Assembly (NCBI GenBank): GCA_045863475.1
Contig: BTUR01000001.1
Span: forward strand, 184,978 to 248,977
DNA from: Candidatus Campbellbacteria bacterium
GTDB taxonomy: Bacteria; Patescibacteriota; Minisyncoccia; Phycocordibacterales; EsbW-18
DNA: 64,000 nucleotides
Reading direction: 5' to 3'
Of the stretch, positions 1-64,000 are shown piece by piece (the first letter of the stretch is position 1; every line of letters starts with the position of its first letter). A model generated the notes under the pieces. The model worked only from the letters and a program-made list of their open reading frames with translations. It had not been told where the DNA came from and ran no database searches. The translations under genes were made by a program, and so were the position numbers.

Positions 1-159
1 ATGAGCACATCCGTTTTGAGATTTGCGCGGTAGTCTGCGCCACGAGCAAACCATCGTGACTGCCAATCACGCAAGATACCGAGGCGGTGTGCAAATGGAT
101 GTACTCGATGTGTCATATAGATAGATAGGGATTGGGGAACGGGGACTAGTGAACAGTGA

Positions 160-555
160 TTAGGAAGATTTCTTTGTCGTTTTCTTTGCCGGAGACTTCT
201 TCGGGGCTGCTGCCTTCGCGTCCGCCTTTTTCACCTCAGACAAAACCAGTGTGATGTTGCTTGAGTGCTTATCGAAACGTGTTGCGCGTCCCTGCGCTCG
301 GGGCAAAATGCGGTGCAGTGTCACGCCCTTGTCGACGCGAACTTCAGCAACCTTAAGCGTCTGTGCCTCCGTCATCCCCTTCTGCTTGGCGTTTGCAAGC
401 GCGCTCTGGAGTGTTTTTTCAAACTGAACCGTCGCTCGTTTCGGCGTTGCGCGCAAAAGCTGGAGTGCCTGCGGGACGCTCTTGCCGCGGATGAGGTTCG
501 CAACGAGGCGGACTTTACGCGGAGATTGCCGGTAGTTTTTGAGGTACACGCGCAT
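160..555 (-). CDS. rplV: 50S ribosomal protein L22, with a Lys/Ala-rich C-terminal tail
   Basis: The translation MRVYLKNYRQSPRKVRLVANLIRGKSV... matches the L22 family; it sits downstream of S19 as in the S10 operon. Confidence 0.9.
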   Translation of the reverse strand: MRVYLKNYRQSPRKVRLVANLIRGKSVPQALQLLRATPKRATVQFEKTLQSALANAKQKGMTEAQTLKVAEVRVDKGVTLHRILPRAQGRATRFDKHSSNITLVLSEVKKADAKAAAPKKSPAKKTTKKSS

Positions 556-557
556 AC

Positions 558-902
558 TTATTTCTTAGCTGCATCTGACGCTGCCGCCTTGGCTGCGTGT
601 GCTGCTGCAATTTCTGCCTCTTTCTTGGCGGTGTCGAGCGCCTTTTGCATCTGACCTCCGTGCTTGCGGAACGTCTTGCTCGGAGAAAACTCGCCGAGGC
701 GGTGTCCCACCATCTCTTCAGTTACGAACACGTCGATAAACGTCTTGCCGTTATGCACCGCAAAGGTGTAGCCGACCATTTCAGGGGTGATAACTGAGGC
801 ACGAGCCCACGTGCGGATAGCCGGTCCTCCCGGCTTCTGCTTGCCCACCTTCGCCATGAGTTTGACGTTGAGATATGGTCCTTTTTTGAGCGATCGTGTC
901 AT
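558..902 (-). CDS. rpsS: 30S ribosomal protein S19, with an Ala/Lys-rich C-terminal extension
   Basis: [12 protein letters not shown]...[18 protein letters not shown] is the canonical S19 core. Confidence 0.9.
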
Positions 903-928
903 GTGACTGATTTTTAACGAGTATAGCG

Positions 929-1060
929 AGTATAAAAATCGTTACCCCGCCCTCTCTAGTTCCCTGCTATAACTGGCATAAACCTAATACCCTATCGCTC
1001 TCTACTTTGGCACGAAACAGGGATATCGTGCTTGAGAGGGCGGGGTTCTCGAAAAATACA
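929..1060. repeat. MITE-like element, copy 1, with terminal inverted repeats CCCCGCCCTCT ... AGAGGGCGGGG
   Basis: CCCCGCCCTCT lies at 945-955 and its reverse complement AGAGGGCGGGG at 1035-1045. Both ends are flanked by TAT(A/T)4TCG-like extended inverted repeats. The same architecture occurs at 3022-3150, 20470-20600 and 22030-22125. Confidence 0.6.
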
Positions 1061-1226
1061 GTCGTCAGAAACTCCTTATTTTTCGGAAAAAAATCGGCCC
1101 CTTGGCCTCGGGGCATAATACCAGAAGCGTCTTACGTGGTCAAATATATAGCTGACACAGAGGCTTCGCCTCTCAGTGCACTGAGAGGCGAAGCCTCCTG
1201 AAATCCACACATAATGCACAGGGGTA

Positions 1227-1535
1227 TTGCAAAGCATGAAGAAAGTATGTAGAATCAGCTGTGGAGTGAATGTTTTCCACCCGGACGCATCCTTCCGGCA
1301 AACACGCCGGCAGGTTCTCGCTGAGGGAGAAGTATCGATGGAAGACGCAGATGTCGGCAGAAAGGTCTGTTGCGTCAAGCGCGACGGCGACAAGGTCCAG
1401 GGCACGGTCTGCAAGTGCACGAGGAGAGGCATCGGCGTGAAGACGCCGCACCGCTTCTACCCGTCCGAGCAGTTCTCGGAGTTCTTCCGGGCCCTCGAGT
1501 ACCTCACGCCGCGACTGGCGCCGGCCGAGCTGTAA
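1227..1535 (+). CDS. hypothetical Cys-containing small protein (ORFan) inserted between rplB and rpsS
   Basis: 102-aa ORF on the opposite strand to the ribosomal genes; high GC; followed by a terminator hairpin. The frame is uncertain because alternative overlapping ORFs exist. Confidence 0.3.
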   Translation: MQSMKKVCRISCGVNVFHPDASFRQTRRQVLAEGEVSMEDADVGRKVCCVKRDGDKVQGTVCKCTRRGIGVKTPHRFYPSEQFSEFFRALEYLTPRLAPAEL

Positions 1536-1593
1536 CCAGGCAGCACCAATGGAACGGGTTTGAGCCCTCGCACGGCTCGAATCCACCAAGAAA

Positions 1594-1663
1594 GGCAGGT
1601 CCCTCGCAAGACCTGCCTTTTTTCTTTACAAAAAACCGCCCCGGCAGAGAGCCGGGGCGGTTT
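1594..1663. terminator. pair of convergent rho-independent terminators
   Basis: GGCAGGTCCCTCGCAAGACCTGCC followed by a T-tract on the + strand, and CCGCCCCGGCAGAGAGCCGGGGCGG with an A-tract (a T-tract on the - strand) immediately downstream of rplB. Confidence 0.6.
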
Positions 1664-1674
1664 AGCATTATCTG

Positions 1675-2523
1675 TTAGACCTTCCGCTTCTTGCCAACGC
1701 GACGGCGTTCGACAATGAGGAAGTTTGAATATTTCTTCGGACGGCGCGTCTTGTGTCCCTTGCCGACGTTCTTTCCGTGGCGGGTGCGAGCTCTGCGGTG
1801 ACCGCGTCCCTGGCGTCCTTCACCACCTCCGTGCGGGTGGTCAACCGGGTTCATCGCGGTGCCGCGGACCTTCGGCTTCTTTCCGAGCCAGCGCTTGCGG
1901 CCGGCCTTGCCGAGGTTCACGAGCTTGTTCTCAGGATTGGAAACTTCGCCGATGGAACCCCATGCTTTCTCAGAAACCTTTCGGATTTCCGTTGACGGCA
2001 TCTTCAGGAGCGTGTAGCCGCCGTCATGCGCGACCACTTCCGCGTAGTTGCCTGCTGAGCGGGCGATTTTTGCGCCGCCGTCGGGCTTCACTTCAATGTT
2101 GTAGACGAATGTACCGACAGGAATCTTTGCGAGCGGGAGCCGGTTGCCGGGAATGAGCGGTGCTTTTTCTGATGCGAGGAACGTGCCACCGACTTTCATG
2201 GACTGCGGTGCAAGGATGTAGCGGCGCGAGCCGTCTGCAAACACGAGCAGCGCGATGAAGCCGGTGCGGTTCGGGTCGTACTCAACTGATTCAACGCGCG
2301 CCGGAATATCTTTCTTCGTGTACGCAAAATCAATGTCTCGGAAACGGCGCTTGTGTCCGCCGCCGCGAGAGAGCGTCGTGAGGCGGCCGAATGAGTTGCG
2401 GCCCGTTGCCCGCTTAAATCCGCCGGTGAGCGGCTTGTGCGGGCGGCTGTGCGTAATGTGCTTCCGGAATTCAATGCCGGTCATGCCGCGACGTCCTTTG
2501 GTTGTAGGTTTGTATTTCTTCAT
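1675..2523 (-). CDS. rplB: 50S ribosomal protein L2
   Basis: MKKYKPTTKGRRGMTG... with GGGHKRR and HPHGGGEG motifs. The start is taken at the internal Met so that it does not overlap rplW. Confidence 0.9.
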   Translation of the reverse strand: MKKYKPTTKGRRGMTGIEFRKHITHSRPHKPLTGGFKRATGRNSFGRLTTLSRGGGHKRRFRDIDFAYTKKDIPARVESVEYDPNRTGFIALLVFADGSRRYILAPQSMKVGGTFLASEKAPLIPGNRLPLAKIPVGTFVYNIEVKPDGGAKIARSAGNYAEVVAHDGGYTLLKMPSTEIRKVSEKAWGSIGEVSNPENKLVNLGKAGRKRWLGKKPKVRGTAMNPVDHPHGGGEGRQGRGHRRARTRHGKNVGKGHKTRRPKKYSNFLIVERRRVGKKRKV

Positions 2524-2533
2524 GGCTGTAGTG

Positions 2534-2992
2534 TTACACGAGCTCGATGGTGTCTCCCTTCTTGAGCTGTACGTATGCCTTCTTGCCACCGCCGGTTTCA
2601 ATCGGCGTGCCGCGGCGCGACGTCTTCGTTTTCTTCGGAACGTTCACAACGCGAACACGAACCGGTGTGACACCGTAGACGTCTTTGACTGCCGATGCGA
2701 TGAGCTTCTTGTTTGCCGATGTCGCAACATCAAATGCGTAGACGTTGTGCGCCGAGAGCAGCGTTCCCTTCTCGGTAACGCGCGGGTTGCGCAGGATGTT
2801 CGGGTTCACGCGTCCGGCGGCAACCGTCTGCTTGAGGCTCTTCTTCTCCTCTGCGCGTGACGCACCCTTCGCAACCGGAAGCTCCTTTGCCTCTTCCTCT
2901 TTCACCTCCTGGACTTCCTTTGTCGCACGCTTCGCAAACAGCGAGGTCTTCGCTTTTGCACCGCTTGAGTTGTCTTTTTTACGAAACAGCAT
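2534..2992 (-). CDS. rplW: 50S ribosomal protein L23, with a roughly 60-aa Lys/Ala/Glu-rich N-terminal extension
   Basis: L23 core ILRNPRVTEKGTLLSAHNVYAFDV...KKAYVQLKKGDTIE; lies between L4 and L2. Confidence 0.8.
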   Translation of the reverse strand: MLFRKKDNSSGAKAKTSLFAKRATKEVQEVKEEEAKELPVAKGASRAEEKKSLKQTVAAGRVNPNILRNPRVTEKGTLLSAHNVYAFDVATSANKKLIASAVKDVYGVTPVRVRVVNVPKKTKTSRRGTPIETGGGKKAYVQLKKGDTIELV

Positions 2993-3021
2993 ATGTCTGA
3001 TTTTATTAGCGAGCGTTAGCG

Positions 3022-3150
3022 AGATTTATAAAATCGGCACCCCGCCCTCTACCCACAAAGACACCTGGAAGTTCAGTCTGAATATTCATGTTTTTTTGTA
3101 TCTGTGATTTTGTCATGGTGTTAGAGGGCGGGGTCTTCGAAAATATACTC
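3022..3150. repeat. MITE-like CCCCGCCCTCT terminal-inverted-repeat element, copy 2
   Basis: CCCCGCCCTCT at 3040-3050 and AGAGGGCGGGG at 3123-3133; flanks match copy 1. Confidence 0.6.
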
Positions 3151-3167
3151 ACTTCGTTCGTTATTTT

Positions 3168-3947
3168 CTAAGAGTTCAATTTTGATTCAAACGCTTTCAG
3201 TGACGCATCCGGGTCGACAATCACAACGTACGTGTATGAGAGCGCGGAAAGCGCATTGAGGTTGCGCGCCTCTTCAACTCCGGTTGTCGCGATATTGCGG
3301 AAGCTTTTCTTTACTGCCTCGCTGTTTGAAGGCATCACGAACAGCGCAGCGTTGCCTGATTTGCGCGCAAGCTTCTCAAAGCCTGAAATCTTTGCGAGAT
3401 TTGTGAGCGCAGTTTTCGCCTCGGCGGTTTTCGGAGCGTTCATGGGAAGCGTATCAACAAACAGCACCTCGCCGTCTGAAAGTTTCTTTGAAAGCACTGA
3501 GAACAACGCCTTCGCGCGCATCTTCTTCGGGATGCGAACACCGTACTCCTTCGAAGCAATCGGGCCGTGCGTTACACCACCGCCGCGCCATATCGGCGAG
3601 CGAATAGAACCGTGTCGGGCGCGTCCCGTTCCCTTCTGGCGCCACGGCTTCTTACCACCACCACGAACTTCGCCGCGTCCTTTCGTGTGTGCACGGCCGC
3701 GTCCTGCGCGTGCATTGTTTTGCATGCCGGATACCACCTGGTGCACCAAGTCCGCATTCCAAGAAACACCGAAGATGCCTGCCGGGAGTGTTACCGTACC
3801 TGACTCTTTTCCTGCGACTGTGAAGATGGGGGCTGAGAGACCGTCCGCTGATTTCTTCACCGCGACCTTCTTTTCAGCCTTCGGTGCAGCCGCCTTCTTC
3901 GGCGCTGCCTTCTTCACTGTTTTCTTTTGTGCGACTTTCTTTTCCAT
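3168..3947 (-). CDS. rplD: 50S ribosomal protein L4, with a Lys/Ala-rich N-terminus
   Basis: GRGRAHTKGRGEVRGGGKKPWRQKGTGRARHGSIRSPIWRGGGVTHGP is an L4 signature. The start is taken at MEKKVAQKK, just after the rplC stop. Confidence 0.85.
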   Translation of the reverse strand: MEKKVAQKKTVKKAAPKKAAAPKAEKKVAVKKSADGLSAPIFTVAGKESGTVTLPAGIFGVSWNADLVHQVVSGMQNNARAGRGRAHTKGRGEVRGGGKKPWRQKGTGRARHGSIRSPIWRGGGVTHGPIASKEYGVRIPKKMRAKALFSVLSKKLSDGEVLFVDTLPMNAPKTAEAKTALTNLAKISGFEKLARKSGNAALFVMPSNSEAVKKSFRNIATTGVEEARNLNALSALSYTYVVIVDPDASLKAFESKLNS

Positions 3948-3954
3948 AGAAAAA

Positions 3955-4554
3955 TTATTGCGCGATGACTTCAACGACTGTGCCGCGACGTCCCGGAACC
4001 GCGCCTGAAACAACGAGGATGCCCGCTGACGGGTCAATCTGGAGCACGCGAAGGTTCTTTACGGTAATGCGCTCTCCGCCCATGCGTCCTGCCATGCGGC
4101 GGCCTTTCGGCACGCGCTGCACACCACCGGCGCCGATGGAGCCCGGCTCGCGCTCTGAGTGCTTCTGACCGTGCGTGCGGCGTCCGCCGTGGAATCCGTG
4201 CCGCTTCACCACACCCTGGAATCCTTTTGCCTTTGAAATACCCGAAACCGTAACCGTGTCACCGACCGCAAGCGAGTTGGGGTCAATAACCGTACCGACT
4301 GCAAAGTTTGCGATGTCACCGACTTGAAATTCTTTAAAATTCTGGAATGTCCCCTTCGCTTTCTGCGCGCGGTTTACTTTCGATTCCTTCTTTGTGCCAT
4401 AGCCAACCTGCACCGCGGTGTAGCCGTCGGTGTCTTGTGTTTTCACCTGTGTGACCGTCGCCGGAAACAGTGAAATGACCGTGCCCGGGTGCACGACGCC
4501 TTTTTCGTCGAAAATCTGCGTCATCTCTTGCTTTGTACCAATGAGAAATTTCAT
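3955..4554 (-). CDS. rplC: 50S ribosomal protein L3
   Basis: MKFLIGTKQEMTQIFDEKG...GFQGVVKRHGFHGG is an L3 signature. Confidence 0.9.
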   Translation of the reverse strand: MKFLIGTKQEMTQIFDEKGVVHPGTVISLFPATVTQVKTQDTDGYTAVQVGYGTKKESKVNRAQKAKGTFQNFKEFQVGDIANFAVGTVIDPNSLAVGDTVTVSGISKAKGFQGVVKRHGFHGGRRTHGQKHSEREPGSIGAGGVQRVPKGRRMAGRMGGERITVKNLRVLQIDPSAGILVVSGAVPGRRGTVVEVIAQ

Positions 4555-4749
4555 TTTTATTTTCTCCTGCGTTCCCGCAGGTTGAAAACTGATTCGCCCT
4601 GCCGGACACTGTGGTCCGGCAGGGCCGGTAGTGTCCAGTGGTCCCTATAGGGACGTGGAACGTAACGGGAGACACTATACACGAGCACTGTTTTGGATGC
4701 AAGACGCCCGCGACAAGTAGTCGCGGGCAAGAGGGGTATCAACAGGCAT

Positions 4750-4971
4750 TCAGAAGGAGTCGAGCGCCTTGAGCCACCCCTTGGGAAGCTCGTTGGGGTT
4801 GGACATCTGCGCACCGCAGTTCGGGCAGAAGCGCGGGTTCCGGTTGCCGTCTTGGTGACGAATCTGTCCCCCGCAGGAGCTGCACTTGAGGATCATTCCC
4901 TGGTACGGATGATAGTAGTCGGCGACCCACTCCGCGGTCTTGACCTGCGCCTGTTCACCAGCCATGTCCAT
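4750..4971 (-). CDS. small zinc-ribbon protein (CxxC...CxxC)
   Basis: The 73-aa product contains KCSSCGG...RFCPNCGAQM; the gene sits in an insertion island between rplC and rpsJ and has high GC. Confidence 0.45.
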   Translation of the reverse strand: MDMAGEQAQVKTAEWVADYYHPYQGMILKCSSCGGQIRHQDGNRNPRFCPNCGAQMSNPNELPKGWLKALDSF

Positions 4972-5122
4972 CTCCTTTCGGGAATCTACCCGCGACTATA
5001 CGCTGGCGGCAATACGAAGTCAAAGCGAGGCGTCCCTTAGGGACGATTGATGGCACTATTGCCACCGTGCACACATAAGAGTAAGGTGGCGAAAGAGTTG
5101 TTCCAACAAAAGGAGAACGGAC

Positions 5123-5773
5123 ATGCGGAAAGACAGGTTTCTCGATTTTCTCGGTGGAGCTGCGTTTTTCGGAGGGATATTCCTGAGTGCCTGGCACCAC
5201 GCCGCGTACCCTGGCCCTGTCACTTTCTGGTGGGGACTCATGCACGTGCCCTTGGTGGCTCTGTGGGTTTTTGGTCTTCGGAGGCTTTTCCACATCCTGA
5301 TGGGACCAAGTGTGGATGAGCTCGAGGCCGAAGACCGTCAGGCACGGGCAGGGAAATCCACCCCCGCCACGCTTGTGTCGGTCGTCGTTGTCGCGCTGCT
5401 CAGTGCCCCTGCGCTTGCGCAGGAAATCCCGAAGACGGACACTCCGCTGGTTTTCAAGTCAGTCGTGCGCGACGTCAACGTCAGAGAGTTCGTCCTCTCC
5501 CCGGAGGAGGAGGTTCGTTTCTTCAAGAGCAATGTGACACGACTGGAGCGAGAGGTCGTGGTCGCCGTCCTCCAGACGCGCATGAGCATGGAGACCGAAG
5601 AAGACGGGAGTATTGTCGCCCTGCTTCTTCGAGTTAAGACGGAAACCGCCTGTTACGGGTTCTGTTTCGAGCCCGAGGTACTGGAGCCGCCATCCTGCGT
5701 CGTTCCACTGGAGATGCCGAAGGCAACCGCCGCTGTCCCCGCAAGGGACGGCGGTTTTTTCATACAAAAGTAA
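5123..5773 (+). CDS. hypothetical membrane/secreted protein
   Basis: 216-aa ORF with N-terminal hydrophobic segments; terminator hairpin at 5726-5762. Confidence 0.35.
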   Translation: MRKDRFLDFLGGAAFFGGIFLSAWHHAAYPGPVTFWWGLMHVPLVALWVFGLRRLFHILMGPSVDELEAEDRQARAGKSTPATLVSVVVVALLSAPALAQEIPKTDTPLVFKSVVRDVNVREFVLSPEEEVRFFKSNVTRLEREVVVAVLQTRMSMETEEDGSIVALLLRVKTETACYGFCFEPEVLEPPSCVVPLEMPKATAAVPARDGGFFIQK

Positions 5774-5824
5774 AAGCCGCACCGAGAATCTCGGTACGGC
5801 TTCCACAGGAGATGGGAGCAGTGA

Positions 5825-6142
5825 TTAGCCGTACTGGACGGCCTTCTTCAGAAAATCCCGTGGGAAACCCTGCTCACAGAATCGAAGCACCTTCCCGCAA
5901 CTGCGACAAAATCGGGGTAGCCGTTGGACCGAAAACTCTGGAAACTGGTCGCCACAGCCGCCGCACTCGAACGTGCATCCCTTGATCGGGTTGAACTCAA
6001 CCGTGGTGATGTCGCACTCGTGTGCGCCATCCACGACCGTCACCCTTTCCGGTACAACCCCTTCACTCACGCATTCCTCCTGTTTCGAAAGAACAAGCTC
6101 CAAATCTATTTTCGGAGCGGAACTGGTGAAGATACCAAACAT
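5825..6142 (-). CDS. hypothetical Cys-rich (zinc-ribbon-like) protein
   Basis: The 105-aa product contains CGGCGDQF...FCRSCGK, a second zinc-ribbon-like protein in the same island. Confidence 0.4.
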   Translation of the reverse strand: MFGIFTSSAPKIDLELVLSKQEECVSEGVVPERVTVVDGAHECDITTVEFNPIKGCTFECGGCGDQFPEFSVQRLPRFCRSCGKVLRFCEQGFPRDFLKKAVQYG

Positions 6143-6227
6143 TTTTTAATGCGCAAGCGTTTGACACGGTTATACAAAAACTATAGATTGCTCCAAGATT
6201 CAAACGCTCAAGAAAGGAGTCCGCTTC

Positions 6228-6545
6228 ATGATCTTTGGCATCGTAGGCAATAAGGAGCGGGATGGCAGTTTGTTCCTGTATACCTGCTTCGTCGCGCGGA
6301 ACGAGAAGGAGTTCTTCGACCAGCATGCGCAGTACGGAACGGACGGCTTCCAAGTCCTTCGTGTCGAATCCCCGTGTACTTTCCTGGGGAGCGAGGAGGA
6401 GCTGCTCGAGCAACTCTGCAAACACATCGCCGAGAAAGGACCAATGGCCAGTCTGCTGCGTATGGCCTTGAAGGCCGGCGCGAAGGTCGGCTGGGAAGTG
6501 CGAACACAAGATATCGCACACCGCCTGCTCGGAATCGGTAGATAA
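6228..6545 (+). CDS. hypothetical protein
   Basis: 105-aa ORF followed by strong terminator hairpins at 6569-6595 and 6604-6628. Confidence 0.35.
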   Translation: MIFGIVGNKERDGSLFLYTCFVARNEKEFFDQHAQYGTDGFQVLRVESPCTFLGSEEELLEQLCKHIAEKGPMASLLRMALKAGAKVGWEVRTQDIAHRLLGIGR

Positions 6546-6568
6546 CAGGGCGGAAGCCATCTCTATAC

Positions 6569-6628
6569 CGCCGTCTTTCGGGACGGCGGTTTTTCCATAT
6601 GAAAACCCGCCCTTTCGGGTGGGTTTTG
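6569..6628. terminator. tandem/bidirectional rho-independent terminators
   Basis: CCGCCGTCTTTCGGGACGGCGG followed by TTTTT, and AACCCGCCCTTTCGGGTGGGTT followed by a T-run; these serve the + strand ORF and the downstream end of rpsJ. Confidence 0.6.
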
Positions 6629-6786
6629 TTACATCATCCGCGCACCGAAAATCTCATCTTCCGGTTTCATCTCATTTTGAGGAATGTACGGTCACCGACT
6701 CCTCAGTGATATTTTGAGTACGCTGATTTTGGTACGGGATTGATGAAAAATAAAGTCACCCGACCTTGCGGCCGGGCTCCTTATTT

Positions 6787-7149
6787 TTACATCATTTTGA
6801 CTTCAATGTTCACTCCTGACGGCAGTGACAGCGAGGTGAGCGACTCGATAACTTTCGGAGAGGGGTTCATGATGTCGAGTACTCGCTTGTGAATGCGCAT
6901 CTCGAATTGCTCTCGTGAGTTCTTGTCGATGAATGCGCCGCGGTTGACCGTGTAGGTCGAGCGCTCGGTCGGAAGCGGAATAGGACCAATGACCTCCGCG
7001 TCGTACTTCGTCGCCGTGTCGAGAATCTGCTTCATCGACTCGTCGAGCAGCTTGTGCTCGTAGGCGCGAACGCGGATGCGCAGCTTGTGCGGTGCGTCAT
7101 CGCCCGTTTTGGCTGCTTTCTTGGTTTTCGGTTTTTTCAACGTACTCAT
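6787..7149 (-). CDS. rpsJ: 30S ribosomal protein S10
   Basis: MSTLKKPKTKK...RIRVRAYEHKLLDESMKQILD...GPIPLPTERSTYTVNRGAFIDKNSREQFEMRIHKRVLDI is the S10 family. The start is taken at the internal Met rather than the extended ORF. Confidence 0.85.
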   Translation of the reverse strand: MSTLKKPKTKKAAKTGDDAPHKLRIRVRAYEHKLLDESMKQILDTATKYDAEVIGPIPLPTERSTYTVNRGAFIDKNSREQFEMRIHKRVLDIMNPSPKVIESLTSLSLPSGVNIEVKMM

Positions 7150-7255
7150 AGGTTCCGTGCGGGGATACTGTAGCGTATCGGGGTGTTTCTGTCTAGGAAT
7201 CCTCCTCACGTCGCCGAGCTCCAACGAAGTTGGAGCTCGGTACACGTGCCCAGGA

Positions 7256-8458
7256 TTACGCAACAATCTTTGTGACGACTCCTGCACCCACTGTCTTGCC
7301 ACCCTCGCGGATAGCGAAACGCTGCTGTGCTTCAAGCGCAATCGGCGCTGTGAGCTTCACTTTGAACGTTACGGTGTCACCCGGCATGACCATCTGAACG
7401 CCCTCAGCGAGTGTTACCTCTCCGGTGACGTCAGTCGTGCGGATGTAGAACTGCGGCTTGTAGCCGGAGACGAACGGCGTGTGGCGTCCGCCTTCATCCT
7501 TCGTGAGGATGAGGACCTCGGCCTCGAATTCCGTGTGCGGCGTAACCGAACCCGGAGCTGCGATGACCTGTCCGCGCGTCACGTCTTCTTTCTTGAGACC
7601 GCGGATGAGGATGCCTGCGTTGTCACCTGCCTGTCCTTCGTTGAGCGACTTGTTGAACATCTCAATGCCGGTAACGGTCGTCTTCTGCGTCGGCGCAAGT
7701 CCGACAACTTCAACGTCCTGACCAACTTTGATGATACCGCGCTCGATGCGGCCCGTTACCACGGTGCCACGTCCTTCAATTGAGAAGATGTCTTCAACCG
7801 GCATGAGGAACGGTTTGTCCGTTTCGCGAACCGGCTCGGTGATGTAGCTGTCGAGCGTGTTGACGAGCTCAAACACCTTCTGTGCCCACTCATCATCTGC
7901 TGACTTCGCTTCAAGCGCCTTAAGGCCTGAACCGCGGACGAACGGCGTCTCTTTGCCGTCGAATCCGTACTTCGTGAGCATTTCGCGAACCTCCTCTTCG
8001 ACGAGGTCGATGAGTTCGGCGTCGGCGACCATGTCACACTTGTTAAGGAAGACGATCATTTTCGGAACACCAACTTGCTTTGCAAGAAGGATGTGTTCAC
8101 GCGTCTGCGGCATCGCGCCGTCCGGAGCTGCAACCACGAGCACTGCGCCGTCCATTTGAGCGGCACCGGTGATCATGTTCTTGATGTAGTCGGCGTGACC
8201 AGGAGCGTCGATGTGCGCGTAGTGGCGGTTCGGCGTCCAGTACTCCGAGTGGTGGAGTGAAATAGTAATACCGCGCGCCTTCTCTTCGGGCGCTTTGTCG
8301 ATGTTGTCGATTGCCTCGACGCGGGCGCCGTATCCCTTGTCCTTGTTGAGGTCCAGGACGTGGAGGATAGCTGCGGTGAGAGTCGTCTTGCCGTGGTCAA
8401 CGTGGCCGATGGTTCCGACGTTGACGTGCGGCTTTGAACGATCAAATTCTGCTGCCAT
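7256..8458 (-). CDS. tuf: elongation factor Tu
   Basis: [22 protein letters not shown] and NKCD GTPase motifs; 400 aa. Confidence 0.95.
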
Positions 8459-8778
8459 ATGTATTAATGCTAAAAATTGCTAAAAAGTGGCTCTCTACTT
8501 TAACCCCTCGAGAAGCGCACACGCTTCCGACAAAAAATACGCTAAGCGCGCATTGTGTAAGCACGGCTCATACTATACGTGTACGCAAGAGGAGTCAATC
8601 CCGTTAGAGCTGTATTTTCAATGAACAGTGGAGAAACTGTGTATAGAAAAACCCTACGTGCCGCTGCGATTCGGATGATGGAATCTCTAACGGGATCAAC
8701 TTTTTCGGCACTTTTTGTGCATTACGCGTGGATAAGCGAAAGCCCCGTCCCGGCGTGCCGGAACGGGGTCTTCAAGAA

Positions 8779-9426
8779 CTACATCATGTCCAGAAAATCG
8801 TACTGTCGGGGAAGCTCGAGGTGATCCGGCACGCGGATGCGTTCGACGGGAACACGGTCCCCCAGTGCATCCAGAATGTGCTGTCCGATGAGAAACATCT
8901 GCGGACACATCTCGCGCGGCTCGTGTCCCGGTCGCAGATAGCATGCGACAATCACATGACTTCTGCGCGCGGACTCAATCATCGCCTCGACGCGCGCAAG
9001 CGATGCTCCGACGCGCAGTGCTGCAATCAGTATCTCTTCGCGCGAAGCGTGACTGCCGAGGTGCCGGTCCTTCCATCCGAAATCAATGACACGCAATTCA
9101 TCACCGGAGAGCTCGCCGTGGAGTACGAACAACAGTACGTTCGTGTTCTCGATAAGCTCATCGCGACGCTGTGACGCGTACATCTTGTTCGCCGCCGCTC
9201 CCCTGCTGTTGCTCTCCAGGAGCATCGCGGATGGCGCCACGATACACATCGACACCATCATGATGCCGCACCAGCGCAACATCGTTGCGTCACTCATGCT
9301 AAACCCCGCAATGAGCGCTCCGAAACTGATGATGCTGAGCATCACGCCTACGAACGACACTCCTGCAAGTACCGCGAGTTTGCTTCTCTGCCACCTGCTT
9401 TTTCGAGCGAGCTCTCCGTAGGTCAT
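8779..9426 (-). CDS. MTYGE-family membrane protein, paralog 1 (2 TM plus cytoplasmic domain)
   Basis: Begins MTYGEL, has two N-terminal TM helices, and shares LFxLxHGxL...VRxIxxxW and C-terminal PLDxF-like motifs with the two neighbouring genes. Confidence 0.55.
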   Translation of the reverse strand: MTYGELARKSRWQRSKLAVLAGVSFVGVMLSIISFGALIAGFSMSDATMLRWCGIMMVSMCIVAPSAMLLESNSRGAAANKMYASQRRDELIENTNVLLFVLHGELSGDELRVIDFGWKDRHLGSHASREEILIAALRVGASLARVEAMIESARRSHVIVACYLRPGHEPREMCPQMFLIGQHILDALGDRVPVERIRVPDHLELPRQYDFLDMM

Positions 9427-9557
9427 CGCACGTCCCTCCGCATGCGCCGTACCTTCGTTCCTTCTCTGTACTCAATGGTCGCACGGGAGGGTTCAAGCGC
9501 AAGTGGAAAACCCCCGCACGCTTTTTGCGTGCGGGGGTCGTGAGGAACGAAGAGCTG

Positions 9558-10178
9558 CTACTCGGAGAGGCCGATGTTGAGGGCCGAGAGCTTCGGCGGC
9601 TCGGGAACCGGGAAGTCGTCGAGGGGGTAGGCCTGTCTTGCGGCCTCGAAAACCCTCTGGCTGATGAAGAACTTACCATCACGAGCATCGATGACGCCAG
9701 CACCGATGGTTTCGAGAAGTCGTCGGTCGAAACTGTCCCTGTCAGACGCGTAAGCCTCGAAAAGCAGTTGGTCAGTCAACGGCATGGTGACCGGTGATGA
9801 GGTTTTGGGCGTCGACGACGCGGGTCCCGTCCAGAGAAGTCTCACGGTTTCCCAGTGGGTCGGGTGCAGTCCCGAATGACTGAGCAGGAAGAATAAATCA
9901 TCGAACTGCTTCTCCCACGCTTCGCGGATGGGACGGAGCACTCGATCTTCCACATGACGTTCGTAGACGAGCGAGCCAACTCCCACCAGACATCCGATCA
10001 GCGCCCCCGCGAGAAGCATCCATGCACCAAAGCCGGCGGTGCTAGCCTTGCCGACGAAAGCGGCTTCACCGTAGAAGATGAAGAAGGATGCAAAGCACAC
10101 GGCAGCGAGAAGCATCCCGCCGTAACCAACAGGAGAACACCAGCGGTCGAAACGCTTCTGCAACTCTCCATACGTCAT
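9558..10178 (-). CDS. MTYGE-family membrane protein, paralog 2
   Basis: MTYGELQKRF..., same architecture; the LFFLLSHSGL...VRLLW motif. Confidence 0.55.
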   Translation of the reverse strand: MTYGELQKRFDRWCSPVGYGGMLLAAVCFASFFIFYGEAAFVGKASTAGFGAWMLLAGALIGCLVGVGSLVYERHVEDRVLRPIREAWEKQFDDLFFLLSHSGLHPTHWETVRLLWTGPASSTPKTSSPVTMPLTDQLLFEAYASDRDSFDRRLLETIGAGVIDARDGKFFISQRVFEAARQAYPLDDFPVPEPPKLSALNIGLSE

Positions 10179-10283
10179 GGGAAATCCTTTCTCTGCCCTC
10201 AGGCAGCGTTATGTTCTGCGGCGACGATATAAGTAAAGCGCGGACGAGTCAAGCTCGTCCGCGCGGTGCAAGGAACACAGGAT

Positions 10284-10895
10284 TCAGGATCCGCAGAGTG
10301 TGTCGAGCTTCTGCCGGGTCTCTTCGACGCTCCGGTCGTCATTGCTGTTCGCTGAAAACTTGTCGAGAGGACACGCCGCCCGAACAACATCCCAGAGGTT
10401 CTCTCCGATGGAGAGTCGGTGGTAGCTCTTCTGCGAGATCTCGAGAAAACCCCTGGCCTGAAGACGGTACAGGTAGCGGAAGAATTGCAACTCACCCTCC
10501 TGAAAGCTGCGGGCCGCCCCCTCGACTTGCTCTTTGCTCCAGAACATCGACACATGTTGCGCCGAATCGGACGTCCAGAGGTGTCTGATGACGCGAACTC
10601 CCTCGGCCTTCAGAGGGCCGTGAGCGAGAAAAAGAAACGTGTCGATATTGTTGATTCGCTGCAACCATGCGGCTCTGATGTCCTCGCGCTCGTTGTACCA
10701 CCGTGCTGTCGAGAAAAAGAGTGCGGTGGCACCTGCGATCAAGAGCGCCAGGACGAGCACGATTTCCCAGGGAACGTCGTACCCCAGCGCAAAACGTGCT
10801 CCTATGCACATGAGCACCAAAATCGTGACGAGTGCGACAACGAAAAACGAATTGCGAAACATCCGGTAATTCTTATTCGCCACTCCGTACGTCAT
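10284..10895 (-). CDS. MTYGE-family membrane protein, paralog 3
   Basis: MTYGVANKNY..., same architecture; the LFLAHGPLKAEGVRVIRHLW motif. Confidence 0.55.
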   Translation of the reverse strand: MTYGVANKNYRMFRNSFFVVALVTILVLMCIGARFALGYDVPWEIVLVLALLIAGATALFFSTARWYNEREDIRAAWLQRINNIDTFLFLAHGPLKAEGVRVIRHLWTSDSAQHVSMFWSKEQVEGAARSFQEGELQFFRYLYRLQARGFLEISQKSYHRLSIGENLWDVVRAACPLDKFSANSNDDRSVEETRQKLDTLCGS

Positions 10896-10977
10896 GACGC
10901 CCTCCCTTTCTGAAAATCCTGCGGTTATTATCTTCTGCCACCATACGTCAAACCGCCCGCACTGTACAGTGCGGGCG

Positions 10978-11010
10978 GTTTCTGTTCCCTGTCGTCTGTT
11001 CCCTGTTCCC
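10978..11010. repeat. GGGAACAGGGAAC motif cluster (reverse complement on + strand) directly 3' of a TAG stop
   Basis: TGTTCCCTG at 10983-10991 and GTTCCCTGTTCCC at 10998-11010. In gene orientation the stop reads TAG AGCCAGGGAACAGGGAACAG. Confidence 0.5.
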
Positions 11011-11015
11011 TGGCT

Positions 11016-11711
11016 CTAGTCGTGCTTCATCTCGTTGCCCAAGTGCTCGAGGTAGCGAGCAGCTGCACTTTGTCCTCCCAAACCAAATGAGAGACCGAAT
11101 GCAAGTGCAAGTGCGATGACAACACCTGTGAAGAGCGTCTGCAAGAATGCAACGCCGATACCGAGGTGTGAGAGCGCAACCAAGAGTGCGAAGACCAAGA
11201 TTGACCAGCGTGAGAGTGCACCGAGGAAACCTGCCATCTTGATGTGCGTTGCCTTCGCCGATGCGATGACGAGCTTGCGGACTGCCTCTGCAATCACCAC
11301 CGCAACCAGCATGATGAGCACTGCGACGATGACCTGCGGCAAGTAGCCCAAGACCACGTTGCTCAAGAAGTCGGTCACCTGTGTGAGGTTGACGATTTCA
11401 AGTGCGGCAATCAAGAAGACTACGATAATGAACCAGCGAACGAGCTCGCCGATGAATTTGCCTGAGTTAAGCGAGAAACCGGCGCGTGCGAGCGTCTGTT
11501 CCATGCCTGCGCCCCGAAGCGCCGAGTCGAGCTTCATCGTCTTGAGAACCTGGTCCACAGCACGTGCCAAAAGCGACGCGATGATCCAGCCGACGATGAA
11601 CACGATGAGGGCAACGATGAATTTCGGCAAAAACGCGATAACTCCCGCCCATACAGACGCGAGTGATCCCGCTACCGTCATACCCGTTGTTCCAAGAATT
11701 GTTCCTTGCAT
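11016..11711 (-). CDS. polytopic membrane protein with repeated 'conserved TM helix'-like segments (MscS-associated type)
   Basis: 231 aa with about 5 TM helices; repeated motifs KFIVALIVFIVGWIIASLLARAVD and KFIGELVRWFIIVVFLIAALEIV. Confidence 0.5.
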   Translation of the reverse strand: MQGTILGTTGMTVAGSLASVWAGVIAFLPKFIVALIVFIVGWIIASLLARAVDQVLKTMKLDSALRGAGMEQTLARAGFSLNSGKFIGELVRWFIIVVFLIAALEIVNLTQVTDFLSNVVLGYLPQVIVAVLIMLVAVVIAEAVRKLVIASAKATHIKMAGFLGALSRWSILVFALLVALSHLGIGVAFLQTLFTGVVIALALAFGLSFGLGGQSAAARYLEHLGNEMKHD

Positions 11712-11934
11712 AGATTAGTTAGAATATAGTTCGAATTCGTTTTTTAATGTTGTTTTCAGGGTTTTTCCCCGAAAACATGCCCGAAGGCGCTATTTCGACT
11801 TTTAATGTCTTTAATGATAGCAACGGAGCAGGATGTCCTTTAACCCCCTTGTGGATAACCCTTCGTTCGCCTGAATCGCCCAAAAAGCGCGCGTCTCCGC
11901 CTGCTGGCGGAGCGCTCACTCTCGGGCTCTCGCC

Positions 11935-12066
11935 CTCCGAGAGTCTTTTTGCGCGACAGGCTCTCTGCGTGCGGGAAATAAGCTCGTTCCGTACGCAGGG
12001 AATACAAAATACGAGAGTCTTTTTGTGCGACAGGCTCTCTGCGCACGGGAAATAAGCTCGTTGCGC
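11935..12066. repeat. tandem direct repeat (2 copies of about 60 nt) followed by a perfect hairpin
   Basis: GAGTCTTTTTG(C/T)GCGACAGGCTCTCTGCG(T/C)(G/A)CGGGAAATAAGCTCGTT occurs twice; CCCCGCAGTGACCAAAGTCACTGCGGGG lies at 12068-12096. Confidence 0.5.
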
Positions 12067-12128
12067 ACCGCCCCGCAGTGACCAAAGTCACTGCGGGGCG
12101 TGTTGAGGTGAAGAAAAAATGAAGTACC

Positions 12129-12686
12129 CTACAATCCGAGTTTGTTGACGATGTTGCGGTGCGGATAGTCAAACACATCGCGCACGAGTCGGTCGTTCAT
12201 ATCCATGCGGTATCTGAAGTCCTTTGTGGAAAGCGTAACGTAGCGAATTTCCGTACCGCAGTCAGACTCAATACCTGCAATCGCGCGCTTGAGCGCCCGC
12301 TCGTTGATTCGGTCCCCGACGATGAGAATGTCTGTACGCGTGTCAAAGTCACCGTTCATGAAAATACCCGATGCCGATATAAGTTTTATGGTTCCTGTAC
12401 GCGCAACGCGCTCTTCAATATCAACATCCACAAGCATGTTGCCCAATAAAAGTTCACGCAACGAAACCATGTGAGGAAACGAAGCATCGAGTGTCCAGCC
12501 CTTAGCTTTTTTCTTCGCAAATCCGGCAGATTTCAGCCACGAGAGCGGACCCGTCAGTGTGCGTGCAGGAACGTGGAGGCGTTCAGAAAGTGTTTTCGGC
12601 ATAAAGACGCCGTCCGGGTGAAATAGAAAAAAACGCATCAATCGCACGAGCGTCGCATCCCCAAACAGTTTTGCCAGCAAATCCAT
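12129..12686 (-). CDS. hypothetical protein with a possible N-terminal winged-helix
   Basis: 185-aa ORF; N-terminus LVRLMRFFLFHPDGVFMPKTLSERLHVPARTL resembles wHTH regulators; C-terminal domain unknown. Confidence 0.4.
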   Translation of the reverse strand: MDLLAKLFGDATLVRLMRFFLFHPDGVFMPKTLSERLHVPARTLTGPLSWLKSAGFAKKKAKGWTLDASFPHMVSLRELLLGNMLVDVDIEERVARTGTIKLISASGIFMNGDFDTRTDILIVGDRINERALKRAIAGIESDCGTEIRYVTLSTKDFRYRMDMNDRLVRDVFDYPHRNIVNKLGL

Positions 12687-12878
12687 CCCGATAGTGGCAG
12701 GTCGCGGTCGTTGTAAACTTCCGAAACCAGCAAATTAAGTTTTAACAAAAATACAGCTCACCCCACGGAATCCGGAAAGCGACCGCGGTCACTATCGGGA
12801 TCCATGTCTAGATTATAGACGCATTTCTTCATAAAACAAAAACGCCCCCGTGGGGGTGTTTTTGTAATTGCTTGGATA

Positions 12879-15077
12879 TCAGGACAGTGCGGCTATTTGT
12901 TTTTGAAGCTCTTCGATGAGTTGCATGATGAGCGCGATGAGCGCCGTTTTAATCTCTTCAATCATGCGCGCCCGGTCTTCCGGCGAAAGCGCACTGATAT
13001 CGGTCACGTCCAAAGGACCTGTCACTTCCTCCGCTCGACGGCTACTACCACCTCCTCCACCTCCACCACCCCCGTCATCCTCCTCTTCTTCCTCTTCATC
13101 GGGTGTGAAATTAACGATAAGCGCTTGAGAACCGTAGTCGGATTGGTCGGTGTACCAACCATTCTCGTCATACGCACGCAGATAGATTGTGTACGAACCT
13201 TCTGCAAGTCCGGAAAGTGAGCATATGAACGCTTCGTTTGTTTCGTTGTATGCACCATCACCCGCATCACACGCGGTCCATGTGCCGTCGGGGTTGCTGC
13301 TGAATGCATATTCAACCCCCGCAATATCTGAAGCTGAGTTGGATGCATCCGCAGTTCCCGTCAAATCGTAGGAGGTGATGTCAGTTTCTGCTGAAGCGAC
13401 TGTTGGAGCAACTGTGTGCGGGAAGTTAAACACGATAAATGTTGAGCCCGCGTCCGTTCTGCCGCTAACATCAGCTGCGTATGCAACCATGGCTATGTCG
13501 GGACGACCGTCGTTGTTGAGATCACCTGCGGTCATGCCTTGTGCAAAGAATGAGCCGGAGATGCCCTCCCAGCGCGCCGCGTATGCGTCCGCATCGGTGA
13601 TGGTGATGTCATTGCCGGTTCCTGTGGTGCTTGCAAACGAATCATTGTCGATGTAGTACACCGCGCCGAGTGATTCGTTTGTCTCACCCTCAGGAAATCG
13701 TCCGGAGATAAAGAAGTCGTCAACGCCGTCGCGATCCATGTCGGCAACTGTCAGACTCGTGCCGAGGTGCTGCGTGAGGGACGCGCCAATGAAGCGGAGG
13801 TTGTAGTTCGTCGTGGGTGATGATGTGCCAAGCTCCACCACGTTGTCCGTGCCAACGTAATCATCAATGAGGTCATTGTTAATGAGGTACGTCCAGCCCG
13901 TACCGCGAACAGTGTTGCCGCCGTGGTCGGCGCCATTGGCGCCGACCAGAATATCCGTTGCACCATCATCGTCAAAATCACCCGCAGCGATGCTGCCGCC
14001 GAATACCGCGTGGCGCGAAATCATATCGTAACGAGTCGAAACAGTCGACGACGCATTAAGATCAACAATATTGCCGACACCAGCGTATGCGTCGAGTAGT
14101 TCATTGCGAATGAAATACACAGAACCACCATCGGCTTCAACATTGTCGCGGCCGTATGCAGGAAGCATGAGATCGAGTGTGTCGTTGCCGTCAAAATCTT
14201 CAATGATAAGCGGCCCGTTACCGAAAAGTTCCGTTGATTCACTGCCATCGAGCCGGATGTTGAACAGTGTTGTGGATGCGAGATCCACCGTGTTGCCGGT
14301 GCCAACATAGTCATCCAAGAGTGAGTCGTAGAAAATATAAATCGAACCGGAGTACGTGCGACCGTTGTTGTCCGCATCTCGTGCACCAATGAGCAAATCA
14401 TTGCCACCAACGCCGTCGAGATCGGCAACTGCCAGACCCTGCGTAAACGCGAGCATGTCGTTTGCGGCGGCACCTTCAAACCGGATGGTATAGCTTGAGG
14501 ATGCCGACATGTCCACGGTATTACCGGTACCAGTGAGGCCTGAAAAAATGCTGCTGTCGATAAGATAGAGCGCTCCTGCTGACGAGCGTCCGTTGGGATC
14601 AACACCGTATCCGGCAACAAGAAGATCCGGTGCGTCGTCGCCGTCGACGTCCGCAACTTTTGCGCCGCTGATTGAGAAGTAGTCGTCTGCCGCAGCACCG
14701 TCAAAACGAATGTTGTAGGAGGTTGATGCGAAAAGATCGATGGTGTTACCTGTCCCTGTGTAATCGTCCAGAAGTGAATCAAAAAGCACGTGGAGTGAGC
14801 CGGAATTCGACCGACCATTATTGTCGTCCCACCACGACTGGAGCAATATGTCGTTGCGTCCATTACCATCAAGGTCGGCAATGACCGGGTCGCTATAGCC
14901 GGTCCAGTCACCTTCTGTTGCACCGTCAATACGAATGTTCCATGCGGTTGCATCAGAGGTGATGTGCGTTGCTGCGGCAAATGCGGAGAGCGGTGCGACG
15001 AGTGTTGAGGCAGTAAAGACGACACCGGTAATGAGCGCGATCGGTTTGCAGATCACGGAATATTTTTTTAGCATATG
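12879..15077 (-). CDS. large secreted FG-GAP/VCBS-repeat protein with an acidic Gly-rich C-terminal region
   Basis: N-terminal signal/TM; at least seven FG-GAP-like repeats (DLDGNGRNDILL, DVDGDDAPDLLVAGYG, DLDGVGGNDLLIGA, DFDDDGATDILVGANG, DMDRDGVDDFFISG, DLNNDGRPDIAMVAY); EEEEEEDDGGGGGGGGG then an amphipathic C-terminal helix. Confidence 0.7.
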   Translation of the reverse strand, partial: HMLKKYSVICKPIALITGVVFTASTLVAPLSAFAAATHITSDATAWNIRIDGATEGDWTGYSDPVIADLDGNGRNDILLQSWWDDNNGRSNSGSLHVLFDSLLDDYTGTGNTIDLFASTSYNIRFDGAAADDYFSISGAKVADVDGDDAPDLLVAGYGVDPNGRSSAGALYLIDSSIFSGLTGTGNTVDMSASSSYTIRFEGAAANDMLAFTQGLAVADLDGVGGNDLLIGARDADNNGRTYSGSIYIFYDSLLDDYVGTGNTVDLASTTLFNIRLDGSESTELFGNGPLIIEDFDGNDTLDLMLPAYGRDNVEADGGSVYFIRNELLDAYAGVGNIVDLNASSTVSTRYDMISRHAVFGGSIAAGDFDDDGATDILVGANGADHGGNTVRGTGWTYLINNDLIDDYVGTDNVVELGTSSPTTNYNLRFIGASLTQHLGTSLTVADMDRDGVDDFFISGRFPEGETNESLGAVYYIDNDSFASTTGTGNDITITDADAYAARWEGISGSFFAQGMTAGDLNNDGRPDIAMVAYAADVSGRTDAGSTFIVFNFPHTVAPTVASAETDITSYDLTGTADASNSASDIAGVEYAFSSNPDGTWTACDAGDGAYNETNEAFICSLSGLAEGSYTIYLRAYDENGWYTDQSDYGSQALIVNFTPDEEEEEEDDGGGGGGGGGSSRRAEEVTGPLDVTDISALSPEDRARMIEEIKTALIALIMQLIEELQKQIAALS

Positions 15078-15168
15078 CAGACCATCATACCCTGTTTCTC
15101 CAACATCAAAAAACGCCCCCACAGGGGCGTTTTTCTTAGAAGTTGCGGCTGCGACCTAAAGTGACGCT

Positions 15169-15579
15169 TTATTTAAGCGTGACCTTACCTCCGGCTTCCT
15201 CAATCTTCTTCTTCATCTCCTCAGCATCTTCTTTCTTCACACCTTCTTTGATGATGCCCGGTGCACCGTCAACGAGATCCTTCGCCTCTTTGAGACCAAG
15301 ACCCGAGACTTCCTTCACCGCCTTGATGACTGCGATCTTGTTGTCGCCTGCTGCGGTAAGTTCGACGTTGTACTCAGACTTTTCATCTGCAACCGCCGCT
15401 GCCGCTGCCGGCGCTGCTGCTGCAACTGCCGAGACACCGAACTTCTTCTCGAGCACTTTGACGAGCTCGTTGAGTTCAATAACCGACATCTTCTCAACCT
15501 TCTCTACCAAATCTTTGAACTGCGCGGGAACTTCAACTTTTTCGTCAGCTCCCGGCTGTACTGTTGTTTCTTCTGACAT
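15169..15579 (-). CDS. rplL: 50S ribosomal protein L7/L12
   Basis: [32 protein letters not shown]...[23 protein letters not shown] is canonical L7/L12. Confidence 0.9.
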
Positions 15580-15674
15580 ATGTGTAGTTAATTAGTTTAT
15601 TAGTTGGTTAGTTGGTTAGTTGTGCTTGCCTAATAAACTAAAGCGAAGCGTGACCAACAAACTAACAACTGCCG

Positions 15675-16175
15675 CTATTCCTTCTTGCCTGCAATAGCAG
15701 CAAGCGCCACCACCAGACCCTGGATGGGTGAGTTAATGACGTTGACGAACATTCCGCGCAACGTATTCATTGACGGAATGGTTGCGATTTCAAGCATTTC
15801 TTCGCGGTTAAGCATCTTGCCTGAAAAGATACCTCCAAGAATCGCAATGCGGTTCTCAAATTTCTTCGTGAAGGCATGAATGCCGCGCGCCGGGGCGGTC
15901 GTATCCGCTCCCTCGCCGCTCACGTGCGCGATGGCTACTTCACCGGAAAGGTCCGGTGTCTCACCTTGTGCGCCCGATGTCGGCAACGCTTTTTTGATGA
16001 GCGTTTTCTTTGCAACGGTGTACCCCACGCCGTCTCCCTTGAGCGTCTTGCGCACTTCGGAAACGTCGTGAACAGTCAGTCCGTGAAAATTCACGAACAC
16101 TGCCGTTGCGGCGTTTTTGAAGATGCCTTCAAGTTTCTGAAGGACGTCTTCTTTTTTCTGTCGTGTGACTGCCAT
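15675..16175 (-). CDS. rplJ: 50S ribosomal protein L10
   Basis: MAVTRQKKEDVLQKLEGIFKNAATAVFVNFHGLTVHDVSEVRKTLK is L10; it lies immediately upstream of rplL. Confidence 0.85.
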   Translation of the reverse strand: MAVTRQKKEDVLQKLEGIFKNAATAVFVNFHGLTVHDVSEVRKTLKGDGVGYTVAKKTLIKKALPTSGAQGETPDLSGEVAIAHVSGEGADTTAPARGIHAFTKKFENRIAILGGIFSGKMLNREEMLEIATIPSMNTLRGMFVNVINSPIQGLVVALAAIAGKKE

Positions 16176-16376
16176 AGTTCTTTTTGTTTTTAAAACAAAA
16201 AATGACCGCACGGGCCACTCTAAAAGAGTTGTCGACCTCTACAGGACCTCTGCCTCTTGTGTATGTGAGACTGCCTGTGTTCTCTGGCCGTGCCCAAACA
16301 AGATACAAAAAAGAGCGCAAAAAAGCAAGAAGCCGAGTCCCGATGTGTCGGGACTCGGCTTCTTTTGTATCTTTTT

Positions 16377-16392
16377 CTGTTCCCTGTTCCCT
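16377..16392. repeat. GGGAACAGGGAAC motif (reverse complement) directly after a TAG stop
   Basis: CTGTTCCCTGTTCCCT; in gene orientation the stop reads TAG TTAGGGAACAGGGAACAG. Confidence 0.5.
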
Positions 16393-16394
16393 AA

Positions 16395-18881
16395 CTAGAT
16401 TTCCCGGATATCCGGATCGTCGGTTTCGCTCGGGTCAAGGGCGCTTTCACAACCCGGGTCGGGGAGCGTCTGACCGCCACCGTCATAGTCGATGACTCCA
16501 TCGCCATCATCATCAAGTCCGTTGTTACACTGTGTCACCGTCGTTGCCTGGTTGAGCTCGTCGTCATCTTGGGGACTTGAACAGCCGGGGTCATTCATGT
16601 CGATCAACTCGTCCTCAGGGTCGTCGTTGTCGATGTTGTCAGAACACTGTGTCGCGTTTGCCTCATCGTCATCATCCGCGGACTGACAACCGGGATCATT
16701 CGGGTAGTCCGTTTGTTTGTCGCCGTCGTTGTCTTCTCCGTCGGAACACTGCGGCGGACGTAAATCAACAATGACTGAGTCGGAAACCGTGCCAGACGCA
16801 CCACCAATACCTTCGCCACCACTTGGTACATCACACGTAATAATAAACGTTATCGGACCTGTAATGGTCGGCGACCATTCCGCACCATCGTCATCTTTAG
16901 GATTGCCGTTCCACGACGCTACACCTTTATTATTGCTCGTACCGACACAGGTGCCGGGTTCGATGTCAGATGACGTCCAGGTGAGATACGCCATCGGGTT
17001 TGCTTCCGAAACGTACACCGGACCGTCATCGCCGTTTGCTTTTATATCAACATCTGCCCCCGGAGCTGGCGGGTCTTGCGTGTACTCCAGCACAAAGACA
17101 ACTGTATCTCCCGCCTCGAGATACTGAGAATCTACCGGAGTTATGTCGGTAAGCGTGTAACCGTTTTTCGTGTCCGCTGGGTCAATAATGTACGTACCGA
17201 CCGGCATGGGCTCATAAATTTTTTCAGTTTGGTTCGAGAGTTCGTTGTTGTATCCGCCCGGAGGCCCGGAGAGTATCCACGTCGTCGCAAATGGATTACC
17301 GAGGTTATCGAACGATCTGACAATGACCGTACCCGTCGTCGGTGAAGGAGGATTGACTGTCACCGTACATGCTGTTCCTGTCATACCGTCTGACGAAACA
17401 GTAACTGTCTTCGTCCCTGAGGTTGTGTAAGAAACGAAAAACGCCCCGCCCGTATCAGATGACGGGGTACCACCCGTCGCGCTCCATGAATACGTTCCAT
17501 TGCCGCCGCGTGCAGTAAGCCCCGCCTGTTCGCCAATATCAACGGTCTGCCCTGCCGGCAAACACTCAGGTGTCACCTTCACTGTTGTTGTCGCACCAGC
17601 CGACCCACCGGATGTGTTGCCACAGTTCACCGCAAACACCGTGTTGTTGTGAAGCGGTGCGGTTGGACCAGCAGTACCTGACGGTTGCGTGCCGGTGAAA
17701 AACCCAACCGTCTGACCTTCAGGGTTTGCATAACAATATGTCGCATTCGTTGAACCCCATGTGATGGTTGTGCCCTGTCCGTAGGTAACTGGTGAAGGAG
17801 ATGCGGAGATTGTCGCGGTGACTGATGCGCCGGTGTTAAACGTCGCGGTCACCGAGCGGTTTTGTGTCATCGAAACAACACAAGAGCCTGTGCCGGAGCA
17901 CGCACCGCTCCATCCGGTAAATGTCGAACCTGTCGCAGGAGTTGCAGTTAGTGTTACTGATGTACCTGATGAATATCCTTGTGAGCAGTCGCTCCCACAC
18001 GAAATTCCCGCAGGAGCTGACGTCACCGTACCGCTCCCTGTTCCTGCTTTGGCGACAGTAAGCGTGAAGGAGGAGGCGGAAACCGTCACGGTATCCGTAC
18101 ACGTTCGTGTCACTGTGCCGTTGGTATTGTTGCGCCACTGCACACGCCCTTTTGCCGTGTAGGTTCCGTTTGAAGAGTACGGGGCGTTTGTCCAAGAGTT
18201 TGAGCCACTGCTAATCCATGCGGTCGTTGCGTCGTACGAGCCATTGTTTGTGTAATCAATTTCGTATTTGCGATTTGTTCCTGTTGAGCAATTTTGTGCG
18301 TTTTGTGTTGAAAGCGCGAAGGTGAAACTGCTGCCGGCGGGACCTGAAGACGGCGTGACGGCAAGATTACATGAGAATGAACATGGGTTGGGGCGGTTGA
18401 TGGTAAATGTTGTCGTTTTTTGATCTTGATTTTCAGGCGGATAACCGTAGAGACTCGTTGTGCGAACGATGAGTGTGTATGTGCCATTGGCAAGCGATGA
18501 AACGTTTATCGAACCGTTATACTCAAACGGAGGATTGGGAATCCCTTCGTAATCCCTCCACATCGTGGGCCCTACAAGTGATGTTCCTTGCACTAAAGCC
18601 CAGGTTTGTCCCTGAGTAACGATGTGCCCGTTTCCCTCAACACCTTCACACCTTCCTCCCGGAAGCCAGTCTGCACTGACGATGGTAAGAGTATTTTGAG
18701 CGGCATCGAGAGAAACTGTCCCCGTGTTATACGTATGAGGACCAAAACCATAATCACCCGGCACAGGGTTACAAAGTGCAAGTGCCGTTGACGGAGAAGA
18801 CAACGCTCCGAAGAGAACCAGCGCACTAAAGAGCACTGTTACCGAAAATGCAGAACGTGTAAAAGAGGTGGGGCGTTGCAT
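16395..18881 (-). CDS. giant secreted Thr/Ser/Gly-rich surface protein with an InlB-B-like repeat and C-terminal Cys/Asp-rich putative Ca2+/metal-binding repeats
   Basis: Signal peptide MQRPTSF...ALA. GSGTVTSAPAGISCGSDCSQGYSSGTSVTLTATPATGSTFTGWSGAC resembles the bacterial InlB B-repeat domain. Four C-terminal repeats of CxDGxDNDGDxxxDYxxDPGC. Confidence 0.65.
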   Translation of the reverse strand: MQRPTSFTRSAFSVTVLFSALVLFGALSSPSTALALCNPVPGDYGFGPHTYNTGTVSLDAAQNTLTIVSADWLPGGRCEGVEGNGHIVTQGQTWALVQGTSLVGPTMWRDYEGIPNPPFEYNGSINVSSLANGTYTLIVRTTSLYGYPPENQDQKTTTFTINRPNPCSFSCNLAVTPSSGPAGSSFTFALSTQNAQNCSTGTNRKYEIDYTNNGSYDATTAWISSGSNSWTNAPYSSNGTYTAKGRVQWRNNTNGTVTRTCTDTVTVSASSFTLTVAKAGTGSGTVTSAPAGISCGSDCSQGYSSGTSVTLTATPATGSTFTGWSGACSGTGSCVVSMTQNRSVTATFNTGASVTATISASPSPVTYGQGTTITWGSTNATYCYANPEGQTVGFFTGTQPSGTAGPTAPLHNNTVFAVNCGNTSGGSAGATTTVKVTPECLPAGQTVDIGEQAGLTARGGNGTYSWSATGGTPSSDTGGAFFVSYTTSGTKTVTVSSDGMTGTACTVTVNPPSPTTGTVIVRSFDNLGNPFATTWILSGPPGGYNNELSNQTEKIYEPMPVGTYIIDPADTKNGYTLTDITPVDSQYLEAGDTVVFVLEYTQDPPAPGADVDIKANGDDGPVYVSEANPMAYLTWTSSDIEPGTCVGTSNNKGVASWNGNPKDDDGAEWSPTITGPITFIITCDVPSGGEGIGGASGTVSDSVIVDLRPPQCSDGEDNDGDKQTDYPNDPGCQSADDDDEANATQCSDNIDNDDPEDELIDMNDPGCSSPQDDDELNQATTVTQCNNGLDDDGDGVIDYDGGGQTLPDPGCESALDPSETDDPDIREI

Positions 18882-19022
18882 GTATAGAAAGTATTTAGGA
18901 GTAATAGTTACGTGATTAAATGATAGCACGCAAAAAACGTAACAAAACGAATGTGTGGAAAAAGATACACCCCGCTCGGAGATGAAGTCCGAAACGGGGC
19001 GTGGTGCCATGCGGTGCGCGTA

Positions 19023-19523
19023 CTACGCGCCACCTCTGGACTTGCAGGTGATGTCGACGGGAAACTCCTGGGAAGCCAGAACTTCGTTGAAGGTAATGCC
19101 GGGCGACCACTTGTAGCCTCCCCTGCCAATTACGACTTTGACGAAGGCCACCTTCCCAGGAAGGTCACAGAAAGCGGGGAAGCTGAAGCCCCAGCGACCA
19201 ACACGCACCGGTTTGGCTCCTTGGCCACCGAGCGGCTGCATCGAACGATGGTTGCTGTCGAGGAAACCGGCGATAATGCCGCTGTCCTCAGGCCAACCGG
19301 GGAGATCTTCGAGCGCCGCGTACTCGCCCCTGATCTCGACACCGTGGCCGACGCTGATGGTCGAACCATCCGGTTGATCAACCGAATTCACCTGCACCGC
19401 CCAGCTCATGGGCGGCGGAGGGTCGATCTTCGGAGTCGTGGCGAGAGAACCACCACCGTCACCACACGCGGAAAGCGCGAGGGCGGCGGCCAGTACGAGA
19501 AGCGGCGAAACGTTGCGGTTCAT
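19023..19523 (-). CDS. putative lipoprotein
   Basis: MNRNVSPLLVLAAALALSACGDGG shows a signal peptide and lipobox; high GC. Confidence 0.45.
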   Translation of the reverse strand: MNRNVSPLLVLAAALALSACGDGGGSLATTPKIDPPPPMSWAVQVNSVDQPDGSTISVGHGVEIRGEYAALEDLPGWPEDSGIIAGFLDSNHRSMQPLGGQGAKPVRVGRWGFSFPAFCDLPGKVAFVKVVIGRGGYKWSPGITFNEVLASQEFPVDITCKSRGGA

Positions 19524-19708
19524 GACCGCCTCCTTTCTTCCCCTTTAGAGGGATACCTGCGATGCTCTTCGGTATTGAAGAGCGTCTTCTGTCGTACAGC
19601 ATTTCATACTTTATCAAAAAAGTCAAGTGGTTACGCCCCAAAAAGGGGAAAACGCGTGGACAACCAATTCTGGTTGTCCACGCGTCTCCAAAAACTTCAA
19701 AACCCTCC

Positions 19709-20245
19709 TTACTTCATTATGTACGCGATTTTCACCGAAACGGTGCCATCTTCATTTTCGGCAAGCGTGATATTTACCTCCGCGCTCTCTTTTGTAGCGT
19801 AAAAGTTCGTTCCCGCATCCTCCGTTTCAACAGCGTCTCGTTGAATAATCCAGCCCGTGTTCTGCAACATTCGCCGATATCCAGTCACATTCTCGAAAAA
19901 ACTCTTCGACGAGGTGTACTGGGCGTACGGCATGTTCCCTGCACCATTTTGATACGCAATGGTGTAGCTCGTCTCTATATCTGCATCCTGCTCCAAAAGA
20001 AGCTCTCTCGGAAACTCAGGCGTTAAACTTCCCTCCCGCGCGTGGTAAATAGGGTTGCCCGCTTCATCGTACGTCGTCTCAGGCGCGCTCATTTTGGTAA
20101 ACCACAGCGCAAGTCCGAGCAGAACGAGCACAATAACGACGGTGGTGATGAGCGCTTTGCGTGACTTGTGTTGCGCAGGAGCCGGCGCGGCACCTTGCGG
20201 CATGGTCGGATTTCCAGGAGTTTGGCGAATGTCTTGTAGGTCCAT
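19709..20245 (-). CDS. hypothetical single-pass membrane protein
   Basis: Start taken at MDLQDIRQ; TM segment ALITTVVIVLVLLGLALWF. Confidence 0.4.
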   Translation of the reverse strand: MDLQDIRQTPGNPTMPQGAAPAPAQHKSRKALITTVVIVLVLLGLALWFTKMSAPETTYDEAGNPIYHAREGSLTPEFPRELLLEQDADIETSYTIAYQNGAGNMPYAQYTSSKSFFENVTGYRRMLQNTGWIIQRDAVETEDAGTNFYATKESAEVNITLAENEDGTVSVKIAYIMK

Positions 20246-20469
20246 ATATAAATGTATTAGTGAATAGTGAGAAGAGGCGACGTGCCTTGTCCCCCAATAG
20301 TACGTTCTCTGATACGCGGGAACAATAAATCGTGTTGATAACAACGGCACACGCACGACATTTGACACCACCGAGTTCCACGTATATACTCACCTCATTA
20401 ATACTGTGCTGATTGGGTGCTGCGCCAGAAACGGACGCGGCTCTTTTAATTAAAAACAAGGAGTGAAGC

Positions 20470-20600
20470 GACTATGTTTTTATTAACCCCGCCCTCTGTG
20501 CTCTCAGGACATGCCCTAGAGAGAAGGGTGCCGAGAAAGAAAACATCGCGACAACCACACAATTAAAAACGTAGAGGGCGGGGTGAGATTTATAAAACTC
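20470..20600. repeat. MITE-like CCCCGCCCTCT terminal-inverted-repeat element, copy 3
   Basis: CCCCGCCCTCT at 20487-20497 and AGAGGGCGGGG at 20573-20583, flanked by GATTTATAAAACTCG; immediately upstream of nusA. Confidence 0.6.
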
Positions 20601-20624
20601 GCTTCGCTCATTAAATAAATCATC

Positions 20625-21908
20625 ATGACATTCGACCTTAAAACACTAACAACCGTTCTCGGCGAACTCGAAGAGGAGCGGGGTGTTGCAAAAGAAAAAG
20701 TACTCGACGCGATTGCAATTGCGCTCGCGACCGCATACAAAAAAGAGTACGGCAAGCGCGATCAGATTGTGCGCGCAACATTCGACCTCAACACGGGCGC
20801 AACTGAATTCGAACAGGTAAAAACTGTCGTTGATGAAACGACCGTTCGATTTAAAGAAGACGGCGAAGAAGAAGAGGAAACGTCTGACACGGAAACTGAA
20901 GACGGTGTGGTGAAGCTTCCTGTTTTCAATCCCGAAAAGCACATGCTCCTTCCCGACGCGCAAAAAATAAAGAAGGGAGCGAGCGTCGGTGATGAAGTCG
21001 TTTTCCCGCTTGAAGCGCACGATGACTTCGGACGCATTGCCGCACAAACCGCAAAGCAAGTTATCATCCAGAAAATCCGCGAGGCGGAGAAAGAGCACCT
21101 CTCTGCAGAATACGGACAGCGCGAGGGAGAAATTCTTTCCGGCTCCGTGCAGCGCATTGAGCGCGGCAACATTTTCGTTGACCTCGGCCGTGCCGTCGGC
21201 ATCCTGCCGTACGACGAACAAATTCCCGGCGAGCGTTACCGCCCCGGCGAGCGCATCCGCGCATACCTTTTCAAAGTTGAAGAGACGCCGCGCGGCGTGT
21301 TCCTTCGCCTCTCACGTTCGCACCCGCAGTTCCTCGCGGAACTCTTCGCAAACGAGTGCCCCGAAGTAGCGCAGGGCGTTGTTGAGATCAAAGCGATTGC
21401 ACGCGAACCCGGAAGCCGCTCGAAGGTCGCAGTGTGGTCAAACGACGATCACATTGACCCCGTCGGTGCCTTGGTGGGACAGCGCGGCGTGCGCGTCTCA
21501 ACCGTCATGAGTGAATTGGCCGGTGAAAAAATTGACGTCATTGAATGGTCTGAGACGCCGGAGCACTTCATCGAAGACGCGCTCTCACCCGCAAAGGTGC
21601 TCTCCGTCGAGATTATCGACGAAGAAAGTCACAGTGCAATCGTTCGCGTAACCGAGGACCAGCAGTCGCTCGCCATCGGCCGCGGCGGACAAAACGTTCG
21701 CCTCGCCGCGAAACTCACCGGCTGGCGCATCGACATCCAGTCAGCCGGCGGTGAATCGCTCGACGAAGAGTCACCTGAGGAATCTGTTGAACACGTCGCA
21801 ACCGAGATCGCTGATGAAACAGAATCACCGAAAGCTCCTGAAAAAACAGCCGATGAAACGGAAGCACCCGAAGAAACGGAGGGTACCAAAAAAGACGGGG
21901 AAGAATAA
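20625..21908 (+). CDS. nusA: transcription termination/antitermination factor NusA, with an acidic insertion in the N-terminal domain
   Basis: S1 and KH domains (GEILSGSVQRIERGNIFVDLG; IDPVGALVGQRGVRV; LAIGRGGQNVRLAAKLTGWRIDI). Confidence 0.9.
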   Translation: MTFDLKTLTTVLGELEEERGVAKEKVLDAIAIALATAYKKEYGKRDQIVRATFDLNTGATEFEQVKTVVDETTVRFKEDGEEEEETSDTETEDGVVKLPVFNPEKHMLLPDAQKIKKGASVGDEVVFPLEAHDDFGRIAAQTAKQVIIQKIREAEKEHLSAEYGQREGEILSGSVQRIERGNIFVDLGRAVGILPYDEQIPGERYRPGERIRAYLFKVEETPRGVFLRLSRSHPQFLAELFANECPEVAQGVVEIKAIAREPGSRSKVAVWSNDDHIDPVGALVGQRGVRVSTVMSELAGEKIDVIEWSETPEHFIEDALSPAKVLSVEIIDEESHSAIVRVTEDQQSLAIGRGGQNVRLAAKLTGWRIDIQSAGGESLDEESPEESVEHVATEIADETESPKAPEKTADETEAPEETEGTKKDGEE

Positions 21909-22029
21909 GGGCAATCCGGCGAGATAAAATCTAGATAAAGAAAAAATAAAGTTTTTCTAAAGTTTTTCACCACCTTTATAAAGTTCTCACCTGTTGCGTG
22001 AAACGTCCAAAAATCACCGAGTGAAACGA

Positions 22030-22125
22030 TGATGATTTTTGAGACCCCCGCCCTCTGTGCGGGCAACAGCGCAAGAAAAACCAAAGAAAATGTGCAAGGA
22101 GGGCGGGGCGATGATTTTGAAAGCT
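22030..22125. repeat. MITE-like CCCCGCCCTCT terminal-inverted-repeat element, copy 4
   Basis: CCCCGCCCTCT at 22046-22056 and GGAGGGCGGGG at 22098-22108, bracketed by GATGATTTTTGA and GATGATTTTGA direct repeats (possible target-site duplication). Confidence 0.55.
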
Positions 22126-22153
22126 CGCGCCGCTCGCTAACAAAACCAATCGT

Positions 22154-22699
22154 ATGAACTACTGGCACGACGTTCCGATAGGAGAAAATGCACCTGAGGA
22201 ATTCAACACCATCATCGAAATCCCGAAAGGGTCGAACAATAAATACGAGATTGACAAAGAGACCGGTCTCATCGCGCTGGACCGCGCGAACTTCAACGCA
22301 TCCGGATATCCGTTTGATTACGGATTCGTACCGCAGACACTGTGGGACGACGGCGACGCGCTCGACGTGGTCGTGCTCGCGACGTATCCCATTCCGTCGG
22401 GAATGCTGGCGGCCGTTCGCCCGGTCGGTTTCATGGACATGATTGACGGCGGCGACCCCGACCACAAAGTGATTGCGGTGCCCGTGCACGACAAACGCTG
22501 GGAGGACGTCCAGGATCTTGAGGACTTGAATAAGCACACACTGCGCGAAATTCAGCACTTCTTCGAAACGTACAAAGCTCTCAAAGATGACGACCCGGCA
22601 AAAAACGCGGTCATCATCAAAGGATTCACCGGCAAAGCAGATGCCATCAAAGCCGTCGAACGCGCCGCCCGCCTGTACCAGGAAAAAATGGAGCTCTAA
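22154..22699 (+). CDS. ppa: inorganic pyrophosphatase
   Basis: IIEIPKGSNNKYEIDKETG...DGDALDVVVL...DHKVIAV is family I PPase. Confidence 0.9.
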   Translation: MNYWHDVPIGENAPEEFNTIIEIPKGSNNKYEIDKETGLIALDRANFNASGYPFDYGFVPQTLWDDGDALDVVVLATYPIPSGMLAAVRPVGFMDMIDGGDPDHKVIAVPVHDKRWEDVQDLEDLNKHTLREIQHFFETYKALKDDDPAKNAVIIKGFTGKADAIKAVERAARLYQEKMEL

Positions 22700-22844
22700 G
22701 CGCGCTGGTTTCATAAACCGCCGCCAGGCCGTAACGGTCCGGCGGCGGTTTCGTATACCCTCTTTGCGGACTATTGGGGTGGTGTACAATAGTTGCTACA
22801 GTCAGAAATTTGTCGACCTTATCAATTTTTAACAATAACCACGT

Positions 22845-23459
22845 ATGAAGAAAACACTCATTGGCATCTCAGCAGCCCTTCTCCTTGCTGCTCCGATTGC
22901 ATTCGTTGCGGCAGAAAGCACAACAACGACGACAACCACGCGCGAACAGAAACGAGAGGAGATGAAAGCGCGCTGGGAAGAGCGCCGCGAAGCGCTGGAG
23001 CAGAAGCGCGAGGAAATTAAAAATCGTTTCGAAGAGAAACGCGCGGAATTCTCCGCAGACCGCCAGCAAAAGATTGCAAACATTCTTGAGCGCGTCATAA
23101 CGAGACTTCAAAGCGCAATCGACCGCCTGACCGGATTTGCAGATCGCATTGATGCACGTCTGACACTCCTTGAAGACGAGGGTCTGGACATGGATGTCCC
23201 GCAGGGTCACGTCGACGCTGCACGCGACACACTCGATGATGCGCAGGAGAAACTCAACGGCATCGACCCGTCAGAAATCCTCGAGGATTTGGGTACGACA
23301 ACTCCGCCGACCGCAATTGGCACACTCCGTGCAGAGCTTGTAGCGGTAAAAGAACTTCTCCGCGAAGCTCACGGACAGCTCATTGACGCAATCTCATCCA
23401 TCAAGGCAGGTCTCCAGAGAAACGACGATGATGAGGATGAGGACGAAGACGACGAATAA
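22845..23459 (+). CDS. secreted coiled-coil protein with poly-Thr and an acidic C-terminal tail
   Basis: Signal peptide, TTTTTTT, repeated (K/R)EE heptads, C-terminal DDDEDEDEDDE. Confidence 0.45.
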   Translation: MKKTLIGISAALLLAAPIAFVAAESTTTTTTTREQKREEMKARWEERREALEQKREEIKNRFEEKRAEFSADRQQKIANILERVITRLQSAIDRLTGFADRIDARLTLLEDEGLDMDVPQGHVDAARDTLDDAQEKLNGIDPSEILEDLGTTTPPTAIGTLRAELVAVKELLREAHGQLIDAISSIKAGLQRNDDDEDEDEDDE

Positions 23460-23500
23460 TAGCAACCGTATCTTTTATTTGATGTAACACCACACATAAT

Positions 23501-23752
23501 ATGGAACCCATGAACATGCAGACACCCGCTCCGCAGAAAAACAACGGACCGGTCGTCGGCATCATCGTTGTTATCATCGTGCTTGCAATCGGCGCGTACT
23601 ACTTGTTCACGCAACTGCAGGCGCAACAGGAAGCAAACCAGACCGATGAAGCGGCCGTCGAGAACATTGAGGGCGACCTCCAGCAAGAGGACTTCGCCGG
23701 GCTCGAGGCAGAAATGGAAGCAGACCTCCAGGAACTCGAGCAGACACAATAA
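23501..23752 (+). CDS. small single-TM protein with an acidic C-terminus
   Basis: 83 aa; TM segment VVGIIVVIIVLAIGAYYLF. Overlaps a longer alternative ORF in another frame. Confidence 0.35.
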   Translation: MEPMNMQTPAPQKNNGPVVGIIVVIIVLAIGAYYLFTQLQAQQEANQTDEAAVENIEGDLQQEDFAGLEAEMEADLQELEQTQ

Positions 23753-23831
23753 CCAACAACGAAAAAGACCGTCCGGGAAAACCTGGGCGGTCTTTTATTT
23801 TCGCCGGCAAACTGGTACACTCTTGCCGCGT

Positions 23832-24854
23832 ATGTACTCGAATTTTAAAATCACAAAAAATAAAAATGCAACCGTCACCATTGAGGGTGAGTTGCCGCAC
23901 GATGAGCTCTCCCGTCACCGCGCGCGCGTGTTGGGTGAATTGGGACGAGACATTGAACTCCCCGGATTCCGCAAGGGCCATGTCCCGGAAAAACTGCTTA
24001 TCTCCCACGTCGGCGAAGGGGCGCTCTTGCAGGGTATGGCGGAGCACGCACTTTCAGAACACTACCCGAAAATACTTTCGCACCACGGCATAGACGCTAT
24101 TGGTCGCCCGGCCGTCTCCCTCACGAAACTCGCGCCCGGCAATCCGCTCGGATTTAAAATTGAAACCGCGATTGTGCCAGTGCTCTCGCTTCCCGACTAC
24201 AAAGAGCTCGCGAAGAAACATGTTGCACAAAGCAAGAAAGAAGAAGTTGTTGTAACGGAAGACGAAATCTCAAAGTTTATTGAAACCGCGCTTAAAGAAA
24301 AAAATGAGCGTGCCGGCAAAAAAGACGAACCGCTGCCCGAAATAACCGATGAGCTTGTTAAGGAATTCGGCGCGTTCACCGATGTGGCCGATTTCAAGGC
24401 AAAAATTAAAGACGGATTACTGCACGATAAAAAGCACAAAGCGCGTGAGACACTGCGCATCACAATCCTTCAAGACATCACCGACCACACGAAGGTCGTC
24501 ATGCCGGACATCCTTGTTGAAGCCGAGCTCGACAAAATGTACTCGCAGTTTACGCACGATATTGAACGCTTCGGTCTCAAACCCGATGAGTACATGACGC
24601 ACATCAAGAAAACTCCGGAGGATTTGCGAAAAGAATGGCGTCCCGATGCGGAAAAGGCCGCGAAGCAGCAGCTCATTCTCCATGACATCTCCGTTGCTGA
24701 AAAAATTCAGCCGACAGCCGACGAAATCAAAAAAGAAGTCGACCACATTCTCTCGCACCACAAGGACGCGAAGCGCCCGCACGTCGAGGCGTACGTCGCC
24801 ACGGCGCTCGCCAATCAGAAGGTTTTGGAATTTTTAGAAAAACAGGATGCGTAG
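23832..24854 (+). CDS. tig: trigger factor-like chaperone (short form, apparently lacking the PPIase domain)
   Basis: N-terminal ribosome-binding motif PGFRKGHVP; 340 aa rather than about 430; lies upstream of clpP as in tig-clpP operons. Confidence 0.7.
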   Translation: MYSNFKITKNKNATVTIEGELPHDELSRHRARVLGELGRDIELPGFRKGHVPEKLLISHVGEGALLQGMAEHALSEHYPKILSHHGIDAIGRPAVSLTKLAPGNPLGFKIETAIVPVLSLPDYKELAKKHVAQSKKEEVVVTEDEISKFIETALKEKNERAGKKDEPLPEITDELVKEFGAFTDVADFKAKIKDGLLHDKKHKARETLRITILQDITDHTKVVMPDILVEAELDKMYSQFTHDIERFGLKPDEYMTHIKKTPEDLRKEWRPDAEKAAKQQLILHDISVAEKIQPTADEIKKEVDHILSHHKDAKRPHVEAYVATALANQKVLEFLEKQDA

Positions 24855-25366
24855 CGTCGTGCTTTTCTTTTAAATTCTTAATCCCGTTGTAATCTCAAGC
24901 GAGGTTTTGGAATTCCTGGAACAACAGCAATAAAAAGAAGGGACCCGGACGCGCAATGCGTCCGGGTCTTCGTCTCCCTCTCCTACCCTCTCCAGGCACG
25001 CCACATCATGTGCGCGTCCCTCGCTGCCTGCACCAGACTCGCCACCCCCGCCCCGAGAAACACGAGTCGGAAAAGCCCCGTCGGCAAGTAGGCCACGAAC
25101 AGCGCCGAAAGGAAGAGACTGAACGCGTTGAGGACATGCGTGAGCGTTACCGCATGTAATACCCGTCCGCACCGCGCACCGAAGTCCTCTTTCTGATGGT
25201 GCAGAAGCGTCAGAACCCCCTGAAGATTCACGTGCATCTGCCTCCCCCTTCCGTTGAAAGGCGTTCTTCTGCTTCTATGCATAGCAAACGTAGGCTCTAT
25301 GGTCAACGCATCGCGTTTTTGCTATGCTGTGCCCCGTTGAAGCTATCACCTAAGCACTCTACTTCT

Positions 25367-25957
25367 ATGCTTATCCCAACCGTCATTGAAAAAAGTCAGT
25401 TCGGCGAACGCGCGTACGATATCTACTCGCGCCTGCTCAAGGAGCGCATCATTTTCCTCGGCGGTCCGATTGACGACCACACCGCCAACATCGTCATCGC
25501 ACAACTTCTCCACCTCGAATCACAGGAAACGGAGAAAGATGTGTGGTTCTACATCAATTCCCCCGGTGGTTCTGTGTCGGCAGCATTCGCAATTATCGAT
25601 ACAATGAATCACATCAAGCCGAAAATATCGACAGTGTGCGTCGGTATGGCGGCGTCCGCTGCTGCATGGATTCTTTCGTCAGGTGAAAAAGGAAAACGCT
25701 ACGCGCTCCCCAACGCCGAAGTCATGATTCACCAACCACTCGGCGGCGCGGAAGGTCAGGCAACCGACATTGCAATCACCGCGGAGCACATTCTCAAAAT
25801 ACGCGATAAACTCGTCGACATTATGGCAAAAAACACCGGCCAGACGCGCGACCGAGTTGCGAAAGACATCGAGCGTGACTTCTTCATGTCCGCAGAGGAA
25901 GCCAAGAAATACGGTGTAATTGATGAAATCCTGACGAAAAAGAGCGGGAAGAAGTAG
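25367..25957 (+). CDS. clpP: ATP-dependent Clp protease proteolytic subunit
   Basis: [41 protein letters not shown]...MIHQPLGG shows the catalytic Ser/His/Asp context. Confidence 0.9.
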
Positions 25958-26007
25958 GAAAAGAAGACCGCCCGCCTCGGAAAATCCCGAGGCGGGCGCG
26001 TTTTCGT

Positions 26008-26358
26008 TCAGTCGGAAGCATCGCTTCCATAGGGTACTGGGCCACCGCCCCTGCACCCCAACACGATGGGTACCACGAGAATCCACAGGACGGTGTAGAC
26101 ACCGAGAACGATGAATCCCCACGGCTGCAATGGAGCGGCCAACAGAAGAACCGACCCCGCAAACGTCGTCCAGAAAAGAAGACGTGGAAACTGCTCTGTG
26201 AAAGCGCTCGCAATGACCGAACCAATGAGTGCATACAGATAGAGGCCAAAGATCATGTCCCAGTTTTCGGTCTCAAGCGCATCGGTCACACCCGAGTGGC
26301 ACACCACCGAGAGAACCATCACCAGAAATGCGATACTGAGCGCCTTCGCCATGAGCAT
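26008..26358 (-). CDS. hypothetical membrane protein
   Basis: 116 aa with 3-4 TM helices. Confidence 0.35.
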   Translation of the reverse strand: MLMAKALSIAFLVMVLSVVCHSGVTDALETENWDMIFGLYLYALIGSVIASAFTEQFPRLLFWTTFAGSVLLLAAPLQPWGFIVLGVYTVLWILVVPIVLGCRGGGPVPYGSDASD

Positions 26359-26640
26359 TTCCTCCCGAATCGAGTTGTTGAGAATTCAGAACGTTCTGGG
26401 CAAAAAATACGCTTTTTGGGTAACCCTGTCAATATCTCCTCGGGATACCGCTTGCCCAGAGCGAAGTCGAGGGGTATGATGTTGCTATTACAACACATAA
26501 ACCTGAAACTCGCTGAAACTTTTGGAAATTATATGAACGCCCACGAAACCATTGAACTGAAACGACGTTCTCCCCTGCCGTTCGACGACAGAGGCGTGTA
26601 AACACTCCAAAACTTTACTGCGGTTTCAAAAGAAACCGTT

Positions 26641-28170
26641 ATGGATCTAAAACTTGTAGCATTTCTGCTCGCGGCCGCCGGGTTAGTCGGCATCGCGCTC
26701 GGATACTTCCTGCGCTATCTCGTCTCGCTCGGCCAGCGCGGGTCTGTTGAACTTGAAATCAAGCGCAAACTCCTTGAGGCACAGGAGGAAGCAAACCGCA
26801 TTATTGAGAACGCGGAGAAAAAGGCCGACGCGAACCTTGAAGAAGCGCAGAAGGAAGCGGAGGAATTTGAAGAAAAACACAAAAAGACCGAGGAGCGCCT
26901 CATTAAAAAGGAAGAGTTCCTCGACAAACGCCAGGCCGACATCGACCACCTCGGTGAAGAGCTCAAAGAAAAGATGGAAGAGGTAGACGTACTGCGCACC
27001 GAGACCGAAACACTGAAGGAGAAGCGCGAACAAGAACTTCAGGCGGTATCGCGTCTCTCAGAAGAAGAAGCGAAAGATCTCTTTATAAAAGAAATTGAAA
27101 AGAAATACGAAGCAGATCTCATGGCACGCATGCACAAGCTTGAGGTCACCGGCAAAGAACAGCTTGAAAAGAAGGCGCAGGATATTCTCATCACCTCCAT
27201 TCACCGTCTCGGCAACAACGTGACGTCCGACATTATGTCGTCATCAATTGATTTGCCGTCTGACGACATGAAAGGAAAAATCATCGGTAAGGAAGGACGC
27301 AACATCAAAGCATTTGAGCGCGCATCCGGCGTTGAAGTCGTTGTTGATGACACACCGGGGCTCATCATCCTCTCGTCGTTTGATCCGGTTCGCCGCGCAG
27401 TCGCCAAATTGGCCTTGGAGCGCCTCATTAAAGACGGCCGTATCCAACCGGCGCGCATTGAAGAAGAAGTCGAGAAAGCACGACAGGACATCAATAACAT
27501 CATCAAAGAAAAAGGTGAACAGGCGGCATACGACGCAGGTGTATTCAATCTTGACCCGCGCGTCATCTCGATTTTGGGACGCCTCCACTTCCGCACGAGC
27601 TACGGACAAAATGTATTGCAGCACTCCGTTGAAATGGCGCACCTCGCCGGCATGCTTGCTGAAGAGCTGGGCGCTGACGTTGCGGTCGCGAAAGCAGGTG
27701 CCCTGGTTCACGACATCGGTAAAGCGGTTGACCACGAAATCCAAGGAACGCACGTTGAAATCGGACGACGTATTCTGCAAAAATTCGGCGCGGATGAGGC
27801 AATCATCAAAGCAATGCAGGCGCACCACGAAGAGTACCCGTACGAAACACTGGAAAGCATCATCGTGCAGGTCGCCGATGCGGTTTCCGGTTCTCGTCCC
27901 GGTGCACGCCGCGACACGGTTGAAAACTATCTCAAGCGTCTCTCAGACTTGGAGAACATCGCCACATCCTTCTCCGGTATTGATAAGGCGTACGCCATTC
28001 AGGCAGGTCGTGAGATTCGCATCTTCGTAAACCCTGAAGCAATTTCCGACATTGAAGCAAAAACACTCGCACGCGATATCGCCAACAAGATTGAAGCGGA
28101 GTTGAAGTATCCGGGCGAAATCAAAGTCAACGTCATCCGCGAAAACCGCATCATCGAATACGCGCGATAA
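26641..28170 (+). CDS. rny: ribonuclease Y
   Basis: N-terminal TM, coiled-coil, a KH domain (GKIIGKEGRNIKAFERASG) and an HD domain (HSVEMAHLAGMLAEE...LVHDIGK). Confidence 0.9.
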   Translation: MDLKLVAFLLAAAGLVGIALGYFLRYLVSLGQRGSVELEIKRKLLEAQEEANRIIENAEKKADANLEEAQKEAEEFEEKHKKTEERLIKKEEFLDKRQADIDHLGEELKEKMEEVDVLRTETETLKEKREQELQAVSRLSEEEAKDLFIKEIEKKYEADLMARMHKLEVTGKEQLEKKAQDILITSIHRLGNNVTSDIMSSSIDLPSDDMKGKIIGKEGRNIKAFERASGVEVVVDDTPGLIILSSFDPVRRAVAKLALERLIKDGRIQPARIEEEVEKARQDINNIIKEKGEQAAYDAGVFNLDPRVISILGRLHFRTSYGQNVLQHSVEMAHLAGMLAEELGADVAVAKAGALVHDIGKAVDHEIQGTHVEIGRRILQKFGADEAIIKAMQAHHEEYPYETLESIIVQVADAVSGSRPGARRDTVENYLKRLSDLENIATSFSGIDKAYAIQAGREIRIFVNPEAISDIEAKTLARDIANKIEAELKYPGEIKVNVIRENRIIEYAR

Positions 28171-28239
28171 AAGTCGTTACACAAGCAAGTGAAAAGGCCG
28201 TCCCGGAAAGCCGGGACGGCCTTGTTCGTTTGCGAGAAG

Positions 28240-28560
28240 TTACTGCTTCAAGCTCGCTCGCCAGTGTGTGTTGACGGACTCTCCCACCCACTTCTGAACG
28301 AGGTTCTCAAGCGCCTCGCGGCTGTTGCACTCCATCTTCTCTTCCTCCGTCCAGGTGTTGTCGGCGAGGAAGGTCTGACCACCGTACATCGGAAAGACCC
28401 GAATGTAGCGCGTTCTGATTGAGTCGAGCGGAAACATCCAGTGCCCGGCGAGACGTCGGTCGAGAACGTCTTCGTGAGCCGCGACCCAACAGAAGCTGCA
28501 GTCGGCAATAATCACCGACTCGCCTACCGGGAGAATTGGAGCCCCTGAGAGCTTGGTCAT
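28240..28560 (-). CDS. hypothetical protein
   Basis: 106 aa from MTKLSGAP; high GC; its 5' region overlaps the 3' end of the next small gene. Confidence 0.3.
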   Translation of the reverse strand: MTKLSGAPILPVGESVIIADCSFCWVAAHEDVLDRRLAGHWMFPLDSIRTRYIRVFPMYGGQTFLADNTWTEEEKMECNSREALENLVQKWVGESVNTHWRASLKQ

Positions 28561-28571
28561 AGTCTCCCCTT

Positions 28572-28751
28572 TCAGTGAACCCTGGGTGTGATCCAGTCCT
28601 CGGTCGTCTCGATGCACGCCTGGGCGGTGCAGATGACGTAGACGAAGTGACCGTTGATGTCCTTGTAGCCAAGGACGACCCCGGGGACCGATTCCCCGTG
28701 CATCTGGTACGTCACCTCGGTTCCACGCGGAATTGGACGATGATACGTCAT
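28572..28751 (-). CDS. hypothetical small protein
   Basis: 59 aa from MTYHRPIPRGTEVTYQMHG...; high GC; paired with the neighbouring ORF. Confidence 0.3.
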   Translation of the reverse strand: MTYHRPIPRGTEVTYQMHGESVPGVVLGYKDINGHFVYVICTAQACIETTEDWITPRVH

Positions 28752-28956
28752 GCGTCTCCTTTCGCTTTTCCTGCGTTTTTTGAAACGAATTTGGAACAAA
28801 CCTCGTGATTTTTTATCCTATTTTCAGTACCTTGTCAACTTTCTCTCGTATCCACATGAAACTAGCAGCCTATTGCCAAAAAAACGGCTTCATTGCTATA
28901 CTTTTCAGTACGGTCGAACCAAAACCATTATCAACCACTAGTGGTTACAAAAAATT

Positions 28957-29229
28957 ATGAACAAAGCAGCACTCGTTGAGCGCATTGCAGACCGCCACGG
29001 AGTTACGAAGGCAGACGCAGAGCGCATCATGGAGACACTCATCGATTCAATCACATCAACGCTCAAGGGCGGTGGTGAAGTTGCAATCGCAGGACTCGGA
29101 GCGTTCAAAGTTCGCGCACGCGCAGCACGAACGGCACGCAACCCGCGCACTGGCGCTATGGTTCAGGTTCCTGCAACAAAGGTACCGAAATTCACAGCAG
29201 CAAAGGCGCTCAAAGAAGCGGTCAAATAA
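28957..29229 (+). CDS. hup: DNA-binding protein HU
   Basis: MNKAALVERIADRHGVTKADAERIMETLIDSI...GAFKVRARAARTARNPRTGAMVQVPATKVPKFTAAKALKEAV. Confidence 0.85.
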   Translation: MNKAALVERIADRHGVTKADAERIMETLIDSITSTLKGGGEVAIAGLGAFKVRARAARTARNPRTGAMVQVPATKVPKFTAAKALKEAVK

Positions 29230-29320
29230 CCCTTCTTTGTCCCACATACAAAAACGCTCTGCTCTTGGCAGAGTGTTTTTGTTTACCACTTTTTTTGTTA
29301 CTATAACGCGTGTTTCCGAT

Positions 29321-29391
29321 GCGGGATTAGTTTAGTGGCAAAATGACTGCCTTCCAAGCAGTAGACGCCGGTCCGATTCCGGCATCCCGCA
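29321..29391 (+). tRNA. tRNA-Gly (anticodon UCC)
   Basis: Acceptor GCGGGAT/ATCCCGC, anticodon stem-loop ACTGC-CTTCCAA-GCAGT, T-arm GCCGG-TCCGATT-CCGGC; CCA is not encoded. Confidence 0.75.
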
Positions 29392-29399
29392 CTAATTTG

Positions 29400-29468
29400 C
29401 CTTCCAAGTAGATGGAGATGTGTTTGAACACATCTCCATGGAGTCCGATTCTCCCTGCCCGCACAGAG
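29400..29468 (+). pseudogene. tRNA-derived fragment: anticodon-arm-like segment, a perfect 11-bp hairpin, then a T-arm/acceptor 3' strand identical to tRNA-Gly(GCC)
   Basis: TTGCCTTCCAAG, then ATGGAGATGTGtttgaaCACATCTCCAT, then GAGTCCGATTCTCCCTGCCCGCA, which is identical to 33314-33336. No 5' acceptor strand or D-arm is present. Confidence 0.45.
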
Positions 29469-29503
29469 TTTTTAAAACAAGGACATAGTGGTTTCATACA
29501 AAA

Positions 29504-29531
29504 ACCCCGCCACATACGTGGCGGGGTTTTT
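29504..29531 (+). terminator. rho-independent terminator
   Basis: CCCCGCCACATACGTGGCGGGG followed by TTTTT. Confidence 0.6.
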
Positions 29532-29822
29532 GCTTTTGAGGAGTAATCCTCATTCTGCGTGCTATGCAGCAGATTCTTCACCTTGGGGCTGTGCCTCTCC
29601 TTCGGCAGGTGCCTCCGGCATCGGCTGGCCTTCTGCAGGCTGCTGACCCTCCGTCTCCGGCTGGTCAACCTGCGGATTTACATTTTGATCGGTCATATGC
29701 AAGATGAGTTAGCTGACAATTAAATCCGCAGAATGCGGATTTGTAACTTCATACTACCAGAAACAAGCACTTCGGGCAACAAAAATCGCCCCGCGGCTAC
29801 GGGGCGATTTTGTTTGAGAGAT

Positions 29823-30251
29823 CTAACTAAACCACTGACGAAATCCTCGTGCACGAGGCAGTAAAAGAAGCAGTGCAAGCGGCGCGCCCCAGTTTGCCCA
29901 TCGTTCGACGAAGTCCCAGATTGACTCACCCATAATAGGACGCACGAGCGCGGTCCATAATCCCCAAAACGCCATCCAGAGTAGTGCGATGCGAATTGGT
30001 TTCACCAAAATAATGAGTGCAAGAATAATATCCATCAAACCAATGAGCGTCAGGAGCGTCATCGCCGTCCCCTGCTCCACCTTCATCAACTCCTGAATCC
30101 AAATAACCCACTGTTCCTTTCCGTTGTACGCAAGTATGCCGTGTCCGAAGAACTCTCCGGCGACCGCAATGCGCAACACCCATTCCATTGCTTTTGTATT
30201 CATACAAAAATAAATTAAAAAATGACTGATACCCTCAGTGTACGGCATCAA
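29823..30251 (-). CDS. hypothetical membrane protein
   Basis: 142 aa with 4 predicted TM helices. Confidence 0.4.
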   Translation of the reverse strand: MMPYTEGISHFLIYFCMNTKAMEWVLRIAVAGEFFGHGILAYNGKEQWVIWIQELMKVEQGTAMTLLTLIGLMDIILALIILVKPIRIALLWMAFWGLWTALVRPIMGESIWDFVERWANWGAPLALLLLLPRARGFRQWFS

Positions 30252-30291
30252 TCATTTTTTACGAGAGACCATGTGTATTGTCTCAACCTAG

Positions 30292-30362
30292 TCGGGGCGC
30301 CGAGAATCGGACTCGGTCTACTTGGTCCCAAACCAAGCGTACTACCGGTATACTACGCCCCG
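30292..30362 (-). tRNA. tRNA-Pro (anticodon UGG)
   Basis: Reverse complement gives CGGGGCG-TAGTATACCGGTAGTAC-GCTTGG-TTTGGGA-CCAAGT...CCGAG-TCCGATT-CTCGG-CGCCCCG-A; CCA is not encoded. Confidence 0.7.
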
Positions 30363-30742
30363 CTTTTGCCCTCCAACCCTCTTCTTATCTCATCGTGAAT
30401 AATCCTGTGGCAGTTAGCACACACAACTATACACTTTTTTATCTCTTTTATAAGTTTTTCGGACCCCACCTCTCGACGAAGTCCCCCTATTGTGAATGAT
30501 TTTGTCCCCTCAATTTTGTGATGAAAATCAAGCACTCTCGAATCGGCGTTGCCACAACGGTAGCATCCCCGGCTTTGTTTATATTCAGAGATCCACCGAT
30601 AATGCTTTTCTATAAGTGATTGTTTCGTCGCGCGATAACAATCGCGACACTTTCTCCGCCTAAATACCTTGCGTGGTGTTGTTAGTGCAACGCCAAAATA
30701 GTCGTCCGGGAATGTTTTGCCACAGTATTTGCATTTTTTCAT
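30353..30742 (-). CDS. HNH endonuclease, small standalone
   Basis: CxxC...CxxC, the LDFHHKI and CANCHRIIH motifs; its last 10 nt overlap the tRNA-Pro(UGG) 5' end. Confidence 0.7.
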   Translation of the reverse strand: MKKCKYCGKTFPDDYFGVALTTPRKVFRRRKCRDCYRATKQSLIEKHYRWISEYKQSRGCYRCGNADSRVLDFHHKIEGTKSFTIGGLRREVGSEKLIKEIKKCIVVCANCHRIIHDEIRRGLEGKSGA

Positions 30743-30802
30743 GCCCCAATTCTAGGGCGTGGATATAAATTTGGGATAAAATCACACATCCCAAAGAACA
30801 GG

Positions 30803-30873
30803 TCGGGCTGCCGGGAATTGAACCCGGTCTACATCCACCCCATGGATGCGTACTACCGGTATACTACAGCCCG
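30803..30873 (-). tRNA. tRNA-Pro (anticodon GGG)
   Basis: Reverse complement gives CGGGCTG-TAGTATACCGGTAGTAC-GCATCC-ATGGGGT-GGATGT-AGA-CCGGG-TTCAATT-CCCGG-CAGCCCG-A. Confidence 0.65.
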
Positions 30874-30981
30874 AGTGAGGAAAATCAGGTTTTATGTTCA
30901 CATGAAAACTGATTTTCCGAGCGAGGGACGTATCGAGATGCGCAGCAGCGAAGATACGCCCGACGAACTAATCTAGCATTT

Positions 30982-31740
30982 TTACATTTTTTTCTCCACC
31001 GAACTTTTCTTTAAACTCTTCCACACAATCTCAAAAATCTCGCGCATCGTCTTTGTAATCGCCGGGTTCTCAATCACTAATCCTTGTAAATTAAGCGGAT
31101 CAAAAAATCGCACAAACGTCGGACCAATCTCTACGGCAATGTCCGACGAGTATTCTCCTGCAGGTGCTTCAACAAATTCGCGTCCATACTCGATATCTTT
31201 TGCCCGAAATTCTTTCAAAGAAGGATCTTTCGGAGCGATACCTTGCATTCGCACCCCTCTGTTTTTCAACTCTTCGTTGTATTCCTCATATCCGCCGAAT
31301 ATTTTCATAACCTCAGGCGATGTTTTGGCATAGAAACCTTTTACAATTCCTCCCTCAAGAGAATCCAGACCGTACCGCAAAACTTCTTTCGCACCCTCAG
31401 CACCGTCAAAAAACAGCACTTGCGGTTTTTCGGTACCAACTTTCTCCAACGCCTTGATTTCCGGAAGCGCCCGCTCAACCTGTTCCAACCTTTCACGCGC
31501 CTTTTCAATCAGGTTTTCCGGCGATATCGCACGATAGAGCCTCTTTTTTGTACGTGGAACCAAAACCGCCGCTCCTTTGCGTACAAGCTCGTTAAGAATC
31601 ACATATGCCGTCGGACGTTTAAGCCCGCTGACAACCGCCACGGAGTACGCAGATGTCGTCCCGCGCTTCAAAAGAGCAAGGTATACCGCCGCCTCTTTCT
31701 CGGAAAACCCCAAGCGTTGTATAAGCTCCTGAAATTCCAT
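30982..31740 (-). CDS. TrmB-family winged-helix transcriptional regulator
   Basis: N-terminus LGFSEKEAAVYLALLKRGTTSAYSVAVVSGLKRPTAYVILNELVRKG is TrmB-like HTH, followed by a C-terminal effector-like domain. Confidence 0.55.
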   Translation of the reverse strand: MEFQELIQRLGFSEKEAAVYLALLKRGTTSAYSVAVVSGLKRPTAYVILNELVRKGAAVLVPRTKKRLYRAISPENLIEKARERLEQVERALPEIKALEKVGTEKPQVLFFDGAEGAKEVLRYGLDSLEGGIVKGFYAKTSPEVMKIFGGYEEYNEELKNRGVRMQGIAPKDPSLKEFRAKDIEYGREFVEAPAGEYSSDIAVEIGPTFVRFFDPLNLQGLVIENPAITKTMREIFEIVWKSLKKSSVEKKM

Positions 31741-31949
31741 ACATGGGCAGTATATACGCAACAGAAATAATAGTCAATATTTTTGACAACCTAAAGTGAT
31801 GGACGCATTAAAACCTTATTCTCAGGCGTTTTTTGACGTTTCACTGCACTATTTTTAGTCATAGTATTTGACATTTTATTCAAACCCATGTACACTGTGT
31901 CCAGATGATGAGCAATAAAGCTCATCGAGATCTTTGAGGAGACACTCTC

Positions 31950-32432
31950 ATGTATATCGAGGTCATCGGTGACACTCGGAACGGCGGAGATGTTTGGGCT
32001 GAAGTGGTAATCGGCGAGTGGAGCGGCAAGCCCCACCTCGATTCCGAACAAGCCACCATCTTCTACACCCCACTCTCAGAGCCGGTCCGGCAGGTTCTCG
32101 ATTCGCTTGGTCACAAGCACATCGAGGCCTTCGAGCATCTCTTCCTGCAACTCTTCCGCGCAGGCATGGATGCCGAGCATGATTGTCCTGAGATTATTCA
32201 AAATATTCGGGACATCTGGGAGCTCGACGCCGAGCAAGAGCGAGAGAGGCTCTGGCAAGAGGAGCACCGGGCCGGAATTGAGTACTGGGGCTCTAGGGGA
32301 CCAAACACCATCGAAAAGGACGAGCTGCTCGGAAAACAAATCTGGCAGGGACTCTCGATTGATGGTGGTGGTAACGAGGAGACGGCCCAGGAGTCCGCGG
32401 AGGACTCAGAAACAGAACCTCCGAAGCCGTGA
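31950..32432 (+). CDS. hypothetical acidic protein
   Basis: 160-aa ORF with high GC. Confidence 0.35.
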   Translation: MYIEVIGDTRNGGDVWAEVVIGEWSGKPHLDSEQATIFYTPLSEPVRQVLDSLGHKHIEAFEHLFLQLFRAGMDAEHDCPEIIQNIRDIWELDAEQERERLWQEEHRAGIEYWGSRGPNTIEKDELLGKQIWQGLSIDGGGNEETAQESAEDSETEPPKP

Positions 32433-32487
32433 GGCCGAAGACTCACGCACAGCCAACGGGAAACCGGGGCTGTTTTTTTATAAGTTT

Positions 32488-32892
32488 CTAAAGGACATTC
32501 TCAATGACACCTATTCTGGCAGTTTTGTCCTTTAGATTTAACTTTACCGTAACCACGTCCAGTTGGAATTTTGTTTCACGTGGAACATCCTTATCTACCA
32601 GGTAGGTTTGAATTACCCGTGAAAGCCGCTTGAGCTTTTCACGTGTAACATGTTCCTCTGGTCTTATTTGATTTGTTTCACGTGAAACATTACTTGTTTC
32701 TGTTTCCCATGAAACACACTTTACCTCAACAAAGTGAACTACGGATTCTTTGCAAGCAACAACATCCAACTCACCCCATTTTCTAAGATAATTTCTTTCA
32801 ATTATTGAAAAACCCTGTTTCATGAGAAACCGGACAGCCAGATCTTCCCCGATTCTTCCTATTTTTGATGTTTTTGTACCTAATTGTTTCAC
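32488..32892 (-). CDS. YraN/UPF0102-family predicted endonuclease, with a repeat-derived insertion
   Basis: GEDLAVRFLMKQGFSIIERNYLRKWGELDVVACKESVVHFVEVK is the YraN core. The ORF also contains multiple GTTTCACGTGAAAC-type palindromes that encode a low-complexity insert. Confidence 0.55.
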   Translation of the reverse strand: MKQLGTKTSKIGRIGEDLAVRFLMKQGFSIIERNYLRKWGELDVVACKESVVHFVEVKCVSWETETSNVSRETNQIRPEEHVTREKLKRLSRVIQTYLVDKDVPRETKFQLDVVTVKLNLKDKTARIGVIENVL

Positions 32893-33265
32893 GTGAAACT
32901 ATATTTTATAAAAAGCCTTATTTTATAACGTTTTTCATAAACTAAAGGACTTCAAGGACTGGTGTCTTTTACACATATCCCCGTTGTTATCCCCATTTTA
33001 GTGTTGAAAAATAAAGTTTTCTTAAAGACTTTCCTTGCTGTCTTTTTCATCTGATGTTCAAAATTGATTTCTTAGAGGCCTTGCCACTAAGTGCTTAGTG
33101 GCGAGACCTCTTGGGTACAACTTGGAAAAAAGTGTATATACGCTATACTCCAAAGCGTGCTGAAAGCACACTTGCGGGCATATGCGGTAGGTAGCATATG
33201 TCGCTGCGTTTGGAAAAGATGGGACTGAAGATCTCCAATCTTCATTCCGCCTTATTCCTCATTTG

Positions 33266-33336
33266 CGGGCATGGTTTAGTGGTAGAACACGTCCTTGCCA
33301 AGGACGAGACGGGAGTCCGATTCTCCCTGCCCGCAC
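33266..33336 (+). tRNA. tRNA-Gly (anticodon GCC)
   Basis: GCGGGCA...CGTCC-TTGCCAA-GGACG...GGGAG-TCCGATT-CTCCC-TGCCCGC-A, followed by CCA at 33337-33339. Confidence 0.8.
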
Positions 33337-33361
33337 CAAGTTGGTTACCCAAAATACTACC

Positions 33362-33386
33362 GTAGTGTGCTCCCGGAGGGATTCGG
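33362..33386. repeat. duplicated tRNA-Arg 3'-end fragment (direct repeat of 33481-33500)
   Basis: TGTGCTCCCGGAGGGATTCG occurs at both sites; the intervening 95 nt contains further T-arm-like debris (GGCTTTCGAATCCCTCC). Confidence 0.5.
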
Positions 33387-33482
33387 TCACAGATACTTTT
33401 CTGCTGAAAAGTCCTTCGACCCCGCCTCGCACCGTCGTGCTCCGGCTTTCGAATCCCTCCGAAAACATCGTATTACAATTTG

Positions 33483-33554
33483 TGCTCCCGGAGGGATTCG
33501 AACCCCCAACAACAGGTTCGAAGCCTGTCGTGATATCCATTTCACCACGGGAGC
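33483..33554 (-). tRNA. tRNA-Arg (anticodon UCG)
   Basis: Reverse complement gives GCTCCCG-TG-GTGAAATGGATATCAC-GACAGG-CTTCGAA-CCTGT-TGTTG-GGGGG-TTCGAAT-CCCTC-CGGGAGC-A. Confidence 0.7.
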
Positions 33555-33620
33555 AGATACGGTCGTATCATAATCTGATTCTTCGCTTTTTGCTACGGAT
33601 TTTCAATATACAATCAATGT

Positions 33621-35084
33621 ATGAAACCCATCCCTAAAGAAGTTCGCGGCGTTGTCGCACTGCTTCAGCACGGAGGCTACGAGGCATACCTTGTCGGCGG
33701 ATGTGTTCGGGACATCTACCTCAACCGAACACCCAAAGACTGGGACGTGACGACAAACGCAACGCCGGAGCAAATCCAGGCGGTTTTTCCGCACACGTTC
33801 TATGAAAATGATTTTGGAACCGTTGGTGTGGTCAACGACGACACGGAAGACCCGACACTAAAAAATATTGAGGTAACACCGTACCGAAAAGAAGGGAAGT
33901 ACACCGACAAACGCCGCCCTGACGAGGTTGTCTTCGGCGCAACGCTTGCAGAAGACCTCGCGCGTCGCGACTTCACCGTCAACGCACTTGCGTACGACCC
34001 CGCAACGGAGACACTGGTTGACCTCTACGACGGGGAAGAGGATCTCGCAAAGGGAGTTATTCGCGCGGTGGGCAATCCTGATGAACGTTTTGAGGAAGAT
34101 GCACTGCGATTGCTGCGTGCCGTGCGCCTTGCAACCGAACTTTCCTTCGAGATCGAAGAAAAAACGGCAACCGCCATCAAGCAACGCGCAAAAAACCTCG
34201 GTGAGATTTCCGGCGAGCGCATTCGCGAAGAACTCAGCAAAATTCTTATGTCTGACGCGCCGTTCCGTGGCCTGGAAATTCTCCATGAACACGGACTGCT
34301 CCGTTTTGTCGTTCCCGAACTCTCCGAAGGAGTCGGCGTGGGTCAGAATCAGGCCCATTCTTTCACGGTTTTTGAGCACATCGGTCGCACCGTGCAGGCG
34401 GCGGCGGATAAAAAGTTTCCGCTTGAAGTCCGGCTCGCGTGTCTCTTCCATGACATTGCAAAACCGCACACAAAAGCGATGGATACGAAGAAAAACGACT
34501 GGTCATTCCACGGGCACGAGGTTGTCGGAAGCCGTATCGCACGAAAACGCCTCCAGGAACTCCGATTTTCCAACGATGTCATTGATACGGTGATAAAACT
34601 TGTGCGTTGGCACATGTTTTTCTCCGACACTGAGCAAATCACGCACTCCGCGGTGCGCCGGCTCATACGAAACGTCGGACGGGAGAACGTGGAAAACATT
34701 TTAAACGTCCGCATCTGCGATCGCATCGGCACCGGACGTCCGAAAGAGCAGCCGTACCGGCTCCGCAAGTACAAAGCAATGATTGATGAGGTGATGCGCG
34801 ACCCGGTGTCCGTCTCGATGCTTGCAATTGACGGCCGCGGACTCATGCAACTGCTTGATGAGAAACCCGGACCGCGCGTGGGGTGGATTTTGCACGCACT
34901 CTTAGAAGATGTGCTTGATGATCCGACACGCAACGAGCTCTCCTATTTGGAAAAACGCGCGTTTGAACTCGCCGGTATGCCTGAAAAAGAACTGCGCGCA
35001 CTCGGTGAAAAGGGAAAGGACGCACGTGAAGAAGCGGAGGAAAAGGAAGTCAAAAAGATCCGCTCAAAGCACCACGTGCAGTAG
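33621..35084 (+). CDS. cca: CCA-adding enzyme / poly(A) polymerase-family tRNA nucleotidyltransferase with an HD domain
   Basis: GGCVRD...DWD nucleotidyltransferase head, the RDFTVNAL motif, and HD-domain motifs HSFTVFEH and LFHDIAKP. Confidence 0.85.
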   Translation: MKPIPKEVRGVVALLQHGGYEAYLVGGCVRDIYLNRTPKDWDVTTNATPEQIQAVFPHTFYENDFGTVGVVNDDTEDPTLKNIEVTPYRKEGKYTDKRRPDEVVFGATLAEDLARRDFTVNALAYDPATETLVDLYDGEEDLAKGVIRAVGNPDERFEEDALRLLRAVRLATELSFEIEEKTATAIKQRAKNLGEISGERIREELSKILMSDAPFRGLEILHEHGLLRFVVPELSEGVGVGQNQAHSFTVFEHIGRTVQAAADKKFPLEVRLACLFHDIAKPHTKAMDTKKNDWSFHGHEVVGSRIARKRLQELRFSNDVIDTVIKLVRWHMFFSDTEQITHSAVRRLIRNVGRENVENILNVRICDRIGTGRPKEQPYRLRKYKAMIDEVMRDPVSVSMLAIDGRGLMQLLDEKPGPRVGWILHALLEDVLDDPTRNELSYLEKRAFELAGMPEKELRALGEKGKDAREEAEEKEVKKIRSKHHVQ

Positions 35085-35504
35085 AACGCAAAAAGCCGCC
35101 CTACAAAGCGTGATCGTTGCATTGTGCGGGATGCACCATGTTGATCTGTGCCCTGTGAAAGCGGCTTGTCGTGGAACGCCCAGCAGGCAATTCCAGTTTG
35201 GATGTGGGGTAAAAATCGCATAAGGACTATTGATTGGAGGTATGCGTGCATACGAACTCCGGAATCTTGCGACACCTCAAAGAGAGATGTGGCTATCCTT
35301 GATGAAACGACTCTTCATTCCCTCATCACGACAAAGAACAAATCCTCGGGGAGAGGGCAAGGAGACATGTGGGGTTTTGATTTGTAGACCCCCTCAACTC
35401 CGACTCTGGTATCAATTCTAAAGGACACAGTTTCAATGTAAAGGACACAATGGTGGATAACCGTGCTTTCCGATGTCCTTTATAAAGGACATCGGAAAAA
35501 ACCC

Positions 35505-36269
35505 TTACAAAACAAGCTCAACAGGGCAGTGGTCAGAACCGTAAACAGTAGGTATGATTTCCGACTTCTTCACACGACTAAGTAAATCAGGTGTTACAAA
35601 AAAGTAATCCAAGCGCCAGCCGACATTGCGATCGCGTGCGCGCGTTTTGAGATCCCAGTACGTATACGCGTCACGTTTGTTGGGATAGAAATTACGAAAC
35701 GTGTCAACGAACCCCTCCGCTATCACCTCATCCATCCATGCACGTTCTTCCGGAAGGAATCCGACGTGGTCCTCGTTTTCCTTGGGCCGGGCAATGTCTA
35801 TCTCCTCATGGGCGACGTTCACGTCCCCGCAGAAAATGACGCTTTTGCCTTGTTTTTTAAGCCCCTTTACGTATTCCAGAAAGGCGTCGTAGAAATCAAG
35901 CTTGTGTTTGAGTCTCTCGGGAGCACCGCCACCATTGGGAAAATAGACGTTTAAAAGCACAAAATCCTCAAAAACAGCCTCAATAAGCCTTCCTTGGGAG
36001 TTGAACCGCTCCGGCAGAACGTCAAAATTCACCTTTTTTGGCTCAATCTTGCTGTAGAGGGCAACACCACTGTGACCCTTGCGCTCTTTTGAGGAGTTGA
36101 AGTAAGCGAAATATCCCTCCGGTTTTCGGACCTCTGGCGGGAGTTGTAACTCCTCGGCTTTCGTCTCCTGCAGGCAGAAAATGTCGGGTTTTTCGTGCTC
36201 AAACCACTCCCAATATCCCTGGTTATAGAGCGAGCGGAGGCCGTTAACATTCCACGAAACGATGCGCAT
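35505..36269 (-). CDS. xth: exodeoxyribonuclease III
   Basis: MRIVSWNVNGLRS...CLQETK...SDHCPV is the ExoIII/APE family. Confidence 0.9.
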   Translation of the reverse strand: MRIVSWNVNGLRSLYNQGYWEWFEHEKPDIFCLQETKAEELQLPPEVRKPEGYFAYFNSSKERKGHSGVALYSKIEPKKVNFDVLPERFNSQGRLIEAVFEDFVLLNVYFPNGGGAPERLKHKLDFYDAFLEYVKGLKKQGKSVIFCGDVNVAHEEIDIARPKENEDHVGFLPEERAWMDEVIAEGFVDTFRNFYPNKRDAYTYWDLKTRARDRNVGWRLDYFFVTPDLLSRVKKSEIIPTVYGSDHCPVELVL

Positions 36270-36376
36270 GAAGAAATAATACCATCTGTTGTGCTATGCA
36301 CAGCATGCGTTCCCCGGCAAAACACCCTTGCTACAATGAAGGAAACATTATTAGAAACGTAATTAACAAACGCACT

Positions 36377-36649
36377 ATGATGAAAGGAAAATGCTCGACG
36401 GCGGGGATTGCATGGATTCTCGTTCTCGTCGGCGCAATCAACTGGGGCTTGGTGGGACTCGGCTACTTCTTCGGAGGTAACTGGAACGTCGTCAACTTGC
36501 TCTTGGGAAACTGGATGTGGCTTGAAGCAGTCGTCTACGTCCTCGTCGGCGTTGCCGGCGTCTACTCAATCTGGGGTTGCAAGTGCCACACCTGCAGCAG
36601 CGGCAAAATGGAGATGAAGAGTGCCGCACCGATGGGCGGACAAATGTAA
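36377..36649 (+). CDS. DUF378-like small membrane protein
   Basis: IAWILVLVGAINWGLVGL...VYVLVGVAGVYSIW shows two TM helices with the INWGLVG motif. Confidence 0.55.
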   Translation: MMKGKCSTAGIAWILVLVGAINWGLVGLGYFFGGNWNVVNLLLGNWMWLEAVVYVLVGVAGVYSIWGCKCHTCSSGKMEMKSAAPMGGQM

Positions 36650-36831
36650 CTCTCCGCTTGCATTTTATTTCGGGAACACGCGTAATTGTCTGCTGACAAT
36701 TCACTCGCACTCGCCCTCATCGGGCTCCGTGAGTTTCCCGAAATAAAAAGCTCGCTACGTACGAAACCCCGGCCGTAAGGCCGGGGTTTCACGTTCTAAT
36801 TTTCTGCAAGTACCGCGTAAAGTGGGGGCCC

Positions 36832-36859
36832 TTGACAAACAATTTTAGCTTGCTATAAT
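36832..36859 (+). promoter_or_regulatory. near-consensus sigma70 promoter
   Basis: TTGACA at 36832-36837, a 16-nt spacer, TATAAT at 36854-36859; the predicted +1 is about 36865-36866. Confidence 0.6.
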
Positions 36860-36864
36860 GCCCT

Positions 36865-37021
36865 CGTCACATAGCTCAACGTAAGGTAGAGCGGCGGTCA
36901 AAAAACCGCGTCAGACCGAAGGGGAAAAGAGGCAGTGCTGGCGAGCACAGAAGCCCTCAGAACCTAGGTCGCAGAGATACGCATCTCTGTTGTGTGGGTC
37001 GAATCCCACTGTGGCACCCGA
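36865..37021 (+). ncRNA. tRNA-like structured RNA with a roughly 100-nt insertion in the variable-loop position, an initiator-like C1·A72 mismatch and an encoded CCA; identity unresolved
   Basis: 7-bp acceptor (CGTCACA/TGTGGCA), U8-A9, D-arm GCTC-AACGTAAGGTA-GAGC, anticodon-like stem GCGG(T)-loop TCAAAAA-(A)CCGC with no standard anticodon. A roughly 95-nt multi-hairpin insert follows, then T-arm GTGGG-TCGAAT-CCCAC, then C73-CCA. A downstream hairpin and terminator lie at 37022-37100. Confidence 0.4.
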
Positions 37022-37073
37022 GCCGCTGGTACACCCGGCGGCTTCTTCATTTCACAAATTCACAAAAATAAAA

Positions 37074-37100
37074 CCCCTCACACGAGGGGTTTTATTTTTT
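37074..37100. terminator. bidirectional rho-independent terminator
   Basis: CCCCTCACACGAGGGG with an A-run on one side and a T-run on the other; serves the ncRNA on + and the Xer gene on -. Confidence 0.6.
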
Positions 37101-38000
37101 CCCGTGAAAGTTTTTATGCACGTCGCGCAGGTGTTTGTCGGTGACGTGCGTGTAAATCTGCGTCGTCGTGATGTTCGCGTGACCTAAGAGCGCCTGCACC
37201 GAACGCAGATCCGCGCCGTTTTCCAGCAAGTCGGTGGCAAACGAGTGACGCACGACGTGCGGTGTTACTTTTTTTGAAATACCCGCTTTCACGGCGTACC
37301 GTTTCACGAGGCGTTCGACAGAACGTGCAGATAACCGCAAATCTGAACGGCTTTTTGAGGACGGCCCCGCCTGTACAAACATCGCATCATCAAGATCGGC
37401 ACGCTTTGCAAGATAACTTTCAACCGCGGCGCGTGCGGTGGGGGAGACAAACACGACACGCACCTTATCTCCCTTGCCACGAATGGAGAATTCTCCGCGC
37501 GAAAGATCAATATCGCGCGGCAACGACACGAGTTCAGAAACGCGCATGCCGGTGGAGAACAAGAGTGCAAGAATCGCGCGGTCGCGCAGGGCAGTCAGTG
37601 AGTCGCCCTCGGGTGCACGCATGAGACGTGCAAGTTCTGAGGACGTAATGAGATCCAAATCGCGGTCACCGACTTTCGCAAGTTCAATCGCCTCCGGCTG
37701 AAGACTCTCTACGCCGCGTTTGCGCAAAAATTTCAGAAATGCGCGCAGTGCGATGAGATAGTAGTTCTGCGTTTTCTTCTTCAGCGTCTCGCCGCTTTTT
37801 CCTCCGGCATCCTGACGGTTCAGCCACAGGCGGAACTCACGCACCACCGTCTCAGTGATGTCCTTCGGTTTCGAGACTTTGGAGAAGGTGATGAAGCGGG
37901 AGAGGTACCGGTCGTAATTTTCAACCGTCTTCAGCGAGCGGCCGCGCTCGATTTCAAGATACTCGAGGAATTCGCGCTTGAGTGTTTCAACATCTTTCAT
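37092..38000 (-). CDS. xerC: tyrosine recombinase, XerC/XerD family
   Basis: N-terminal SAM-like domain (LEYLEIERGRSLKTVENYDRYL) and the catalytic region ...HVVRHSFATDLLENGADLRSVQALLGHANITTTQIYTHV with R...HxxR...Y. Confidence 0.85.
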   Translation of the reverse strand: MKDVETLKREFLEYLEIERGRSLKTVENYDRYLSRFITFSKVSKPKDITETVVREFRLWLNRQDAGGKSGETLKKKTQNYYLIALRAFLKFLRKRGVESLQPEAIELAKVGDRDLDLITSSELARLMRAPEGDSLTALRDRAILALLFSTGMRVSELVSLPRDIDLSRGEFSIRGKGDKVRVVFVSPTARAAVESYLAKRADLDDAMFVQAGPSSKSRSDLRLSARSVERLVKRYAVKAGISKKVTPHVVRHSFATDLLENGADLRSVQALLGHANITTTQIYTHVTDKHLRDVHKNFHGKK

Positions 38001-38123
38001 ACTCCTATTGTGCCTCCTTTTTAGTGTCGCACAATATTGTCAACCAATCGCAATTGACATACATAGACGGTGTTGCTATTACTCTTGCAGAACGAACGAA
38101 AAAACGACCTGAAAGGAGTGCCC

Positions 38124-38390
38124 ATGTTCCTGTACATCCTGATTGCCGTCGGAGCGTACATACTGCTGGGGGGCATCTACGTGTGGTCCCTCAGGAAGAT
38201 CTACGCACGGAGGCCGGCCTGGGAACCAAGATCTGACGACACCTGGTTCATGAGAGTATTTCTCGAACCGGATGTCCGTGCCGGTCTCTGCTGGCCGATA
38301 CCCGTAGTGGCGATGACGGTGACGGCCGTAATCGTGGTCGTTGTAACCTCGATTGCCGCGGTGCTCAACGGCTTCAAGTTCACCAACTAG
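38124..38390 (+). CDS. hypothetical small membrane protein
   Basis: MFLYILIAVGAYILLGGIYVW plus a second TM segment; high GC. Confidence 0.35.
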   Translation: MFLYILIAVGAYILLGGIYVWSLRKIYARRPAWEPRSDDTWFMRVFLEPDVRAGLCWPIPVVAMTVTAVIVVVVTSIAAVLNGFKFTN

Positions 38391-38439
38391 CAATCCCAGC
38401 CCGCCCGCACAAAAATTTCTGTGTGCGGGCGTAGTACTT

Positions 38440-38660
38440 GCAAAAACTCTAACACGTGCTATAGTTGCATCGGCTCGACGAAGTAACTTCCGAAGGTTTC
38501 CGCTCTCTGGGGCACCTCGCCAGAGACCCTTGTAGCTGTGCACGGACAGGGGCTCACACAAAAACGGCCCTGGAGTATGCCGAGAAACTGGGTGAAAACA
38601 TCGAGCCATGGGGTGCCCACAAGCACCCCATCATTTTGTAAAAAGCATTAGGAGCAGGTA
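38440..38660 (+). promoter_or_regulatory. putative promoter plus a roughly 170-nt structured leader/attenuator upstream of rpsO (candidate S15 autoregulatory leader or independent small RNA)
   Basis: TTGCAA, a 16-nt spacer, TATAGT at about 38441-38468. GGCTCGACG at about 38470 pairs with CATCGAGCC at about 38605. Terminator-like ATGGGGTGCCCACAAGCACCCCAT followed by CATTTTGT at 38609-38640. Confidence 0.4.
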
Positions 38661-38673
38661 TACTCTTTGCATC

Positions 38674-38937
38674 ATGGCATTAACAAAGAAGAAAAAGGTA
38701 CGTGTTATCAAGGAAACCGCGCGTCACGACAGTGACACCGGCTCTCCTGAAGTACAGATTGCGCTTTTGAATAAGCGCATTGACGAACTTGCGAAGCATC
38801 TCAAAGGCAACCGCAAAGACAAGCACTCCCGACGCGGACTGCTCGGTTTGGTCGCACAACGACGCTCACATCTCAACTACCTGAAAAAAAAGAGCCCAGC
38901 AAAATACGCTGAGCTTCTCAAGCAGATTAAGGAGTAG
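38674..38937 (+). CDS. rpsO: 30S ribosomal protein S15
   Basis: MALTKKKKVRVIKETARHDSDTGSPEVQIALLNKRIDELAKHLKGNRKDKHSRRGLLGLVAQRRSHLNYL. Confidence 0.9.
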   Translation: MALTKKKKVRVIKETARHDSDTGSPEVQIALLNKRIDELAKHLKGNRKDKHSRRGLLGLVAQRRSHLNYLKKKSPAKYAELLKQIKE

Positions 38938-38954
38938 CAACTCCTACAATTATT

Positions 38955-39569
38955 ATGTCTATCATCAAACAAAAGGCACAACGCGTTGCCGTTTTTATTG
39001 ACGCGCAAAACATCTATCACAGCGCACGCAACCTCTACAATGCGCGTGCAAACTTCGGCCAAATCGTTGACGACGCGGTTGACGGCCGTCCGCTCATACG
39101 CTCTATCGCGTATGTCATCTCCACTGAAGAGGGGAGTGAAAAAACATTTTTCGAAGCACTTGAAAAAGCCGGCATTGAAACAAAAACAAAAGACCTCCAA
39201 ATTTTTGCCGGCGGTCAGAAGAAAGCCGACTGGGACGTCGGACTCGCAATTGATGCGGTAAAGCTCGCGCCCAAACTCGACGGAGTTATTTTGGTCTCCG
39301 GTGACGGCGACTTCATTCCGCTCGTGAAATATCTCCAGGTCAACGAAGGGTGTCAGGTGGAGGTTGTCTCATTCGGACGCTCAACATCCGCAAAGCTTAT
39401 TGAAGCCGCGGACCACTTCACCGATCTCGACGAGAATCCCCGCAAATATCTTTTGGGATACCGTGGCGGCAAAATACAACGACGCGAGCAAGGAGCCGCA
39501 CCGCGCGAACAGCAGAAAAACGAACCGTCTTCAAACGGTCCGAAAACTGTCCGCCGACGCTTGGACTAA
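38955..39569 (+). CDS. NYN-domain (LabA-like, PIN-related) predicted ribonuclease
   Basis: VAVFIDAQNIYHSA...DVGLAIDAVKLAPKLDGVILVSGDGDFIPLV shows the NYN acidic motifs; it lies between rpsO and pnp. Confidence 0.65.
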   Translation: MSIIKQKAQRVAVFIDAQNIYHSARNLYNARANFGQIVDDAVDGRPLIRSIAYVISTEEGSEKTFFEALEKAGIETKTKDLQIFAGGQKKADWDVGLAIDAVKLAPKLDGVILVSGDGDFIPLVKYLQVNEGCQVEVVSFGRSTSAKLIEAADHFTDLDENPRKYLLGYRGGKIQRREQGAAPREQQKNEPSSNGPKTVRRRLD

Positions 39570-39708
39570 CAACACGAACATAAAAACCTCCCGCATCTCG
39601 GGAGGTTTTTTATATCAGAACAGAAGATGTTGACTAAACCAATAAAATTGTTATAATACTCTCAGATGCTAATCACTGACGTCTCTGCTTTCCCACAAGG
39701 AGAACGCG

Positions 39709-40266
39709 ATGTTGGAGTGGATCATGCAAGTCGCACAGAGTCATCCGTTCATCGTGATGCCCATCGTGCTGTTCGCCGCGGCCGTCGTAGTGCTGGTGCT
39801 CATCGCCTTCGGCTACGACCTCACCCGTCCCTACCGGGATCGGAAGAAGGGGGAGAGTATCCCCTACAAGAAGGCGGTCGTCGCACTCTTCGCCCTCAGC
39901 ATCCTCTCGGGGTGTGCCAAAGAGATGACCGCGGAAGAGCGCGCGTTCGTCGCATCCATGGAAGACCGCATCGTGGCCGCTCAACCAGACACGATGATTC
40001 TGACCTGGAACAACAACCTCGGACGAATCGTTCGGGTGGAAGTTCTCGGGGAGAAAGATGAGCGGTCAAGGATGCAAGTGCACGTCGAGTGGCCGGATGG
40101 CACCCACACGTGGTACGCCCCTCGTGCTCTCGCCCGAACCACCAAGCGAATCGCTGACGGTAGCAGCAGCACGGAGATGACGGGCGTCCTCTTGGAGTGG
40201 TGGTTGCAGAGCTCGCTCCAACGAGATACCCCGCAGCCGCCGGCTCGATCCGGCCCGACACCGTAA
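39709..40266 (+). CDS. hypothetical membrane-anchored protein
   Basis: 185-aa ORF with two N-terminal TM helices; high GC. Confidence 0.4.
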   Translation: MLEWIMQVAQSHPFIVMPIVLFAAAVVVLVLIAFGYDLTRPYRDRKKGESIPYKKAVVALFALSILSGCAKEMTAEERAFVASMEDRIVAAQPDTMILTWNNNLGRIVRVEVLGEKDERSRMQVHVEWPDGTHTWYAPRALARTTKRIADGSSSTEMTGVLLEWWLQSSLQRDTPQPPARSGPTP

Positions 40267-40432
40267 CCCAGCCCCGCCCGTCTTGGCACAAAGCCAGACG
40301 AGGCGGGGCTTCTTCATTTCTCGGGTGCGCGGTGCTACAGTACAAGCGTTACTAGTAGCGTCTTTAGCCCTCAGATGGCTAGGTTTGAAGTCTCTTCAAA
40401 TCTAAGATCTGGGGACTAGGCATCAGTCCCAC

Positions 40433-42661
40433 ATGCAGAAAAAAATTTTTACTACGGAAGTAGGCGGCAAAACACTGACCGCCGAGTTCAACGACCTTGC
40501 AATGCAGGCAAACGGCTCGTGCTTGGTCTCGTACGGCAACACAACCGTCTTGGCAACCGCCGTCATGGGCTCTCAGGAGCGCGAGGGATTGGATTACTTT
40601 CCGCTCACCGTTGATTACGAAGAAAAATTCTACGCCGCAGGAGCGATTTTGGGCAGTAAGTACGTGCGCCGCGAAGGCAGACCGTCTGACGAAGCAATTC
40701 TCTCGGGCCGCGCCGTTGACCGCACCGTACGACCGCTCTTTGATGCACGCCTTCGCGTTGAAGTGCAGGTCGTCATCACCATACTTTCAATCGGCGAAGA
40801 TGACCCGGATGTCGTCTCCGTGCTTGCCGCATCACTGGCACTCGCAACATCCGACATTCCGTGGGCAGGACCGGTGGGCGCCGTTCGTCTCGGCCTCGAC
40901 ACGCAGAAAAACTGGATCGTAAACCCGACGTACGACACGCGCGAGACAAACGTGATGGATATTCTGGTGTGCGGACAAAACGGACTGATCAACATGATTG
41001 AAACCGGCGCGCTCCAAATCCCGGAAGAAACAATTATTGAGGCGCTCACGAAGGCCTCTGCCGAAATCACCGCGCTTGAAGCATTCCAAAACAAGGTCAT
41101 CAAAGAAATCGGAAAAGAAAAGAAAGTGTTTTCATTCCCGGAACTCTCAACAGAAGCACGCGACCTCTTTGCAAAAGAAATCGAACCGAAGCTTGCAAGC
41201 GCGGTGTTCACCGGCATCTCCGGAGGCGAAGCAACCGGCGAGTTGCACACAACGTGGAAAACACTTCTCAAAGAGCAGTTGCCTGATGAAAACCGCGGTT
41301 TGGCAGATCTGTACTTCGAAGAGAAAGTTGAAAGCGCATTTGACGAAGGTGTGCTCGAAGGCCGCCGCCCCGACGGCCGTGACTTCGATGAGGTGCGTGC
41401 CATTTACGCGCAAGCAGGCGGTGTAGCACCAATGCTCCACGGTGCCGGCATCTTCTACCGCGGCGAGACACACATCTTTGCCGCACTCACGCTCGGCGGT
41501 CCCGACGACATTCAGGAACTGGAAGGTATGGAGGTACAGCGCAAAAAACATTTCATGCTCCACTACAACTTCCCGCCGTACTCAACAGGGGAGACGGGAC
41601 GCATGGGTGGCACCAACCGCCGCATGATTGGTCACGGCGCACTTGCTGAAAAAGCACTTCTGGCTGTTATCCCGCCGAAGGAGTTGTTCCCGTACACCAT
41701 TCGTTTGGTTTCGGAAGTTATGTCGTCCAACGGCAGCTCATCAATGGGTTCCGTCTGTGGCGGCACCTTGGCCTTGCTCGACGGTGGTGTTCCGATTGCA
41801 TCCCCGGTTGCAGGTATCGCGATGGGTGTCGTTATCGGAGAGAACAACGCGTACAAAGTGCTCACCGACATCCAGGGACCTGAGGATCACTACGGCGACA
41901 TGGACTTCAAAGTTGCAGGAACGCGCGACGGCGTCACCGCAATGCAAATGGACGTGAAAGTTGCCGGTGTTCCGCTCTCGGTATTCCCGGAAGCGTTTGA
42001 GAAAGCGAAGCGTGCGCGCCTGCACATTCTTGAGAAAATCACCGAAGCAATTCCTGAGGCACGCGCCGACATCTCACCGCTTGCACCGAAGATTCTCGTG
42101 ACGAAGATTAAGAAAGACCAGATTGGGCTCGTCATCGGCGGCGGCGGCAAGACCGTCAACCAAATCCGCGACCTCACCGGCGCTGAAATCTCCATTGAAG
42201 AAGACGGTACGGTCTTCGTCACCGGCAAAAACGGCGCGGCAGAGAAGGCGCTCAAGATTATTGAAGCTATCACGCGCGAATTCCACGCAGGCGAGACATT
42301 CCAGGGAGAGGTAACGCGCATCGCCGAGTTCGGTGCATTCGTGCGCCTCGGTGAAGACACGGGCATCTCAGGTATGAAAGGAACGGAAGGGTTGGTGCAC
42401 ATCTCGGAGATTGCACCGTTCCGCATCGGAAACGTAGAAGATGTTTTGAAAGAAGGTGAAATCGTTCCCGTCGTCATCAAAGAGATGGGGGAGGAAGGGC
42501 GCATTCGACTCTCCATCAAAGATATCGACCCTGAATTCGCATCGCGCAAGGGAGTTGCACCGTTTGAAGGCCCGCTTCCGCAAAACGACCACCCGCGCAG
42601 ATCCGGTAGCAGTGACCGGCCACGACGATTCGGCGGAGGCCACGGCGGCCCGCGACACTAA
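40433..42661 (+). CDS. pnp: polyribonucleotide nucleotidyltransferase (PNPase)
   Basis: Two RNase PH domains, a KH domain (IGLVIGGGGKTVNQIRDLTGAEI), an S1 domain, and a Gly/Arg-rich tail. Confidence 0.95.
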   Translation: MQKKIFTTEVGGKTLTAEFNDLAMQANGSCLVSYGNTTVLATAVMGSQEREGLDYFPLTVDYEEKFYAAGAILGSKYVRREGRPSDEAILSGRAVDRTVRPLFDARLRVEVQVVITILSIGEDDPDVVSVLAASLALATSDIPWAGPVGAVRLGLDTQKNWIVNPTYDTRETNVMDILVCGQNGLINMIETGALQIPEETIIEALTKASAEITALEAFQNKVIKEIGKEKKVFSFPELSTEARDLFAKEIEPKLASAVFTGISGGEATGELHTTWKTLLKEQLPDENRGLADLYFEEKVESAFDEGVLEGRRPDGRDFDEVRAIYAQAGGVAPMLHGAGIFYRGETHIFAALTLGGPDDIQELEGMEVQRKKHFMLHYNFPPYSTGETGRMGGTNRRMIGHGALAEKALLAVIPPKELFPYTIRLVSEVMSSNGSSSMGSVCGGTLALLDGGVPIASPVAGIAMGVVIGENNAYKVLTDIQGPEDHYGDMDFKVAGTRDGVTAMQMDVKVAGVPLSVFPEAFEKAKRARLHILEKITEAIPEARADISPLAPKILVTKIKKDQIGLVIGGGGKTVNQIRDLTGAEISIEEDGTVFVTGKNGAAEKALKIIEAITREFHAGETFQGEVTRIAEFGAFVRLGEDTGISGMKGTEGLVHISEIAPFRIGNVEDVLKEGEIVPVVIKEMGEEGRIRLSIKDIDPEFASRKGVAPFEGPLPQNDHPRRSGSSDRPRRFGGGHGGPRH

Positions 42662-42813
42662 TAAATCAGGCATCGTTACTTAACCCAACTACCCGCCGTG
42701 CGCGGGTAGTTTTGTATATTGACAAATGTTATTTATATGCTATTCTGTTCACTAGCAAGTTCGTTGTTGGGGCTTGCCAACACATACACGGCCCTAGGCC
42801 GAAGGAGAAGACA

Positions 42814-43143
42814 GTGAACAATCCGAAAGAGATGTTTCCTGTGTTGGAGGCAGAAATCACGCACGTCGTGGAACCAACCAAGGTCCCCGCCAGCAGTGTG
42901 ATCAGATTCTGCGTGTTCGATGTCGGCCACTACGACGTTTCGAACCCGTTGTTCAAAGAAGGATCCCCAGAGTTCGGTGGAAAGAGGATGACCGGCAGCG
43001 AGCTGATGGAGATGCTCCTTCGGAACGACTGGGTTCTTCTCTCCCTCTGCTGGATCCGAAAGGACGGACACACGAACTACGGTCACGAGCCCACTGTCAA
43101 CCACGAGCTCGTGGCCACAATGGCGAAGATCAAGGCCAGCTAG
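42814..43143 (+). CDS. hypothetical protein
   Basis: GTG start 6 nt after GAAGGAG; high GC; followed by a terminator at 43160-43200 and a perfect 18-bp hairpin at 43218-43262. Confidence 0.3.
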   Translation: MNNPKEMFPVLEAEITHVVEPTKVPASSVIRFCVFDVGHYDVSNPLFKEGSPEFGGKRMTGSELMEMLLRNDWVLLSLCWIRKDGHTNYGHEPTVNHELVATMAKIKAS

Positions 43144-43217
43144 CCATCCGCATCACCGCCCGAAGAAAGCCGCTGCTTTCTGAGGGCGGTTTTCTTTTTC
43201 ATACAACTCATCCACTA

Positions 43218-43262
43218 CTGATATCGAACCAAAACTACTCTCAAGTTCTTAAGAACTTGAGA
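43218..43262. terminator. perfect 18-bp inverted repeat hairpin
   Basis: AAAACTACTCTCAAGTTC-tta-GAACTTGAGAGTAGTTTT, followed by TTTCATCC. Confidence 0.5.
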
Positions 43263-43328
43263 GTAGTTTTTTCATCCACTAACTTTTTTGTCGCAACATT
43301 TTTTATCCGCTATGCTGTACCTATGAGT

Positions 43329-43446
43329 CCCGTTAGAAGCCACGGTCGTAACAAACGGGAATCGAAAACTTTGATGAAATACTATTACGCAAAAGTAATC
43401 ACACAGGTTTACTGGCGGTCGTTGACCGCGACCTGCTTCTAACGGG
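43329..43446 (+). promoter_or_regulatory. conserved cis-regulatory element, copy A; ends exactly at an ATG
   Basis: CCCGTTAGAAGCCACGGTCG...core TTGATGAAATACTATTACGCAAAAGTAATCACACAGG...CGACCGCGACCTGCTTCTAACGGG|ATG. The 20-bp termini are inverted repeats. Copy B lies at 59760-59878. Confidence 0.55.
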
Positions 43447-45084
43447 ATGAGCGATACACCACTTCCGGGGTACAGCGGCATGCCGCCGGAGCCGTCACCA
43501 AAAGACGGCTCGGTTCCGCCGAGTACGGCTCCACAACTGGCACCGACGTTTGGTCTCCCGCCAGAGACACCGATTATGCCGGGAACTGTTGACCATCACA
43601 TTGAGCCGTCCGCACCCGTGCAACCGACCCCAGCTGCGGCGCCCGCTTCTGAACCCTTGCAGTCAAAACCGCAACCAATCCCTGGCGTCATCATGCCGCA
43701 ACACACCACACCCCAAACACCGACGCCTGCACCAGCAGCAACTCCTGCTCCCACACCCGCGGCTCCAACCGTTCCCAAAATTCCGCTAGTAGCCATCCCG
43801 CAACAAAAACCACCCGCCAGAACGAGCATGTATGACGCGGACGTCCGTGGTGTCGCGGGCGCTTCACCGAAAGATTACGGCATCGTCGGCCCTACCAACC
43901 GCACGAGTACACCTCCATCGCGACCCCAAACAATCCCGCAGGAACCTGCCCGTCTCTCGGCACAAGACGCGCTGTATCAAAGCGCTCTGGGAAAACCGCT
44001 TGAAGGTCCCGTCATTCCTTCCACACGGCCGCAACTCCCGCCGACACCTCCGTCTCCGGTTGCAATGTCCCCGGTTCCCGCACCGACACCTGCAGAAACG
44101 GCAAACGAAATGGCACGGCGCACCGCCATTCGCACACTTGAAGGCGACGTCGCATCAACCATCGCAAAGAATCAACTCACCGTCGGCGGCATTGCACTCG
44201 CACAACAAAAAAAGATGGCGGAAGAAGCCATCAGCAGCGTTTCGGAAGAAAAGAAATTCTCGTGGTGGGCAGTGTCCGGTATCATCCTTGCACTCTTAGG
44301 TGCGGGTATCGTCACCGTTGCATACCTCATGCAACTTAACGCACCGGAACCGAATGAACCGGTGCTCACAACGCAAGACGCGCTCATTCCCGCCGTGCCC
44401 GAAGCGACACTCGACATCACCGACATGACGCGCACGTCCATCCTGCGCGCACTCTCTGAACTCTCCGGACAATACGCATCGCGTCCGGGTATCTCACTGG
44501 TACGTCTCATCTCATACCGCGAAGAAATTGTTGAATCAGAAACCGTGCGCGTGCAGGCGGATGTATCCGCAGAACAATTCTTCACGCAAATCTCCGCACA
44601 TGCACCGAGCCGGCTTATCCGCGCACTCGGAAAACAAACCTACTTCGGCATCACAACCGTTGAAGGGCGCGCGCTGCCGTTCCTCGCGTTTGAAACGACC
44701 TCATACGACTCGTCATTTGCGGGCATGCTTGAATGGGAGCAGTTCCTTCTCGCCGATTTGCCGTTTCTCGCGTACACACCGGCACTCATTCCCACACCGG
44801 AGCCGACAACAAGCACGACAACGGCAACAAGCACACCGGTCTCGACAACGACACCAGCAACGACAACGCCCGCCGCACCGAGTACGGGAGTTCCTGTCGT
44901 GGAGATTCCCGTATTCGTTGACATCGTCGTAAAAAATCACGACGCGCGCGCGGTGAAGAATCAGGACGGTTCCGTAAGATTCCTCTACGCATTCCCGACA
45001 CCGACATTCCTACTTATCGCGCAGAATGAGGTCGTACTCGGAGCCCTCATCGACCACCTCAACACGGCGCGATTTACCCGGTAG
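43447..45084 (+). CDS. Pro/Thr-rich membrane protein (N-terminal proline-rich region, one TM helix, C-terminal globular domain)
   Basis: 545 aa; about 250 aa of P/T/A-rich low complexity; TM segment WWAVSGIILALLGAGIVTVAYLM; C-terminal domain of unknown function. Confidence 0.5.
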   Translation: MSDTPLPGYSGMPPEPSPKDGSVPPSTAPQLAPTFGLPPETPIMPGTVDHHIEPSAPVQPTPAAAPASEPLQSKPQPIPGVIMPQHTTPQTPTPAPAATPAPTPAAPTVPKIPLVAIPQQKPPARTSMYDADVRGVAGASPKDYGIVGPTNRTSTPPSRPQTIPQEPARLSAQDALYQSALGKPLEGPVIPSTRPQLPPTPPSPVAMSPVPAPTPAETANEMARRTAIRTLEGDVASTIAKNQLTVGGIALAQQKKMAEEAISSVSEEKKFSWWAVSGIILALLGAGIVTVAYLMQLNAPEPNEPVLTTQDALIPAVPEATLDITDMTRTSILRALSELSGQYASRPGISLVRLISYREEIVESETVRVQADVSAEQFFTQISAHAPSRLIRALGKQTYFGITTVEGRALPFLAFETTSYDSSFAGMLEWEQFLLADLPFLAYTPALIPTPEPTTSTTTATSTPVSTTTPATTTPAAPSTGVPVVEIPVFVDIVVKNHDARAVKNQDGSVRFLYAFPTPTFLLIAQNEVVLGALIDHLNTARFTR

Positions 45085-45178
45085 ATTTTTTAGAAAAACC
45101 TGGTACACCCCGTGAGATAGTGAACGAATGTTGCGCGTATATTGAAATTATGTATCTCATGGGGTACACTCACGTGGT

Positions 45179-45541
45179 ATGAAACACCTCACACCCGAAC
45201 AAATTGCGTCGTTTAAGCAGAAATTGCTTGACGAAAAAGCCCGCCTGGAGGCGGAACTTTCAGACGTCGGCGTTAAAAACCCCGACCGTGCGGACGACTG
45301 GAACGCAGTCGTTGATGAAGGAAAAGACGTATCAACGGCGGACAAAAACGAACTCGCTGATGCCTTTGAAGACCTCGAAGAGAATAACGCGATTGTCTCT
45401 GAGCTTGAGACCCAGTACCGCGATGTTACTGCGGCACTTGCACGCATGGAAGAGGGAACGTACGGTATGGACGAAAAGACCGGTGAACCGATTCCTGTTG
45501 AGCGCCTAGAGGCAAACCCGGCCGCGCGAGAAAATATCTAA
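45179..45541 (+). CDS. DksA/TraR-like protein lacking the C4 zinc finger
   Basis: Coiled-coil N-terminus FKQKLLDEKARLEAEL; C-terminus GTYGMDEKTGEPIPVERLEANPAARENI resembles the DksA C-terminus without cysteines. Confidence 0.45.
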   Translation: MKHLTPEQIASFKQKLLDEKARLEAELSDVGVKNPDRADDWNAVVDEGKDVSTADKNELADAFEDLEENNAIVSELETQYRDVTAALARMEEGTYGMDEKTGEPIPVERLEANPAARENI

Positions 45542-45599
45542 CTACTACAACACCGTCCCGGCCAAGCCGGGACGGTGTTTTTGTTTTGGAAATAAAAAA

Positions 45600-45850
45600 A
45601 CGCGCCGTACTAGGGGAGGCCTAGCACGGCGTATACCTACACTCTCGATACGAAGCAGGGGGGACAGCGGATGTCTGTGCCGCCGCGGACGAGCTCGTCC
45701 GCATGCGGGCAACAGGCGGGCACTGCGCAAGGGAAGTGAAGACGATGAGAGCGATGCTCGCCCATCGCTCGTACCACGATCCTTGGCGTGCTCAACACGC
45801 GCACATCACACCTCCGCAGCCCACGCTCCGTATCGAGAGCAAACCTAATC
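45600..45850. other. GC-rich structured convergent intergenic region (candidate ncRNA)
   Basis: CTCTCGATACG (about 45640) pairs with CGTATCGAGAG (about 45828), enclosing about 190 nt rich in palindromes (GGACGAGCTCGTCC, CGCATGCG). No convincing ORF. Confidence 0.25.
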
Positions 45851-45936
45851 TGCTTGAGAGTTTATCACGTTTATAAATAAAGTCAAATTGAAAACCGCCC
45901 CGGCGTACCGGGACGGCTGTAAGGCAAAGGAGTAGT

Positions 45937-46353
45937 TCAGAAACCACGCCTCGCAGGGCGCGGATTCTGTCGGTCCCTTTGCTTCATGAGCCGATAGAGC
46001 TGGTGCGGAGCCTCGAATGACTGCCAGACATTGACGCCCGGTACGCCGCGCGTTTGGGCAAGCTCCTCGCGATCAGAAGTCATGAGACAAATTGGCACAT
46101 CGGCACGGTCAGCCAGGGAACGAAACTCCTGAGAAAGCGCCGAGATGATGAGCCCAGCCATGCCACGTACCCCGGGAACATTAGGATAGTCCGCCACAAG
46201 AATGGCAATGAGCCCCTTTTGGGATCGCGCGATTTGAATCCCCTCGAACTCGTGTCCGGTCTCTACAACTTCAACGTCGGGAAAAAGTTCCCGAAGTCGC
46301 CTGACAACATGCTCCCTCGAGGAATCAACCTGGTCAATGACAAGAATTTTCAC
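45937..46353 (-). CDS. single-domain response-regulator receiver (CheY-like) protein
   Basis: MKILVIDQVDSS...ILVADYP...ICLMTSD. Confidence 0.5.
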   Translation of the reverse strand: MKILVIDQVDSSREHVVRRLRELFPDVEVVETGHEFEGIQIARSQKGLIAILVADYPNVPGVRGMAGLIISALSQEFRSLADRADVPICLMTSDREELAQTRGVPGVNVWQSFEAPHQLYRLMKQRDRQNPRPARRGF

Positions 46354-46432
46354 TTGAAGCTCCTTTCTGTTCTGCGAGCACCTTACCTGTCGCCCTCACC
46401 GGTGTCAATTTATTTTTCTTTGATGTTGTGGT

Positions 46433-47983
46433 GTGCATACTCTCTCCGTGTCATTCGCAAAAACATACGGAGCACAGACCAATCTTTTGTCTGCACACAT
46501 AGTCGCTGCGGAAGTAGACGTCTCCGGTGGACTCCACGCATTTTCCATCGTGGGACTTCCCGACAAAGCAGTTGAAGAGTCACGCGACCGCGTGTCCGCC
46601 GCGATAAAAAATTCCGGATTCGAGTCGCCAAAAAGCAGGAATCAAAAAATCGTCATCTCACTTGCGCCTGCTGACATAAAAAAGGAGGGGCCATCGTTTG
46701 ATCTTGCTATTGCACTCTCCTATCTGCTCTCGCAAGACGACATTCGTTTCACTCCTGACAAAAAATTATTCCTCGGCGAACTCTCCCTTGATGGTGCGGT
46801 GCGCCGCGTCTCCGGCGTGCTCCCGTGCGTGCTCCACGCAAAACGCTCGGGATTTACTGAAGTATTCGTCCCAAAAGAAAACGTTCGCGAGGCGGCGCTG
46901 GTACACGGTATCGCTGTCTACGGTGTTGCAACACTGAAAGAACTCATCCAACACCTTGATGAAAAACAAAAAGAGCGCGTGCTCATTACACCGTCGGAAG
47001 AAACCCGCGTAGAAAGCACACCTCCCGCATATGCGGTGGACTTCCAAGACATACGCGGACAAGAAACAGGGAAACGCGCACTTGAAATCGCCGCAGCCGG
47101 AGGACACAACGTCGCACTCTGGGGACCGCCTGGCACCGGCAAGACACTTCTGGCACGCGCCCTCGCCGGCATTCTACCAACGCTGTCATTTGATGAGATG
47201 CTTGAGGTAACGAGTATTCACTCCGTTGCAGGAATACTCCGCGACGATGTCATAACCCACCCGCCGCTGCGCTCTCCGCACCACACGAGCTCGTACGTAT
47301 CACTAATAGGCGGCGGCGCATTCCCCAAACCCGGTGAGATAACACTCGCACACCGCGGCATCCTCTTTCTTGATGAATTTCCAGAGTTTGACCGTAGAGT
47401 CATCGAAGCACTGCGGCAACCGCTTGAAGAACGCGTTGTCTCGGTGTCGCGCGCAAAGGGGTCTGCACTCTTTCCGGCAGATACACTCACCGTTGTTGCG
47501 TTCAACCCGTGCCCGTGCGGCAAGTGGGGGAGCGCAACTGCGTGCACGTGCTCACCGCTCGTGCTTTCACGGTATCAGCGCAAGATGTCCGGACCCGTTA
47601 TGGATCGCATTGATTTGTGGGTTGAGATTCCGCCCGTTGAACACGCAACACTCGGCGAAACGGCAAGCGGTGAAAAAAGCGAGACGGTTCGTGCACGCGT
47701 AAACTCGGCACGTGAATTGCAACGAAACCGGCTTGCATCGTTTGAAAAAAGAAAAAACAGCGAGATGTCGGTGCGTGATCTCGACGCGCTCGTCCCGCTG
47801 AATGCGGAGACGCGCGCACTCCTCAACGAGTCAGCCGAAACACTGGGACTCTCCGCGCGCGGATATCACCGCGTTATCAAAACAGCGCGCACTATTGCCG
47901 ACTTGGACGGTTCAGAAAATGTCGAGACACGTCATATTCTGGAAGCGCTTCAGTACCGGCCGAAGTCACTGTTCTCGGTATAA
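46433..47983 (+). CDS. comM: YifB/ComM-family Mg-chelatase-like AAA+ ATPase
   Basis: N-terminal Lon-protease-like domain; Walker A GPPGTGKT; ILFLDEFPEF; C-terminal LSARGYHRVIKTARTIADL. Confidence 0.85.
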   Translation: MHTLSVSFAKTYGAQTNLLSAHIVAAEVDVSGGLHAFSIVGLPDKAVEESRDRVSAAIKNSGFESPKSRNQKIVISLAPADIKKEGPSFDLAIALSYLLSQDDIRFTPDKKLFLGELSLDGAVRRVSGVLPCVLHAKRSGFTEVFVPKENVREAALVHGIAVYGVATLKELIQHLDEKQKERVLITPSEETRVESTPPAYAVDFQDIRGQETGKRALEIAAAGGHNVALWGPPGTGKTLLARALAGILPTLSFDEMLEVTSIHSVAGILRDDVITHPPLRSPHHTSSYVSLIGGGAFPKPGEITLAHRGILFLDEFPEFDRRVIEALRQPLEERVVSVSRAKGSALFPADTLTVVAFNPCPCGKWGSATACTCSPLVLSRYQRKMSGPVMDRIDLWVEIPPVEHATLGETASGEKSETVRARVNSARELQRNRLASFEKRKNSEMSVRDLDALVPLNAETRALLNESAETLGLSARGYHRVIKTARTIADLDGSENVETRHILEALQYRPKSLFSV

Positions 47984-48076
47984 AACAAAACACCCCGGCA
48001 TGCCGGGGTGTTTTGCGGTCTCGGATATCTCTAGATCAAAACCCGTAGTACGCTTGCGCGCGCTACCGGCTCTTTC

Positions 48077-49087
48077 CTAGAACGGATTGGCTGCACCACG
48101 CACTTCAAAGTGTACGTGTGAACCCGTCGAGCGTCCTGTTGAACCGACGTAACCGATGACATCTCCCTGTGCAACCGTCTGTCCGACTGTTACCGCGTTA
48201 CTGCTGTTGTGCGCATACAACGTCTGTGTGCCATTGCCGTGTTTAATAACGACATAGTTGCCGTATCCTCCGCTCCAACCGCCCGTGCTTGCAATGATGA
48301 CTTCACCTGCAGCCGCAGCATAGATAGGTGTACCCGCACGTGCCGCAATATCAATACCGTTGTGTCCGTGCAATCCTTGTGAGCGCGTACCGTTAACCGG
48401 GCGCAGGTAGTACCCCGCGTAGGATGGTCCTGCGTACGAGCGTGAACCACCGGACGAACTCGACGGTGCCGGTGCCGCAATCTCACCGTCCGGAATAATA
48501 ACTTCTTCTCCGACGGTCAGTGACGCACCTTTCTCCAAACCGTTGTATGACAGAATTTCATCGGCATCACCTTTGTATTTCTTGGCGATTGAGGCAACGG
48601 TGTCACCCTTCTTCACCACGTGTCGAATGCCGGTAACAGGAAGAATAACGAGCGTCTGTCCGGGACGAATGGTTGATTTACCAATCATGTCGTTTGCCCA
48701 GCGAATGGTGTTGATGGAAACGGAGAACATTTCGGCAATCTGGGACAGTGTGTCACCTTCGCGCACAACGTATACGGAAATCTGGTCTGACGACGCCTTA
48801 CGCGCCTCAGCAGCCATTGGGTTCTCATCCGCCGCAAGCGCATCACCCCCGACAATAGAGGACGGGGAAGCAACGGCAAGCTTTGGGTTCGGGTTTTCCG
48901 TGCTTTGGAGTAGCGGCATGGAAATGGAGGTGAGGTGAACGTTTGAAAACTGCTCCTGAGCGCCTACGGACGGCAGTGCACCATACATACCGATAAGCCC
49001 TCCGTACGAGACGAAGGGGAGAACGGTCGCTGCGAAACGGAAAGCAAGGTGCTTCCAAAAACGTCCCGAGAGAGCCCTATCTTTCAT
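48077..49087 (-). CDS. M23-family peptidase with two LysM domains
   Basis: LysM motifs (DTLSQIAEMFSVSINTIRWAN; DTVASIAKKYKGDADEILSYNGL) and the M23 core GIDIAARAGTPIYAAAAGEV...HVHFEV. Confidence 0.8.
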   Translation of the reverse strand: MKDRALSGRFWKHLAFRFAATVLPFVSYGGLIGMYGALPSVGAQEQFSNVHLTSISMPLLQSTENPNPKLAVASPSSIVGGDALAADENPMAAEARKASSDQISVYVVREGDTLSQIAEMFSVSINTIRWANDMIGKSTIRPGQTLVILPVTGIRHVVKKGDTVASIAKKYKGDADEILSYNGLEKGASLTVGEEVIIPDGEIAAPAPSSSSGGSRSYAGPSYAGYYLRPVNGTRSQGLHGHNGIDIAARAGTPIYAAAAGEVIIASTGGWSGGYGNYVVIKHGNGTQTLYAHNSSNAVTVGQTVAQGDVIGYVGSTGRSTGSHVHFEVRGAANPF

Positions 49088-49490
49088 TCGGCCAGCAAAA
49101 TGCGACGCTGAAGAACCGAAATCCCGATAAAAATGTATTATATGACTGCGTTAGGTTGTAATGCCCCCGTTTCAGCAAGTGGGACCGCCCTTTTGGAGAG
49201 GTCCGAGAATCATCCACTTCAGAACACCTTCAATTCTACGTGTCCGACACTCCATGGGCAACGGCTTGGTGGATAAACTGAGGAATGCGCGTGGAGTCAA
49301 AAACGGCTTATTAGAGCCGTTTTTTGTCTCTCATGGTCACCACAAACCCTTGTCTAAATGCCAGTTTTATTGTAAAAAACAAATGAATGTAACCTTTCAT
49401 CGATTGACAAATTCTAAAAAACAACACAAAATCAACGCAGATAGTCCTGAATCGGCGCATTTGAGCGCCAACACTTCAAAAGGAGGGTGC

Positions 49491-49673
49491 ATGACCAGTA
49501 TTCCCGGATTTTTCATCGGCCTAGCAATACTCATCGCGTCACTGGCGGTGGGTCTGAAGAACGGGAACGAAGTCGTCTTCGGCCTCTGCCTGGTTGCCGC
49601 CTTCGTGGGTCTCGGGGTGGCCATCGCCAGTTCGACGCCGGAGGCGGAGGTTCTCTCACGGGATAGCATCTGA
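49491..49673 (+). CDS. small two-TM membrane protein
   Basis: AAAGGAGGG ribosome-binding site; MTSIPGFFIGLAILIASLAVGL...LCLVAAFVGLGVAIA. Confidence 0.4.
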   Translation: MTSIPGFFIGLAILIASLAVGLKNGNEVVFGLCLVAAFVGLGVAIASSTPEAEVLSRDSI

Positions 49674-49675
49674 CC

Positions 49676-50119
49676 ATGGAGACCTTCGTGCAGGTCGCCG
49701 TTCTGTCTCTCATCGCCCTTTTCCTCGTCGCGTTCTTCTGGGTCATCGCCATGTTCATCTGCAATGGCGCTAAGGGGGATGATTATGGCCCGGAAGAGCA
49801 GGGGGCGGGGAGGCTCGACGACGTCCTTCCGGAGGACACCGCCGGCTGGGAAGCGCTCCCGTTCGGGGTGACGTGCCGCATCCTCTACCAGATGATTGAC
49901 TGCGAGCGGGGGAAGTGGGACTGGTACATCACACTGCGGTGGATGGAGGAAGACGAGTATCTAGAGCAGACCTTCCTCATTCCGAATGCGGTGATGTCTG
50001 AGGAGTCACCCGCCTTCGGCGCAATCCTCCCGAACTTCGCGGACAAGTGCATCGTCTTCGAGAAGGTTCCGGAGACCAAGTTGCACTACGTCGTCTTTAA
50101 GGTCTTTCCGTGCCCATAA
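49676..50119 (+). CDS. hypothetical membrane-anchored protein
   Basis: 147-aa ORF with N-terminal TM; high GC; terminator at about 50126-50160. Confidence 0.4.
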   Translation: METFVQVAVLSLIALFLVAFFWVIAMFICNGAKGDDYGPEEQGAGRLDDVLPEDTAGWEALPFGVTCRILYQMIDCERGKWDWYITLRWMEEDEYLEQTFLIPNAVMSEESPAFGAILPNFADKCIVFEKVPETKLHYVVFKVFPCP

Positions 50120-50188
50120 GGGCCCACGCCGTCCCGGCATCTCGGGACGGCGGTTCTTTTTAGGTGCGTGGTATCATGCCAGGCAACC

Positions 50189-52114
50189 ATGTCACACCTC
50201 GACGGTCTTAATCCGGCACAAAAAAGAGCAGTGGAGCATATGAGCGGTCCGCTTTTGATTATCGCCGGCGCCGGAACGGGTAAAACGCGCGTCATCACAC
50301 ATCGCATCCTCAATCTCATCAACGCAGGTGTCCTGCCGGAGAAAATTCTTGCCATCACATTCACCAATAAAGCCGCCGGCGAGATGCGCGAGCGCGTTTT
50401 TAAACTCCTGCCGCCGGGAAGTCCCGCGCCGTTCATCGGCACGTTTCATGCGCTTGGCGTGAAAATCCTCCGGGAAAATCACCGTCTCCTCAACATTCCG
50501 AAGTTTTTCTCGATTTTCGACCGCGACGATTCAATTTCTACGATTAAGCGCATACTCCGCGACCTCGGACTAGACCCAAAACAGCATTCGCCCTCCGCGT
50601 TCCTCTCCGTTATTTCAAAAAATAAAAACGAAGCGCGTCCGCTCTCTGAATTCCGTGAGAAAGCGAACACGCTGTTTGAACGCATGACGGTTCCCGTGTG
50701 GGAGCGGTACAGCGAAGCACTCGCTCAGGAAAAAGCATTCGACTTTGACGATCTTTTACTTGCAACACTCTCGCTTTTCAAAAAGTATCCCGACATTTTG
50801 CGGGAGTATCAAAACCGCTGGTCGCACATCCACGTTGATGAGTACCAAGACACGAACACCGTGCAGTACGAACTCACACAACTCCTCTCCGGTGCGCACA
50901 AAAATATCTGCGTGGTCGGTGACCACGATCAGTGCATCTACACATGGCGCTCAGCCGACATGCGCAACCTCTCACGCTTTGAAGAAGATTTCCGTGACGT
51001 CACGGTTGTGACACTCGAAGAAAATTACCGCTCAACACAAACCATCCTCACCGCCGCAAACCGCGCCATTTCGCAAAACGAAATGCGCAAAGAAAAAAAT
51101 CTGTTCACCAGCGGGTCGGAAGGGGAGAAAATTGAGCTGTACACCGCCGCATCTGAGACCGATGAAGCACAATGGGTGGCGTCACGCGCACAGGAACTCA
51201 TTGACGCAGGTGTTCCGGAAAATGAAATTGCCGTGTTGTTCCGCGCAAACTTCCAATCACGCGCGCTTGAAGAGGCGTTTCTCAACGCGCGTGTTTCGTA
51301 TCAAGTGCTCGGCACACGGTTCTTTGAACGCCGTGAAGTAAAAGACGTGCTCTCATACATCGTCGCGGCGCTTAATCCCGACAACACAACCGCACTAGCA
51401 CGCATCATCAATGTCCCTGCGCGCGGCATCGGAAAAACAACACTTCTCAAAATATTTTCCGGGCAAGAGCACCTGCTCCCCCCAAAAATGAAAGAGAAAG
51501 TGACCGCATTTCGAACTCTTCTGTCGCGCATCGCCGACTTCTCGCACGCACACAAGCCGTCTGATGTCGTGAAATTCGTCGTGAAAGAAAGCGGTATCGA
51601 GCACGAACTCGCACACGGCACCGACGACGAACACGAGCGCCTTGGCAACATCCGTGAATTGGCAACGCTTGCCGTGCGCTACGACGCACTGCCCGCAGAC
51701 GAAGGCCTGCATACGTTTTTGGAAACCGCACTCCTAGCCGGTGACCAGGATTCACTGAAAAACGACGAGGCCTCGGTAAAACTTATGACCATTCACGCGG
51801 CAAAAGGTTTAGAGTTTGCGCACGTGTTTATTACGGGACTTGAAGAAGGATTGTTCCCCGATGAGCGCAGTACTCTGCGCGAAACACCGGAAGAGCGCGA
51901 GGAAGAGCGCCGGCTCTTCTATGTCGCGCTCACCCGCGCAAAGAAACAAGCACACCTCTCGCACGCCCTCATGCGCACCATCTTCGGTACGCCATCAATG
52001 AACGTTCCGTCGCAATTCATCACCGAACTCGACGCCGAGCTTGTGCGCGACGTTACGCCGCAGGATTCGTGGCGACCCGGAAGCGGAAAGGGGCTGCTTG
52101 ATATTGAGTTTTAG
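50189..52114 (+). CDS. pcrA: ATP-dependent DNA helicase, UvrD/PcrA family
   Basis: LNPAQKRAVEHMSGPLLIIAGAGTGKTRVITHRI, DEYQDTN, ...ATLAVRYDAL...MTIHAAKGLEF... are superfamily 1 helicase motifs. Confidence 0.85.
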   Translation: MSHLDGLNPAQKRAVEHMSGPLLIIAGAGTGKTRVITHRILNLINAGVLPEKILAITFTNKAAGEMRERVFKLLPPGSPAPFIGTFHALGVKILRENHRLLNIPKFFSIFDRDDSISTIKRILRDLGLDPKQHSPSAFLSVISKNKNEARPLSEFREKANTLFERMTVPVWERYSEALAQEKAFDFDDLLLATLSLFKKYPDILREYQNRWSHIHVDEYQDTNTVQYELTQLLSGAHKNICVVGDHDQCIYTWRSADMRNLSRFEEDFRDVTVVTLEENYRSTQTILTAANRAISQNEMRKEKNLFTSGSEGEKIELYTAASETDEAQWVASRAQELIDAGVPENEIAVLFRANFQSRALEEAFLNARVSYQVLGTRFFERREVKDVLSYIVAALNPDNTTALARIINVPARGIGKTTLLKIFSGQEHLLPPKMKEKVTAFRTLLSRIADFSHAHKPSDVVKFVVKESGIEHELAHGTDDEHERLGNIRELATLAVRYDALPADEGLHTFLETALLAGDQDSLKNDEASVKLMTIHAAKGLEFAHVFITGLEEGLFPDERSTLRETPEEREEERRLFYVALTRAKKQAHLSHALMRTIFGTPSMNVPSQFITELDAELVRDVTPQDSWRPGSGKGLLDIEF

Positions 52115-52200
52115 GGAACAGGGAACAGATGACGGGGAACAGGAGCGAGAAAGGAAACCTGCTATCATATTCCTAATCACCGTTCCCCGTTCCCCGTACC
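52114..52200. repeat. GGGAACAGGGAAC motif in inverted-repeat configuration between pcrA and rsmA
   Basis: TAG|GGAACAGGGAACAGATGACGGGGAACAGG at 52114-52143, and CCGTTCCCCGTTCCCCG (reverse complement) at 52181-52197. Confidence 0.5.
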
Positions 52201-52208
52201 CTACTCTC

Positions 52209-52994
52209 ATGGCCCACCGCGCAAAAAAACACCTCGGACAAAACTTTCTAAAATCAAAAGTGGTTGTTGCAAAAATGGTTGCCGCCGCGGATATCCTTGA
52301 AGGTGATGTTGTGCTTGAAATCGGACCGGGGAAGGGGGTACTGACTGAAGCACTCTTACAAACCGGATGCGTCGTCGTTGCAATTGAGAAAGACCGCGAG
52401 CTTCTGCCTCTCTTGCAGGAAAAATTTCAAAAAGAAATCGCCGCAAACAAACTTCATCTCATTGAAGACGACATACTGCAGTTTTCTCCTGAAAAAAACA
52501 CCTTGCTCTCGCACGGATACAAGCTCGTCGCTAATATTCCGTACTACATCACCGGAGAAATACTGGAAAAGTTCCTCTCAAATCAGCACGCGCCTTCGTG
52601 TGCGGTGCTTTTGGTTCAAAAAGAAGTTGCACAACGCGTGGTCGCGCGTGACGGACGCGAAAGCATTCTCTCAATCTCGGTGAAAGCATTCGGTACGCCG
52701 AAAATCGTGACCGCCGTTCCGAAAAAATATTTCTCACCCGCGCCAAAAGTTGACTCCGCTGTACTTCTCATCAACAACATCACCAAAAACAATTTCAAAG
52801 ACATGTCCGAAAAAAGATTTTTTGAAATCGTAAAAACCGGGTTCGCGCACAAACGCAAGGTGCTGACCTCAAACCTCTCGTCGCTTTTTCCAAAAGAGAC
52901 GCTCGGAGCATTTTTCAAAGAACACGGACGCCCATTGAGCGTCCGTGCGGAAGAGTTGTCTTTGTCTGACTGGTTGTCACTTAGCCGTCGCTGA
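52209..52994 (+). CDS. rsmA: 16S rRNA (adenine1518/1519-N6)-dimethyltransferase
   Basis: AKKHLGQNFL...VLEIGPGKGVLTEALL...NIPYYIT. Confidence 0.85.
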   Translation: MAHRAKKHLGQNFLKSKVVVAKMVAAADILEGDVVLEIGPGKGVLTEALLQTGCVVVAIEKDRELLPLLQEKFQKEIAANKLHLIEDDILQFSPEKNTLLSHGYKLVANIPYYITGEILEKFLSNQHAPSCAVLLVQKEVAQRVVARDGRESILSISVKAFGTPKIVTAVPKKYFSPAPKVDSAVLLINNITKNNFKDMSEKRFFEIVKTGFAHKRKVLTSNLSSLFPKETLGAFFKEHGRPLSVRAEELSLSDWLSLSRR

Positions 52995-53451
52995 GCAGTG
53001 ATGTTCCCATGTTGAGCAGGTAGCCGTCACCGGCGCCGGTGACCGGCGAGCATCCGGTTGAACTAATTGCCCAGCACGTCGCACCGCCCGTATACGGAAT
53101 GTAATTGCCGACGACATTCGCCTGTGATCCCGGCCATATTGCGTAGTATTCGTAGATGCGCGGAATACCCATGGACAACCAGTCGGGAAAGCCGATACCG
53201 AGTTTCTCAAGAAACTGCAGGAGATAAAAGTAAATAATGCGGTACTCCGTATATGTTGTCTTGTCGTACACCGTAAAAATGATGAATCCGCACGTGCATG
53301 TTTGATAGTCCACGTTCACGATATAGCCACCAAACGGCCTGACGAACTGCGCTTCGGCCCTACGGGAGAAAAACGGAGAGAATGAGGTGAGCAAAACCAA
53401 CGAAAGCGTGGCGAGGGAGATAAGTGTTCGTTGTACTGGTGCGGAATTCAT
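52981..53451 (-). CDS. hypothetical secreted protein
   Basis: Start taken at MNSAPVQRTLISLATLSLVLLTSFSPFFSRRAEA (signal peptide). Confidence 0.4.
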   Translation of the reverse strand: MNSAPVQRTLISLATLSLVLLTSFSPFFSRRAEAQFVRPFGGYIVNVDYQTCTCGFIIFTVYDKTTYTEYRIIYFYLLQFLEKLGIGFPDWLSMGIPRIYEYYAIWPGSQANVVGNYIPYTGGATCWAISSTGCSPVTGAGDGYLLNMGTSLLSDG

Positions 53452-53455
53452 ATAT

Positions 53456-54133
53456 TTAGAAGATAAACGAGAAGGGGATAAAGTTGCTCCGCTCATTCCG
53501 TCCGTTGATAACACCGATTTGGTATTCCATCGTTCCGGCCGCATCTCTGAAAAAGTCCCCGTGCTCTTCCAAAAAATCCTCAGGAAACGGCCCTTGTACA
53601 GTAAACGTAAGTGTTTCACCGTCCGGCGAGTCAATCAAACCCCACTCCTCAAACGCAGAGCCAACACGGTTTCCTGTGGCGGTGAACCCCGTGCCATATA
53701 TTGTCACTTCCGTGCCCACACCACCGCTTTTTGGTTCAATACCCAGTATTTTCAACACATAACGCTCATCCGGGCGCTTTGAATCAGTAACTTGAGATGC
53801 CAGTAGATGTGCACGAGTCGAGCGCCCAAAAAACCCCGTTCCGGCAAAAAGACCAAGTGGTGTAAGGATTTCTGAGGCGTGTGCCTCCTGATACCGGCGC
53901 ACGGCATCCGCCGTCAACAACCCAAAATACATTGTTTCGTTCCCCGGAGAGCCGGGGCCGAGCGCGGCAATTTGTGTTCGCTCATCTTCATTAAGCAGTC
54001 GCTGAAGTTCAAGCACATCCTGTCCGCTATCGCCAAGTGAGAGATCGCGAGAAAATGTTGCCGCAAAAACAAAAAGTGGGGCAAAAAACAAGAATACAGC
54101 TATACCCAGAAATCCTGAAAAAGAGGTGCGCAT
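53456..54133 (-). CDS. secreted protein with a peptidoglycan-binding-like domain and a C-terminal beta-rich domain
   Basis: Signal peptide; LSLGDSGQDVLELQRLLNE is PG_binding_1-like. Confidence 0.5.
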   Translation of the reverse strand: MRTSFSGFLGIAVFLFFAPLFVFAATFSRDLSLGDSGQDVLELQRLLNEDERTQIAALGPGSPGNETMYFGLLTADAVRRYQEAHASEILTPLGLFAGTGFFGRSTRAHLLASQVTDSKRPDERYVLKILGIEPKSGGVGTEVTIYGTGFTATGNRVGSAFEEWGLIDSPDGETLTFTVQGPFPEDFLEEHGDFFRDAAGTMEYQIGVINGRNERSNFIPFSFIF

Positions 54134-54193
54134 AGGAATAGTATAACGTAAAATAAACGGTAAAGAACCCGCACGTCGTGCGGGTGGGGATGT

Positions 54194-55189
54194 ATGGATA
54201 CCACACGAACCACACCAAGCAGTAAGATTGTCGCGCTCGCCATCATTGTCGTCGCTGTTGTGGTTGCGTCGTGGCTCATCAAATTCGGAGGGAAGACCGA
54301 AGGAGTTGCCGATACGCGCTTTACGACCTCAGACGCTCAAAAAACATACGTGAATGAAACCGACACCGATGGGGACGGACTAAAGGATTGGGAAGAGTCG
54401 CTGTGGGGATTTAATCCAAAAAATGCTGACTCCGACGGGGATGGCATCAATGACGGCGCCGAAAAACAGGAACTACAGGCACAGATACTCACGCAACAAG
54501 AAGCATTTGCACAGCTTCTCGACCCCACACAGGACCCGAATTGGGAATCGCTCTCGTACACCGAACAGGTGACCGGACGACTCCTTGCTGACTACCTCAC
54601 ATTCAAACAGACCGGTCGTGCGCTCACCGAGAAAGACGCTGCCGCGCTCGTTGAAAATCTTCCGACATATGAGATTCCAACCAAGGCGGCACCGCGCGTG
54701 TACTCACTCACCGAACTGCGTCTCTCAAATGCAGCAGGAGAAGGCGCGTTGTACGCGTACGGAAACGAAGTTGGTTCCGTGCTTTCAGTTCCCGAGAATG
54801 AAACCGCTCCAAACGAACTCCTCGTGCTCGTGTCATTCATGCGTTCGGGTGACGACGCGGTATTTGTACGCGACCTGCAAATCGTTATTACTCAATACAA
54901 CACGGTAATTTCCGAACTGCTTGCCATCACAGTTCCAAAAAGCATTGTCGTCGAACACCTTGGTGTCATCAACGCGCTGTCTGCAGTACAAAATGATCTT
55001 CGTTCTTTCTACAGCTTTACGGAAGATCCATTCCTCGCGCTTTCAGTGTTCACTGCATATAATGAAAGTACGACGCAACGCGACGAGGCGTTCGACGCAT
55101 TGCGCGCGGCCCTCGCGGATGAGGGTGTTGCATACCCAGAAACGGAACCGGGATACGTACTTATGAGCGCCGCTTCTCTATCACTATGA
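54194..55189 (+). CDS. membrane-anchored protein with thrombospondin-type-3-like Ca2+-binding repeats
   Basis: N-terminal TM; DTDGDGLKDWEE and DSDGDGINDGAE repeats. Confidence 0.5.
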   Translation: MDTTRTTPSSKIVALAIIVVAVVVASWLIKFGGKTEGVADTRFTTSDAQKTYVNETDTDGDGLKDWEESLWGFNPKNADSDGDGINDGAEKQELQAQILTQQEAFAQLLDPTQDPNWESLSYTEQVTGRLLADYLTFKQTGRALTEKDAAALVENLPTYEIPTKAAPRVYSLTELRLSNAAGEGALYAYGNEVGSVLSVPENETAPNELLVLVSFMRSGDDAVFVRDLQIVITQYNTVISELLAITVPKSIVVEHLGVINALSAVQNDLRSFYSFTEDPFLALSVFTAYNESTTQRDEAFDALRAALADEGVAYPETEPGYVLMSAASLSL

Positions 55190-56904
55190 TTTCCCTTTTT
55201 CGAACAACAACTACCCAAAAATGCTTCGCTGTCGTCCTTCTTGTTATCTTCTCCTTCGGCGTTATATCCTCCGCATACCCGCATCCCGCCTACGCACAGA
55301 GCACGGAGGAAGAAACTACGTACTACGACGGTCCGTCATTTGATGAACTGTTTGAGAAATACGCTGAACAGTGCGCGACCGCAGCGGCCATCGACCTTGT
55401 TCTGGGCGCAGTGCTAAGTGTGATACCGACATCGGTACCAACTGCTCCTTGGCCAACTATCATCAAAGAAAGCATAAAAGACTGTCTCGTGTCTGCGACA
55501 AAGTTTGCACTGCTTGAACTCATCACCGGACAAGCCGTCGGCTGGGCGCAACGCGGGTACGGCGGTAATCCGTCATTCGTACAAAATATCTCGCAGTATC
55601 TTCTCTCTATCGCCGACTCCGTCGCCGGAAGTTACATTGAACGCACAACCGCCGGACAATTTCTCTGCTCGCCATTCCGCGCCGAGATTCAACTCGCACT
55701 TACGCGCTACTACCAGGCACAGTCAGGGCGTGCATTTCCGTACGGACAATCAAGTTGCACCTTAACCGGTATCGCAAGTAACGTTGACGCGTTTCTCGCC
55801 GGTGACTTTTATTCCGGTGGTTGGGAATCATGGATAGAGTTGTCCACCAATTCATATCTCACGCCGTACGGCGCATACCTCGAGTCAGCCGCTGCACTTG
55901 AAAAAGAGGTTGAGGAGGCGACCACAGAAGCTGAAAAGAAACTCGAATTTGGAAGCGGTTTCTTGAGTAAAGAAACCCAGAACTGCTACGAGACACAAGA
56001 GACTCTTGAAGACGGTACCGTCGTTACGTTCCAGGAGTGCGATCCACCGCAAGTGGTCACCCCGGGTGAGACGGTGAAATCCAGTTTGGAAAAAGCATTC
56101 GGTGTAAAACTTGACGCAATCGTCGCAGCCGACGAGCTCAACGAGATCATCTCGCTCGTCGCCGTCTACCTCCTGACCGACGTTCTCACCCAAGATGAGG
56201 GTCTCACCGGCTACAACTACACCGAGGAGTTTGAAGAACCACTCGTTGATGTCGAGGACCCGAACACCTATCCGGGTGGAGGCGGCGGGCAGTGCACACC
56301 AACAGACCCAGAACCCGGCACACTCGGATCAAGTATCACCTATACGCCATCAGCGATAAACGATTTCTTTGCCGGCAACATACCGCTTCCCTCGGGTAAA
56401 CGCTGGGGTGATTACCGGCGCGTTGCAATTACCTTTGACCTTACCGTAGGCGCGTGGAACGGGCCCGGAGAGCAGTACAACGTTGTGTGGCTCAACCGCG
56501 GCGGTAATGATTGGGGCGGTGGCGCAAACCGCGTTATAGAGGTAGCGGCGGTGCACACAACTGGTACCAATCTGCGCGCCGTCACGCAAGTAGACAGCTG
56601 TACGATAGACAGCAGCAACCGTAAGTCTCAGCGCATAGCACTACAACCTGGAGAGACGTATGCCTTTACGATTGACTACGAGCCGGGAGCAAATCGTGCA
56701 CGACTTACCGTGCATCGAGGCAACAATCAAATACTGTCTATGAATCTTGACCCGACCGTAGACTTTCTCTCAAGCACAAACTCAGAAAACCAAACGGGGT
56801 ACTATCTCCAACTTGGCGCGGAAGGAAGCGTGCAGGGGAATGAGGGAAACACGGACGGTTGGAGATGGAGTGATATCACTGTTGAGTTTGAACCGGGGAA
56901 CTAA
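55186..56904 (+). CDS. large secreted hypothetical protein
   Basis: 572 aa; signal peptide ending AYA; 4-nt overlap with the upstream gene (operon). Confidence 0.5.
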   Translation: MISLFRTTTTQKCFAVVLLVIFSFGVISSAYPHPAYAQSTEEETTYYDGPSFDELFEKYAEQCATAAAIDLVLGAVLSVIPTSVPTAPWPTIIKESIKDCLVSATKFALLELITGQAVGWAQRGYGGNPSFVQNISQYLLSIADSVAGSYIERTTAGQFLCSPFRAEIQLALTRYYQAQSGRAFPYGQSSCTLTGIASNVDAFLAGDFYSGGWESWIELSTNSYLTPYGAYLESAAALEKEVEEATTEAEKKLEFGSGFLSKETQNCYETQETLEDGTVVTFQECDPPQVVTPGETVKSSLEKAFGVKLDAIVAADELNEIISLVAVYLLTDVLTQDEGLTGYNYTEEFEEPLVDVEDPNTYPGGGGGQCTPTDPEPGTLGSSITYTPSAINDFFAGNIPLPSGKRWGDYRRVAITFDLTVGAWNGPGEQYNVVWLNRGGNDWGGGANRVIEVAAVHTTGTNLRAVTQVDSCTIDSSNRKSQRIALQPGETYAFTIDYEPGANRARLTVHRGNNQILSMNLDPTVDFLSSTNSENQTGYYLQLGAEGSVQGNEGNTDGWRWSDITVEFEPGN

Positions 56905-56907
56905 CGT

Positions 56908-59094
56908 ATGTTTACGTGGCTTAAAAAAAACCTGAAATACATCCTACCCATCGCGTGTGTGGCACTCTTTTTACTCTTGCCTGAAAGCTTATACGCCCAA
57001 GGATTTCTTCGATACCTCCACCCAAAAACATGGATTGAAGAATTGCTCAAACTCGTTCTCCAACTCGGTGGGCTTATCCTCGGATTTGCCGGCATCGTGC
57101 TTGAGATGACCATTCAGTACACGATAGTTAAGATGAAGGATTTTGTGAACGGTATTCCTTCCATTGATTTGGCGTGGCGCACTATCCGCGATGTTGCCAA
57201 CATTCTTTTCATCTTTGTTCTTCTCCTCATCTCCATCAACATCATTCTTGGTTCGTGGGGAAGCGGACCATACAACAAATCGCTTATTCCGAAGGTCATC
57301 ATTGCCGCGCTTCTTATCAACTTCAGTTTGTTTTTTACAAAAGTTGTTATTGATGTTTCCAACATCATTACCTTCGAGTTTTATGAAACAGCGAAAAGCG
57401 TCCGTAGTAGCGGCACCATAGATCTCCCCGGAGGCGTCACAATAGACACCGGACTCACAAGCTCATTCATGCAAGGGCTTGGCGTGTCAAAGATTGCAAC
57501 CGACAAAGCGGCGGCAACATTCGCGCAGTCATCATATCCGGTCTTCAGCCTCACCATGGGTATCATCACAACGCTGGTGGCGGCGTTTGTTTTTCTTGTG
57601 ATAGCAGCATTGCTTATCGTCCGGTTCGTCTTGTTTATCTTCTTGATGATAACTTCGCCTATTGCATTCCTTGGTGAACTGCTACCACAACTTCGAACAC
57701 ATTCAAAAAAATGGTGGGAAACTCTTTCTGCTCAGGCTGCGTTTGCCCCCATATTCTTCGTCCTTATTCTCATCGTCGTGCTCATTATTAACGATGACCA
57801 ATTCGGTGCGCTTGTTACCGCGCCGCCGGGAACATTCGGACAAAACGTCAACACTGCACTTATACAGATGGTGGCAATTCTGTTTCAGTACGCAATTGTC
57901 ATCGGCATGATTGTCGCCGCACTTGTCGCCGCGAAACAAACTTCGAATAAAGCCGGCGAAGGATTTGTAAAATGGGGTTCAAAGTGGGCGGGCAAAGCGG
58001 TATTCGGAGGTACCGCAGCACTTGGACGCAACACCCTAGGTCGCCTCGGGGAAAAAATCGCCCAGTCGGGGACGCTTGGAACAGCGGTCGAGAAAGGTGG
58101 CTTCCGTGGTTCTCTTGCAAAAGGCCTTATTCTTGCAGGAGATAAGGGGAGAAGTTGGACGTATGACGCACGTGCTTTCAAGGATGTTTCAGGTGGTGAC
58201 TTCAGTGCTGGCGATGTTGGCATTAAGGGAGGGCTCGTTGGTGCACGTGAAGCACGTCAAAAACTAATCCAGGAGCGTGCTGGTAAATATGCAACAGCAG
58301 CAGGTATTGGCGGCTTGGAAGAGGAACTCCAAAAAGCGGAAGCCGCTGGTGATCAGAAGAAAGCGGCGGAGATTAAAGAACAAATCGCGAAACTAAAAGG
58401 AACCAGAACATCATCACAAGAAGCACTCGAAAAAGAGACGAAAAAGTTAACTGCCGCACAACGGGAGGAAGCGCAGACCGCAATACGTGTTATTGACGCA
58501 CAGGAAGCATATATTGAAGGCCTACAGCGTGACTTCAGACTTGAGCAGGATCCGAAGAAAAAAGCAGAGCTGGGAGCAAAGATACAAGCCACAGTCAGTG
58601 AACTGAATACCTACAAGGGAACGGTGGCTCAGTACAATGCTTACATGGATGCCCACAAGAGAGCGGAAAGTGTTGCAAAGGGCGCGTCCGGTGCTGTGAC
58701 GAGAGCGAAAGGAAAATACGCTGATACTCTTGCCTCAGGCGGTGCATTCATCTCAACCAGAAATGCTGGAGATGCTCTACGGGCTGAGATGAAGAAGGAC
58801 AGTGGTGATGCTGCAAAAGAAGTAATCAAAGCAATGAAAGCTGCTGCACAAGCACAAGTGAGACAGGCTGGTGGTGGGCAAGCAGGAGGTGGTGCTGGAG
58901 GAAGAGTACGAAGAGGAGCGGGGCAACCCCCCCAAGGACAACCCGCGGGCGGAGGAGGTGGGCCGCAAAACCCGGCTCCTCCTCAACCCCCGCGGCAAGC
59001 AGGCGGCGCAATCCTTAATCCTCAAGGACAACCCGTAAACGCACAGGGAACTACTGTTCCACCAAATAATCCTCCGAACATAATAACCCCGTAA
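56908..59094 (+). CDS. VirB6/TrbL-like polytopic membrane protein with a long Gly/Pro/Gln-rich C-terminal tail (type IV secretion-like)
   Basis: Signal sequence, then at least 6 TM helices with large loops, a Lys/Glu coiled-coil region, and a C-terminal GGGQAGGGAGG...PPQPP tail. Confidence 0.5.
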   Translation: MFTWLKKNLKYILPIACVALFLLLPESLYAQGFLRYLHPKTWIEELLKLVLQLGGLILGFAGIVLEMTIQYTIVKMKDFVNGIPSIDLAWRTIRDVANILFIFVLLLISINIILGSWGSGPYNKSLIPKVIIAALLINFSLFFTKVVIDVSNIITFEFYETAKSVRSSGTIDLPGGVTIDTGLTSSFMQGLGVSKIATDKAAATFAQSSYPVFSLTMGIITTLVAAFVFLVIAALLIVRFVLFIFLMITSPIAFLGELLPQLRTHSKKWWETLSAQAAFAPIFFVLILIVVLIINDDQFGALVTAPPGTFGQNVNTALIQMVAILFQYAIVIGMIVAALVAAKQTSNKAGEGFVKWGSKWAGKAVFGGTAALGRNTLGRLGEKIAQSGTLGTAVEKGGFRGSLAKGLILAGDKGRSWTYDARAFKDVSGGDFSAGDVGIKGGLVGAREARQKLIQERAGKYATAAGIGGLEEELQKAEAAGDQKKAAEIKEQIAKLKGTRTSSQEALEKETKKLTAAQREEAQTAIRVIDAQEAYIEGLQRDFRLEQDPKKKAELGAKIQATVSELNTYKGTVAQYNAYMDAHKRAESVAKGASGAVTRAKGKYADTLASGGAFISTRNAGDALRAEMKKDSGDAAKEVIKAMKAAAQAQVRQAGGGQAGGGAGGRVRRGAGQPPQGQPAGGGGGPQNPAPPQPPRQAGGAILNPQGQPVNAQGTTVPPNNPPNIITP

Positions 59095-59098
59095 CCCA

Positions 59099-59734
59099 AT
59101 GATGAACCCGGAAATACAACAATTGATAAACAAACAGGTTGGGGCTATGCCACCGAAGGTGCGCGAGGCGTTTTTGCACATTGATGCATCAAAATATATC
59201 GGCACCTTGGCCAAGAAACACGACCTTCGCACGGATCAGGCCGGTGTCCTCGAAAACGAGATAATGATTATTATGCTGGGCCTCGAAAACCCACGCACAT
59301 TCATGAATAACCTGACACAGAAGGGAAATATTTCTCGGGATACCGCAGCCGCTATCGTAGAAGATATCAACCGGGATGTGTTCGATAAAATTCGTCACGA
59401 CCTTGCAACTTTTCTTGAACAGAGTGAAAAACAGTATGGCCCTGGAGAGCCGGAAAAAACAGATTCGCCCGCTCCTGCTGTTATTATGCCCCAGCCGCAA
59501 ACAGCCCCTACAACACCTGTCGCACCTGTTATCACCCCCGCGGCACCGACATCTCCAACAGCACCAGCGCAGGGAAGTGGTGCGCGCACACTCAACACCG
59601 ACTTTGCAAAAGAGAGAATGGAGCGTCAGTTCCGCATGCCGACTGAAACGAAACAGGTGACCGAAAAGCCGGTTTCCGGGGAAGAGGGGAAAAAGTACCC
59701 GGGCGTTGATCCGTACCGCGAACCGACGAAGTAG
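59099..59734 (+). CDS. hypothetical protein with a Pro/Thr-rich linker
   Basis: 211 aa; the stop TAG is followed by TTGGGAACAGGGAACGGTCAT. Confidence 0.4.
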   Translation: MMNPEIQQLINKQVGAMPPKVREAFLHIDASKYIGTLAKKHDLRTDQAGVLENEIMIIMLGLENPRTFMNNLTQKGNISRDTAAAIVEDINRDVFDKIRHDLATFLEQSEKQYGPGEPEKTDSPAPAVIMPQPQTAPTTPVAPVITPAAPTSPTAPAQGSGARTLNTDFAKERMERQFRMPTETKQVTEKPVSGEEGKKYPGVDPYREPTK

Positions 59735-59759
59735 TTGGGAACAGGGAACGGTCATGAAT

Positions 59760-59878
59760 CCCGTTTAGAAGCCGCGGTCGCTACTCTCAGAAATCAACAA
59801 CCATGATAAAACGTTATTACACAAACATAATTTCGCAGGTTCAGAAGCGGACAGTGACCGCGACCTGCTTCTAACGGG
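59760..59878 (+). promoter_or_regulatory. conserved cis-regulatory element, copy B; ends exactly at an ATG
   Basis: CCCGTTTAGAAGCCGCGGTCGC...core ATGATAAAACGTTATTACACAAACATAATTTCGCAGG...GTGACCGCGACCTGCTTCTAACGGG|ATG. Its 27-nt 3' end is identical to copy A. Confidence 0.55.
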
Positions 59879-60292
59879 ATGAAATTTGAAGTACCGCAGT
59901 TTATCGACGTCGAAGACAAGGTGTTCGGACCGTTCACCTTTAAGCAGTTCGTGTACCTCGCCGGAGGAGCGGGTCTTTCAGTTGTCATCTGGCTTTTTGT
60001 GCCGCGCTTCATCGGCATTTTTCTCATTGCCGCGGTTCTGGGGCTCGCCGTTGCGCTCGCATTCTACAAGGTAAATGAGAAACCGTTCGTGAATTTCCTG
60101 GAATCCATGCTGCGCTTCTTCGTTTCAAAAAAACTCTACATCTGGAAGAAGGAGGCTCGAAAAGTCGAACACAAAACGGCGGCGGAGGCACAGGTAGAGG
60201 GCGTCGTCGTGCCGCGCCTGTCTGACAGCAAGCTTCGTGACCTGGCCTGGAGCCTTGATGTGCACGATTCACTGTACGACGAACAAAAGTAG
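59879..60292 (+). CDS. PrgI/VirB3-like small membrane protein (type IV secretion)
   Basis: MKFEVPQFIDVEDKVFGPFTFKQFVYLAGGAGLSVVIWLF has the VPxxxxxxDKxxGxxTxxQxxYL N-terminus and two TM helices typical of Gram-positive VirB3-like proteins. Confidence 0.45.
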   Translation: MKFEVPQFIDVEDKVFGPFTFKQFVYLAGGAGLSVVIWLFVPRFIGIFLIAAVLGLAVALAFYKVNEKPFVNFLESMLRFFVSKKLYIWKKEARKVEHKTAAEAQVEGVVVPRLSDSKLRDLAWSLDVHDSLYDEQK

Positions 60293-60309
60293 GGAACAGG
60301 GAACGGTCA

Positions 60310-60714
60310 TCAGGGGACAGGAGGAAAGGACTTGCGGCAATACCTAATGATGCCGTTAAGGAGTTTGAGGGTTTTTATCACCCTTTCACAAAGCAGGAAA
60401 AAAGCATCGTCTTGTAAATACCCGACGTCACGGGCCAGGAGAAGCTGGTTTTGCACCTCAACCAAAGAACCTCGTGCAACAAGGTAGAATCGGAGTTTCT
60501 CTTTATGAGACACCCTTCCGTGTGCTTCGGCCACATTAGAGGTCACTGAAACTGCCGCCCGCCGTATTTGGTTTGTTAATCCGAATATTTCATCCCCGGG
60601 AAATTCTTTTGTGCAAAGGTAAATTGCCTTTGCAAGGCCGTGTCCCTCCTTCCAAACCTGTAAATCGGTAAAATCTAGAGCCTTACTCATACCGCCACGG
60701 TACACAAACTGCAT
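60310..60714 (-). CDS. four-helix-bundle protein (the family found in 23S rRNA intervening sequences), bracketed by inverted repeats
   Basis: LDFTDLQVWKEGHGLAKAIYLCTKEFPGDEIFGLTNQIRRAAVSVTSNVAEAHGR...LRFYLVARGSLVEVQNQLLLARDVGYL. Flanked by GGGAACAGGGAACGGTCAT (60292-60310) and its imperfect inverse GTTCACCGTTCCCGGTTCCCAGTTCCC (60737-60763). Confidence 0.7.
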   Translation of the reverse strand: MQFVYRGGMSKALDFTDLQVWKEGHGLAKAIYLCTKEFPGDEIFGLTNQIRRAAVSVTSNVAEAHGRVSHKEKLRFYLVARGSLVEVQNQLLLARDVGYLQDDAFFLLCERVIKTLKLLNGIIRYCRKSFPPVP

Positions 60715-60766
60715 AAAGCCCTCCTAAACCGTTCTGTTCACCGTTCCCGGTTCCCAGTTCCCTAAT

Positions 60767-61444
60767 ATGCGTTACAATGTAACGCATATGGCGCAACAAA
60801 AAGCGCAGAGCGCGCAGGTATTCGTTCCCATCAAAGAGATCCGCAGCGGTGTCGTCATCCTCAAGGACGGTTCCATGCGATCCGTGCTCCTCTGTAGCTC
60901 GCTGAACTTCGCTCTGAAGTCCGAAGATGAGCAGTCGGCAATCATCATGCAGTTTCAGAACCTCCTCAACTCGGTGGAGTTTCCCATACAGATATTCATT
61001 CAGTCACGCGAGCTGGACATCCGTCCGTACATCGCGCTTTTAGAAAACCAGATAAAAGTGCAGGAGATTAATCTCATCAAAATGCAGACGCGCGAGTATA
61101 TCGAGTTCATCAAAGGGTTCATGGAGAACGTCAATATCATGTCCAAGAGTTTCTTCGTTGTTGTCCCGTATTCTCCGGCGGTTATCTCTGCAGCGAAGGG
61201 AGGTGTGAAGGGCGCACTTGGTGGCATCCTCTCGGGCAAAAAAGAAAACCCTGAGCAGAAAATCATCGCGTTTGAGGAACACCGCAGTCAGCTCGAACAA
61301 CGCATCGCGGTTGTATCACAGAATCTTGCACGCACCGGCATTCGCGCAGTCCAGCTGCAGACGGAGGAACTCGTTGAACTGTACTACAAACTGTTCAACC
61401 CGGGCGACTCCGAAAAACCGATTGCACTCTCCGCAGTTAAATAA
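60767..61444 (+). CDS. VirB4-like protein, N-terminal domain ORF
   Basis: QVFVPIKEIRSGVVILKDGSMRSVL matches the N-terminus of Gram-positive VirB4/TrsE/PrgJ ATPases. It ends at TAA, 3 nt before the ATG of the ATPase ORF. Confidence 0.5.
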   Translation: MRYNVTHMAQQKAQSAQVFVPIKEIRSGVVILKDGSMRSVLLCSSLNFALKSEDEQSAIIMQFQNLLNSVEFPIQIFIQSRELDIRPYIALLENQIKVQEINLIKMQTREYIEFIKGFMENVNIMSKSFFVVVPYSPAVISAAKGGVKGALGGILSGKKENPEQKIIAFEEHRSQLEQRIAVVSQNLARTGIRAVQLQTEELVELYYKLFNPGDSEKPIALSAVK

Positions 61445-61447
61445 TCT

Positions 61448-63391
61448 ATGGGAATTTTTGACTTCATCACAGGAAAAAAGAACAACGACGCACCGCAAAT
61501 CTCCCCGGTGTTGCCAAAAGACATCTACGAAGCCGGTGTGCTTGAGTTGCAAGACATCATTGCGCCGTCGGCACTCAAAGTAACACCGCGCGCACTGAAC
61601 CTTGGTGACAAAGTTGTTCGCACGTTTTTCGCCATTTCGTATCCTCGCTTCCTGCCTGACAACTGGCTCTCGCCGATTATCAACCTCGACAAAGTATTTG
61701 ATATCTCAATTTCCATCATTCCGGTAGACACAGCGCAGGTACTCAAAGAATTTCGAAAACGCGTTGCCGAAGTACAAAGTCAGATTCATATTCGTGAAGA
61801 AAAGGGGCTCGTGCGCGATCCGATGCTTGATGCCGCATACCAAAACCTTGAAAATCTCCGCGACCAGCTCCAGCAGGCAACTGAGAAGCTTTTTGACGTC
61901 GGTCTCTACATATCAATCTACGCCGATAAAGAAGAGGACTTGGATAAACTTGAGTCTGAAATCCGCTCACTCCTGGAAAGCCGCCTTATTTACCTCAAAC
62001 CCGCACTCTTCCAACAAGAGCAAGGGTTCCGCAGTGTTCTGCCGATACAGAGCGACGAGCTCGGCGTGCACAGCAAGCTCAACACCTCGCCGCTTTCCTC
62101 ATTCTTCCCGTTTGTGTCATTTGACCTCACGTCCGACAAGGGAATCCTCTACGGCATCAACCGGCACAACGCGGGGCTCATCCTCTTTGACCGTTTCTCC
62201 ATGCCGAACTACAACTCGGTGACCTTCGCTACCTCCGGTGCCGGAAAATCATACGCAACGAAGCTCGAGATTCTGCGCACACTCATGTTTGATACCGACG
62301 TTATTGTGATTGACCCGGAGCGTGAATACGAGCACATGAGTGAAGCGATGGGCGGGCGTTACTTCAACATCTCACTGACAAGCGAACACCACATCAATCC
62401 GTTTGATTTGCCGCCCGTGCGCGAAGACGAAACACCCGCAAACGTTTTGCGCTCACAAATCGTCACCTTGGTGGGACTCTTCCGCATCATGTTCGGCGGA
62501 CTCACCCCTGAAGAAGACGCCATCATTGACCGCGCCATCACCGAGACGTACGCACTCAAAGACATCACCGGCGAGCGTGATTTCTCCGGAACCGAACCGC
62601 CGCTGTTGTCTGACTTTGAACTGGTCCTCGCCGGCATGGAAGGAGGGGAGTCTCTGGTGCAACGACTCACAAAGTACACAAAGGGTACCTGGTCCGGATT
62701 CATCAACATGCCGACGAACGTCGACATCAATAAGAAGTTTATTGTCTTTTCCGTGCGCGACATGGAAGACGAACTCAAGCCGGTTGCGATGTACCTCATC
62801 ACACACTACATCTGGGGCGCGGTACGACGCACGCTGAAAAAACGCCTGCTCGTTGTTGATGAGGCATGGTGGATGATGAAAGAAGAAGACACCGCGTCAC
62901 TTCTCTTCGGATTGGCCAAGCGCGGACGCAAATACTACCTCGGCATCGCAACCATCACCCAAGACGTCGGCGACTTCTTGCGTTCTCCCTACGGACTGCC
63001 GATTATCACAAACTCATCCATCCAGATGCTCTTGAAGCAGTCGCCGTCGGCTATCGATTTGGTGCAACAGACATTCAACCTCACCGACGAGGAGAAGTAT
63101 CTGCTTCTGGAATCAGAACAAGGAGAGGGCATCTTCTTTGCGGGACTCAAGCATGTTGCCATCAAAGTCATCTCGTCATATACGGAAAACCAAATCATCA
63201 CCTCAGATCCATCAGAACTGCTTTCCATTAAAAAATCGCGTGAACAGCTCCGTTCCGCAAAAAGTGACGATGCGGAGCCTCTCCAGGAGAAAATCTATTC
63301 CAACAGAAGGGTTCCGGACGGCGATACCACAGCACCCGTTGCACCCGGAGCAGGAATCGCCGGCAACGTGGAGCTTAGGAACGTAGAATAA
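61448..63391 (+). CDS. virB4: VirB4/TrbE-like type IV secretion ATPase (C-terminal ATPase portion)
   Basis: Walker A TFATSGAGKSYATK, Walker B LLVVDEAWWMM, and the conserved RKY..G.....QD motif (KRGRKYYLGIATITQDVGDF). Confidence 0.85.
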   Translation: MGIFDFITGKKNNDAPQISPVLPKDIYEAGVLELQDIIAPSALKVTPRALNLGDKVVRTFFAISYPRFLPDNWLSPIINLDKVFDISISIIPVDTAQVLKEFRKRVAEVQSQIHIREEKGLVRDPMLDAAYQNLENLRDQLQQATEKLFDVGLYISIYADKEEDLDKLESEIRSLLESRLIYLKPALFQQEQGFRSVLPIQSDELGVHSKLNTSPLSSFFPFVSFDLTSDKGILYGINRHNAGLILFDRFSMPNYNSVTFATSGAGKSYATKLEILRTLMFDTDVIVIDPEREYEHMSEAMGGRYFNISLTSEHHINPFDLPPVREDETPANVLRSQIVTLVGLFRIMFGGLTPEEDAIIDRAITETYALKDITGERDFSGTEPPLLSDFELVLAGMEGGESLVQRLTKYTKGTWSGFINMPTNVDINKKFIVFSVRDMEDELKPVAMYLITHYIWGAVRRTLKKRLLVVDEAWWMMKEEDTASLLFGLAKRGRKYYLGIATITQDVGDFLRSPYGLPIITNSSIQMLLKQSPSAIDLVQQTFNLTDEEKYLLLESEQGEGIFFAGLKHVAIKVISSYTENQIITSDPSELLSIKKSREQLRSAKSDDAEPLQEKIYSNRRVPDGDTTAPVAPGAGIAGNVELRNVE

Positions 63392-63393
63392 CC

Positions 63394-63828
63394 ATGGACG
63401 GGCAACAAGAAGCAAAAAAGCCGCGCATCAGCAAGACGAGTGCGGTCCTGATGGTCGCAACCGCAATTATTCTCGACCTTGTGAGTATCATACCCGCTGT
63501 CGGACAGGCTCTCGCCGATGTTGGGTCATTCGTTATATTTCTCCTTTGGTTCCTCATTCTAGGAGTTCCGCTTGTCACACCAAAAAAACTCCTAACAACA
63601 GGACTTGCGTATGTGATTGAAGTTATCCCGGCCATTAGCGCACTGCCGGCAATCACTGCGGGTGTTATAATTATGATAGTGCTGACCAGGGCGGAGGACG
63701 CAACAGGACTCACACTTCTGGATTCAAAAGGTATTGTTAATCCGCTCAATGTCACCAAATCCTTGGGTAAAAATACTGTTTCAAACGCCACCCCTCGTAT
63801 GAATGACATACTCACCCCATCAGCCTAA
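63394..63828 (+). CDS. small polytopic membrane protein (possible T4SS pilin/VirB2-like or accessory protein)
   Basis: 144 aa with 3-4 TM helices; 3-nt gap after virB4. Confidence 0.4.
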   Translation: MDGQQEAKKPRISKTSAVLMVATAIILDLVSIIPAVGQALADVGSFVIFLLWFLILGVPLVTPKKLLTTGLAYVIEVIPAISALPAITAGVIIMIVLTRAEDATGLTLLDSKGIVNPLNVTKSLGKNTVSNATPRMNDILTPSA

Positions 63829-63835
63829 GACATAT

Positions 63836-64000
63836 GAAGAAAACCCTTTCCACAACACTCTTACTCTCACTTCTCGCCACACCCCTCCTTTCTCTTGCGC
63901 AGGTTAACGTTGCAACATCCGTCATTCAATCCTCAGTTGAGCTTATTTGGGAATCGCACGCATACCTGCCACCGCTGTATCCGGGCAAGGCGTTATATCC
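63836..64000 (+). CDS. secreted protein (5' fragment, truncated by the window end)
   Basis: MKKTLSTTLLLSLLATPLLSLAQ is a signal peptide. Confidence 0.3.

Follow-up and report, generated by a model that had tools for sequence, protein, structure and literature searches.

ORFs of the S23p family are known from intervening sequences (IVSs) in rRNA, with Leptospira, Coxiella burnetii, Brucella and the Xanthomonas-type S23p among the documented carriers (PMC4990558). The Coxiella IVS has a length of 428 nt, contains an S23p ORF, is closed by a 28-bp stem of terminal inverted repeats and is cleaved by RNase III (PMC4990558). In the CPR, 23S_rRNA_IVP ORFs occur in insertions of both 16S and 23S rRNA (PMC11270868). 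The 23S rRNA IVSs with an S23p ORF are the nearest known relatives of the element that we describe here.

The STRR sequences of Calothrix and Nostoc are intergenic repeats composed of heptamers. Intergenic heptamer repeats also include the GGGAATC arrays of Xanthomonas, about 186 in number and with 70 inverted pairs, the GGGGA(C/T)T arrays of Nostoc (PMC4692102), and the TAACTGA repeats of Beggiatoaceae, cyanobacteria and Bacteroidetes, which are mostly direct, not inverted (PMC4679880). They have been treated as simple-sequence repeats or as G-quadruplex motifs "not associated with mobile elements", and, by term search, four-helix-bundle (4HB), S23 or IVS genes are mentioned in neither study (PMC4692102, PMC4679880). 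Within the incomplete share of the literature that we covered, nothing links heptamer repeats to 4HB, S23 or IVS proteins, and an earlier description is possible. The Correia/NEMIS elements of Neisseria are short, inverted-repeat-bounded MITEs in the intergenic regions of operons, with many gene-less copies; their hairpins are cut by RNase III in co-transcripts, and they can carry promoter elements.

In the 64-kb stretch of DNA analysed here (the window), a 4HB gene encoding 134 aa lies on the minus strand (60310-60714) between a PrgI/VirB3-like gene on its left (59879-60292, + strand; PF12666, E 4.6e-11) and VirB4 on its right, the latter divided into two ORFs, of which the N-terminal, TraC-like one (virB4N; 60788-61444, + strand) borders the slot. 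This arrangement had been recognised in an earlier, sequence-only reading of the window. With a probability of roughly 0.7, we consider the segment 60290-60764 (about 470 nt) to be one copy of a compact selfish cassette of a widespread and apparently undescribed kind. Such a cassette is built around an Avd/S23p-type 4HB ORF that encodes about 125-135 aa and has its start and stop codons within tandem heptamer arrays of inverted orientation, the heptamer here being GGGAACN. The locus recurs without any difference in two independent Logan assemblies, which excludes an assembly artefact. In profile searches, the ORF matched PF05635 (Avd / S23p / 23S_rRNA_IVP family) over model positions 2-106 of 106 (E 6e-33; 113.6 bits, cutoff 33.8) and TIGR02436 (E 4e-30; 104.2 bits, cutoff 24), both above the curated cutoffs, and its residues 18-103 matched PDB 2GSC (XCC0516; E 1.3e-16), a solved four-helix-bundle pentamer. 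An AGGAGG Shine-Dalgarno sequence is located at 60720-60725 (minus strand). In the orthologs, the start codon corresponds to the internal Met9 of the 134-aa ORF.

CPR genomes are rich in diversity-generating retroelements (DGRs), whose bAvd protein binds nucleic acid and reverse transcriptase. As PF05635 is the Avd family, the 4HB protein belongs with bAvd (PDB 4DWL) to a homologous, pentamer-forming four-helix-bundle fold family (PMC10053308), and its closest homologs also match PF22296 (bAvd); one could thus take the gene for the Avd accessory gene of a DGR. However, no reverse transcriptase (RVT domain) is present among the ORFs of at least 250 aa in the window, nor in the T4SS neighbours, and no template/variable repeat pair lies near the gene, the only long direct repeats in the window being a 118-nt leader and tRNA genes. 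The neighbours of 56 other cassettes are housekeeping operon genes, among which the 4HB gene stands alone, within its heptamer arms. We therefore rejected the DGR reading, to which we assign hardly any probability; the cassettes instead point to a role beyond DGRs for Avd-like proteins that stand alone.

The left arm of the cassette (60292-60310; GGGAACAGGGAACGGTCAT) reads GGGAACA GGGAACG GTCAT on the + strand, its first G being the last base of the TAG stop codon of the prgI-like gene (60290-60292); in the 4HB mRNA, it forms the 3' arm, which is rich in C and U. The right arm (60731-60764), which forms the G-rich 5' arm, reads TA GGGAACT GGGAACC GGGAACG GTGAACA GAAC on the minus strand, with the inverted copy at 60734-60764 (GGGAACT GGGAACC GGGAACG GTGAACAG). 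The arms around the 4HB gene are thus GGGAACN heptamer arrays in inverted orientation. They are complementary over 22 nt (86%) and 31 nt (74%), and the complementarity of the left arm runs inward to about 60323, over the tandem stop codons and last codons of the 4HB gene. In both MFE and centroid folds of either strand, the left arm pairs with 60734-60764 and the terminal stem is kept; the z-scores of the overall fold are unremarkable (-1.55 and -2.16). The flanking 19-mer, its imperfect inverted copy and a repeat at 59737-59755, all noted in the sequence-only reading, are borne out.

As in 23S rRNA IVSs, an ORF of the PF05635 family is here enclosed by stem-forming terminal inverted repeats in an element of the same size class (about 470 nt, compared to 428 nt in Coxiella), and the sporadic spread of both suggests that they were acquired horizontally and then maintained vertically. 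The cassette arms are tandem heptamer arrays. Unlike the IVSs, which occupy helix 9, 25 or 45 of 23S rRNA, the window cassette lies between protein-coding genes and in antisense, and its protein is under selection, whereas the Coxiella S23p is reported to be probably not made in vivo. Since none of 40 related metagenomic cassettes adjoins rRNA, the analogy is one of ORF family and architecture, not of location. Rfam searches yielded no match over 59600-60900 even at E <= 1 and only tRNAs, with no rRNA, in the entire window.

The right arm is followed by a perfect 12-1-12 palindrome (60765-60789; ATATGCGTTACA-A-TGTAACGCATAT), which contains a -10-like TACAAT for virB4N on the + strand (60773-60778) and, on the minus strand, the mirror image TACATT, directed towards the 4HB gene. 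The palindrome is part of a 61-nt block that is shared with the start of virB4N and is 100% identical in three genomes, at a dS of about 1 in the flanking genes. The conserved start of virB4N is the ATG at 60788 (MAQQK...), not 60767, and in nearly all relatives this ATG is preceded, at a distance of 7-9 nt, by a conserved -10 box of the gene's own, a spacing that suggests a leaderless start. The palindromic region is probably a divergent promoter/operator, in which back-to-back -10 boxes drive the leaderless virB4N and the 4HB gene. A sigma-70 promoter scan detected only TTCCCA-16-TACAAT on the + strand, before virB4N, and none on the minus strand before the 4HB gene; it is the symmetry of the palindrome that leads us to propose TACATT as the second -10 box. 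Given the long retention of the cassette and its perfectly conserved promoter region, the element may now serve its host.

Among 70 Patescibacteria relatives, the median gap between PrgI and VirB4N is 16.5 nt, consistent with the earlier premise that a virB3-like gene normally abuts virB4, and about 55 of the 70 lack any 4HB gene at this slot; the site is thus empty in most of these T4SS clusters. The two closest relatives (L083 and L087; VirB4-C 91% identical) carry an orthologous cassette with the same arms in the identical slot, and their 4HB proteins are the best homologs of the window gene (84-87%). Because this orthology is seen at a dS of about 1, the insertion is not recent; by sequence comparison, it is old and inherited, and at least three lineages share it (window, L083, L087). 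Between the window and these orthologs, dN/dS of the 4HB gene is 0.08-0.18 (about 0.1) at that dS, indicating that the protein is under purifying selection. Of the earlier suggestion that a mobile cassette had entered the T4SS operon, the cassette behaviour stands, in the form of empty slots and of unrelated 4HB lineages in the same and adjacent slots, while a recent event does not. VirB4 is split in all of the approximately 80 relatives, and this split is ancestral and unrelated to the cassette, contrary to the connection previously considered. Since virB4N has its own conserved -10 box, the splitting of the operon by the cassette is probably harmless. This removes the suspicion of a disrupted T4SS-like operon or VirB4 at this locus, as both the division of VirB4 into two genes and the separate start of virB4N are ancestral.

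One could alternatively regard the 4HB gene as an ordinary gene of ancestral origin, lost in most relatives, and its repeats as a general intergenic motif without cassette behaviour. Vertical inheritance in the window, L083 and L087 would agree with this, as would the occurrence of GGGAAC motifs at other intergenic sites. However, the 4HB genes in the same slot of L004 and L057 are only 33-52% identical to that of the window, have other heptamers and, in L057, the opposite orientation, and the genes most closely related to them are found in different slots or operons. Similarity of the 4HB proteins does not track the slot: the window protein is 60% identical to that of a cassette between atpG and atpD, and about 33% to that of the L004 cassette in its own slot. 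Moreover, the arms are specific to 4HB genes when compared to control genes, and the other GGGAAC sites share cassette-internal sequence, both of which are detailed below. This explanation is disfavoured, and we consider it very unlikely.

A different alternative is that the 4HB gene has been domesticated in this clade, as a functional partner or regulator of the T4SS-like system, and that its function rather than selfish spread explains its location. Three adjacent slots around prgI, virB4N and virB4C hold 4HB genes, on either strand, in 13-14 other genomes, and 16 of the 17 4HB genes in approximately 80 VirB4-centred loci fall into these slots, a count that is biased because the loci were chosen through VirB4. 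The purifying selection on the protein and the fully conserved 61-nt block with its palindrome, common to the virB4N start, also speak for such a role. Against it, the large majority of relatives manage without a 4HB gene in this place, and equally or more similar homologs reside in ATP-synthase, POR, acetyl-CoA carboxylase, efflux and amino-acid operons. Small genes for GxxExxY, GIY-YIG, RHH and MazF-like proteins accumulate in these slots too, as expected of a permissive hot spot. We consider a domesticated role in the T4SS distinctly unlikely.

The cassette is a recurrent structure. Our survey comprised 19 4HB genes in the vicinity of T4SS, ATP-synthase and POR genes, a further 77 from unrelated metagenomes, 33 on viral contigs, and XCC0516 of Xanthomonas; nearly every one of them sits between inverted period-7 repeat arms of its own, the sequence of which differs from genome to genome. 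The two arms complement each other in all cassettes examined. Arms of the same cassette form more stable duplexes (mean energy -32.6 kcal/mol) than cross pairs (-18.2 kcal/mol), and in 13 of 19 cassettes the 5' arm pairs best with its own 3' arm. As the low complexity of the arms results in a wide null in a shuffled-arm control, cross-cassette and control-gene comparisons were used instead. The median ungapped inverted-repeat score is 14 for 4HB genes versus 6-6.5 for 70-79 PrgI/VirB4 genes; in an independent sample, the median gapped score is 18.5 (n = 77) versus 8.0 for 122 control ORFs (Mann-Whitney p = 7e-16), and a gapped score of at least 13 is reached by 69% of these 4HB genes versus 4% of the controls. 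A period of 7 is present in 35 of 40 5' arms and in 39 of 41 3' arms. The non-Watson-Crick positions of the arms comprise 79 of G:U type and 85 of A:C type; without an excess of G:U over A:C, selection on the sense RNA is not distinguishable from selection on DNA or on both strands.

Further operon slots filled in this manner are atpG|atpD, the POR operon, HlyD|MacB and a site beside a thiamine-pyrophosphate enzyme that resembles acetolactate synthase (ilvB-like), and in Xanthomonas, GGGAATC arms enclose XCC0516 between accB and accC. The cassette accounts for a recurrent oddity of annotation, in which small "four helix bundle protein" or "S23 ribosomal" genes split universal operons (prgI|virB4, atpG|atpD, accB|accC, POR subunit genes), and links the rRNA intervening sequences with a far more numerous group of cassettes that lie elsewhere than in rRNA. 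It also resembles the intergenic heptamer repeats, with which it shares tandem units of 7 nt, an intergenic position, frequent abutment on start and stop codons and a genome-specific unit; like the Xanthomonas GGGAATC arrays, its arms often form convergent, that is inverted, pairs, and the Xanthomonas 4HB gene is flanked by exactly such arrays. In L023, arms of similar style bracket a GxxExxY/PDDEXK_3 gene, and the arms are thus not tied to one cargo.

The window contains further copies of the arms. With up to two mismatches, GGGAACAGGGAAC occurs at 14 sites, compared to 1.55 +/- 1.31 in shuffled sequences, none of 100 of which reaches 14. The copy at 59737-59755 (+ strand), identical to the left arm in 19 of 19 positions, lies immediately 3' of the stop codon that ends the 211-aa gene upstream; the two copies are 555 nt apart and, when extended to 23 nt, agree at 22 of 23 positions. 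Between a UvrD/PcrA helicase gene and ksgA/rsmA, a gene-less mini cassette (52112-52203) has both arms and an in-frame remnant, M-IAGFLSRSCSPSSVPCSL*, resembling the start and C-terminus of the 4HB gene. Its left end (element at 52113) is matched to 93% by a solo arm on the minus strand (10982-11011; GGGAACAGGGAACAGACGACAGGGAACAG), located after the stop of an MscS-like gene and before an intrinsic terminator. Another solo arm on the minus strand (16379-16391; GGGAACAGGGAAC) lies 3' of the stop of an 871-aa surface-protein gene and is followed by a terminator hairpin, and a solo 5'-type arm (126-175, + strand; TAGGGATTGGGGAACGGGGACTAGTGAACAGTGATTAGGAAG) adjoins rplV in the S10 ribosomal-protein operon. 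In total, the 64 kb contain a single full copy, a single mini copy and solo arms at five sites. Across genomes, arrays of a cassette's own heptamer number 1.54 per 10 kb in its own locus versus 0.25 in other loci. The repeats are more than a general GGGAAC intergenic motif, the counter-explanation that the sequence-only reading had allowed for, as the other copies in the window are the cassette's own arms.

Several dispersed copies with terminal inverted repeats in one genome are typical of MITEs, and with the Correia/NEMIS elements the cassettes share short, inverted-repeat-bounded intergenic units, gene-less copies and, in the GGGAAC family, TA at both ends. They differ in that the termini of MITEs are unique sequences recognised by a transposase, whereas those of the cassette are tandem heptamers; in that the full-length cassette encodes a 4HB protein, not a DDE enzyme; and in that the TA duplication is not general. 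We know of no transposase for 4HB cassettes.

These gene-less copies raise the possibility that the heptamer hairpins are host elements, such as terminators, insulators or regulatory stem-loops built of genome-specific heptamer repeats, into whose loops 4HB genes home in the way that some IS elements target REP sequences, the arms being the target. Gene-less inverted arrays do far outnumber 4HB genes: the window has six other arm sites for one gene, and in Xanthomonas the approximately 186 arrays with their 70 inverted pairs (PMC4692102) compare to a single 4HB locus retrieved. The L023 gene between similar-style arms would suit this model too. Against this model, the arms overlap the ORF start and stop (median distances 0 and -3 nt) and have a fixed polarity relative to the ORF, the 5' arm being G-rich and C-poor on the sense strand (G 682, C 201). 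In addition, the mini elements align to both cassette ends, in L087 including 20 of 22 nt of the 3' coding end of the 4HB gene; because they keep the 4HB start and C-terminal remnant in frame, they look like internal deletions rather than virgin targets. We thus regard homing into host hairpins as unlikely.

For the selfish cassette, a mode of persistence can be sketched by analogy with the 23S rRNA IVSs of the same ORF family. Its arms would pair into a long stem at the cassette base, which RNase III could cut, removing the cassette RNA from read-through transcripts and rendering insertion into rRNA or operons nearly neutral. As the stem would enclose the start codon, it might also control access to it. 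An antisense orientation relative to the operon is rare (3 of 56), and because the window cassette has it, the argument of excision from the operon transcript would hold here only via the symmetry of the stem. New copies, we can only guess, might arise by copy-in or gene conversion between arrays that share a heptamer, perhaps with the help of the nucleic-acid-binding 4HB pentamer.

No transposase was found in the window, in which a Xer-like gene (37092-38000) is the only recombinase; the outer flanks of 19 cassettes contain no consistent target-site duplication, and no polymorphic filled/empty pair was found among near-identical strains. It is for these reasons solely the phylogenetic distribution that argues for mobility: cassettes are sporadic among relatives, and unrelated 4HB lineages occupy the same slot of different genomes. 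Around the cassettes, gene-less minis and solo arms are dispersed that have the heptamer specific to the genome in question. In the GGGAAC family only, three copies have TA at either end, which might just as well represent the terminal base pair of the inverted repeat. Integron gene cassettes have a single attC 3' of the ORF and form an array next to intI/attI. Here, repeats are found on both sides of the ORF, the gene is isolated in a T4SS cluster and no integron integrase is nearby, and we discarded this assignment.

In a wider and rather unlikely scenario, the 4HB gene with its inverted heptamer arrays would be the autonomous form of an unrecognised class of mobile elements across bacterial phyla, also found as "IVS" in 23S/16S rRNA; its pentameric Avd-like protein would recognise heptamers on single-stranded nucleic acid and promote copying into new intergenic slots, and the STRR, GGGAATC, Beggiatoaceae and Bacteroidetes repeats would be its non-autonomous derivatives and scars. 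More generally, gene-less remnants of the cassette may account for the unexplained intergenic heptamer repeats of many bacteria, which would offer a concrete and testable origin for sequences that have been known since 1990 without explanation. Xanthomonas provides a genetically tractable system for the hypotheses on RNA processing and mobility. Across genomes, the heptamers have a shared consensus of weak significance (4.49 bits versus 3.9 +/- 0.19, with a maximum of 4.52 in 200 shuffles); in its loose form, A-W-G-W-A-T-T, it accommodates the GGGAACA unit of the window.

The gene lying between the PrgI/VirB3-like gene (59879-60292; PF12666) and the two VirB4 ORFs (60767/60788-61444 and 61448-63391) is a 405-nt ORF on the minus strand (60310-60714), whose product is, on sequence grounds, a clear member of the 23S_rRNA_IVP/four-helix-bundle (4HB) family (PF05635, E 6e-33; TIGR02436 match). 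The product also matches the Xanthomonas campestris pentamer XCC0516 (PDB 2GSC, E 1.3e-16). The left arm, GGGAACAGGGAACGGTCAT (60292-60310), follows and overlaps the prgI stop codon; the right arm (60734-60764) is an inverted copy, reading GGGAACT GGGAACC GGGAACG GTGAACAG on the minus strand, and the 19-mer recurs upstream at 59737-59755 (+). The sequence-only reading, which had reported these inverted-repeat flanks and the upstream recurrence, was correct in all its statements on gene, strand, slot and repeats. The locus is identical in two independent Logan assemblies, and the window contains 14 occurrences of the 13-mer core at no more than 2 mismatches, versus 1.55 expected.

Our comparisons show that this ORF-in-a-stem architecture, with arm complementarity specific to each cassette, is conserved. 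Each of the 4HB genes near T4SS, ATP-synthase and POR genes is tightly enclosed by its own inverted repeats of 23-60 nt per arm, usually overlapping the start codon as well as the last codons and stop, the arm-to-ATG distances being approximate since ORF starts were called mechanically. Arm sequence varies between genomes (GGGAACN in the window, ACCAACG in L004, TACATAA in L057, GAATATA in L042, TAGCTTG in L076, ATGAATC in L095), while the two arms within one cassette match: own arm pairs have a mean duplex energy of -32.6 kcal/mol versus -18.2 for cross pairs, and the own partner was the best one in 13 of 19 cassettes. The median inverted-repeat score is 14 for 4HB genes, compared to a background of 6-6.5 for the flanks of PrgI, VirB4N and VirB4C, the latter two being the N- and C-terminal genes of VirB4. 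A second, independent sample, made up of 77 4HB genes (39-55% identical) of unrelated metagenomes, had a median of 18.5 versus 8.0 for 122 control ORFs of the same loci, and scores of at least 13 were reached by 69% of the 4HB genes but 4% of the controls (p = 7e-16). A period of 7 was present in 35 of 40 5' arms and 39 of 41 3' arms of this sample. On the sense strand, G far outnumbers C in the 5' arm (682 versus 201), so that arm polarity is fixed relative to the ORF; rotated heptamers follow a loose consensus, A-W-G-W-A-T-T (4.49 bits versus 3.9 +/- 0.19 in shuffles), with which GGGAACA is compatible. Close neighbours were present on both sides of 56 cassettes, of which 38 share the orientation of both and only 3 run antisense to them, making the arrangement in the window the rare one. 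Neighbours of the metagenomic cassettes include urocanase, MTHFR, an ABC-transporter binding protein, HlyD/MacB and an acetolactate-synthase-like TPP enzyme; of 40 loci tested, none was adjacent to rRNA. Heptamer arms also accompany two thirds of 33 4HB copies on IMG/VR viral contigs.

The window also holds gene-less relatives of the cassette. A mini element with both arms, located between a UvrD-type helicase gene and ksgA (52112-52203), can be aligned with the left 45 nt of the cassette and ~36 nt at its right end, and keeps an in-frame mini-ORF, M-IAGFLSRSCSPSSVPCSL*, resembling the 4HB start and C-terminus (...IIRYCRKSFPPVP*). A similar mini upstream of prgI in L087, one of the two loci with the closest 4HB homologs, retains 20/22 nt of the 4HB 3' end, and its slot is empty in the close relative L083. 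Solo arms lie at 10982-11011 (-), 16379-16391 (-), 59737-59755 (+) and, beside rplV, 126-175 (+). The alternative that the flanks merely represent a general intergenic GGGAAC motif is contradicted by these copies, which share the cassette arms and, in the mini, the ORF ends; they belong to the element family of the cassette itself. In a set of 51 cassettes, the density of own-heptamer arrays was about sixfold higher in the locus of the cassette than in other loci.

Intergenic heptamer arrays have been known from other bacteria, such as the STRR sequences of cyanobacteria. Further examples are GGGGA(C/T)T in Nostoc (PMC4692102), TAACTGA in Beggiatoaceae, cyanobacteria and Bacteroidetes (PMC4679880), and GGGAATC in Xanthomonas, with 186 intergenic arrays and 70 convergent pairs considered by the authors to be unassociated with mobile elements (PMC4692102); no function or origin was assigned in these descriptions (PMC4692102, PMC4679880). 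We predicted that inverted GGGAATC arrays would flank the crystallised XCC0516-type 4HB gene of Xanthomonas, and this was confirmed: in X. campestris (L179, 2425-2872) and X. citri (L181, 2425-2870) the gene splits accB and accC, on the same strand, between a 5' arm GGGAATCGGGAGTGGAGAATCGGGAATCGG and a 3' arm CCCATTCCCCATTCTCGACTCCCTATTCCC. The X. citri ORF appears to overlap the accC start. In the literature searched, whose coverage was incomplete, we found no published link between heptamer repeats and the 4HB protein family.

Following the comparison proposed in the sequence-only reading, we scanned species-representative genomes with VirB4-C and obtained 80 Patescibacteria loci (72-86% identity); all genomes in this analysis are MAGs or metagenome contigs. 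The expectation that the virB3-like gene normally abuts virB4 was borne out, the empty site being the rule, with a median PrgI-to-VirB4N gap of 16.5 nt in the 70 loci carrying both genes on one strand. The suspected connection between the cassette and the VirB4 split did not hold: all ~80 relatives encode VirB4 as two adjacent genes, a TraC-like N part of ~220 aa and an ATPase part of ~600-650 aa, and since the same split occurs in all 80 loci, it is ancestral, does not reflect a local disruption and is unconnected with the cassette. In nearly all relatives (L003-L082), a TATAAT, TATACT or TACAAT box (often TGATATAAT) precedes the virB4N ATG by 7-9 nt and in many cases overlaps the prgI stop codon; for the window's virB4N, the conserved start is the ATG at 60788 (MAQQK...). 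Given this near-universal box, virB4N appears to have its own start, probably on a leaderless mRNA, and the slot appears to be a transcription-unit boundary.

Searching every ORF of the VirB4-centred loci by HMM, we detected 4HB genes in 13-14 other genomes: in the PrgI/VirB4N slot (L004, antisense; L057 and L061, sense), directly upstream of prgI (L007, L012, L013, L017, L045), at the VirB4N/VirB4C junction of six genomes (L013, L015, L016, L028, L042, L061) and, in a single case, elsewhere (L076). Protein similarity is independent of the slot; the window protein is 60% identical to that of an atpG/atpD cassette versus ~33% to the same-slot L004 protein, and the nearest cassette to that of L057 lies within a pyruvate:ferredoxin oxidoreductase (POR) operon. 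Slot occupancy is sporadic and polyphyletic, gene-less derivatives exist, and the protein is under purifying selection. Other cargo of these slots includes a GxxExxY/PDDEXK_3 gene with inverted ATACGAA-type repeats on both sides (L023, 4700-5250), a stand-alone GIY-YIG gene (L007, 4760-5030), an RHH/ParD-like gene (L006, 5400-5660) and a MazF-like pseudogene (L024, 4565-5320); gene-less inverted-repeat minis are present in L080, L043 and L081. Small genes of sporadic distribution thus have hot spots in these T4SS slots, although the apparent enrichment there is biased by the VirB4-based choice of loci.

The two closest homologs of the window protein (in L083 and L087; 84-87% identical, in genomes with 91% identical VirB4-C) share its slot, its antisense orientation and its GGGAAC-type arms, while the next relatives, L003 and L005 (86%), lack the cassette. 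Considering this orthologous placement, a synonymous divergence of ~1 in the flanking genes and a 4HB dN/dS of 0.08-0.18, similar to that of prgI, the insertion is old, vertically inherited and selected at the protein level, and no recent hop. The proposal of a small mobile cassette thus stands for its build and its sporadic, polyphyletic occupancy, but not as a recent insertion, three genomes sharing it at dS ~1. At this divergence, a 61-nt block (60744-60804) is nevertheless 100% identical in all three, comprising the outer arm, back-to-back -10-like boxes, the virB4N start and a perfect 25-bp palindrome (12-1-12, ATATGCGTTACA-A-TGTAACGCATAT; 60765-60789) that overlaps the TACAAT box and virB4N start; the palindrome-bearing block is unique within the window. 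Its invariance suggests a putative shared divergent promoter/operator, and the cassette is possibly partly domesticated in this clade. The nearest two species outside the clade with the cassette, L003 (4680-5230) and L005 (4877-5287), carry the prgI-like gene on the strand opposite to that of the other T4SS cluster genes. In L003, where the flanks were read, it lies between inverted heptamer-type repeats (ATGCTAC/ATGCTAT...). Strand switch and repeats together suggest an inversion mediated by cassette arms.

Among characterised elements, 23S rRNA intervening sequences (IVS) with an S23p ORF come closest, an example being the 428-nt Coxiella IVS with its 28-bp terminal stem and RNase III cleavage (PMC4990558); CPR rRNA insertions, too, contain 23S_rRNA_IVP ORFs (PMC11270868). 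If the cassette behaves like these elements, its arms would pair in read-through transcripts and RNase III would cut the stem, which would excise the cassette RNA and keep the insertion nearly neutral; as the start codon lies inside the stem, pairing could also gate translation. The terminal stem is retained in MFE and centroid folds of both strands of 60286-60768. However, G:U-type (79) and A:C-type (85) arm mismatches are equally frequent, which speaks against an exclusively RNA-level role of the arms. Mobility we infer from the distribution; no transposase was found in the window, no reverse transcriptase among its ORFs of 250 aa or more, and no consistent target duplication at the cassette flanks. 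The only recombinase found in the window is a Xer-type tyrosine recombinase gene (37092-38000, -), 22 kb from the cassette, with no evidence of a connection between the two.

Other repeats were observed in the window. A structured leader of ~125 nt is present in three copies (59756-59882, +; 43324-43450, +; 12683-12806, -), each ending exactly at the ATG of a gene: the prgI-like gene, a 545-aa ORF and a 185-aa ORF, the latter two without a Pfam match. A 22-bp stem, with compensatory changes in three pairs, joins its 5' end to the start-codon region, and the loop contains a promoter-like site (59803-59831); the repeat may act as a regulatory leader common to the three genes or be a mobile element that carries a promoter. 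A dispersed ~40-nt family (913-955, 3011-3052, 3123-3167, 20453-20497, 20571-20615) ends in ACCCCGCCCTCT, occurs in both orientations near ribosomal-protein genes and nusA, and includes an inverted pair 75 nt apart (20458-20612). Finally, two 57-nt direct repeats (11938-11994 and 12012-12068; 91% identical, 74 nt apart) lie inside or beside a 112-aa ORF (11840-12178, -).
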